A stretch of 28,830 bases of DNA from a virus. Taxonomy: Duplodnaviria > Caudoviricetes. The notes beneath the pieces were generated by a model. It was given only the letters and a program-made list of their open reading frames with translations, did not search any database and was not told the origin of the DNA. Positions 1-28,830 of the stretch are shown piece after piece. The translations under genes were made by a program, and so were the position numbers. The stretch spans positions 1 to 28,830 of IMG/VR virus record IMGVR_UViG_3300017978_000027; one strand, given 5' to 3'. Each line of letters begins with the position of its first letter. Position 1 is the stretch's first letter.

Positions 1-164
1 TTGAGTTCCTTAAAAAGTTTTGGATGTAGCGCCTGAAGTTGCCAGACGCGAGACTGTGGGATGCCATCACGTTTCCACAGCCACACAGCCCCACGGCTTA
101 CGCCAAGAAGCCTTGCAAGCTCACTCTGTGAGCCTACTTTGTTGATAATTGTTTGAATGTCCAT
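1..164 (-). CDS. cro: Cro-like HTH transcriptional regulator (stop codon just outside window; not in ORF track)
   Basis: Manual translation MDIQTIINKVGSQSELARLLGVSRGAVWLWKRDGIPQSRVWQLQALHPKLFKEL; classic Cro-type HTH; divergent from the recombination operon. Confidence 0.85.
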   Translation of the reverse strand, partial: MDIQTIINKVGSQSELARLLGVSRGAVWLWKRDGIPQSRVWQLQALHPKLFKEL

Positions 165-260
165 GATTGAAGTGTATAGATAAATTGACAAGAAAACAAC
201 AGATTGAAAAATATTTTTATGTTTGTTGGTTTTTTGCTGTCTAGTTTGCTATATTACATA
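165..260. promoter_or_regulatory. Divergent sigma70-type promoters with two candidate operator sites
   Basis: AT-rich gap. Leftward TTGTTT-17nt-TACACT ending 6 nt before the cro ATG; rightward extended -10 TGcTATATT (247-255). Similar 18-mers TGTCAATTTATCTATACA (190-173, -) and TGTCTAGTTTGCTATATT (238-255, +). Confidence 0.6.
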
Positions 261-299
261 CATCCCGCAGCGCAACGCAAACGGTACTTAGGAAACAAA

Positions 300-500
300 A
301 TGAAACTTAACGACACCACACGCACCTATCCCCGCACTATGCAGGAAGCCTACCCAAACACTTATGACGCTATTGAAGCGCGTCAGCATTGGGAATGGAT
401 GGAAGGCCACCGTTCAGACGTTAGCGAACAAGCTGAATTCTGGGTTTATATCGCCTGCGCTTTTGCCGCTGGCTTTGTTGTTTCACAACTGTGGGGTTAA
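300..500 (+). CDS. Hypothetical phage protein with C-terminal TM helix
   Basis: ATG at 300 after AGGAAA SD (track's TTG start at 204 lies in the promoter); TRTYPRTMQEAYP motif; hydrophobic C-terminus. Confidence 0.7.
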   Translation: MKLNDTTRTYPRTMQEAYPNTYDAIEARQHWEWMEGHRSDVSEQAEFWVYIACAFAAGFVVSQLWG

Positions 501-502
501 TC

Positions 503-679
503 ATGCGACTTGAACTTGACATTGACCAAATCAAAGAATGTGTAGCAATCGTTCTTTCTATGAAACACAACCTGTTAGTCAAAGAAAGCAATTTCACTTA
601 TGACTTGATTGACTTTGATATGCACTTGTTTGGCATTGCTTGCGAAGTGGAAGAACAAATTAACAAGGAAACAAAATGA
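503..679 (+). CDS. Hypothetical protein
   Basis: ATG 2 nt after upstream stop; ATGA overlap with erf. Confidence 0.6.
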   Translation: MRLELDIDQIKECVAIVLSMKHNLLVKESNFTYDLIDFDMHLFGIACEVEEQINKETK

Positions 680-1227
680 AAAACATTGCATCAGCTTTGG
701 TCAAAGCACAAAAAGCCTTTGGCCCTGCACTCAAGACTTCCACCAATCCACACTTTCGCTCAAAGTATGCTGACCTTTCAGCCTGCGTTGAAGCTGTGAT
801 TGACGCGCTTAACAACAACGGCATCTTCCTTTTGCAAAAGAACTACGACTGCGCCGATGGCATCATGTGCGAAACAGTCTTTGTCCATGAATCAGGCGAG
901 ATGCTTGAATGTGGCATTGTTCACTTTCCAGCGGTTAAACGAGACCCACAAGGCTACGCTTCTGCGCTTACATACGCAAGACGCTATTCATTGATGGCAG
1001 CTTGTGGCATTGCTCCAGAAGATGATGATGGAAACAAAGCATCCAACCGTCAAGCATCTCTTGACAGTTCAGCAATGGCTGACCACATCACAGCAATTCA
1101 AGATGCAACTGACGAAGCAACGCTTAAAGCCGCTTACCAAGCTGCGTACAAAGCCTGTGGCACAGACGCTAACTGGCAAAAGAAAATCATTGCGGTCAAA
1201 GATGAAAAGAAAGCGAGTTTGAAATGA
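676..1227 (+). CDS. erf: ERF-family single-strand annealing protein
   Basis: NPHFRSKYADL, HESGE, PQGYASALTYARRYSLMAACGIAPEDDDGN motifs; AAGGA SD. Confidence 0.92.
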   Translation: MKNIASALVKAQKAFGPALKTSTNPHFRSKYADLSACVEAVIDALNNNGIFLLQKNYDCADGIMCETVFVHESGEMLECGIVHFPAVKRDPQGYASALTYARRYSLMAACGIAPEDDDGNKASNRQASLDSSAMADHITAIQDATDEATLKAAYQAAYKACGTDANWQKKIIAVKDEKKASLK

Positions 1228-1475
1228 AAATTTTTCTTAGCAAAGAAGACTATTTAAATTCCTTAATTGATGATTTAAGTGTGATTTGGATTGTTAGAAA
1301 GCATCCATCTTTGCCATATCGAATGGCTGGACACCTTGCCGCTTTTACTATTCACAAAATTTGTTTTAATCATGCAGAAGCCAAAAATGAAGCAGAAGCA
1401 AGAAATAAAAGGTCTAATTATTTGTTCACAGTTCAAAAAATAGATTTGATGAAATTAAGGAAAAAACATGATTGA
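1224..1475 (+). CDS. Hypothetical protein (AT-rich insert)
   Basis: ORF overlaps erf and the exonuclease gene; visibly AT-richer than its neighbours. Confidence 0.6.
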   Translation: MKIFLSKEDYLNSLIDDLSVIWIVRKHPSLPYRMAGHLAAFTIHKICFNHAEAKNEAEARNKRSNYLFTVQKIDLMKLRKKHD

Positions 1476-2100
1476 ACAAGGTTCACCAGAATGGTTTGCA
1501 CAACGCTTGGGAAAAGTGACCGCCAGCCGTGTTGCTGACGTTATTGCTAAGACAAAGACGGGTTACAGCACCAGCCGTGATAACTACATGGCTCAGTTGG
1601 TTTGTGAGCGTATGACAGGCGTTGTAGCAGAATCATATTCCAATGCAGCTATGCAGCATGGCACAGACACAGAACCATTGGCAAGGGCGGCGTATGAAGC
1701 CCATGCTGACGTTTTAGTGGATGAAGTTGCCATGATTACCCACCCAACGATTGAAACCGCTGGCGCTTCTCCTGACGGGCTTGTGGGCGATGTTGGGCAG
1801 CTTGAGATTAAGTGTCCCAATACGGCAACGCACATTGACACTTTGTTGAGCCAAACAGTGCCAGGCAAGTACAACACACAGATGCAATGGCAAATGGCTT
1901 GCACTGGTCGCCAATGGTGTGACTTTGTGTCGTTTGACCCACGGTTGCCAAAAGAACTTCAATTGTTTGTAAAGCGCGTTCCACGTGATGCTGCTTACAT
2001 TGCAATGCTTGAAGAAGAAGTCAAAAAGTTCTTGGTTGAACTGGATGGCAAAATTACGAAACTTAACGAACTGAAAGAAAATAATGGCAACAATTTATGA
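1468..2100 (+). CDS. YqaJ/lambda-exonuclease family 5'-3' exonuclease
   Basis: QGSPEWFAQRLGKVTAS, GASPDGLV, EIKCP, YNTQMQWQM, WCDFVSFDPR motifs. Confidence 0.93.
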   Translation: MIEQGSPEWFAQRLGKVTASRVADVIAKTKTGYSTSRDNYMAQLVCERMTGVVAESYSNAAMQHGTDTEPLARAAYEAHADVLVDEVAMITHPTIETAGASPDGLVGDVGQLEIKCPNTATHIDTLLSQTVPGKYNTQMQWQMACTGRQWCDFVSFDPRLPKELQLFVKRVPRDAAYIAMLEEEVKKFLVELDGKITKLNELKENNGNNL

Positions 2101-2338
2101 AGTAACTGTCCGCTCAGGAACATACCAAAAAGACGGGCAAGAGAAAGTGCGTTATCAGCGCATTGGCAGCGTCATCGAGACAAAGAAAGGGCCAATGCTT
2201 AAACTTGACCAGATGCCATTGGTTGAAGGCGGCTGGCAAGGATGGGCATATTTGTTCACGCCAAAAGAAGGAGACCAGAAGTTTGCACCTGCCAAGCAGT
2301 CAAACGATGGCTTTCCAGATGACGATATGACGTTTTAA
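2084..2338 (+). CDS. Putative small single-stranded DNA-binding protein
   Basis: Follows the ERF/exonuclease genes; beta-rich N-terminus (YQKDGQEKVRYQRIG) and SSB-like acidic tail DGFPDDDMTF. Confidence 0.65.
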   Translation: MATIYEVTVRSGTYQKDGQEKVRYQRIGSVIETKKGPMLKLDQMPLVEGGWQGWAYLFTPKEGDQKFAPAKQSNDGFPDDDMTF

Positions 2339-2345
2339 TTGATTT

Positions 2346-2430
2346 TGGCGAAAGCGGATGCTGTTAGATAACGCTCAACCAAGTGATTCAGTTCATACGG
2401 TGCAGCCCTAACAGATGCAGCGAGTAGCCA
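2346..2430 (+). ncRNA. Candidate structured intergenic RNA with loop-E/sarcin-ricin-type internal loop
   Basis: TGGC-GAAA-GC-GGA-TGC-TGTTAG ... CTAACA-GAT-GCA-GC-GAGTA-GCCA nested pairing fills the largest gap in the rightward operon. Confidence 0.5.
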
Positions 2431-2451
2431 CCAACTTGCAAAGGTAACGAT

Positions 2452-2754
2452 ATGTTTAAATTTTTCAGAGCAAGAGCAACAGACGCAATCACCAGCTTCA
2501 AAGCGGCTGATTCAATCAAAGACGTAGCCAAGATGCACCAAGAAGTCATTGTGGCTTGCCTGCAACGGTTTGGGCCACTTGGCAAAGACGGTATTGCAGA
2601 GCGCACAGGGCTTGAAAGCAATCAAGTTGCCAGGCGGCTTAGTGAGCTTGAAAAGATGGATTTGATAGAACAGACAGGTTTAACCGTCAAATCAAACAGT
2701 GGTCGTTCAGAGCGTGAATGGCGCTTTAAGCCAGTGCAGGAAAAGTTGTTATGA
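2452..2754 (+). CDS. Winged helix-turn-helix DNA-binding protein
   Basis: GKDGIAERTGLESNQVARRLSELEKMDLIEQTG HTH plus wing; AAGG SD. Confidence 0.75.
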   Translation: MFKFFRARATDAITSFKAADSIKDVAKMHQEVIVACLQRFGPLGKDGIAERTGLESNQVARRLSELEKMDLIEQTGLTVKSNSGRSEREWRFKPVQEKLL

Positions 2755-3059
2755 CAGATAAAGAACTGCTAGAACTGGCTGCAAAGGCGGCTGGAATTGA
2801 AGTGTATGCGGTTTATCCTTCTGGTACTGTGCTACGTCATTCACAAGACCATGAAGGGTGGAGTCCACTTACAGAAGATGGTGATGCGCTGCGTTTGGCT
2901 GTGCAGTTGAAACTTGAAATTGAATGGTGGAAAACAGGCGTAAATGTTTCACATCCAGTATATGCACCAATGCCTATTGAACATTTAGAAAATGACCCAT
3001 ACGCAGCAACCCGCCGAGCAATCGTAAGAGCAGCGGCAGAGATTGGAAAGACGCTATGA
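2751..3059 (+). CDS. Phage protein (possibly ABA-sandwich-like)
   Basis: MTDKELLELAAKAAG...WSPLTEDGDALRLAV...AATRRAIVRAAAEIG, recalled as a common phage accessory family. Confidence 0.65.
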   Translation: MTDKELLELAAKAAGIEVYAVYPSGTVLRHSQDHEGWSPLTEDGDALRLAVQLKLEIEWWKTGVNVSHPVYAPMPIEHLENDPYAATRRAIVRAAAEIGKTL

Positions 3060-3109
3060 GCCTTGTACTATTCGGACTTTTTATTGATTGGATGCTAGAT
3101 GACTATTAA
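3056..3109 (+). CDS. Possible 17-aa minigene MSLVLFGLFIDWMLDDY
   Basis: Starts in an ATGA overlap with the upstream stop and overlaps the next start. Confidence 0.35.
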   Translation: MSLVLFGLFIDWMLDDY

Positions 3110-3350
3110 CGCTTTCTCACCGCTGTACGTTGAAACGTATATGCCAGAATTTATGTCTTCTATCCGTAAAGAAGCAGCCCAAAAAGCAAATGGCGTGAAG
3201 TACGGAACGATGGCACGAGCCACACGCGAAAGTGATGGAACAACTAAGTCTAGTCCTTTGAGCGACTTTCCAAAGACTAAGCGCATTTCACTTGAGCCAA
3301 CTGAGTTTTTTACTTATGCAAAGGCAGGTATGCCAAAGGGGGTTAAATGA
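3099..3350 (+). CDS. Hypothetical protein
   Basis: ORF in operon; ATGA overlap with the next gene. Confidence 0.65.
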   Translation: MTINAFSPLYVETYMPEFMSSIRKEAAQKANGVKYGTMARATRESDGTTKSSPLSDFPKTKRISLEPTEFFTYAKAGMPKGVK

Positions 3351-3541
3351 GCGCAGGCGGCAAAGGTCATTCACAGCGACCAACAGACCAAAAGAACTGG
3401 TCAAACGGCTATGACAACATTCAATGGACAAAAGAAGAAGATGAAGAATTTGAACGCATCACCGAAGTACAAGACGGTACTAGCCCCCAACGCACCTTGG
3501 CCCAAGCGCGAAGTGGAAAAGAAACCTTACCGCCAGCGTGA
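3347..3541 (+). CDS. Small hypothetical phage protein
   Basis: GGKGHSQRPTDQKNWSNGYDNIQW N-terminus; coupled start. Confidence 0.55.
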   Translation: MSAGGKGHSQRPTDQKNWSNGYDNIQWTKEEDEEFERITEVQDGTSPQRTLAQARSGKETLPPA

Positions 3542-3686
3542 AGTTGGCTTGAAAACAGTAAGGATTTCGTCAGAAAATGGGTCTTTAGACTATTTCCTGA
3601 AAACACATGAAGAACTTAATCAATCAAAGATTGCCACGAAATCTCGAATCCGTGACAAGTTATCGGGGCGATTCAAGAGTAATTGA
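3441..3686 (+). CDS. Basic hypothetical phage protein
   Basis: LAPNAPWP motif; overlaps the previous ORF by ~100 nt; start uncertain (3411 or 3441). Confidence 0.5.
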   Translation: MKNLNASPKYKTVLAPNAPWPKREVEKKPYRQREVGLKTVRISSENGSLDYFLKTHEELNQSKIATKSRIRDKLSGRFKSN

Positions 3687-3693
3687 AGGCTGG

Positions 3694-3807
3694 ATGGGTC
3701 GTCAACAACGCATTGCAACTGTCAGAGAGCAAAGGCTTTGGCGTTGCAAGCGGTGTGACGAATATTTCCAAACATTAGGCGAAGCAATGGAGCATAGGCA
3801 TGAGTAA
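3694..3807 (+). CDS. Small putative C2H2-like zinc-finger protein
   Basis: WRCKRCDEYFQTLGEAMEHRH; ATG 3694 with GAAGG upstream. Confidence 0.5.
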   Translation: MGRQQRIATVREQRLWRCKRCDEYFQTLGEAMEHRHE

Positions 3808-3901
3808 CATCATTATGATTTCAGCAATCCTTGGTCTTGGCGTTGTTGCCTGCCTTGTTGCATTTATCGTTGTGCTTGCCTTGCTTGTGCATTACGCCTG
3901 A
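3800..3901 (+). CDS. 33-aa hydrophobic single-TM peptide (not in ORF track)
   Basis: MSNIIMISAILGLGVVACLVAFIVVLALLVHYA; GGAG upstream; last gene of the rightward operon. Confidence 0.5.
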   Translation: MSNIIMISAILGLGVVACLVAFIVVLALLVHYA

Positions 3902-4494
3902 AGTACAGCAAGCGCTTGATTGATATGCTTCACGCGATCTTCAAGGCCAATAGTCCCGCCATTAATCTTCTTGGTTAGACCAATCCAATCACCGTTAGCA
4001 GCCAAGCGGTTGCAATCGTGGGTAGACCAAAACCAGCCAGCAGTTAGAGCAGCAAACTTTGGAGTTGCTACTAGGTCAGGCTCCATCACAAAGTCAACGC
4101 CTAACGCTTTTCCAGCGTGAAAATAATTTGCATGACCAGTGAGCTGGATACAGCCACGGCCACGAAAACGATACCCATCTCCAGACGCCTCGTCACGGTT
4201 TCCCATTCGATTTGAGTAAACCATGTTTGCAATTTTTTTAGGATTACCGCCATACTGATTTGCAACTTCTAAAGTAGGAAAACGCTTTGCCCACAACTTC
4301 ATTAAGGTGGCAGCACGATAGTTTAGATTTTCCTCAAGGATGCGAAAGTTGCCGCACTCATGAGAACACTGCCCGATGAAGGCGGCTTGTTTGTTAGGCG
4401 TATCAATCTGAAAACGCTCAAATGTCTCGTTTAAAGCATCTACCCATTGTGGGCCAATGTGCAGCTTTGCTAGTTGTTCAGCGGTTACTGTCAT
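3892..4494 (-). CDS. Endolysin, glycoside hydrolase family 19
   Basis: AAFIGQCSHECG, EENLNY, YRFRGRGCIQLTG, INGGTIGLEDR motifs. Confidence 0.92.
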   Translation of the reverse strand: MTVTAEQLAKLHIGPQWVDALNETFERFQIDTPNKQAAFIGQCSHECGNFRILEENLNYRAATLMKLWAKRFPTLEVANQYGGNPKKIANMVYSNRMGNRDEASGDGYRFRGRGCIQLTGHANYFHAGKALGVDFVMEPDLVATPKFAALTAGWFWSTHDCNRLAANGDWIGLTKKINGGTIGLEDRVKHINQALAVLQA

Positions 4495-4936
4495 TTACTT
4501 GGCTCCTTACTTGCTCGTAGGCTGTGATGCAGGCGTTGAGCTTGTTGATGGCTCTGTCGCCTTCTGCGGCGAGTTCTGCAATAGCTCTAAGAGTCGCTTG
4601 CTCAGATTCGCTTCCTGCTTGGTTATCTCCGCTGGCAGCGGTGGAATTTGCACTCCCTTGTGGGCAACTGGCGTTGAGGCGCACCCTGCCAGAACGAATG
4701 GCAATATCAAGATCAGTTTGTTTTTTGGTGACAACATCATTAGCCTCTTTCAGTTGTGAAGATGTTTGATTAAGGTCTTCAGCAAGTTTTTGCTCTTTAG
4801 CGCGTGATTCTTCATTCAGCTTGGCAATCTCTGCCTGCATCTCTTGATTACGCTCTTTGTAGCCTGTATGTGTGCCGTACTTGTAAGTTCCAAGCACCAC
4901 ACAGATTACGCCAATAATCATCCACGGATTAATCAT
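4478..4936 (-). CDS. Rz: Inner-membrane spanin (Rz-like)
   Basis: N-terminal TM (WMIIGVICVVLG), coiled coil, IRSGRVRL and C-terminal LNACITAY; contains a nested lipoprotein gene. Confidence 0.85.
   Translation of the reverse strand: MINPWMIIGVICVVLGTYKYGTHTGYKERNQEMQAEIAKLNEESRAKEQKLAEDLNQTSSQLKEANDVVTKKQTDLDIAIRSGRVRLNASCPQGSANSTAASGDNQAGSESEQATLRAIAELAAEGDRAINKLNACITAYEQVRSQVNDSNR
4507..4740 (-). CDS. Rz1: Outer-membrane spanin lipoprotein (Rz1-like), embedded in Rz
   Basis: Alternative frame within Rz; signal peptide with lipobox LAGC followed by Pro-rich IPPLPAE. Confidence 0.82.
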   Translation of the reverse strand: MMLSPKNKLILILPFVLAGCASTPVAHKGVQIPPLPAEITKQEANLSKRLLELLQNSPQKATEPSTSSTPASQPTSK

Positions 4937-5393
4937 TTGATGCCCTTGCAAGTGCTAAATGCTCACGCTCTTGATCTGTTTCAAGATGCTCTGGCGGCGT
5001 TGTAGGCGGTGGCGGTGGAGTCCACGATTCATCTAAAGCAGGATTGACCCATACAGGCAAAGCGCCCGATGGGTCGTTAGGCTTTGGGGGCGTTGTGTCT
5101 CCCTTTACCTCTACCTTTGAAGCAATGGCCTGAGAGCCTGCTTGAATACCTTTGCGGCTCATTACGCCACCAATGCCACCAACGACCAGAAGAACAATGT
5201 CGTTCAGCATCTTGGTGTAAGCCATGTCAATAGGAGCCATTGACTTGATTGGCTGGACAACGAATGTCACTGAGTAAAGCAAGGCGATCACAATGAAAGC
5301 CAAGATTAGCGTGACGACAATAACGACAAAACCCCATACTAGGGTTTCAATCTGTTCAACGCTCAGACGATGCGGGTGATTGGGCTGGCTCAA
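4929..5393 (-). CDS. Two-TM membrane protein, holin candidate
   Basis: Two hydrophobic helices and a Pro-rich tail; directly upstream of Rz and the endolysin. Confidence 0.55.
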   Translation of the reverse strand: MSQPNHPHRLSVEQIETLVWGFVVIVVTLILAFIVIALLYSVTFVVQPIKSMAPIDMAYTKMLNDIVLLVVGGIGGVMSRKGIQAGSQAIASKVEVKGDTTPPKPNDPSGALPVWVNPALDESWTPPPPPTTPPEHLETDQEREHLALARASND

Positions 5394-5565
5394 TTTTCTT
5401 CTCCAAGATTGGTGCGACTAAATACTCAGGGCAAGTTTGAGTAAACAAACAACGTGGTTTCTGACACTCTGGCAAGTTGAACTTATCAGGGTCTTGGCAA
5501 ACATAGCGATAACGGTCTTCACATCCAACCATCGCAAAAAGAACAATTGTTAGTAAGTATTTCAC
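5356..5565 (-). CDS. Cys-rich putative lipoprotein
   Basis: MKYLLTIVLFAMVG-C signal II-like peptide; four further Cys. Confidence 0.7.
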   Translation of the reverse strand: MKYLLTIVLFAMVGCEDRYRYVCQDPDKFNLPECQKPRCLFTQTCPEYLVAPILEKKIEPAQSPASSER

Positions 5566-5753
5566 TTTGTCATTTCCTTCAATTCCTCTTTCAGTTTTCT
5601 CAACTCACGAGCCTCTTTTTTAATCTCTGCCTTCATCCATAGCGTATCAACGTAAGCCATGAATGAGAAAGTGAAGACAACCAACAGCACAACTAAAACA
5701 ATCAGGTGTGCCAGAAAGACGCTCGTGCTATCGCTTGATTTTTTACTAGCCAC
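5562..5753 (-). CDS. Small single-TM protein with C-terminal coiled coil
   Basis: LIVLVVLLVVFTFSFMAYV helix followed by a K/E-rich helix. Confidence 0.65.
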   Translation of the reverse strand: MASKKSSDSTSVFLAHLIVLVVLLVVFTFSFMAYVDTLWMKAEIKKEARELRKLKEELKEMTK

Positions 5754-6388
5754 AGAATCAACCCCATAAAAATCAACATCACAACAGCAATCCCTGCATC
5801 CATTGATTTCACTCGCACTTCTTCCATCAGTTCTTCATGCTCAAGCCTTGCAAGCCTGTCTTCACGATCTTGCTTCTCACGAGCCAACCTTTGTTCTTCT
5901 TCAATCTGTTCGCGCATTTCCTCAAACTGCGACCACAAAGCGCCAAGTTCAGGTGGGCTGTGATAAACCATCTGTTCTCTCAGCTCAACCTGCATTGCAA
6001 GTAGCTTCTGCCTCACCATAATGCGCTTTAAAGCCATTCTTTTTAGTGATACATCCTTACCCTGCAACTTCTTAGCTTCTCTCTCCTGTTCCCAAAATAA
6101 AGCCTCAAGCGTATCAAACGCATCAAACATATTTCCAAGCTCGTCACCAATCTTGAAAATAACTTGGTCAGGGTCTGCCTTTGCTATCTCTTGAACACGC
6201 GCCTTCTCAGCTTCAACCTTTTTAGCTTGTTCCTTAGAAACCTTCTTGCCAGAAAATTGAGAGTTAATATCATCAATAATCCCTTTGACGTTTCCAGCTA
6301 CGCCCTTCACTTCTTTGTAAAGAGCGCAGCCTTCTTTGACTAGCTGAAAAGCCGTTGTCGCCGCGAATAACGCAGTTCCAATTGGCAC
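5702..6388 (-). CDS. Coiled-coil protein with C-terminal TM anchor
   Basis: 228 aa, long E/K/Q/R-rich helices, AGIAVVMLIFMGLILWLV. Confidence 0.7.
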   Translation of the reverse strand: MPIGTALFAATTAFQLVKEGCALYKEVKGVAGNVKGIIDDINSQFSGKKVSKEQAKKVEAEKARVQEIAKADPDQVIFKIGDELGNMFDAFDTLEALFWEQEREAKKLQGKDVSLKRMALKRIMVRQKLLAMQVELREQMVYHSPPELGALWSQFEEMREQIEEEQRLAREKQDREDRLARLEHEELMEEVRVKSMDAGIAVVMLIFMGLILWLVKNQAIARASFWHT

Positions 6389-6389
6389 A

Positions 6390-6596
6390 TCACAGACCGA
6401 TTAGTTTTTTGAAGAACTCAGCAGCAGCGCCAGGGCCAAGCAACACAGAAGCAAGAACCGCATAAATCAGATACTGCATTTTGTCCATACGTTCCGCACC
6501 TTTATCAAGGCGGTCTGTAATGGTTTCATACCGTTGAGCGCATACAGCTTCGTGAGTGTCCAAGCGAGCTGCTGTTACTGAAATCGTTTCTGACAT
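6390..6596 (-). CDS. Small membrane protein (XhlA-like/holin-accessory type)
   Basis: RLDTHEAVCAQRYETI coiled coil plus C-terminal TM; GGAG SD. Confidence 0.65.
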   Translation of the reverse strand: MSETISVTAARLDTHEAVCAQRYETITDRLDKGAERMDKMQYLIYAVLASVLLGPGAAAEFFKKLIGL

Positions 6597-6610
6597 TGGT
6601 TACTCCGCTG

Positions 6611-6751
6611 TTATTCGTCTGCTGGCTCAGGCGTGTTGCCTTCTTCCAGCCATTTCAAATATGCTTGGTAGTCTGTGTTGGCGGGGTCAAATGGGATAAC
6701 AGCGTTATCTAAGATACGGACAACATTTTTGTATTGAGTAAGTTTGTACAT
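6611..6751 (-). CDS. Small tail-fibre-associated (chaperone-like) protein (not in ORF track)
   Basis: [46 protein letters not shown]; TAATG overlap with the fibre stop. Confidence 0.75.
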
Positions 6752-8160
6752 TACAACTCCGATGTGAAGGTGATAGCTTGAACACCATTAGATGTTTGAT
6801 TTACAACTTGGTTAAAAGGAGTAGCAGTAACGACTGTAAAACCTGCCCCACCTCCCGCTAAAGTTGGGTTTGCTCTCATTGAAACTGGAGGACAGATGTT
6901 ATTACTTAATGCAGCTACTGCGATAACATAACTAGAAGTTGCATAGTACCGCTGACACAAAGCCAACTCAGTACCATAGCTACGGTAGTCAAACGATGTG
7001 GCTGTGCTGCCCTTTTCTAGTTGAACGCCTGTGATGTAGAAGGTGGCTCCAGATGTGCCGACTACGCTGGTTGCGCCTGTTGGGGCAAGATAGTTTGCGC
7101 CAGCCCAAGCTCCAGCTGTTCCGCTGTATGTAGAGCCAACACCAATTCCTAGAGTTATGCGAATTCCAATTCCGTTGTCAGTCAGCCAAGTGCCACTTGT
7201 ATCGCCAGCAATCGTAATTGACTTTTGCTCCCAAGTGTTTGCCGCTGAAACCGTATAGGTAAAGGGATAACTTCTATTAGATGCACTATTGCGTAAGGCT
7301 CCACCAAATGTTCCAGTAAGACTAGAACGAACCCAGAAAGACAAAGTTACTGTTGCGGCAGATGCTGTACCCCATGCCAAGTCTGCTACGTTATAGCCTT
7401 CAATGTTTTGAAAGACTATGTTTACTGCACCAGAGCCAATTGAATATGCAGATGAAGATGTAATGCCAAGATAGTTTGAAAAACCTGCTGGCGGCGTAAC
7501 AGACCCTGCATTTTGTTGAGCTGTAAATTTTGACGATACATCCCCGTAAATACCCGTTCTGTCAACAGCATACAAATTTTGCGCTGCATCGTTTGTAACA
7601 GAACCTGTACCTCTTTGTGCAATTACACACGCACCATTGATGATGCGGTTCTTGAAGCCCATACCAAGGCCAACACCGCCAACGGTAGGCGCAACAGCAA
7701 AGTTAGTCGTGCCGTTTACAGTAACAGTATCAGCAGCAGCATCACCAAGCGTTACGTTACCCGTTGCCGATAAATTGGTAAACGAACCAGCCGCAGGCGT
7801 TCCGCTACCAATTGCAGGTGGCGCAGCCCAATCAGCACCATCTAGCTGATCTACGTTAAGGTTTGTGACTTTAGTAGTTGATGCAATAACTAAAGGCGCA
7901 GTTCCTGTTGTGACAGTAGACGTTACCTGGCCAGTTGCTGAAAGTGTTGTGAAAGCGCCAGCAGCAGGAGTTGTAGTACCAACAGGGCCGTTAAATGAAT
8001 CTGAGTTAGTTCCAGCTTGAAAGTCCTTCAAGTGGCTCATAACAGCGCGAATAGCGTTATTGATACCGCTAGGTGCGCAGCCTTCGTCAATGTTAATTGA
8101 CGCTACGTCTGTGTTTGAGTTAGCGGTTGCGCTGTACTCACTTATCTTCGTTTTTGGCAT
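6751..8160 (-). CDS. Tail fibre / receptor-binding protein
   Basis: N-terminal anchor ([13 protein letters not shown]), G/T/A-rich repeats, FKNRIING...GVQLEKG...ELALCQRYY carbohydrate-binding-like module. Confidence 0.82.
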
Positions 8161-10074
8161 TTATTTCTCCGTTAATCCAAATGAAGCGCCATAACCTGCG
8201 GCAATGGCTTTGCGTTGAAGTTCTTTGCTCAGTGGCTCAATTGACACCACAGAGGCTTTACTCATCAGTCTAGATGCAAGTTTAGGGTCAAGCATTGCAT
8301 CAACCAACAATTCACGAATCTGGTCATCAGTTCCGTTGTAAAGCCAGTTTAATGGAGCAGCGACTTTATTGACAGCAGCAGGCACTTCGCCAAACATTTG
8401 CTTGCCAATAAAAGCTCCGATGACGTTTGCTGTACTCAAGTTTTTGAATGTGTCAGAGCCAGGCACTTTGCCTGCGCGTTGCAACACGCCAGCATCTAAA
8501 TCTTCTGCAACCTTCTTCAAGACTGCAAACTGAGTTTTAGACAGGTCTGTATCTTTTTCAGCCGCACGAATTGCACGAGTAAAAGCAGGCTGTGAAATCA
8601 TGTAATCACCAACGCGAGATGGGTCAGGCGTAGTGGTTAAGACTTTTCCTTTGAAATCTTGAGCAGCTTCAAGGCGTTCAATGCCTTTGCTTGACTTGGC
8701 ATATTTGTTCAAGTAGTCACGATAGCCAGGCGCTGCGCCTTCAATAGTGTCGTCAACAGCGCGAATGACTTGCTCCAATTGACCTTTAGCCAAGCTGTAT
8801 TGAGAGCCTTCTTTATCAAGCAAGCCTTGTGCAGCACTACGCAAGTCTTTACGGACTTCGTACATACGTTGTGGCGTAGTACCGTCAGCCAATTGTTCTT
8901 TAGCCCAATTCATTGTCTTTTTAACAGTGCCACGAGCGCCAGCATCAGAAGCAAGAATGTCATCAATAGTTTGATTGACGTTCAAAGCCACAGCAGATTG
9001 GAAAGTCTCTGGGCTTACCGTAGACTTTGCAAATGCCGCTTCACGCAATGGAGAAGTGACTTCGTTACGTTTTGCAACAGCAGATTCAACAGCCGCCTTA
9101 TCTTTAGCCAAACGGTCAAGAATAGCCAATCGAGCTTGGTTAGCCTCACCGATTTGAGCGCCAAACTTACCTGTCATATCCAAGGCACGAATTGGAGTCT
9201 CAGCAGCGATTAAACCAACATCACGGCTTGCTTGCGCTGCGGTAGGTGTATAGCCACCGACAGGAGCTTGGTAGCCTTCCATAGCCTTAATAGCTGTTTC
9301 AGGCTCGCGTGACAATTGACGCAACACGCCGCCAGCGATTGCTTCACGACCTGCTTGTGTGCCAGGTCGAACAATCTCACGAACAGCACGACCAGCAGCT
9401 GGAGCAACAGCCATTGCGCCTGAAGGTGTAGCAGCGCCACTAATACTTGCGATCAGTTGCATCAACGGGCTTGCATCGTTTTCTCTTGCAGCACCAGCAG
9501 CCATTGAACCACCAGTAGCAGCCGCCAACTGTGCAGGCATATTCTCACCAAAGAACTTGGCAAGCTCTTGTGTGCGACTAGCCAATTGCGGAGCAACAGC
9601 TTGAGTTACTTTCTGAGCCAACGCGCCAGGGCCAGCAACACCACCAATTGCAGCAGCAGATTCTGTAAGCAATCGTTCAGGAGCCGTATTTGCTTTGGGC
9701 ATACCAACAGCAGACAGGAAATCACCAAACGCTTCAGTTTGTGGCTTGTATATCTGACGACCTGCGGCAAGGTTAATCAAACTAGCAGGAGCGTCTGCAA
9801 TCATTGCTGGCAACGAAGCAGCGCCAGTTAAAGCGCCACGGGCGGTTAAACCCAAATCGCGCAATAGTTCGCCACTTGTTCGTGCAGGCTGCTTTGGCTT
9901 GTCAAAACCGAAAGCGGCCTGCACTTCCTCTTTGGCAGTCATCTTCTTTACTGGAGCCAGTTTTTCAGGCTCACCAGAAAGAACTGAAAGTCCAGCATCA
10001 GACATAGAACCTAGATCGTTGTTTAACAACGCATCCAAGTCCTTGTCAGAAAGTTTTGTAAGGTCTAAAGCCAT
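8161..10074 (-). CDS. Large internal virion / DNA ejection protein
   Basis: 637 aa, Ala/Gly-rich helical; third of three such genes between nozzle and fibre (P22 gp16-like position). Confidence 0.68.
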   Translation of the reverse strand: MALDLTKLSDKDLDALLNNDLGSMSDAGLSVLSGEPEKLAPVKKMTAKEEVQAAFGFDKPKQPARTSGELLRDLGLTARGALTGAASLPAMIADAPASLINLAAGRQIYKPQTEAFGDFLSAVGMPKANTAPERLLTESAAAIGGVAGPGALAQKVTQAVAPQLASRTQELAKFFGENMPAQLAAATGGSMAAGAARENDASPLMQLIASISGAATPSGAMAVAPAAGRAVREIVRPGTQAGREAIAGGVLRQLSREPETAIKAMEGYQAPVGGYTPTAAQASRDVGLIAAETPIRALDMTGKFGAQIGEANQARLAILDRLAKDKAAVESAVAKRNEVTSPLREAAFAKSTVSPETFQSAVALNVNQTIDDILASDAGARGTVKKTMNWAKEQLADGTTPQRMYEVRKDLRSAAQGLLDKEGSQYSLAKGQLEQVIRAVDDTIEGAAPGYRDYLNKYAKSSKGIERLEAAQDFKGKVLTTTPDPSRVGDYMISQPAFTRAIRAAEKDTDLSKTQFAVLKKVAEDLDAGVLQRAGKVPGSDTFKNLSTANVIGAFIGKQMFGEVPAAVNKVAAPLNWLYNGTDDQIRELLVDAMLDPKLASRLMSKASVVSIEPLSKELQRKAIAAGYGASFGLTEK

Positions 10075-11336
10075 TATTGAGCCTTTCTACGGCGAGCCTG
10101 CTCTTGACGGACCAAGCTCATCAGATCAACTTGACCTGCTGCATCATTTGGCAACTTTGGGCTAAAAACATCAGCATAAGGGTCTTTGATGAAGTCGCCA
10201 GTACCGCCTAACTGAGTAGCCAACGACTTGTAGTTAGACTGATCTGATTGCAACTGCTTCTGACGCTCTTTAACCATTGCACCAGCAACAGAGTAAAGAC
10301 CTTTGCGTTCTTCAGGCAACAACGAACCGCCAGTAAACACTTTCTGAGCGTAGGCTTTGACTTCGTTAGGAATTGAGCGATTGCCAAGAATTGTGTTTTT
10401 GTCGCCTTCTTGCACAGCGCCTGAAGGGTCATAAATCTTGCCGATGTTGTAGATAATCGCGCCATCAGCCGCTTTATTTCCTTGATCTGCTTCGCCAATG
10501 GCAGCACCCAATGAGCGGAAACGGTTAGCAACTTCGGTTGCGCCACTGTCTTTAACAACGCTACGCCAATCTTTTAACAAATCAGCCTGAGCTTTTGCAA
10601 CAGCAGTTGGGTCTTTCAAATCAACAGCAACCTTTGGAGCCTTCAAGGATTCTTGACGATCAATGTAGTTACCAATTGCAGAGCGCTCTTGTGGTGTGAC
10701 TTGAGCAAATGGCTTCATGATTCCAAGCACTTGCATGGCCTGCTTTACAGGGCCAGCCAAATCTTCTTTAGCCATACCAGCCACAGTGCTAACGCCTGTC
10801 AATGGAGAAATCTCCACCAATTGACCATTAACCTCTTTGTACTCTGGTTTGTACTTAGCATAAGTCTCAGGAGAAACCAAAGCCAAGCGTTGCAAAGCAT
10901 CACGGTTAATAGTTGATGGGCCTTGTTGCGTTGGGATTTGACCTGTTTGAAAGTAATTACCAATCTGTTCAGGAGCGCCAGACCAGTTTTGTTCAACAGC
11001 GCCAGGCTGGATAAGTTGAGGCAAGAAATTGCGAACAGCTTGAGCTTCTTGCTGCTTACGCAACATATCTTGCACTTGCATACCAGCCATTTTTTCTTGA
11101 AGACCTTGATTCAAAGCCTGCTTGTAAGCCTGTTGGCCCATTTGCAAACCTTGAGCAATAGCCAAAGCGCCACCGCCAGGTGTACGGCTTGGTGCGCCAG
11201 CCTGAAGCAAAGCAGTAGCCATGCTCAGATTCGATTGACCTTGAGCTTGATTTTGAAGGCGTTTCAGCTCATCTTCACCAAGAAGACCGCCAAGGTAAGA
11301 AGGCGTTTCGCCGTAGAAAGAATCTAGAAGTGCCAT
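10074..11336 (-). CDS. Internal virion / DNA ejection protein
   Basis: 420 aa, Gln/Ala/Gly-rich helical; P22 gp20-like position. Confidence 0.65.
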   Translation of the reverse strand: MALLDSFYGETPSYLGGLLGEDELKRLQNQAQGQSNLSMATALLQAGAPSRTPGGGALAIAQGLQMGQQAYKQALNQGLQEKMAGMQVQDMLRKQQEAQAVRNFLPQLIQPGAVEQNWSGAPEQIGNYFQTGQIPTQQGPSTINRDALQRLALVSPETYAKYKPEYKEVNGQLVEISPLTGVSTVAGMAKEDLAGPVKQAMQVLGIMKPFAQVTPQERSAIGNYIDRQESLKAPKVAVDLKDPTAVAKAQADLLKDWRSVVKDSGATEVANRFRSLGAAIGEADQGNKAADGAIIYNIGKIYDPSGAVQEGDKNTILGNRSIPNEVKAYAQKVFTGGSLLPEERKGLYSVAGAMVKERQKQLQSDQSNYKSLATQLGGTGDFIKDPYADVFSPKLPNDAAGQVDLMSLVRQEQARRRKAQ

Positions 11337-11347
11337 ATTTACCTCAA

Positions 11348-12211
11348 TTAGACAAAGCCATTAGGATTGCTGCTGCTACCCCAACTGCTTGTTAACCAGT
11401 TCATCCCTTTATCAATGTAAGGGGATGCAGAATTCAGCAATTGAACACCTAACAAACCAGTACCCAAAGCGGTAGCTGTTGGGTTAGTGAAGTAGGGTTG
11501 TTGTGTTGTTTGAGTCTTGCCAGCAGGGAAACCGTAGGCTTGATTCAAGTAGTTTGTCAACTGAGCCTGTGGCAACTGTTGCTCATAGTTGTATTTAGCC
11601 ATATCAGCTTGCAAGGCTGTGTTTTGATAGCCTTCACGCAACTGACCAGCAGCAAGTTGTTTGTTAATGTCAGCGTAATCGGCTTCAGCCATTGCAGGCG
11701 CGCCAAATGTTGCTTGCTGTTGGCGAGCGCGTTCATCAGCGTAATTCTGATATGCAAGTTGTCCAGCAGTGCCTGTTAATGACTTTGCCAATTGACCAGC
11801 AGCAGCACCTTGTAGGTTTTGCATAGCGCCAGAGCCATAACGACCAGCCTTAGAAGCAGCAGATGTTACGTTGCCGATTGCGGTGTTAAATGCGTCAGTT
11901 GCGGCTTGTGCAGCAGGCTGGAAAGCGCCAGAAAAGAAAGGATTGCCACCAAGGTAGTCGCCTTGCACAGTGCCATAAAGCTGATTCTGTGCAGCACCAA
12001 GCAAAGGATTGCCAGCTTGAGCGCGAGCTTGCAGGGCTTGAATACCTGTCTGAGTAGCATCAGAAGGGCCAACGTATGTTTGACCTTGATAGTATTGTGG
12101 GCCACCAGCTTGATACAGACGTTGCGCTTCATTCAATCCGTATTTCAGGAATGGCTGAATTGTTGGGTCAATCTGCGTGGTCTGTGTGGATGTGGTTGTT
12201 TCGACTGCCAT
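11348..12211 (-). CDS. Internal virion / pilot ejection protein
   Basis: Q/A/G-rich, T-rich N-terminus, hydrophobic Gly-rich C-terminus; P22 gp7-like position. Confidence 0.68.
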   Translation of the reverse strand: MAVETTTSTQTTQIDPTIQPFLKYGLNEAQRLYQAGGPQYYQGQTYVGPSDATQTGIQALQARAQAGNPLLGAAQNQLYGTVQGDYLGGNPFFSGAFQPAAQAATDAFNTAIGNVTSAASKAGRYGSGAMQNLQGAAAGQLAKSLTGTAGQLAYQNYADERARQQQATFGAPAMAEADYADINKQLAAGQLREGYQNTALQADMAKYNYEQQLPQAQLTNYLNQAYGFPAGKTQTTQQPYFTNPTATALGTGLLGVQLLNSASPYIDKGMNWLTSSWGSSSNPNGFV

Positions 12212-12229
12212 AAGTGCCTTTCTTTAAGG

Positions 12230-12264
12230 GACTCCGTAGCGGGTCATCCACGGAGCCAATTATA
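12230..12264 (-). promoter_or_regulatory. Candidate internal promoter (-10 TATAAT) plus 5' hairpin before the ejection genes
   Basis: TATAAT at 12264-12259, then hairpin GGCTCCGTGG-ATGACCCG-CTACGGAGTC, then GAAAGG SD; no clear -35. Confidence 0.45.
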
Positions 12265-12267
12265 CAT

Positions 12268-13050
12268 TTATCCTACGATTATGTAGGCGTAAGTTTTGTT
12301 TGATGTTGAGTTTGCATAGTGAGACAAGGTTGCCTGCCCTTTTGTTTGTTCAGACACATAAATGTTTGAGTAAGCCATTGGAGCAACGTAGTTCACAGTA
12401 AAAATTACAGCAGGAATTGCTGGTCTTGGGACTACGGCATCAGAAGCGTAAGTCTCTAACCTTACGTCAGTGCTTGAAACAGAGCCAGCCAGCTCAATGT
12501 AATCTCCTGCATCTAGATCAAGAAATGTGTTAACAGTACCAATTAAATGACTTGGAACACCAGCAGATTTTCTAACCTGAAGGTCAAAACGGCTTGCGCT
12601 TCTTACTACATCAGTTCCATTTACCCTAAACCAAACGTCTGCATATTCCAAAGAATTCGCGTAGTTGGCAAGCTGCATAGAAAACTGAGCGTTATAGATG
12701 CCCTTGTTTCTAACGTAAATCTTGGTTGCGCTTGCAATGTACGTACCACTTGCAAACTCGGTAGTATCAAAATTTACTACGGCAGTTGAGCCAGCGCTAG
12801 GTGAAGACTGATCGTTGTTATTTGTGAACTGCCCGTAAGGAGCAGAATCTTCATAAGCAGCATCAGAGAAAGGAATAATCACAATCTTGCTGTCTACACT
12901 AATACGTTCATCAGTGATTGTTGTTGTCGTAGCGTTTCCAGTAGCCAGCGTTACTAGACCAGTGTTATTGGTCTTGCCGTTCATTATTCCGTTGACGACT
13001 TCAGCCGTAGCGCGAGGGTCGCCACCAAAAGGCGGTAGAACTCTAAACAT
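12268..13050 (-). CDS. Tail protein with a central C1q/TNF-like beta-sandwich domain
   Basis: VVNFDT...KGIYNAQFSMQL...VWFRVNG...LDLDAGDYIEL pattern. Confidence 0.62.
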   Translation of the reverse strand: MFRVLPPFGGDPRATAEVVNGIMNGKTNNTGLVTLATGNATTTTITDERISVDSKIVIIPFSDAAYEDSAPYGQFTNNNDQSSPSAGSTAVVNFDTTEFASGTYIASATKIYVRNKGIYNAQFSMQLANYANSLEYADVWFRVNGTDVVRSASRFDLQVRKSAGVPSHLIGTVNTFLDLDAGDYIELAGSVSSTDVRLETYASDAVVPRPAIPAVIFTVNYVAPMAYSNIYVSEQTKGQATLSHYANSTSNKTYAYIIVG

Positions 13051-14489
13051 TAGCGAACCCCTTGACCAACTAGGTCAATATCTACGGCAACGGCTGACTT
13101 CCAACGATCACCAGTAGGGTTTACCTGAATACGATGGTATTTGCCTGATCCACGCAATGAAACACGGTTATCGTCACTTGCAGCCACTGGCGTGCTGTAA
13201 GTAATATCCTGATTCAAAAGGCGGCGCGAAGCAATTGAAACAGTCGCAGAGCCTTGATCTACTTGTGGTCGAGCCAAAGTAACCAACGACTGACCGCCAG
13301 CTTCAATGTCGCCTGTCTGGATTCGTGCTGTCATTGGTGTGCCTGTGTAGGTCATTACCTTTGTTGCAAGAGTGCCGCCCAAGAAGTATTTACCGCCAGC
13401 AAAAAGGATTGAATCCATTGGCGTAGCAAGCGCATCAATAGATGAGCTGATGCTGTCAAGTTCTTCAAGCGTAGAAGATGCACTAGAAGCGTCAGAAATA
13501 AAATCTGTGCCAGCTTCTGTGTAAGTCCACTTTTTTGTGTTGAAGTTGTAAGCCATTAGCTTGCGTGAACCGTCTTTGCTCTTATAGTTCCACAGAATCA
13601 GCTTACGAACAGGGTCAACGGCTGCTGACATAGTTCCATAATCGTTCTCGCTTACGTCATCCAAGAACCAACGGTCTACCTTTTCAGAGCCAATTGGTTG
13701 AACACTTTGACCATCGCACATATAGAAACCATCATCAGACAAGAAGAATGTGATGCCTTGATATTGAGCAATAGAGCCAGAAACCATGCAACCCTTGTTG
13801 CGGCTAATGTTGTCAAACTGGAAAATCAGCGGTGAGCCAATATAGCTCATGCGGTGAATACTTCGCTCACATAGAACAAGCCCAAACTCACCACCACGGA
13901 TGCCCATGATCTGACCGCCATCGGCAATGTCTTGATAGTCAGCTTGATTAGTCGATGAAGGTGTCCATGTAGTCTCATCATTGATACCAGACCAACGAAC
14001 ACGGTATTGCTCTTGCTTTGAGCTTTCAAAAGTGTTTGCCACCACAACAAAATCACGAACGACTGTGATGTATTTAGCCACTGGAGCAGAAGCAGCCAAG
14101 TCAGCAAATGCGGTAGAAGTCCCTAATGTCCACGCCTGCAACTTTGATGAATTATCGGTAGCAATAACAACATCGCCAAACTGAGTAAAGCGGAAACGCT
14201 CACTTGCTGACGTTGAATAGCCAGAATTGACTTCTGTTACAGCGCCAACACCAGAAACTGTGTAAATCTTAGTGCGACCAGCGGCGAACAGCTTTGTTAC
14301 GCCATCTGGTTGTTTACTAGCAAAAACACTTGTTAGATTCTCAGCAGCCGCAGCAGAGAAAGCCACAGCTTGAGGGAATGGGCCATAACCAACGGCCTGA
14401 GAAACGCAGTTCTTAGCGTCAGTCAAAGCGCCGCTAATGCCAGGCTGATCTGGCATCCACTCGCCAAAAGGAATTCGTTGTGTAGCCAT
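13050..14489 (-). CDS. Tail nozzle / DNA stabilization protein (P22 gp10 or T7 gp12-like)
   Basis: 479 aa beta-rich; FGEWMPDQP, VRWSGIND, FFLSDDGFY; position in the podovirus tail module. Confidence 0.72.
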   Translation of the reverse strand: MATQRIPFGEWMPDQPGISGALTDAKNCVSQAVGYGPFPQAVAFSAAAAENLTSVFASKQPDGVTKLFAAGRTKIYTVSGVGAVTEVNSGYSTSASERFRFTQFGDVVIATDNSSKLQAWTLGTSTAFADLAASAPVAKYITVVRDFVVVANTFESSKQEQYRVRWSGINDETTWTPSSTNQADYQDIADGGQIMGIRGGEFGLVLCERSIHRMSYIGSPLIFQFDNISRNKGCMVSGSIAQYQGITFFLSDDGFYMCDGQSVQPIGSEKVDRWFLDDVSENDYGTMSAAVDPVRKLILWNYKSKDGSRKLMAYNFNTKKWTYTEAGTDFISDASSASSTLEELDSISSSIDALATPMDSILFAGGKYFLGGTLATKVMTYTGTPMTARIQTGDIEAGGQSLVTLARPQVDQGSATVSIASRRLLNQDITYSTPVAASDDNRVSLRGSGKYHRIQVNPTGDRWKSAVAVDIDLVGQGVR

Positions 14490-14490
14490 A

Positions 14491-15321
14491 TCAGCCCTGT
14501 CTTAACCATGTATTTGTCGAAGTAGATGAATCTGACCACGAGTTAGAACCCGCAGAAACATCTTCCCAAGTGTTTGAGTTTGCGCTTGCATCAGTCCAAG
14601 TGCTTCCACCTACCGACACATCAGACCAAGTGTTATCAGAGCCTGCAACATCGCCCCAATTGTCGCCCATCCTCACGCCATTACAGACAATGATCGCTTC
14701 GCAATTGATTGAACCAGCAAAGTCAAAAACTGCATAAACGTCAGCAGTAACGGTTGCTTCACAGACAAAAGAAGCATCAGCGTTTGCAGTTATACCGCCC
14801 AAAGCAGTAAATGTTGCATCAGCAGAGATAGCCGCATCAGCAGTGCGAACACGGACAGAATCAGCGCTTACCGTAGCGGAACACGCTACATCTGCAACAC
14901 CACTTAACAGCAGACCACCATTAGCTTCAACAGTTGCATTGCAAACAATATCAGCAGAAGCAATAGCAACACGCTGTGCATTAGCAGAAACGGTTGCAGA
15001 GGCCGTTATTGAGGCATTGCCAATACAAACCCTAGTCGCATCGCATGAAGCGCTTGCAGAGGCTTCTATTGAGCCAGTGCCAATGACAACCCTGATTGCT
15101 TCACACAATACTGTCGCCGAAGTGGAGACAGAAGCCGAAGCTCCAAACGTGATGGTTGACCCAGAGCTTACAGTTGCAGTCGCATTGACCGAGCCGTAAG
15201 CATCCCACAGTGTGACTGACGTTGTATATAACTCACTGTCAAGAGACAGCGTTAAATCGTCAAGACTAGCCTTGAGATTGTCTAGGCTGTCAATTGTCCA
15301 CGGTGGGAGCAGATCAGCCAT
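14491..15321 (-). CDS. Ala/Ser-rich repetitive virion protein
   Basis: Periodic ASI(T/E)ASA.VSA repeats and C-terminal Trp repeats. Confidence 0.65.
   Translation of the reverse strand: MADLLPPWTIDSLDNLKASLDDLTLSLDSELYTTSVTLWDAYGSVNATATVSSGSTITFGASASVSTSATVLCEAIRVVIGTGSIEASASASCDATRVCIGNASITASATVSANAQRVAIASADIVCNATVEANGGLLLSGVADVACSATVSADSVRVRTADAAISADATFTALGGITANADASFVCEATVTADVYAVFDFAGSINCEAIIVCNGVRMGDNWGDVAGSDNTWSDVSVGGSTWTDASANSNTWEDVSAGSNSWSDSSTSTNTWLRQG
14494..14665 (-). repeat. Six 10-aa Trp-spaced tandem peptide repeats
   Basis: NWGDVAGSDN TWSDVSVGGS TWTDASANSN TWEDVSAGSN SWSDSSTSTN TWLRQG; 30-nt periodicity. Confidence 0.8.
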
Positions 15322-15322
15322 A

Positions 15323-15709
15323 TCACGCCAAGGTTACGCTCAACGAGCCAGAGGCAACACGGAAAACGTCACCAGTTGCAATGGTCTTTGAAGCATCCAA
15401 GGCAGTGTGAAACAGCAGATTGCCAGAAGTAGAAGCGTCACGGATTCCAACGTGTGTAACCGTACCCCATGAGCCACCAGCTTGAGGAAACTCAATTGCA
15501 GCAGAGTTAGTAGTCACGCCGTTAGAAGGTGCGCCAAAAGTGATGGCTTGACGGGCGTATGAAGTGCCAGAGACTTCAGTGCCTGAATCAGCATCTGTTG
15601 GGTCAGCAGTGTAAAGAGCCAAGTACACAGCCGATGGGCTTGTATAAGCGGTATTACGCAAGGTTGCATTAACCAGTGCGTTCTCTAAGTAGTTACTCAT
15701 TTCAGACAT
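15323..15709 (-). CDS. Small virion structural protein
   Basis: MSNYLENAL...YLALYTADP...EVSGTSYARQ...WGTVTHVGIRDASTSGNLL pattern typical of phage structural proteins. Confidence 0.72.
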   Translation of the reverse strand: MSEMSNYLENALVNATLRNTAYTSPSAVYLALYTADPTDADSGTEVSGTSYARQAITFGAPSNGVTTNSAAIEFPQAGGSWGTVTHVGIRDASTSGNLLFHTALDASKTIATGDVFRVASGSLSVTLA

Positions 15710-15712
15710 AAA

Positions 15713-16333
15713 TTACCTCAGTGTGGTTGTCATTGACAGTGGAACACCAGAATACTGAGAAGATTCGTCAGACTTGGTGATTGTGGAGATAGCGCGGTCA
15801 TACATAGTCCCCCATGTATTGATTCGAGCATCGTTCATGATGTAAGGCTCTGCTTCAATAAGTGAAGCGTACAAAAGCGCATCAGGTGAGTTTGCTAGGA
15901 ATACGTTGCTTGAGTTTGTATCGCCCAAGAATGTAGGAGCTGCAAAGTACAACAGTTTCAGCGTGTAAGTGCCATCAGGTACAGGAGCCAACTGAAACTC
16001 AGAGGCCAAGATTGTGTAATCTAGAGGCTTACCGCTTTCAGTTGAACGAGTGTTGCGACTAAAAACAGCAGGGCTTGAGTAAGTCAGAGGCTGAATTGGG
16101 TTTGTCACAACGGCAAAGTCACGAATCTCAAGAAAGTCACTTGGCAATTCAACAGTTGAATCACCGCCTGTTGTTGCAGTAGTCACCGATTTGAGCATTT
16201 GACGAATACGCAACTCACGGCGCAAACGAAGCTCTGCAAATCGAATGAAGTCAGGAATTTGGTCGGTCAAGTCAGTACGAGCCAAGTAATTGGCAACGGC
16301 TGTCTTTAACTCAGAGTAGGTTGCGATGCTCAT
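15713..16333 (-). CDS. Head-tail adaptor (tail tubular protein A-like)
   Basis: TYSELKTAVANYLARTDLTDQIPDFIRFAE, LPSDFLE, PDALLYASL; ATG 16333 in ATGA overlap. Confidence 0.75.
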   Translation of the reverse strand: MSIATYSELKTAVANYLARTDLTDQIPDFIRFAELRLRRELRIRQMLKSVTTATTGGDSTVELPSDFLEIRDFAVVTNPIQPLTYSSPAVFSRNTRSTESGKPLDYTILASEFQLAPVPDGTYTLKLLYFAAPTFLGDTNSSNVFLANSPDALLYASLIEAEPYIMNDARINTWGTMYDRAISTITKSDESSQYSGVPLSMTTTLR

Positions 16334-16644
16334 ACTTGTCCTGGTCGTGTGCGCCAAGCGCGATTCATTGGGTCATTTAGGAATGATGCAAAACGCACTT
16401 CATCCACAATTGCAAACCCACGCATGATGCCTTGCTTATTCAAATCATCAATCACGGTGTTTGGAATTGATGCAATCTTGTTCCCAAATAGGTGATCTGA
16501 CCATTTTGCACGTTCATCGTAGGAATTAAATTCACGTTTATTCGTTTCAATAATTCCAGAAACATCTTGCTTGGTAGCAATGATTACGCCGCCATCACCA
16601 TCTTGGTGGGCAGTTTGTTTGCGATATTGAATAGGTGTGTCCAT
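16330..16644 (-). CDS. Phage protein downstream of the capsid gene
   Basis: QDVSGIIE.NK, IASIP, FLNDPMNRAWRT motifs. Confidence 0.7.
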   Translation of the reverse strand: MDTPIQYRKQTAHQDGDGGVIIATKQDVSGIIETNKREFNSYDERAKWSDHLFGNKIASIPNTVIDDLNKQGIMRGFAIVDEVRFASFLNDPMNRAWRTRPGQV

Positions 16645-16655
16645 GATTAGATTCT

Positions 16656-16690
16656 AACAAAAACGCCCCTATGCGTGAACATAGAGGCGC
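16656..16690 (-). terminator. Rho-independent terminator after the major capsid gene
   Basis: GCGCCTCTATG-TTCACG-CATAGGGGCGT hairpin followed by TTTTGTT. Confidence 0.85.
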
Positions 16691-16711
16691 TTTGTTTTGC
16701 TTTTTTACCTA

Positions 16712-17647
16712 TTAGGTAATGTCAGCGATGATGCCGTGAGCAGCTTCGTTAGACACTTGCAAGGTGTATTCCACCAGCAATTGAGTCATTTCAGCGTCAC
16801 CAGTTTTTGCCAATTCGTTTGTTTGGAATGGGCGCAGGTAAGCAACAGAAGCCATATCTGGGTCAACGATAAACGCCACATCAGTTGTAGTGATGAAACG
16901 GTTAGGCACAACAGAGATAGAACCGAAGTCGCTCATGTAAACGTCAGCAGCACCGATGATGGTCGTAGGAGCATCAGCAGGAGCCATGTAACGCTGTGCA
17001 GCGATACCAGCAAAGGCAGACACAACTTGCTTGTGGTTAGGGCGAACCATCAACACTTTTGGCGAACCGCCAGCAGTGTAGACTTCTGCAACCACAGTCT
17101 TCAAGATGTCTTCAGTGAAAGTACGGTCAGTACCAGTGGTACGGGCTGTTGAGCCAGAAGCGCCAGCAGAGCCGCCTGAACCGAAGTCACCGTTAGTTGC
17201 CAACCATGCTTGCAAGCCACCCAATTTACGGGCAGTAGAAGCGTCACCAGCAGAAGATGCTTGGTTGCTCAACAAGATGGCTTCCATGTCGCGCTTAACT
17301 TCAGCAGAGGCTTTAGCCAAGCTGTAAGCCTTTTCAGACTTACGACCAGCTTTGTCCACAGCATCCAAAGTGCCAGAGACTTTGACAGTCTTTTGGCTGA
17401 TCTGGGTGCGGTTGCCAGCGCGGGTTGTAGGAGACATAGTTGCATCAGATGCAGCAGCGCCTTCAACAGCGAAGTTAGAAGTGTTGACCGAAGCCAAGCT
17501 GTCAGTTTGCCACTCGTGGTAAGTAGCAGTGGCTTTGCCCTTGCCGATAGACGAGATGAATGGGGTGTCAGTTGGGCTGATGTTATAAATAACGTCAGAC
17601 AGGTCTTCGCGCTGACCAATAGCGGTGTAGGTTTGGTAGGTTGCCAT
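16712..17647 (-). CDS. Major capsid protein (SU10/DUF5309-like, HK97 fold)
   Basis: GQREDLSDVIYNISPTDTPF, HEWQTDSL, NRTQISQK, SDFG, LAKTGDAE; biased codon use; follows the scaffold. Confidence 0.9.
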   Translation of the reverse strand: MATYQTYTAIGQREDLSDVIYNISPTDTPFISSIGKGKATATYHEWQTDSLASVNTSNFAVEGAAASDATMSPTTRAGNRTQISQKTVKVSGTLDAVDKAGRKSEKAYSLAKASAEVKRDMEAILLSNQASSAGDASTARKLGGLQAWLATNGDFGSGGSAGASGSTARTTGTDRTFTEDILKTVVAEVYTAGGSPKVLMVRPNHKQVVSAFAGIAAQRYMAPADAPTTIIGAADVYMSDFGSISVVPNRFITTTDVAFIVDPDMASVAYLRPFQTNELAKTGDAEMTQLLVEYTLQVSNEAAHGIIADIT

Positions 17648-17660
17648 GATTCAAGTTTCC

Positions 17661-18611
17661 TTATAAGAATCGTTCAAATGCGTTTGCAGCGTCACGAACT
17701 TTACCAGTTCGCTTCAACTGCGCCAATGTGTTTTTTTGCTGCTCTGAGGCTGAATTTCGTGGCGTTGATGTTCCAGCCTTCATCATCTTCGGAGCTGCTT
17801 CCACCTTTTTGGCGATTGAAGGCTTATTGCTCTGAAGTTTTGAATACTTCATGCCATGATACAAACTCAAAACAGCACGAGAGTCGTACAACCCTGCAAG
17901 CTCTTGGTCACTCCATCCGATTGACTTTGCGTAATCGCGAATGTCTTTGCGGATTTGGTCGCCCTCTTTAGGGTTTCCGTAACCTGGGATAGCTGACGTA
18001 AGTTTCTGACTTTCTTCAGCGAGATGGCTTTGCAGGCGCTCAGATTGCTCGGCTTGTTGCTGTTGGGCAATGCGTTGCTGTTCTTGTTGCAGGACTGCTA
18101 ACTGCTTCTCTCGTTGGTTTTGTTCAGCGACTTTAACGGCATAGCCGATTGGGTCAACTTCTTTCAAAGCCTCAAGATTTTCACCTTTGTTTTGCTGATT
18201 CAGGAATTGTTCCATCATCTGCAAGCGTTGGGCGTACTGGTCTCTTAATTTGTTTGCTTCTGCGATCTTTGTGCGTTCAGCTTCAACGACACGCTTATCT
18301 TCAGAGAGCTTTTGGGTTTTCTTTGTGTAGTCTTGACCTAGTTGGTAGCCCTCAATAAGCTGCTCAAGAGTAACTTCACGTTCTTCGCCAGCCGCTTTGA
18401 CCTTAAAAGTGCTAGTTTGCTCTTGCTCTGCTTCTTCAGAATCCACCAACTCAGCTTCTGACTCGCCTTCAATGACTTCTTCGTCTTCGGTTACTTCTTC
18501 TGGTTGGCTGGTTTCAGCGCCTTCGTCAGTACCCATCATGCCGAAAAAAGCATTTGCAGCTTGATTCACATTTAACGATTCACTACCCGTAGGTGTCGTG
18601 GCTTCGCTCAT
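17661..18611 (-). CDS. Capsid scaffolding protein
   Basis: Acidic N-terminus, KVKAAGEEREVTLEQLIEGYQLGQDYTKKTQKL, Q-rich coil, LKRTGKVRDAA tail. Confidence 0.85.
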   Translation of the reverse strand: MSEATTPTGSESLNVNQAANAFFGMMGTDEGAETSQPEEVTEDEEVIEGESEAELVDSEEAEQEQTSTFKVKAAGEEREVTLEQLIEGYQLGQDYTKKTQKLSEDKRVVEAERTKIAEANKLRDQYAQRLQMMEQFLNQQNKGENLEALKEVDPIGYAVKVAEQNQREKQLAVLQQEQQRIAQQQQAEQSERLQSHLAEESQKLTSAIPGYGNPKEGDQIRKDIRDYAKSIGWSDQELAGLYDSRAVLSLYHGMKYSKLQSNKPSIAKKVEAAPKMMKAGTSTPRNSASEQQKNTLAQLKRTGKVRDAANAFERFL

Positions 18612-18658
18612 TTTCTACCCAAGTTGTCAGTCAATCCGTGACCACGGTGTAAGTTTCC

Positions 18659-18889
18659 TTACAGAATCTTCCAGCGCTTTTTGACAATCTCGCTTGTAGC
18701 GGCAATTGATTCAAAGTGCGCGATAACTAATTGTAATGCGTTTATCTTGGAATACGCAACTTCTCGTTCTTCCACCTGATTAGGCAATGAATAAACGATA
18801 GTCTGCAACTCTGCGTTCTTTAGGGCTTCAAGTTCGCCCATAAAGAATTCATCGTTAAGCAGATTTTTGGCTAGTTGCGGCTTGTCCAA
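18659..18889 (-). CDS. Small head-module protein
   Basis: AKNLLNDEFF...EEREVAY; upstream of the scaffold; start uncertain (TTG 18889 or GTG 18898). Confidence 0.65.
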   Translation of the reverse strand: MDKPQLAKNLLNDEFFMGELEALKNAELQTIVYSLPNQVEEREVAYSKINALQLVIAHFESIAATSEIVKKRWKIL

Positions 18890-19721
18890 GGATTGCACTC
18901 ACGATCTGGTTAATGTCAACGGGCGTACCCATTGGCGTTTGTTGTTGTCCTGATGCAAATATATCATTGAATGACACATTTGGTTGTTGGCTAGGCAGGT
19001 TTTGCCACTGTGTGCCACCAAGCATATTCTGGTTGCTAAAGATCGAGTTTAGATCAATCGGCGCAGAAGGTGCGGCATAAGTTGGAGATTTCCACTCAGC
19101 AGGAATATCAACTTGTCCAAATCCTGTTGAGCCACCACCACCACCGCCACCACCGCCAGTTCCACCAGACAAACCAAGCGGGTCGCCAGTTAAAGCATTA
19201 ACTAAAAGGCCAGCCTTTGCATAATCCATTAACGTCATGCCAGCAGCTTTAGCCGCGGCAACTTGCGCTGGAGTCGCAGATGCGGCTGCGGCGGCGGCTG
19301 ATTGCTCTGCCGCAATCATTGCATTAGCTTCTGCTGCTGTCATAGCGCCAGCCTGTTCAGCCGCGATTGCGGCATTTGCTTCGGCTGCTGTCATACTAGC
19401 GCCAGCAGATGCACCAGCTTCAGCAGCGCCAGCTTCAGCCGTAGCAGCAGCAGCTTGCTCGGCAGTCATCACCTCACCAGTTGAACTGAAGTAAGCTCCA
19501 ATTTCAGGCGCGTAATAAACGCCTGCTGCAATCAAAATTACTCCAGCCCAACCGCCTGGCACGTTTTCGTTTACAAAATCGTCAAGGCCAGCTAACTCAT
19601 CGTTTACAGGGCGAAGAATCTCATCATCTATTGCAGAGCCTACATCAGACACAGCGTCTACAACGCCTTGTCCTGCATCACCAATGTCATTCACCAACCC
19701 GCCAACAAATCCACCGCACAT
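18855..19721 (-). CDS. Ala/Gly-rich protein with MCGG N-terminus and TM segment; putative virion/ejected protein
   Basis: Amphipathic acidic N-terminal helices, GGWAGVILIAAGVYYA, MTAAEANAxIAAEQ repeats, poly-Gly linker. Confidence 0.65.
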   Translation of the reverse strand: MCGGFVGGLVNDIGDAGQGVVDAVSDVGSAIDDEILRPVNDELAGLDDFVNENVPGGWAGVILIAAGVYYAPEIGAYFSSTGEVMTAEQAAAATAEAGAAEAGASAGASMTAAEANAAIAAEQAGAMTAAEANAMIAAEQSAAAAAASATPAQVAAAKAAGMTLMDYAKAGLLVNALTGDPLGLSGGTGGGGGGGGGSTGFGQVDIPAEWKSPTYAAPSAPIDLNSIFSNQNMLGGTQWQNLPSQQPNVSFNDIFASGQQQTPMGTPVDINQIVSAILGQAATSQKSA

Positions 19722-19722
19722 A

Positions 19723-20160
19723 TTAGACCTCTTTCAAAGTATTAAAGCCAACCGTCTTAAATCCTTGACTTTCATAGAATTTAGACACTCGTTCAATGTT
19801 TCCGACACCAGTAGACTGCCCGATTTGAATGTAGTTCACACCTTTATCTTCAGCCCACTTTGTATATTTTTTAACAAGTTTTGATGCAATCAAACCACCT
19901 CTGTGAGATGGCTCAACATATAACAACAAATCTCCAGAAAGCAATTTTCCTTTAAAGATTGGATGCTCGTATGTGTAAGCAATGAACAATGCCACAGGCT
20001 CTACGTCATAAACAACAATCGTTAAAAACTTGTCGCTTTCTACAATCTTTCTAACGCTCTCATCACAAGCAATCATGTCAGAGAAGACGCTTTCATCTAA
20101 AAAATTAGATAAAAGTTTAGCCACATCTTTTACATTGTGGCTTGCCTCTCTGTATTCCAT
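19723..20160 (-). CDS. GNAT-family acyltransferase
   Basis: LLYVEPSHRGGLIASKL (acyl-CoA motif A), WAEDKGV, KFYESQGF. Confidence 0.85.
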   Translation of the reverse strand: MEYREASHNVKDVAKLLSNFLDESVFSDMIACDESVRKIVESDKFLTIVVYDVEPVALFIAYTYEHPIFKGKLLSGDLLLYVEPSHRGGLIASKLVKKYTKWAEDKGVNYIQIGQSTGVGNIERVSKFYESQGFKTVGFNTLKEV

Positions 20161-22244
20161 TAGCCTGGGATTTCCACGTTAGATGTAATGCCTGCGCCAA
20201 CCTTCATGGCCTTCAACCGAGCTTCAGCCATGAATTCTTCTTCTCTCAACTGCATCTTTGCGGCTGCTTTCTCACGCTCCAACTGAATCTGAGCCGCGTT
20301 CTTTTCACGCATCAACTGCAATTCAGCAATAGCTTTTTCACGCGCCAATTGAATGTCAGCTTCAGCCTTCATCTGTTGTGCCTGAATGTCAGCCTGCGTC
20401 TTAGCCATGTACGCTTGAATTTCAGGCGGCACAGGTGGCTGCTGCGGTTGTTGTGGCTGACTCATCATCTGATCTTGTTCAGGTGTAATGGCCTTGTAGA
20501 ACTCAGCAGAATCTTTGAAACCAGCGGCTTCAACCATACGGCCCAATGTATTGCGGTACTGACCCATAGAAACTAGCGGGTTAGCTGGCCCCATTTGCTG
20601 AAGCACTTGCTCTTGTTTGGCGAGAACCATGTTCAACATAGCCATTTGCTCTTGGCGATTACCAGCGCCGAGGCCCACGTTAATGTCAACATCGTACTGG
20701 TTAGACCACTCACGAGGGTCAAAAGCTGTGTAGTTACCGCGCATACGAACGATACGAGGCTTGTCTTGGTACTTACAGAGAAGATGCAAGATGCCTTTGA
20801 ACAGCTCTTTAACGCCTGTCTCAGCAAAGATTCGAGCAATCATCTCAATCTTGCCAGCAGCACTTTGTTGCATAGAAGCAACAGCGGCGGCGGTGACGTT
20901 TTGCAGGATAGATGGGTCAAGACCTTGGCTTGCTTCGGTCACGCCTGTGCGCTTTTGTTGGATTGAATCCAAGTATTGCAGCATTGGGAAAGCCTGAGAA
21001 GCCACGTTTTGCACTGCCAACTGTTGCACAGCGCCAGCAGACTTTACGCGAATTACACCACCAGCGGTAGATGTAAGCAGGTCATCCATGTTTACTTGAC
21101 CGTCAACAGCCGTAACGCGAGCGTTGTTAGTCAGATACAGGTTATCAAGAATCTGGCGTGTGATGGTTGTTTTAATCAACTGAATGTCAGTTGTACGATC
21201 TGCTAAAGATTGACCAAAGAACTTGTGTGGAACTGGAATAGGGCAGATTGAGTAGAACGGCACATAGTCACATTCTTCATCGCTCAAAATGTCATTGCCA
21301 GCATAGAACACTTGGCGCAGTTCAGCGATACCGTCATCATCCATATCGCACTTAACGTAGCACTCAAAGACTTCAACCGTAGTCATTGCCTCATCGCCAC
21401 CAGCCAAGTCTTCAGCCAATTCACCATTGGAGAAACGAGCCAAATGCTCTGGTGTGTACGTTAGCGCACTAGAAGAAGGCAAGCCTGTTACTACGTCTTC
21501 ATCAAATCCCATAGCGATCAAGTCGCTGCGGGTCATCAATCGGCGGTGAGCAACAAAAGGCGAATCTTCGATTGTCTTGGCTCGTTTAGAGATCAGGAAT
21601 TCTTCAGGTGGCACGTTCTCAACGACAACGCGACCAGACTTAGACTTTTTGCCAACCGTTACGCTGAAAGACTTGTAAGTGACGGGCTGACCCATCTGGT
21701 CAAGCACTTCGTTGCCTTGAGGGTCGAGCAAAATATTCTCTACTTCATCCTTGTCAACAACTTCCATTGACTTATCGGACAAAAGCATTGCAAGCTCATC
21801 TTCAGAAAGATCGCGGTACTTTTCTTTCCGCACATCTTCTTTGTCTTCCCAATAGGCTTTGACCACGCCAACCTTTTGCAGCAGCGCGTCTTTGAACCAG
21901 TTGTGAAGAATGATCGTGCCTGAGTTATCGCGGTTAAACACCCAATTGACGTACTCAGTCGCTTGTTTAGCGCCAGCTTCATCATTAGGGCCGCGAGGGT
22001 CAAAGCGAACAACCTCATCCGAGGCTGTGAAGATTCGCACCAAAGGCGGCAAAGCGCCATCAATGGCCTCTGCAACCTCGCCAGTTACGATGCTGGACTT
22101 GCCTTCAATCTCGTTGCCGTAAGGATTACGAAGGTATGCCTGCAACGCCTCTTGGCGCTGTTGGGTTGTTTCTGTTTCTAAGAATCCGAGGCTACCGTCA
22201 ATCTCGGCTTGGATTATCGACTTGAGTTTGTCTTGGCTCATCAT
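20160..22244 (-). CDS. Portal protein (P22/SU10-like)
   Basis: 694 aa; WFKDALLQKVGVVK, ENVPPEEFLI, PHKFFGQS, C-terminal coiled-coil barrel. Confidence 0.92.
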   Translation of the reverse strand: MMSQDKLKSIIQAEIDGSLGFLETETTQQRQEALQAYLRNPYGNEIEGKSSIVTGEVAEAIDGALPPLVRIFTASDEVVRFDPRGPNDEAGAKQATEYVNWVFNRDNSGTIILHNWFKDALLQKVGVVKAYWEDKEDVRKEKYRDLSEDELAMLLSDKSMEVVDKDEVENILLDPQGNEVLDQMGQPVTYKSFSVTVGKKSKSGRVVVENVPPEEFLISKRAKTIEDSPFVAHRRLMTRSDLIAMGFDEDVVTGLPSSSALTYTPEHLARFSNGELAEDLAGGDEAMTTVEVFECYVKCDMDDDGIAELRQVFYAGNDILSDEECDYVPFYSICPIPVPHKFFGQSLADRTTDIQLIKTTITRQILDNLYLTNNARVTAVDGQVNMDDLLTSTAGGVIRVKSAGAVQQLAVQNVASQAFPMLQYLDSIQQKRTGVTEASQGLDPSILQNVTAAAVASMQQSAAGKIEMIARIFAETGVKELFKGILHLLCKYQDKPRIVRMRGNYTAFDPREWSNQYDVDINVGLGAGNRQEQMAMLNMVLAKQEQVLQQMGPANPLVSMGQYRNTLGRMVEAAGFKDSAEFYKAITPEQDQMMSQPQQPQQPPVPPEIQAYMAKTQADIQAQQMKAEADIQLAREKAIAELQLMREKNAAQIQLEREKAAAKMQLREEEFMAEARLKAMKVGAGITSNVEIPG

Positions 22245-22386
22245 TTACCTTTGCTGGCCTGCCCAACTTAGGGCGTTGCTCCGATTGTAACGACTTTACA
22301 AGATTTTCAAGCTCTGTAACACGGTTTTGTAAAAGTGCAAAAGCACGAGCATCAATCAGGTTTCCCTGTTTCATCATTAGTTGCAT
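22198..22386 (-). CDS. Small coiled-coil protein with AT-hook-like motif
   Basis: TGATG overlap with the terL stop; RPKLGRPAK. Confidence 0.55.
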   Translation of the reverse strand: MQLMMKQGNLIDARAFALLQNRVTELENLVKSLQSEQRPKLGRPAKVNDEPRQTQVDNPSRD

Positions 22387-23645
22387 CAGACTACCCATTT
22401 CGCTGGTTGGTTAATAGATTTACCCCAAGTAGACGTAGATTCGTCTAACCCGATGGCAAGGTAACGGAAAGCGTCACTTGCGTGTGACGACCAATCGTGT
22501 AGTGGGCGCTCAAAGTAGATTTTGCGCTTTTCATCATAGGCTCTGCGGTAATTCTTCAGCGCGTTCAAGCCAATCTTGACGTTTGGCACGTTAAACCAGC
22601 ACCTTGGCAGAATCCTGCGAACAGCTTGAATACCGTCATCAACACCCATGCGAGGCGCAATCTTGATATTTAATCCTGCGTCTGTCAGCATTTCCATGCG
22701 GCTTTTACCTGTCCCAAGCTCTCGAACCTGTACGTCATGCGGCAAGATATGCTCGGCTTTGTCGTAATTGTTGTTCCGCAGCCAGGTGACGTAGTTATCA
22801 AGGCCAACGCCATTGTTCTCGTAATAGTCAATCAAACGAATCTCTGAGCCTGCAATCTGAGCCACCCAGATAGCCGTACTGTCCCCCATGCCTAAGTCCC
22901 AAGCCGTGACCAGCTTACAAAGGTCATCCCTTGGAATCTCTTGAACGTGTTTCTTTTCCTCTAGATCGTTAATCAACGAGCCATAGTAAGAACCCTCAAC
23001 AGCGGCGTCAAACGAACACTCAAACTCTTGTAGGTACTTATCGTCACCCATCTCAGACATAGCAGCCTTCAGCTCTGATTCAGCAATCACTTGAGTTTCC
23101 GATGCTTTGAACTCAAGCAAACCCCAATCGTCTTCTTTTTCTGCTCTGTCTCGCAGTTCTTTGAAGTGATTGTGGCCTTTAGGCGTTCCGATAAATAAGC
23201 ACCAACCAAGTCGGTCTGCAAGTGCAGGTCGAACAATGTCAGTCCAGATTTTTGGGTTTTGGTCGCCGATTTCATCAAGAATCACCCCGTCAAAGTATTG
23301 ACCGCGAAGGCTCTCAGGGTTGTCTGAGCCGTACAACTGGATACGTCTGCCCCAGAAGTCAACCCGTAGCTCTGAGATGTTTTCAGTCCCGCCCATTGGC
23401 ATTGCGTACTTCACAAGGTAATCCCACGCTACCCGCTTGGCTTGTCCGTAGGTTGGAGCAATGTAGGCGTAGCGAGGCGCTTCTTTGCCATTAAGGATTG
23501 CAGCTTTAATCAAGTGATTGATAGCCGAAACAGTCTTACCCATCCTTCGATGAGCCACCACAACCGAAAAACGCTTTTCGTCAATCAGGTCGTGAATTTC
23601 AGATTGTTGCTCCCTTGGCGAGTAGGGAATGACTATTTCGCCCAT
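22386..23645 (-). CDS. terL: Terminase large subunit
   Basis: Walker A HRRMGKT, Walker B GVILDE, IGTPKG, nuclease AWDLG and HDWSSHASDAFRY. Confidence 0.96.
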   Translation of the reverse strand: MGEIVIPYSPREQQSEIHDLIDEKRFSVVVAHRRMGKTVSAINHLIKAAILNGKEAPRYAYIAPTYGQAKRVAWDYLVKYAMPMGGTENISELRVDFWGRRIQLYGSDNPESLRGQYFDGVILDEIGDQNPKIWTDIVRPALADRLGWCLFIGTPKGHNHFKELRDRAEKEDDWGLLEFKASETQVIAESELKAAMSEMGDDKYLQEFECSFDAAVEGSYYGSLINDLEEKKHVQEIPRDDLCKLVTAWDLGMGDSTAIWVAQIAGSEIRLIDYYENNGVGLDNYVTWLRNNNYDKAEHILPHDVQVRELGTGKSRMEMLTDAGLNIKIAPRMGVDDGIQAVRRILPRCWFNVPNVKIGLNALKNYRRAYDEKRKIYFERPLHDWSSHASDAFRYLAIGLDESTSTWGKSINQPAKWVV

Positions 23646-23923
23646 GTAACCTTCATCTCAATTGGGCCATCGTTATCACCAACGTGTTCAGTACGCGCCA
23701 ATTTGGGAATGTGATACTCAATCGCTCTGAGATATAAGTCAGCAGCTTTTGCGGGGTCTGGTCGGTTTCCACCTACGCCCATAGCAACGTCATCAAGCCA
23801 CTCTTGCAGTTTATGGGCGTTACCCTCTGCGAACACTGCGATCGCCTCTCTAACGGCTGCTGTGGCCTTATTAGGGCTACCTTTGGGGCGACCACCACCG
23901 ATATTTTGAGTTTGTTTATTCAT
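23633..23923 (-). CDS. terS: Terminase small subunit
   Basis: GGRPKGSPNKAT, EYHIPKLARTEHVG..GPI; overlaps the terL start. Confidence 0.75.
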   Translation of the reverse strand: MNKQTQNIGGGRPKGSPNKATAAVREAIAVFAEGNAHKLQEWLDDVAMGVGGNRPDPAKAADLYLRAIEYHIPKLARTEHVGDNDGPIEMKVTWAK

Positions 23924-23967
23924 TTGTTTACCAATTCCTTACGGCTCGTTGGTTAGTTGATATAACT

Positions 23968-25086
23968 TTAGTCTAACAGATTTGTCCTAGGAAACCATTG
24001 TTCATAAGGTTTGTCGTTAATTTCAAGAATTTTGTATAACGAAGGGTCGTAGGTTACATAGTTGACTGAGCCTTGAACATCTGGCGAATTGTAGATCAGG
24101 CCAGGGATGCCGCGCTTCTTCATTGCCTCTTGAATGTTTAAGCCAGTAACGTCTTGAGCAATCAGCTTTCCAACAATGTCGCCACCAAGGTCTGTATCTG
24201 CCAGCCCTAGCTCTTTTGCAAATGCTTTAACTTCTTTTGATTGCTGTGAGATAGGGTTATCGTATTGCAGCATTGAAGGCAGCGCCTCATCTGCAATATC
24301 TAACTTATACAAATAGCTTTCTTTCGGGAAAGTGTCTATCTTGTCAATGATGCTTGATGCCTTCTTTGCAAACTTCTCATCGTAGTCACCACTGTTTACA
24401 AATGTTTCACGCAAGTTCTTTGGGCTTTCATGAAGCATTGCAGCCTCTAAAACTTCCATAGAATCGTAATCCTGCTTCTTTTCAGCAGCTTTATACAAGC
24501 CCATTAGCTTTTCTTCATAAACAGGGTCTCTAGGCGCATATTTGCCTTCTGCTTCACGTTTTGCAGCAGCAGCATAAGAACCACGAGTGTAGGCATATCC
24601 TTGCTCTGGAGTTCTTGTAACGTCAAACTCAGGAAACAACTTTCCGCTTCCATGCCATGCTTGAATTGGTCTGACAGAGCCTTGGCTCAAGTCACCCAAC
24701 AACTGAGCTGGCAGACCGCCACGCTCCATGACTTGCGGAACAACTCTTTCAGCCAAACGCTCACCAGCACGACCAGCTGCCATTGCGCCACGCTCTACAC
24801 CACGACCAAGCAAACCAGCAGTAGGAGCCACGGTCATTGCGGCTTCCATTACTTCTGGTCGGATTTGTGTAGTCATGCCGCGACCAGTAGTCATTGGCTC
24901 ACCGTAGGCAATTCTTTCGGCTGTCTGCTGTACCGCTGGAACTCCTAAAAGATTCATCAGCATCTCAGCAGGCGGGTTGGAGTACCCAAATGGCTTGGCG
25001 GCAAATCCTTGCGCCTGCTTTAGACGCTCGGCAAGCAGCCCCATTAATGGGTTTTCTTGTGGGGTTGCACCGATATAGTCAGCCAT
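23968..25086 (-). CDS. Protein with a C-terminal ADP-ribosyltransferase-like (polyvalent-protein type) domain
   Basis: AWHGS..F.EFD, G.AYTRGSY.A, YLYKLDI, L.YDNPISQQ, GIPGLIY, NYVTYD. Confidence 0.65.
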   Translation of the reverse strand: MADYIGATPQENPLMGLLAERLKQAQGFAAKPFGYSNPPAEMLMNLLGVPAVQQTAERIAYGEPMTTGRGMTTQIRPEVMEAAMTVAPTAGLLGRGVERGAMAAGRAGERLAERVVPQVMERGGLPAQLLGDLSQGSVRPIQAWHGSGKLFPEFDVTRTPEQGYAYTRGSYAAAAKREAEGKYAPRDPVYEEKLMGLYKAAEKKQDYDSMEVLEAAMLHESPKNLRETFVNSGDYDEKFAKKASSIIDKIDTFPKESYLYKLDIADEALPSMLQYDNPISQQSKEVKAFAKELGLADTDLGGDIVGKLIAQDVTGLNIQEAMKKRGIPGLIYNSPDVQGSVNYVTYDPSLYKILEINDKPYEQWFPRTNLLD

Positions 25087-25259
25087 TACTTCATCCGTTT
25101 TTTCATCATCTTGGCAGCTTCAGAGATGGAGATTGCCACTGCCTGCTTTGGGTTTGTGACGACTTTGCCACCTTTGCCTGAATGAAGCTCGCCTTTTTTG
25201 TACTCCCCCATCACTTTTGCAAGTTTGGCGTGAGCAGCTTTATTGAGCTTAGTTCCCAT
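25086..25259 (-). CDS. DUF6496-like small basic protein (not in ORF track)
   Basis: MGTKLNKAAHAKLAKVMGEYKKGELHSGKGGKVVTNPKQAVAISISEAAKMMKKRMK; overlaps both neighbours by 1 nt. Confidence 0.8.
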   Translation of the reverse strand: MGTKLNKAAHAKLAKVMGEYKKGELHSGKGGKVVTNPKQAVAISISEAAKMMKKRMK

Positions 25260-25675
25260 CAGTCTTCTTCCTTCATCGGCTCAGATTTTTCCCACTGGCG
25301 ACAGACGCGAAGCGTGTGACAAATGAATGTATATTTATTACAATAACCGCGACCACCACCGTCTTTGTCAAATTCGTCTTGAGGCACGACTTCCATAGCC
25401 TCTAGGGTTTCTGGTTGGTCATCAAAGTATTCGCAATTAGCGCACAGCTTGCGTTTTGCTTGATCTGGAGAGATGCGCCAGACGTTAGCTAGACCACGCC
25501 AGAATTCGCCATTTGCTTCAGCCGTTTTGATTGGGCCAAGCATTTGCGTTTCCACCAAAGTGTCGCGTGTTTTTTTGTTTGATTCTGCTGTCAAGCCTTC
25601 GATAACGGGCTTTTCTGCCTCGATTTCCTCGATTTCAATCTTGATTTCAGCAGCAGGGGCGAGTAAGCCAGCCAT
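25259..25675 (-). CDS. Cys-cluster (HiPIP-like) metal-binding protein
   Basis: CANCEYF...GRGYCNKYTFICHTLRVCRQWE; GAAAGG SD. Confidence 0.62.
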   Translation of the reverse strand: MAGLLAPAAEIKIEIEEIEAEKPVIEGLTAESNKKTRDTLVETQMLGPIKTAEANGEFWRGLANVWRISPDQAKRKLCANCEYFDDQPETLEAMEVVPQDEFDKDGGGRGYCNKYTFICHTLRVCRQWEKSEPMKEED

Positions 25676-25696
25676 ATAGAGCCTTTCAGTTAAAGT

Positions 25697-25867
25697 TGTT
25701 GGTTGCCTAGGAGCGACCTAAGACCTCTTGGGATGCGCTTACACCCCCTCATTCTTTGCCTAACAAAGAACCATCTCAACCAACACGACTGAGGACTACG
25801 GATTTACGCATACAGCCTTGGAGCAACTATGCAACCGACCAAGATGTAATCCTCATGCGTTTTGGTT
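25697..25867 (-). ncRNA. Structured 5' leader RNA of the late operon (two overlapping folds)
   Basis: Long stem 25866-25846 with 25799-25779, and a four-way junction closed by 25785-25777 with 25705-25697. Confidence 0.6.
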
Positions 25868-25873
25868 TTCTGT

Positions 25874-25901
25874 ATTTTACCAAAAAAGTGGGCAGAATCA
25901 A
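25874..25901 (-). promoter_or_regulatory. Candidate late promoter
   Basis: TTGATT-16nt-TAAAAT with extended -10 TGg; predicted start ~25867 coincides with the first leader stem. Confidence 0.6.
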
Positions 25902-25909
25902 CTACCCAT
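25882..25909 (-). terminator. Rho-independent terminator ending the nin-like operon
   Basis: TGGGTAG-TTGATT-CTGCCCA hairpin followed by CTTTTTT. Confidence 0.7.
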
Positions 25910-25931
25910 AAGTGCAACTGCAAATTGCACC

Positions 25932-26273
25932 TTATTCTAGTTCGTAATATCGTCTTAGGTCAGGCACAGGCACGTCTTGAGGCCAGAGCTTTGCAGATAC
26001 TAAGCGTTGCACCGTCTTTCTGTGCGCCATCTGCCACAAGTCCTGTCGTTGCTCTCTTGTTAGGGTAGACCCTTGGTCAATAGAGGCGTGACAGGTAAAG
26101 CATAGGCTTGCAATCAGGTTGTCGTCTGCCTTGCGCCCCATCCCTTTGCCACCGCCCCAATTTGTGTGGGCAGCTACAACAGTGCCATCTTCAACGTAGC
26201 AATGCTGGCAAGGAATGTCTCTTGCGGCTTCCAATAGCTTTTTGCTTCGGATGTAAGTATGTTTCTTAATCAT
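25932..26273 (-). CDS. Zn-binding HNH-like nuclease (DUF1364/DUF968-like)
   Basis: PCQHC...VVAAH...GKGMGRKADD...LCFTCH. Confidence 0.8.
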   Translation of the reverse strand: MIKKHTYIRSKKLLEAARDIPCQHCYVEDGTVVAAHTNWGGGKGMGRKADDNLIASLCFTCHASIDQGSTLTREQRQDLWQMAHRKTVQRLVSAKLWPQDVPVPDLRRYYELE

Positions 26274-26743
26274 GCAATCGCTTCAATTTTTCGCATTTTG
26301 TTAGCCTTGAACTCTTTGGCAATGTCATCTAATGCTAGTTCCAGCGTTCTAACAGGGCAATGACGCAATTGAATGTCATGCAATTCAAGGATAGTTTGCA
26401 CTGCTTGAAGCTCTTGACCAGTGAAAGTAAACGACTTTCCGCTTACTCCGCGCTGTGCCATGTAATAAATAGCGTCTTGCGCTTCCTTTATCTCATCGAG
26501 CCAATCACGACCAAGCTGACGCTTTGCCAAGGCTTCGGCACAGTTGACCATTGAAATCAAGTTATCCACATGGTCTGTATTGCCACGACCTTCGCGGATT
26601 TCGTCAAAGGAAACGTGGTTCTTGAGCATTAGCTTAGTTCCTGCGTCTGGAACTTCTGCAACTTTCTTGAATCCGCTGATTACCCATGTCAGAGCATCCA
26701 TGCGAACGCCTTTTGGCTTGTATTTACGTCTTGGCTTGCTCAT
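26270..26743 (-). CDS. Phage protein of unknown function
   Basis: Basic N-terminus RRKYKPKGVR; helical; ATGA overlaps at both ends. Confidence 0.7.
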   Translation of the reverse strand: MSKPRRKYKPKGVRMDALTWVISGFKKVAEVPDAGTKLMLKNHVSFDEIREGRGNTDHVDNLISMVNCAEALAKRQLGRDWLDEIKEAQDAIYYMAQRGVSGKSFTFTGQELQAVQTILELHDIQLRHCPVRTLELALDDIAKEFKANKMRKIEAIA

Positions 26744-27048
26744 GCTTCACCTCTTGCTCTAGTTCCTGCTCGAATTGCATCAGAGCAAGCTAACGCATCC
26801 CAATGTTTACGTTGTTGGTAACAAAGCAAAGCGTTGTTTGCACGTTCTTGTTCAACAGCGTATTTAGTCCTTCTTGCAATCCATTCAGCATCAACGCCAT
26901 CTGGAAAGGCTTTAGCTGCTACCAGTTTGGCAAAGACTTCAAGTTGCTCTTGGTAGATATACCAAAGGTTTTGTGGACTAATAACACAGCTATTGTCCAT
27001 TTCAAATCCAGCCAACTTAGCCATCTCAATGATTTCATCTTGGTTCAT
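26740..27048 (-). CDS. Hypothetical phage protein
   Basis: MNQDEIIEMAKLAG...LEVFAKLVAA...AIRARGE pattern. Confidence 0.68.
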   Translation of the reverse strand: MNQDEIIEMAKLAGFEMDNSCVISPQNLWYIYQEQLEVFAKLVAAKAFPDGVDAEWIARRTKYAVEQERANNALLCYQQRKHWDALACSDAIRAGTRARGEA

Positions 27049-27448
27049 CTATCGTTACTCCGTTGTTTGCTGACCATGCATAAAGCCATTCAATAAACTG
27101 GCTTCCTTGCTCTTGTGTAAAGTTTCTTGTTTGTGTACCCAATTGCACGATGCCTGTGCTATCAAGGTTAGGAATTACCTTTCCGCTACCTTGGCCTATG
27201 TCACGCATAAATTGGTCAACCAATAGCCTTTTAAAGTCTTCTGCTGACCATTTAGCGCCCATGTGTTGAGCTTGTTTAGCAATCTGCCCAATCAGTTCGT
27301 GATAAAGACGCTCTTGCTCACGGCTTTTGCTTGCGTCTTTGATCTCAAGCGTCAACTTCTTGCCATAAACCAAAGCCTCACGGACTTTAGGCCAAAGATT
27401 TTTCATCAAGGCTTGCGCCTGCTCGTAGCTGTCTAAGTCGTATCTCAT
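27035..27448 (-). CDS. ninB: NinB/Orf-family recombination protein
   Basis: KSREQERLYHELIGQIAKQ...WSAEDFKRLL...QTRNFT...FIEWLYAW. Confidence 0.82.
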   Translation of the reverse strand: MRYDLDSYEQAQALMKNLWPKVREALVYGKKLTLEIKDASKSREQERLYHELIGQIAKQAQHMGAKWSAEDFKRLLVDQFMRDIGQGSGKVIPNLDSTGIVQLGTQTRNFTQEQGSQFIEWLYAWSANNGVTIDEPR

Positions 27449-27651
27449 CGGCTTTCAAACTCAATCAGCATATCAATGTAATGCTTTGCTTTCTCAAGGT
27501 CAGCAATGCCACCCTTATCGCGCCAGCGGCTAACGTACTTGACCACGTTGCCTTCAAAAAACCCAATGTCGTTCATGTAAATGAACTCTGCTGGCTGAAT
27601 TGGCATTTCTTTGTAATGTGCGCCACCAACTTGTTTTTTCAATGTTTTCAT
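27445..27651 (-). CDS. DUF3310 (SaV-like / T7 gp1.7-like) protein
   Basis: QVGGAHYK, FFEGNVVKYVSRWRDKGGIADLEKAKHY. Confidence 0.88.
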   Translation of the reverse strand: MKTLKKQVGGAHYKEMPIQPAEFIYMNDIGFFEGNVVKYVSRWRDKGGIADLEKAKHYIDMLIEFESR

Positions 27652-27911
27652 ATCACTCCAATCATCCTCAAGGCTTGTTCAGGGCTTTCAATTCGTTCCA
27701 ACCTACCACCAGTCCACTTTGCAAAAAAAGTCTGTTGTAGCCTAGTTAAAAGGCTTTTGTGCGTAGATTTCACTTCTACCAAGTAAGTCACGCCGTTATA
27801 ACCAACCAATAAGTCCACAGGCAACTTAATAGGATAGACATAAGCACCAGCAGCCCGTAATGCAGAAACGACTTGTTCCTGCGTGGCGTCAACTCTTGCT
27901 GCATATCTCAC
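27648..27911 (-). CDS. VRR-NUC / PD-(D/E)xK nuclease, putative resolvase
   Basis: AARVDATQ, PVDLLVGY...LVEVK, LTRLQQTF. Confidence 0.8.
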   Translation of the reverse strand: MRYAARVDATQEQVVSALRAAGAYVYPIKLPVDLLVGYNGVTYLVEVKSTHKSLLTRLQQTFFAKWTGGRLERIESPEQALRMIGVI

Positions 27912-27916
27912 CTGTC

Positions 27917-28324
27917 TTACTCCTTAATGCCGTGGGCGGCTTCGATTGCTCTGGCAAAGTTCATAAAAACATCGTCATATTCGTTTGTGTCAAAACGTGC
28001 CAACCACAATTCGTAAACTTGTTCATGCGTCAGCGGCTTGCGTTGTTGTGGTGTGGTGTAAAGCGCTTCAATGCGTCTTGCCAGTTCTCTGCGGCTCCGT
28101 TTGCCACCGCCTTCATCCCAATGAATAATGGTTTCGTAAATTGTTTCCAACGCCACAGGCTCACCCAGTTGCTCGCTAACGCTACGCTGCTCTTGCTTGG
28201 CTAGTGCTTCTTTTAACGCTTCTTTTGCAATACTGATTTTTTGCAACCCATTCCATTGATGCTCTTGCCTAACAGAGCAAATTTCAAGCGCCTCAAGCGC
28301 CAGCTTCATTGCTTCTCTACTCAT
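27917..28324 (-). CDS. Hypothetical phage protein
   Basis: True start likely MSREAMKLALEAL at 28324 (ATGA overlap); LYTTPQQRKPLT...FARAIEAAHGI. Confidence 0.72.
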   Translation of the reverse strand: MSREAMKLALEALEICSVRQEHQWNGLQKISIAKEALKEALAKQEQRSVSEQLGEPVALETIYETIIHWDEGGGKRSRRELARRIEALYTTPQQRKPLTHEQVYELWLARFDTNEYDDVFMNFARAIEAAHGIKE

Positions 28325-28428
28325 AACGGAGCCTCTGGCAGTTGTGCGCGTTTCGCTTGTTGATACGCTTGTTCTTGTTTGGCAGTCCAAGGAACTGCGC
28401 CTGTTGCTGGTGGAAAAGGCCAGTTCAT
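28321..28428 (-). CDS. 35-aa phage mini-protein (not in ORF track)
   Basis: MNWPFPPATGAVPWTAKQEQAYQQAKRAQLPEAPL; GGAG SD; ATGA overlaps at both ends. Confidence 0.65.
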   Translation of the reverse strand: MNWPFPPATGAVPWTAKQEQAYQQAKRAQLPEAPL

Positions 28429-28577
28429 AGACGCTCCAATAAAAAGTCAATTGCTACAAGTGCTTTTTCTTCTACATCAAACTGGTCTGACATAAAGTTA
28501 GTTTCTGTGTTTTCCAATGCTTGACGGGCAAGTTGCAGGGCTTGTTTAATCTGTTCAATCAGGGCTTGTTCGCTCAT
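28425..28577 (-). CDS. 50-aa hypothetical protein (not in ORF track)
   Basis: MSEQALIEQIKQALQLARQALE...; GAGGTG SD; ATGA overlaps at both ends. Confidence 0.65.
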   Translation of the reverse strand: MSEQALIEQIKQALQLARQALENTETNFMSDQFDVEEKALVAIDFLLERL

Positions 28578-28777
28578 TTGGTCACCTCTGCATCAACAAT
28601 GCGAATCAAGGCGGCAATCATGTCTTTGGCCTGTTCCTTGGTCAGCGTAACGTGGCAACGGGCAGCTTCTACCACCACGTTTATCCAAACACCGCCATCA
28701 TGCGCGTCAACATAAATATGACGGCGCTTGCGTGTCGTTTCAATTCTTGTATCGAGTTCCATTTCATAGCCTTTCAT
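28574..28777 (-). CDS. Hypothetical protein
   Basis: ORF with ATGA overlaps at both ends. Confidence 0.65.
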   Translation of the reverse strand: MKGYEMELDTRIETTRKRRHIYVDAHDGGVWINVVVEAARCHVTLTKEQAKDMIAALIRIVDAEVTK

Positions 28778-28830
28778 TTACGTTCATTTACTCGTTGCCT
28801 TACGGCTTCAACCAACCCAACCCACAAACC
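28774..28830 (-). CDS. 3' end of a gene truncated by the window edge
   Basis: ...GLWVGLVEAVRQRVNERK* ending in an ATGA overlap. Confidence 0.45.
   Translation of the reverse strand, partial: GLWVGLVEAVRQRVNERK

Follow-up and report, generated by a model that had tools for sequence, protein, structure and literature searches.

Swappable non-coding RNA cassettes before the virion operon of a lambdoid phage: a likely RNase III precursor that overlaps a tRNA-shaped module

Introduction

Why does a lambdoid phage keep a strongly folding, non-coding stretch between its last nin-like gene and its virion operon? The question is raised by a 28.8-kb virus record of lambdoid gene layout, whose 28,830 nucleotides were analysed as a whole and are here called the window. 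The plus strand carries Erf-like and exonuclease genes. On the minus strand, to which all signals and RNA modules described below belong, the nin-like region ends in an HNH gene; after it come a gap of 256 bases, a gene for a protein of 138 amino acids, and then the terminase, portal, head, tail and lysis genes. The gap is filled by an element of two overlapping RNA folds, A and B. An earlier note had taken them for the two states of an undescribed RNA switch, antiterminator or tRNA mimic controlling the late genes in cis. Comparison of the element with its relatives points to another role.

Results

The HNH-type nuclease gene (25932..26273; PHROG 131, E 7e-27) is the last of the nin-like region and contains at its end a predicted promoter-like site, P1 (25934..25963; consensus match 9/12). 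It is followed by a short leader hairpin with the word CAGTTGC (25912..25930) and by an intrinsic-terminator-like hairpin with a T run (25882..25908). Together these two fold at a z-score of −4.10, and the terminator is kept in 12 of 64 relatives. A second predicted site, P2 (25874..25901), lies inside the terminator: its −35-like TTGATT occupies the terminator loop (25901-25896), its extended −10 ends at 25874, and the spacing would place the start of transcription at about 25867. Promoter-like sites as such were not above chance in a 3-kb scan (5 found, 3.3 expected). P2 is a putative promoter: it matches the consensus, and 12 of the 64 relatives keep it, which speaks in its favour.

The word CAGTTGC was found less than 300 bases from the start codon in 57 of the 64 orthologous leaders, with a −10-like site a short way upstream of it and a terminator downstream. 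It is far better conserved than modules A and B and, judged from the sequences, may be the better candidate for a late-control site.

On its other side the element is bordered by a Shine-Dalgarno-like site (25682..25688) and the 138-amino-acid gene (25259..25675), which heads the packaging and virion operon and has no assigned function. The genes for the large terminase subunit (22386-23645) and the portal protein (20160-22244) lie further downstream. Between the first late genes and terminase, a 372-amino-acid gene (23968-25086) gave a weak Pfam match, below the cut-off, to ART-PolyVal ADP-ribosyltransferase (E 0.001). The earlier note recognised no Q homologue in the window; likewise, we found none among 49 ORFs searched with PHROGs or among 12 upstream and downstream ORFs searched with Pfam, in a record that is possibly incomplete at 28.8 kb.

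Both folds, with all the sequences quoted for them, were recovered on the minus strand where the note had placed them. Module A (25779..25866), delimited by family search, covariation and consensus register, is a carrier stem of some 20 bp, interrupted at its centre by a pyrimidine mismatch. Its helix of 5+3+2+10 pairs has the two-turn length (20–22 bp) and central mismatches of an RNase III substrate, as which it is predicted to act. Its loop of 50 nt is termed cargo x (25798..25847). Module B (25698..25784) is an 87-nt cloverleaf: an 8-bp closing stem, with its closing strand at 25705-25697 as read from the sequence, holds three hairpins placed by sequence and fold (25770-25752, 25747-25730 and 25722-25706). 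In addition, the loops of hairpins 2 (25739-25736) and 3 (25715-25712) are mutually complementary, a pairing not previously noted, both sides of which change in relatives. The folds are indeed mutually exclusive, as they have one strand in common (25777..25785), which serves either as the 3′ foot of A or as the 5′ strand of the closing stem of B.

The 235-nt stretch folds at a z-score of −3.10, and none of 200 shuffled sequences folded as well. The values are −4.06 for A alone (0 of 200 shuffles as good) and −4.05 for B alone (1 of 200). Folded by itself with ViennaRNA, the A–B unit divides between the foot of A (0.58) and the closing stem of B (0.42); with 26 coding bases added, A wins (1.0).

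As a four-way fold with an 8-bp closing stem, B has the cloverleaf and acceptor stem of a tRNA; it lacks consensus D and T loops, a 7-nt anticodon loop and an encoded 3′ CCA. ARAGORN and Rfam (whole window at gathering thresholds; 25600-26000 in E-value mode) returned nothing meaningful. The term tRNA mimic suits the class to which B belongs. In a blastn search against 50,697 cultured phages, the sole match of the window leader was 24 bases on the Shine-Dalgarno side.

The two-arm pattern of A occurs in at least 119 listed IMG/VR loci, with an estimated 550 or so stored stretches, and in six contigs of GTDB genomes, five of them from Burkholderiales, including prophage-like regions of Undibacterium and Polynucleobacter. 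A core-anchored scan of loci L001–L193, two more loci and the window gave 194 A units in 149 loci. The upper stem was fixed by the search pattern for most units and the foot was left out of it: 148 of 151 distinct arm pairs, picked by their upper stem, have four to five of five foot pairs, and no such case arose in shuffled loci. Covariation of the upper stem comes from 27 non-canonical arm types, found as neighbours, in which both members of a pair have changed. The loops vary freely. They divide 182 distinct units into 105 cargo families, 69 of which were seen once, and the cargo families show compensatory changes of their own. Cargo x itself recurs before other B modules in two IMG/VR phages (L340 and L373, the only true homologues among 70 loci of its pattern scan) and in a contig of run X7.

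A small hairpin with a GGAAAG loop recurs just 5′ of many A units (L089, L100, L115, L133, L180, L192). Rfam did not bear out a twister-sister-like stretch of L115.

Behind 112 of the 176 A units with enough sequence, the shared strand can close a 7-bp stem, against 14 expected. The interiors of these B modules form 73 families. Some are tRNA shells in which the D and T arms are kept and the middle is replaced; the B module of L141 scores 47.8 bits as a tRNA. The B module of the window was found in three further contexts, namely behind two different A cargoes (L002, L026) and alone, without any A, before the terminase region of L427. The alignment of this type keeps 31 of 31 pairs, with three pairs changed on both sides, in only four rows from about two lineages. 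Loose pattern scans (120, 57, 38 and 51 loci) matched mostly by chance, the true homologues being only L002, L026/L057 and L427, and a metagenome scan for this type added no further ones.

In Burkholderia phage CSP3 the A foot, the shared strand and the B end all differ from the common form and still pair; the same was found in L191, L192, HK633 and phiEt88, and the cases include Undibacterium and Polynucleobacter prophages. This three-way covariation rests on few cases, because in the freshwater set B closes strictly behind 106 of 152 units that have the common core word and behind only 1 of 22 units with other words. The pairs of each fold covary, and both folds are under selection. At predicted equilibrium, the 112 units give a mixed picture: the foot of A exceeds 0.8 in 60 and B in 20, while both are intermediate in 22.

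One common B type (L486:1440-1530, L487, L488, L490, L492–L497, L551:757-884) has complementary loops in its first and last hairpins, at the places of the D and T arms of a tRNA, and interiors of 39–179 bases. In L116 (1167-1203) a full-score Rfam abiF RNA directly follows the end of the B module and is itself followed by a T run, the single such case among the loci examined.

The 138-amino-acid protein led to 68 loci, 64 with enough upstream DNA; 22 of these have an A unit and 42 do not. Twelve relatives share the terminator-promoter of the window. Four are filled and eight are empty, running from terminator-promoter to start codon in 22–24 bases. Joints of empty alleles, skipping 182–197 bases, were also found in runs X1 and X2; the RNA runs are assembled contigs with small shares, X1 is probably DNA, and a part left uncovered in X2 and X5 carries no weight. 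The two modules do not travel as a pair: 17 of 21 repeated A cargo families occur with at least two B families, and 15 of 17 repeated B families with at least two A families. Both are also stacked in tandem arrays, with many units far from any start codon. A and B are neighbouring but separate RNA cassettes. Covariation shows each to be conserved, each is exchanged without the other, and most close relatives lack them. Their gain, loss and shuffling would rather probably come about by recombination at short words of the stems; these words recur as direct repeats because the shared strand is the pairing partner of both modules.

Such behaviour, together with the repeats at the joints and an imperfect hairpin with a variable loop, might suggest DNA-level recombination sites of the attC or REP kind, carried by gene-less mobile cassettes. 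We regard this as extremely unlikely. The foot sequence is free to change provided that pairing holds, G-U pairs are frequent on the transcribed strand, and the units are co-oriented with promoters and with tRNAs (10 of 10 tRNAs near freshwater units lie on the strand of the unit); nor did PHROGs reveal an integrase or HUH transposase in the window. Integron attC sites were considered and rejected, as the foot pairs vary freely with compensation in place of an invariant AAC/GTT core.

The late leader is a favoured slot of the family, and early leaders and tRNA-gene neighbourhoods are used as well. Of 98 first genes extracted behind family members, 80 were scanned: 15 encode terminase subunits, about 11 are early or regulatory genes, and most have no family. 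For 23 of 78 first A units, a −10-like hexamer stands immediately before the unit, compared with 3–11 at control offsets. These figures, the absence of a Q homologue from the searches above, the position between promoter and Shine-Dalgarno site and the similar stability of two exclusive folds are what a cis-acting switch or put-like antiterminator tuning the virion operon would lead one to expect, and this was the view of the earlier note. The comparison does not support it. Besides the 8 of 12 same-promoter relatives and the 42 of 64 orthologous leaders that do without A, the partners of A and B are interchangeable, B stands alone in L427, arrays place units away from start codons, and family members also precede early genes. 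Hence neither fold shows a fixed linkage to the same downstream gene. Gating of a terminator or ribosome-binding site was not found either: there is no terminator downstream of B before the start codon, and forcing one fold or the other alters pairing of the Shine-Dalgarno site only modestly, to a degree that hinges on long-range pairs formed with coding sequence. The put RNA of HK022 is a fixed two-hairpin antiterminator RNA needed for growth. The element resembles it as a promoter-proximal structured phage RNA but is optional and variable, and no two-hairpin RNA is kept at the promoter in all relatives. A dedicated late-gene switch is therefore quite unlikely.

What A may do instead is suggested by its stem. 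The consensus for E. coli RNase III sites, which its own source calls weak (PMC4357697, in part), fits A best in a single register on each strand, and the two registers together give a 2-nt 3′ overhang. The window stem scores 10/16, a value that 9% of random paired helices reach, on a consensus derived from E. coli. Members of the A family mostly score 10–13/16, a typical one having a G-C flip at one consensus position, and five enterobacterial copies score 12–15, where 12 is reached by 2% of random paired helices; the bulged stems of L486, L494, L495 and L497 were read by eye and then scored. An overhang of this kind is typical of RNase III. The enzyme is encoded in both prophage-bearing Burkholderiales genomes that were checked (2/2), the host of the window itself not being identified.

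Two characterized loci serve as a check on the register. For DicF of the dicBF operon in prophage Qin, the rule picks exactly (7/8) the published end of the 72-nt RNA, which is attributed to RNase III in the part consulted of PMC5069750 and lies two bases before a B-like shell. The Qin stem encloses that shell; A of the window encloses a separate cargo and overlaps the 5′ strand of B, and the window element has no DicF-like seed. In lambda, a homologous stem lies just behind the late terminator, and the rule puts the cuts behind +209 and +270, counted from the late start, which we take to be the mapped RNase III sites of the lambda late leader. A paper by Daniels and others from 1988, cited in PMC7547250, reports by its title RNase III sites in that leader. 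The lambda stem and A share the slot behind the short-RNA terminator of the late promoter, a stem of about 20 bp and a short cargo loop; their arms align, and in both the base that directly follows the predicted cut forms a pyrimidine mismatch. Unlike the lambda stem, A of the window is a betaproteobacterial version of the sequence whose foot is shared with a downstream B and whose cleavage is predicted, and the A family forms stackable arrays with more than 100 cargo families.

A is quite likely an RNase III site. The predicted cuts, 25858|25857 and 25786|25785, would release a 72-nt hairpin RNA (25786..25857) with a 2-nt 3′ overhang and leave one base before B. Fold A would then be the uncut precursor. 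On cleavage by the host enzyme the cargo RNA would be freed and the foot of A would lose its support; the shared strand could now close B, one base from the new 5′ end, as a second, tRNA-shaped RNA, and a tRNA-processing nuclease may trim the leftover base. Taken as a whole, we consider it likely that the element is a pair of exchangeable non-coding RNA cassettes which follow a promoter-like site, A being a precursor cut by RNase III and B closing thereafter.

Relatives in cultured phages link the family to tRNA genes. One B type matches 168 phage records (short matches, E up to 0.5). The HK633 copy, in which B ends in a discriminator base and CCA, matches 638 of 5,426 E. coli genomes, 89 of them over most of its length. 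B-type shells stand among tRNA genes in D3, RCS47, Bas80 and Gerry. Near freshwater units tRNA genes are about four times denser than in controls, in small numbers (10 in 175 kb, compared with 6 in 439 kb).

The A cargo of L115 matches 46 cultured phage records and is 84–94% conserved in unrelated phages. Four of these records were fetched; they come from T4-like, N4-like and Otagovirus phages, and in each the cargo is part of a tRNA cluster and has a different closing stem. Since the cargo is kept while the closing stems differ, the stem appears as a socket and the cargo as the conserved unit. This bears on a simpler use of the stem, in which RNase III punctuation merely gives the late messenger a new stable 5′ end and the loops are tolerated passengers. 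The stem evidence and the leader position suit that explanation equally, and so do the 69 of 105 cargo families seen once. It is nevertheless unlikely, as passengers would have to account for compensatory changes within cargo families, for a cargo maintained in unrelated phages within unrelated stems, and for one loop-loop pair of this cargo that takes three pair types in six copies. Empty alleles, being common, also argue against it.

Several features of these neighbourhoods were observed. An unannotated RNA of 47 nt, probably pseudoknotted and without an Rfam family, is conserved between tRNA genes of lytic phages, T4-like, N4-like and others (L115:502-559, L482:1201-1244, L483:1210-1257, L484:1201-1253, L485:1201-1247, L192). 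Ten-codon frames like the tag of tmRNA occur in the leaders of HK633, RCS47, Bas80 and Magnus (L486:1226, L494:561, L495:1006, L497:956), three of which give weak, sub-threshold Rfam matches of tmRNA type. In L491 (1433-1650) the CCA end of a true tRNA-Asn gene already contains the beginning of an A stem.

Discussion

If A and B yield two small RNAs, known phage RNAs offer several comparisons. Phage PAK_P3 makes an abundant late processed RNA without a start of its own, sRNA2 or ncRNA2, whose function is given as not known (PMC4933390, PMC10914365, both in part). It lies between two tRNAs (L549:2008-2127; 86307-86426) and consists of a 7-bp acceptor stem and a T-arm with a swapped interior; its 5′ end, as mapped in the accessible portions of these papers, is base 1 of the acceptor stem. 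In this it is like the B families Y15 and Y17, which are also tRNA shells with swapped interiors. It differs from the window element by having no sequence likeness to B and no A stem. By analogy, it may be a precedent for a B-type product. The reading as a tRNA shell does not appear in the text consulted of either paper. T4 RNAs C and D are likewise described as abundant late processed RNAs of unknown function (PMC9697503, in part).

The products might work by base pairing, as antisense or sponge RNAs comparable to the anti-sRNAs of lambdoid late leaders, DicF or C4/CI; processing would be the same and only the job of the product would differ. AgvB and AsxR, which lie at the PR′ moron site of lambdoid prophages, are Hfq-bound anti-sRNAs of 51–60 nt; each has a promoter and a terminator of its own, and their variable part is a seed at the 5′ end (PMC4104026, as far as its consulted text goes). 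The element shares with them the late-leader slot and a design of constant plus variable part, and DicF adds an example of RNase III cleavage next to a B-like shell. Unlike in AgvB and AsxR, the variable part of the element is a folded domain inside a stem; the cargoes are tightly folded, pseudoknotted and without a U-tailed terminator. P1 C4 and P4 CI are promoter-proximal cloverleaf antisense RNAs matured by host nucleases. The window element differs from these in giving no Rfam match of C4 type and in having no antisense target found in the phage, where complements of x or y reach at most 10 bases, no more than in shuffled sequences, within a record that may be incomplete. We therefore hold a base-pairing role to be very unlikely.

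We tentatively propose that the released RNAs act in trans, imitating the shape of host RNAs or serving as decoys for them, with host defence as the most plausible target. This role is favoured because of the diversity of the cargoes, their exchange between unrelated phages, their tight tertiary folds and their residence among tRNAs. Phage tRNAs have themselves been argued to counter host anticodon nucleases (PMC10264068, in the part available). A wider form of the proposal is more doubtful: Proteobacteria phages could share a recombining library of more than 100 folded small RNAs in RNase III and tRNA-shell sockets, an RNA-only arsenal of counter-defence with decoys for anticodon nucleases, toxin–antitoxin pairs and RNA-sensing systems, and the overlap of the A foot with the B stem could be a timer that holds B unfolded until the RNase III cut.

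The earlier description of the element as uncatalogued is confirmed within our search, which found no Rfam family and no paper describing the A/B family and left most subscription journals outside. The nearest entry is Rfam STnc100 (RF02076), which enterobacterial relatives match below threshold (34–39 bits, cut-off 47) and which matches neither the window nor the freshwater members. STnc100 is mentioned near the Pas sRNAs in the consulted part of a preprint (bioRxiv 10.64898/2026.05.13.724894). None of six motif words occurs in four table and text supplements of PMC10690425, the portion of that work that was consulted; the motif may be among the unnamed candidates of its alignments. Phage leaders with RNase III stems have been described before, as have processed phage RNAs of unknown function. 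New are the Burkholderiales-type stem at scale, the coupling by a shared strand to tRNA-like shells, the counts of free combination and the register check.

We know of no purpose assigned so far to the RNase III sites of the lambda late leader, to T4 RNAs C and D or to sRNA2 of PAK_P3. The family described here joins a socket (the stem), a shell (the tRNA-like module) and a large set of mobile cargoes, and makes phage leaders that look empty readable as a catalogue of defined RNAs that can be excised. Copies in lambda, HK633, Bas80, D3, Aeh1 and Burkholderia phage CSP3 make deletion and swap tests easy. If the cargoes are decoys, they would form a new, RNA-made layer of phage counter-defence; if they are not, the stems would still serve as transferable devices for releasing defined RNAs in Burkholderiales.
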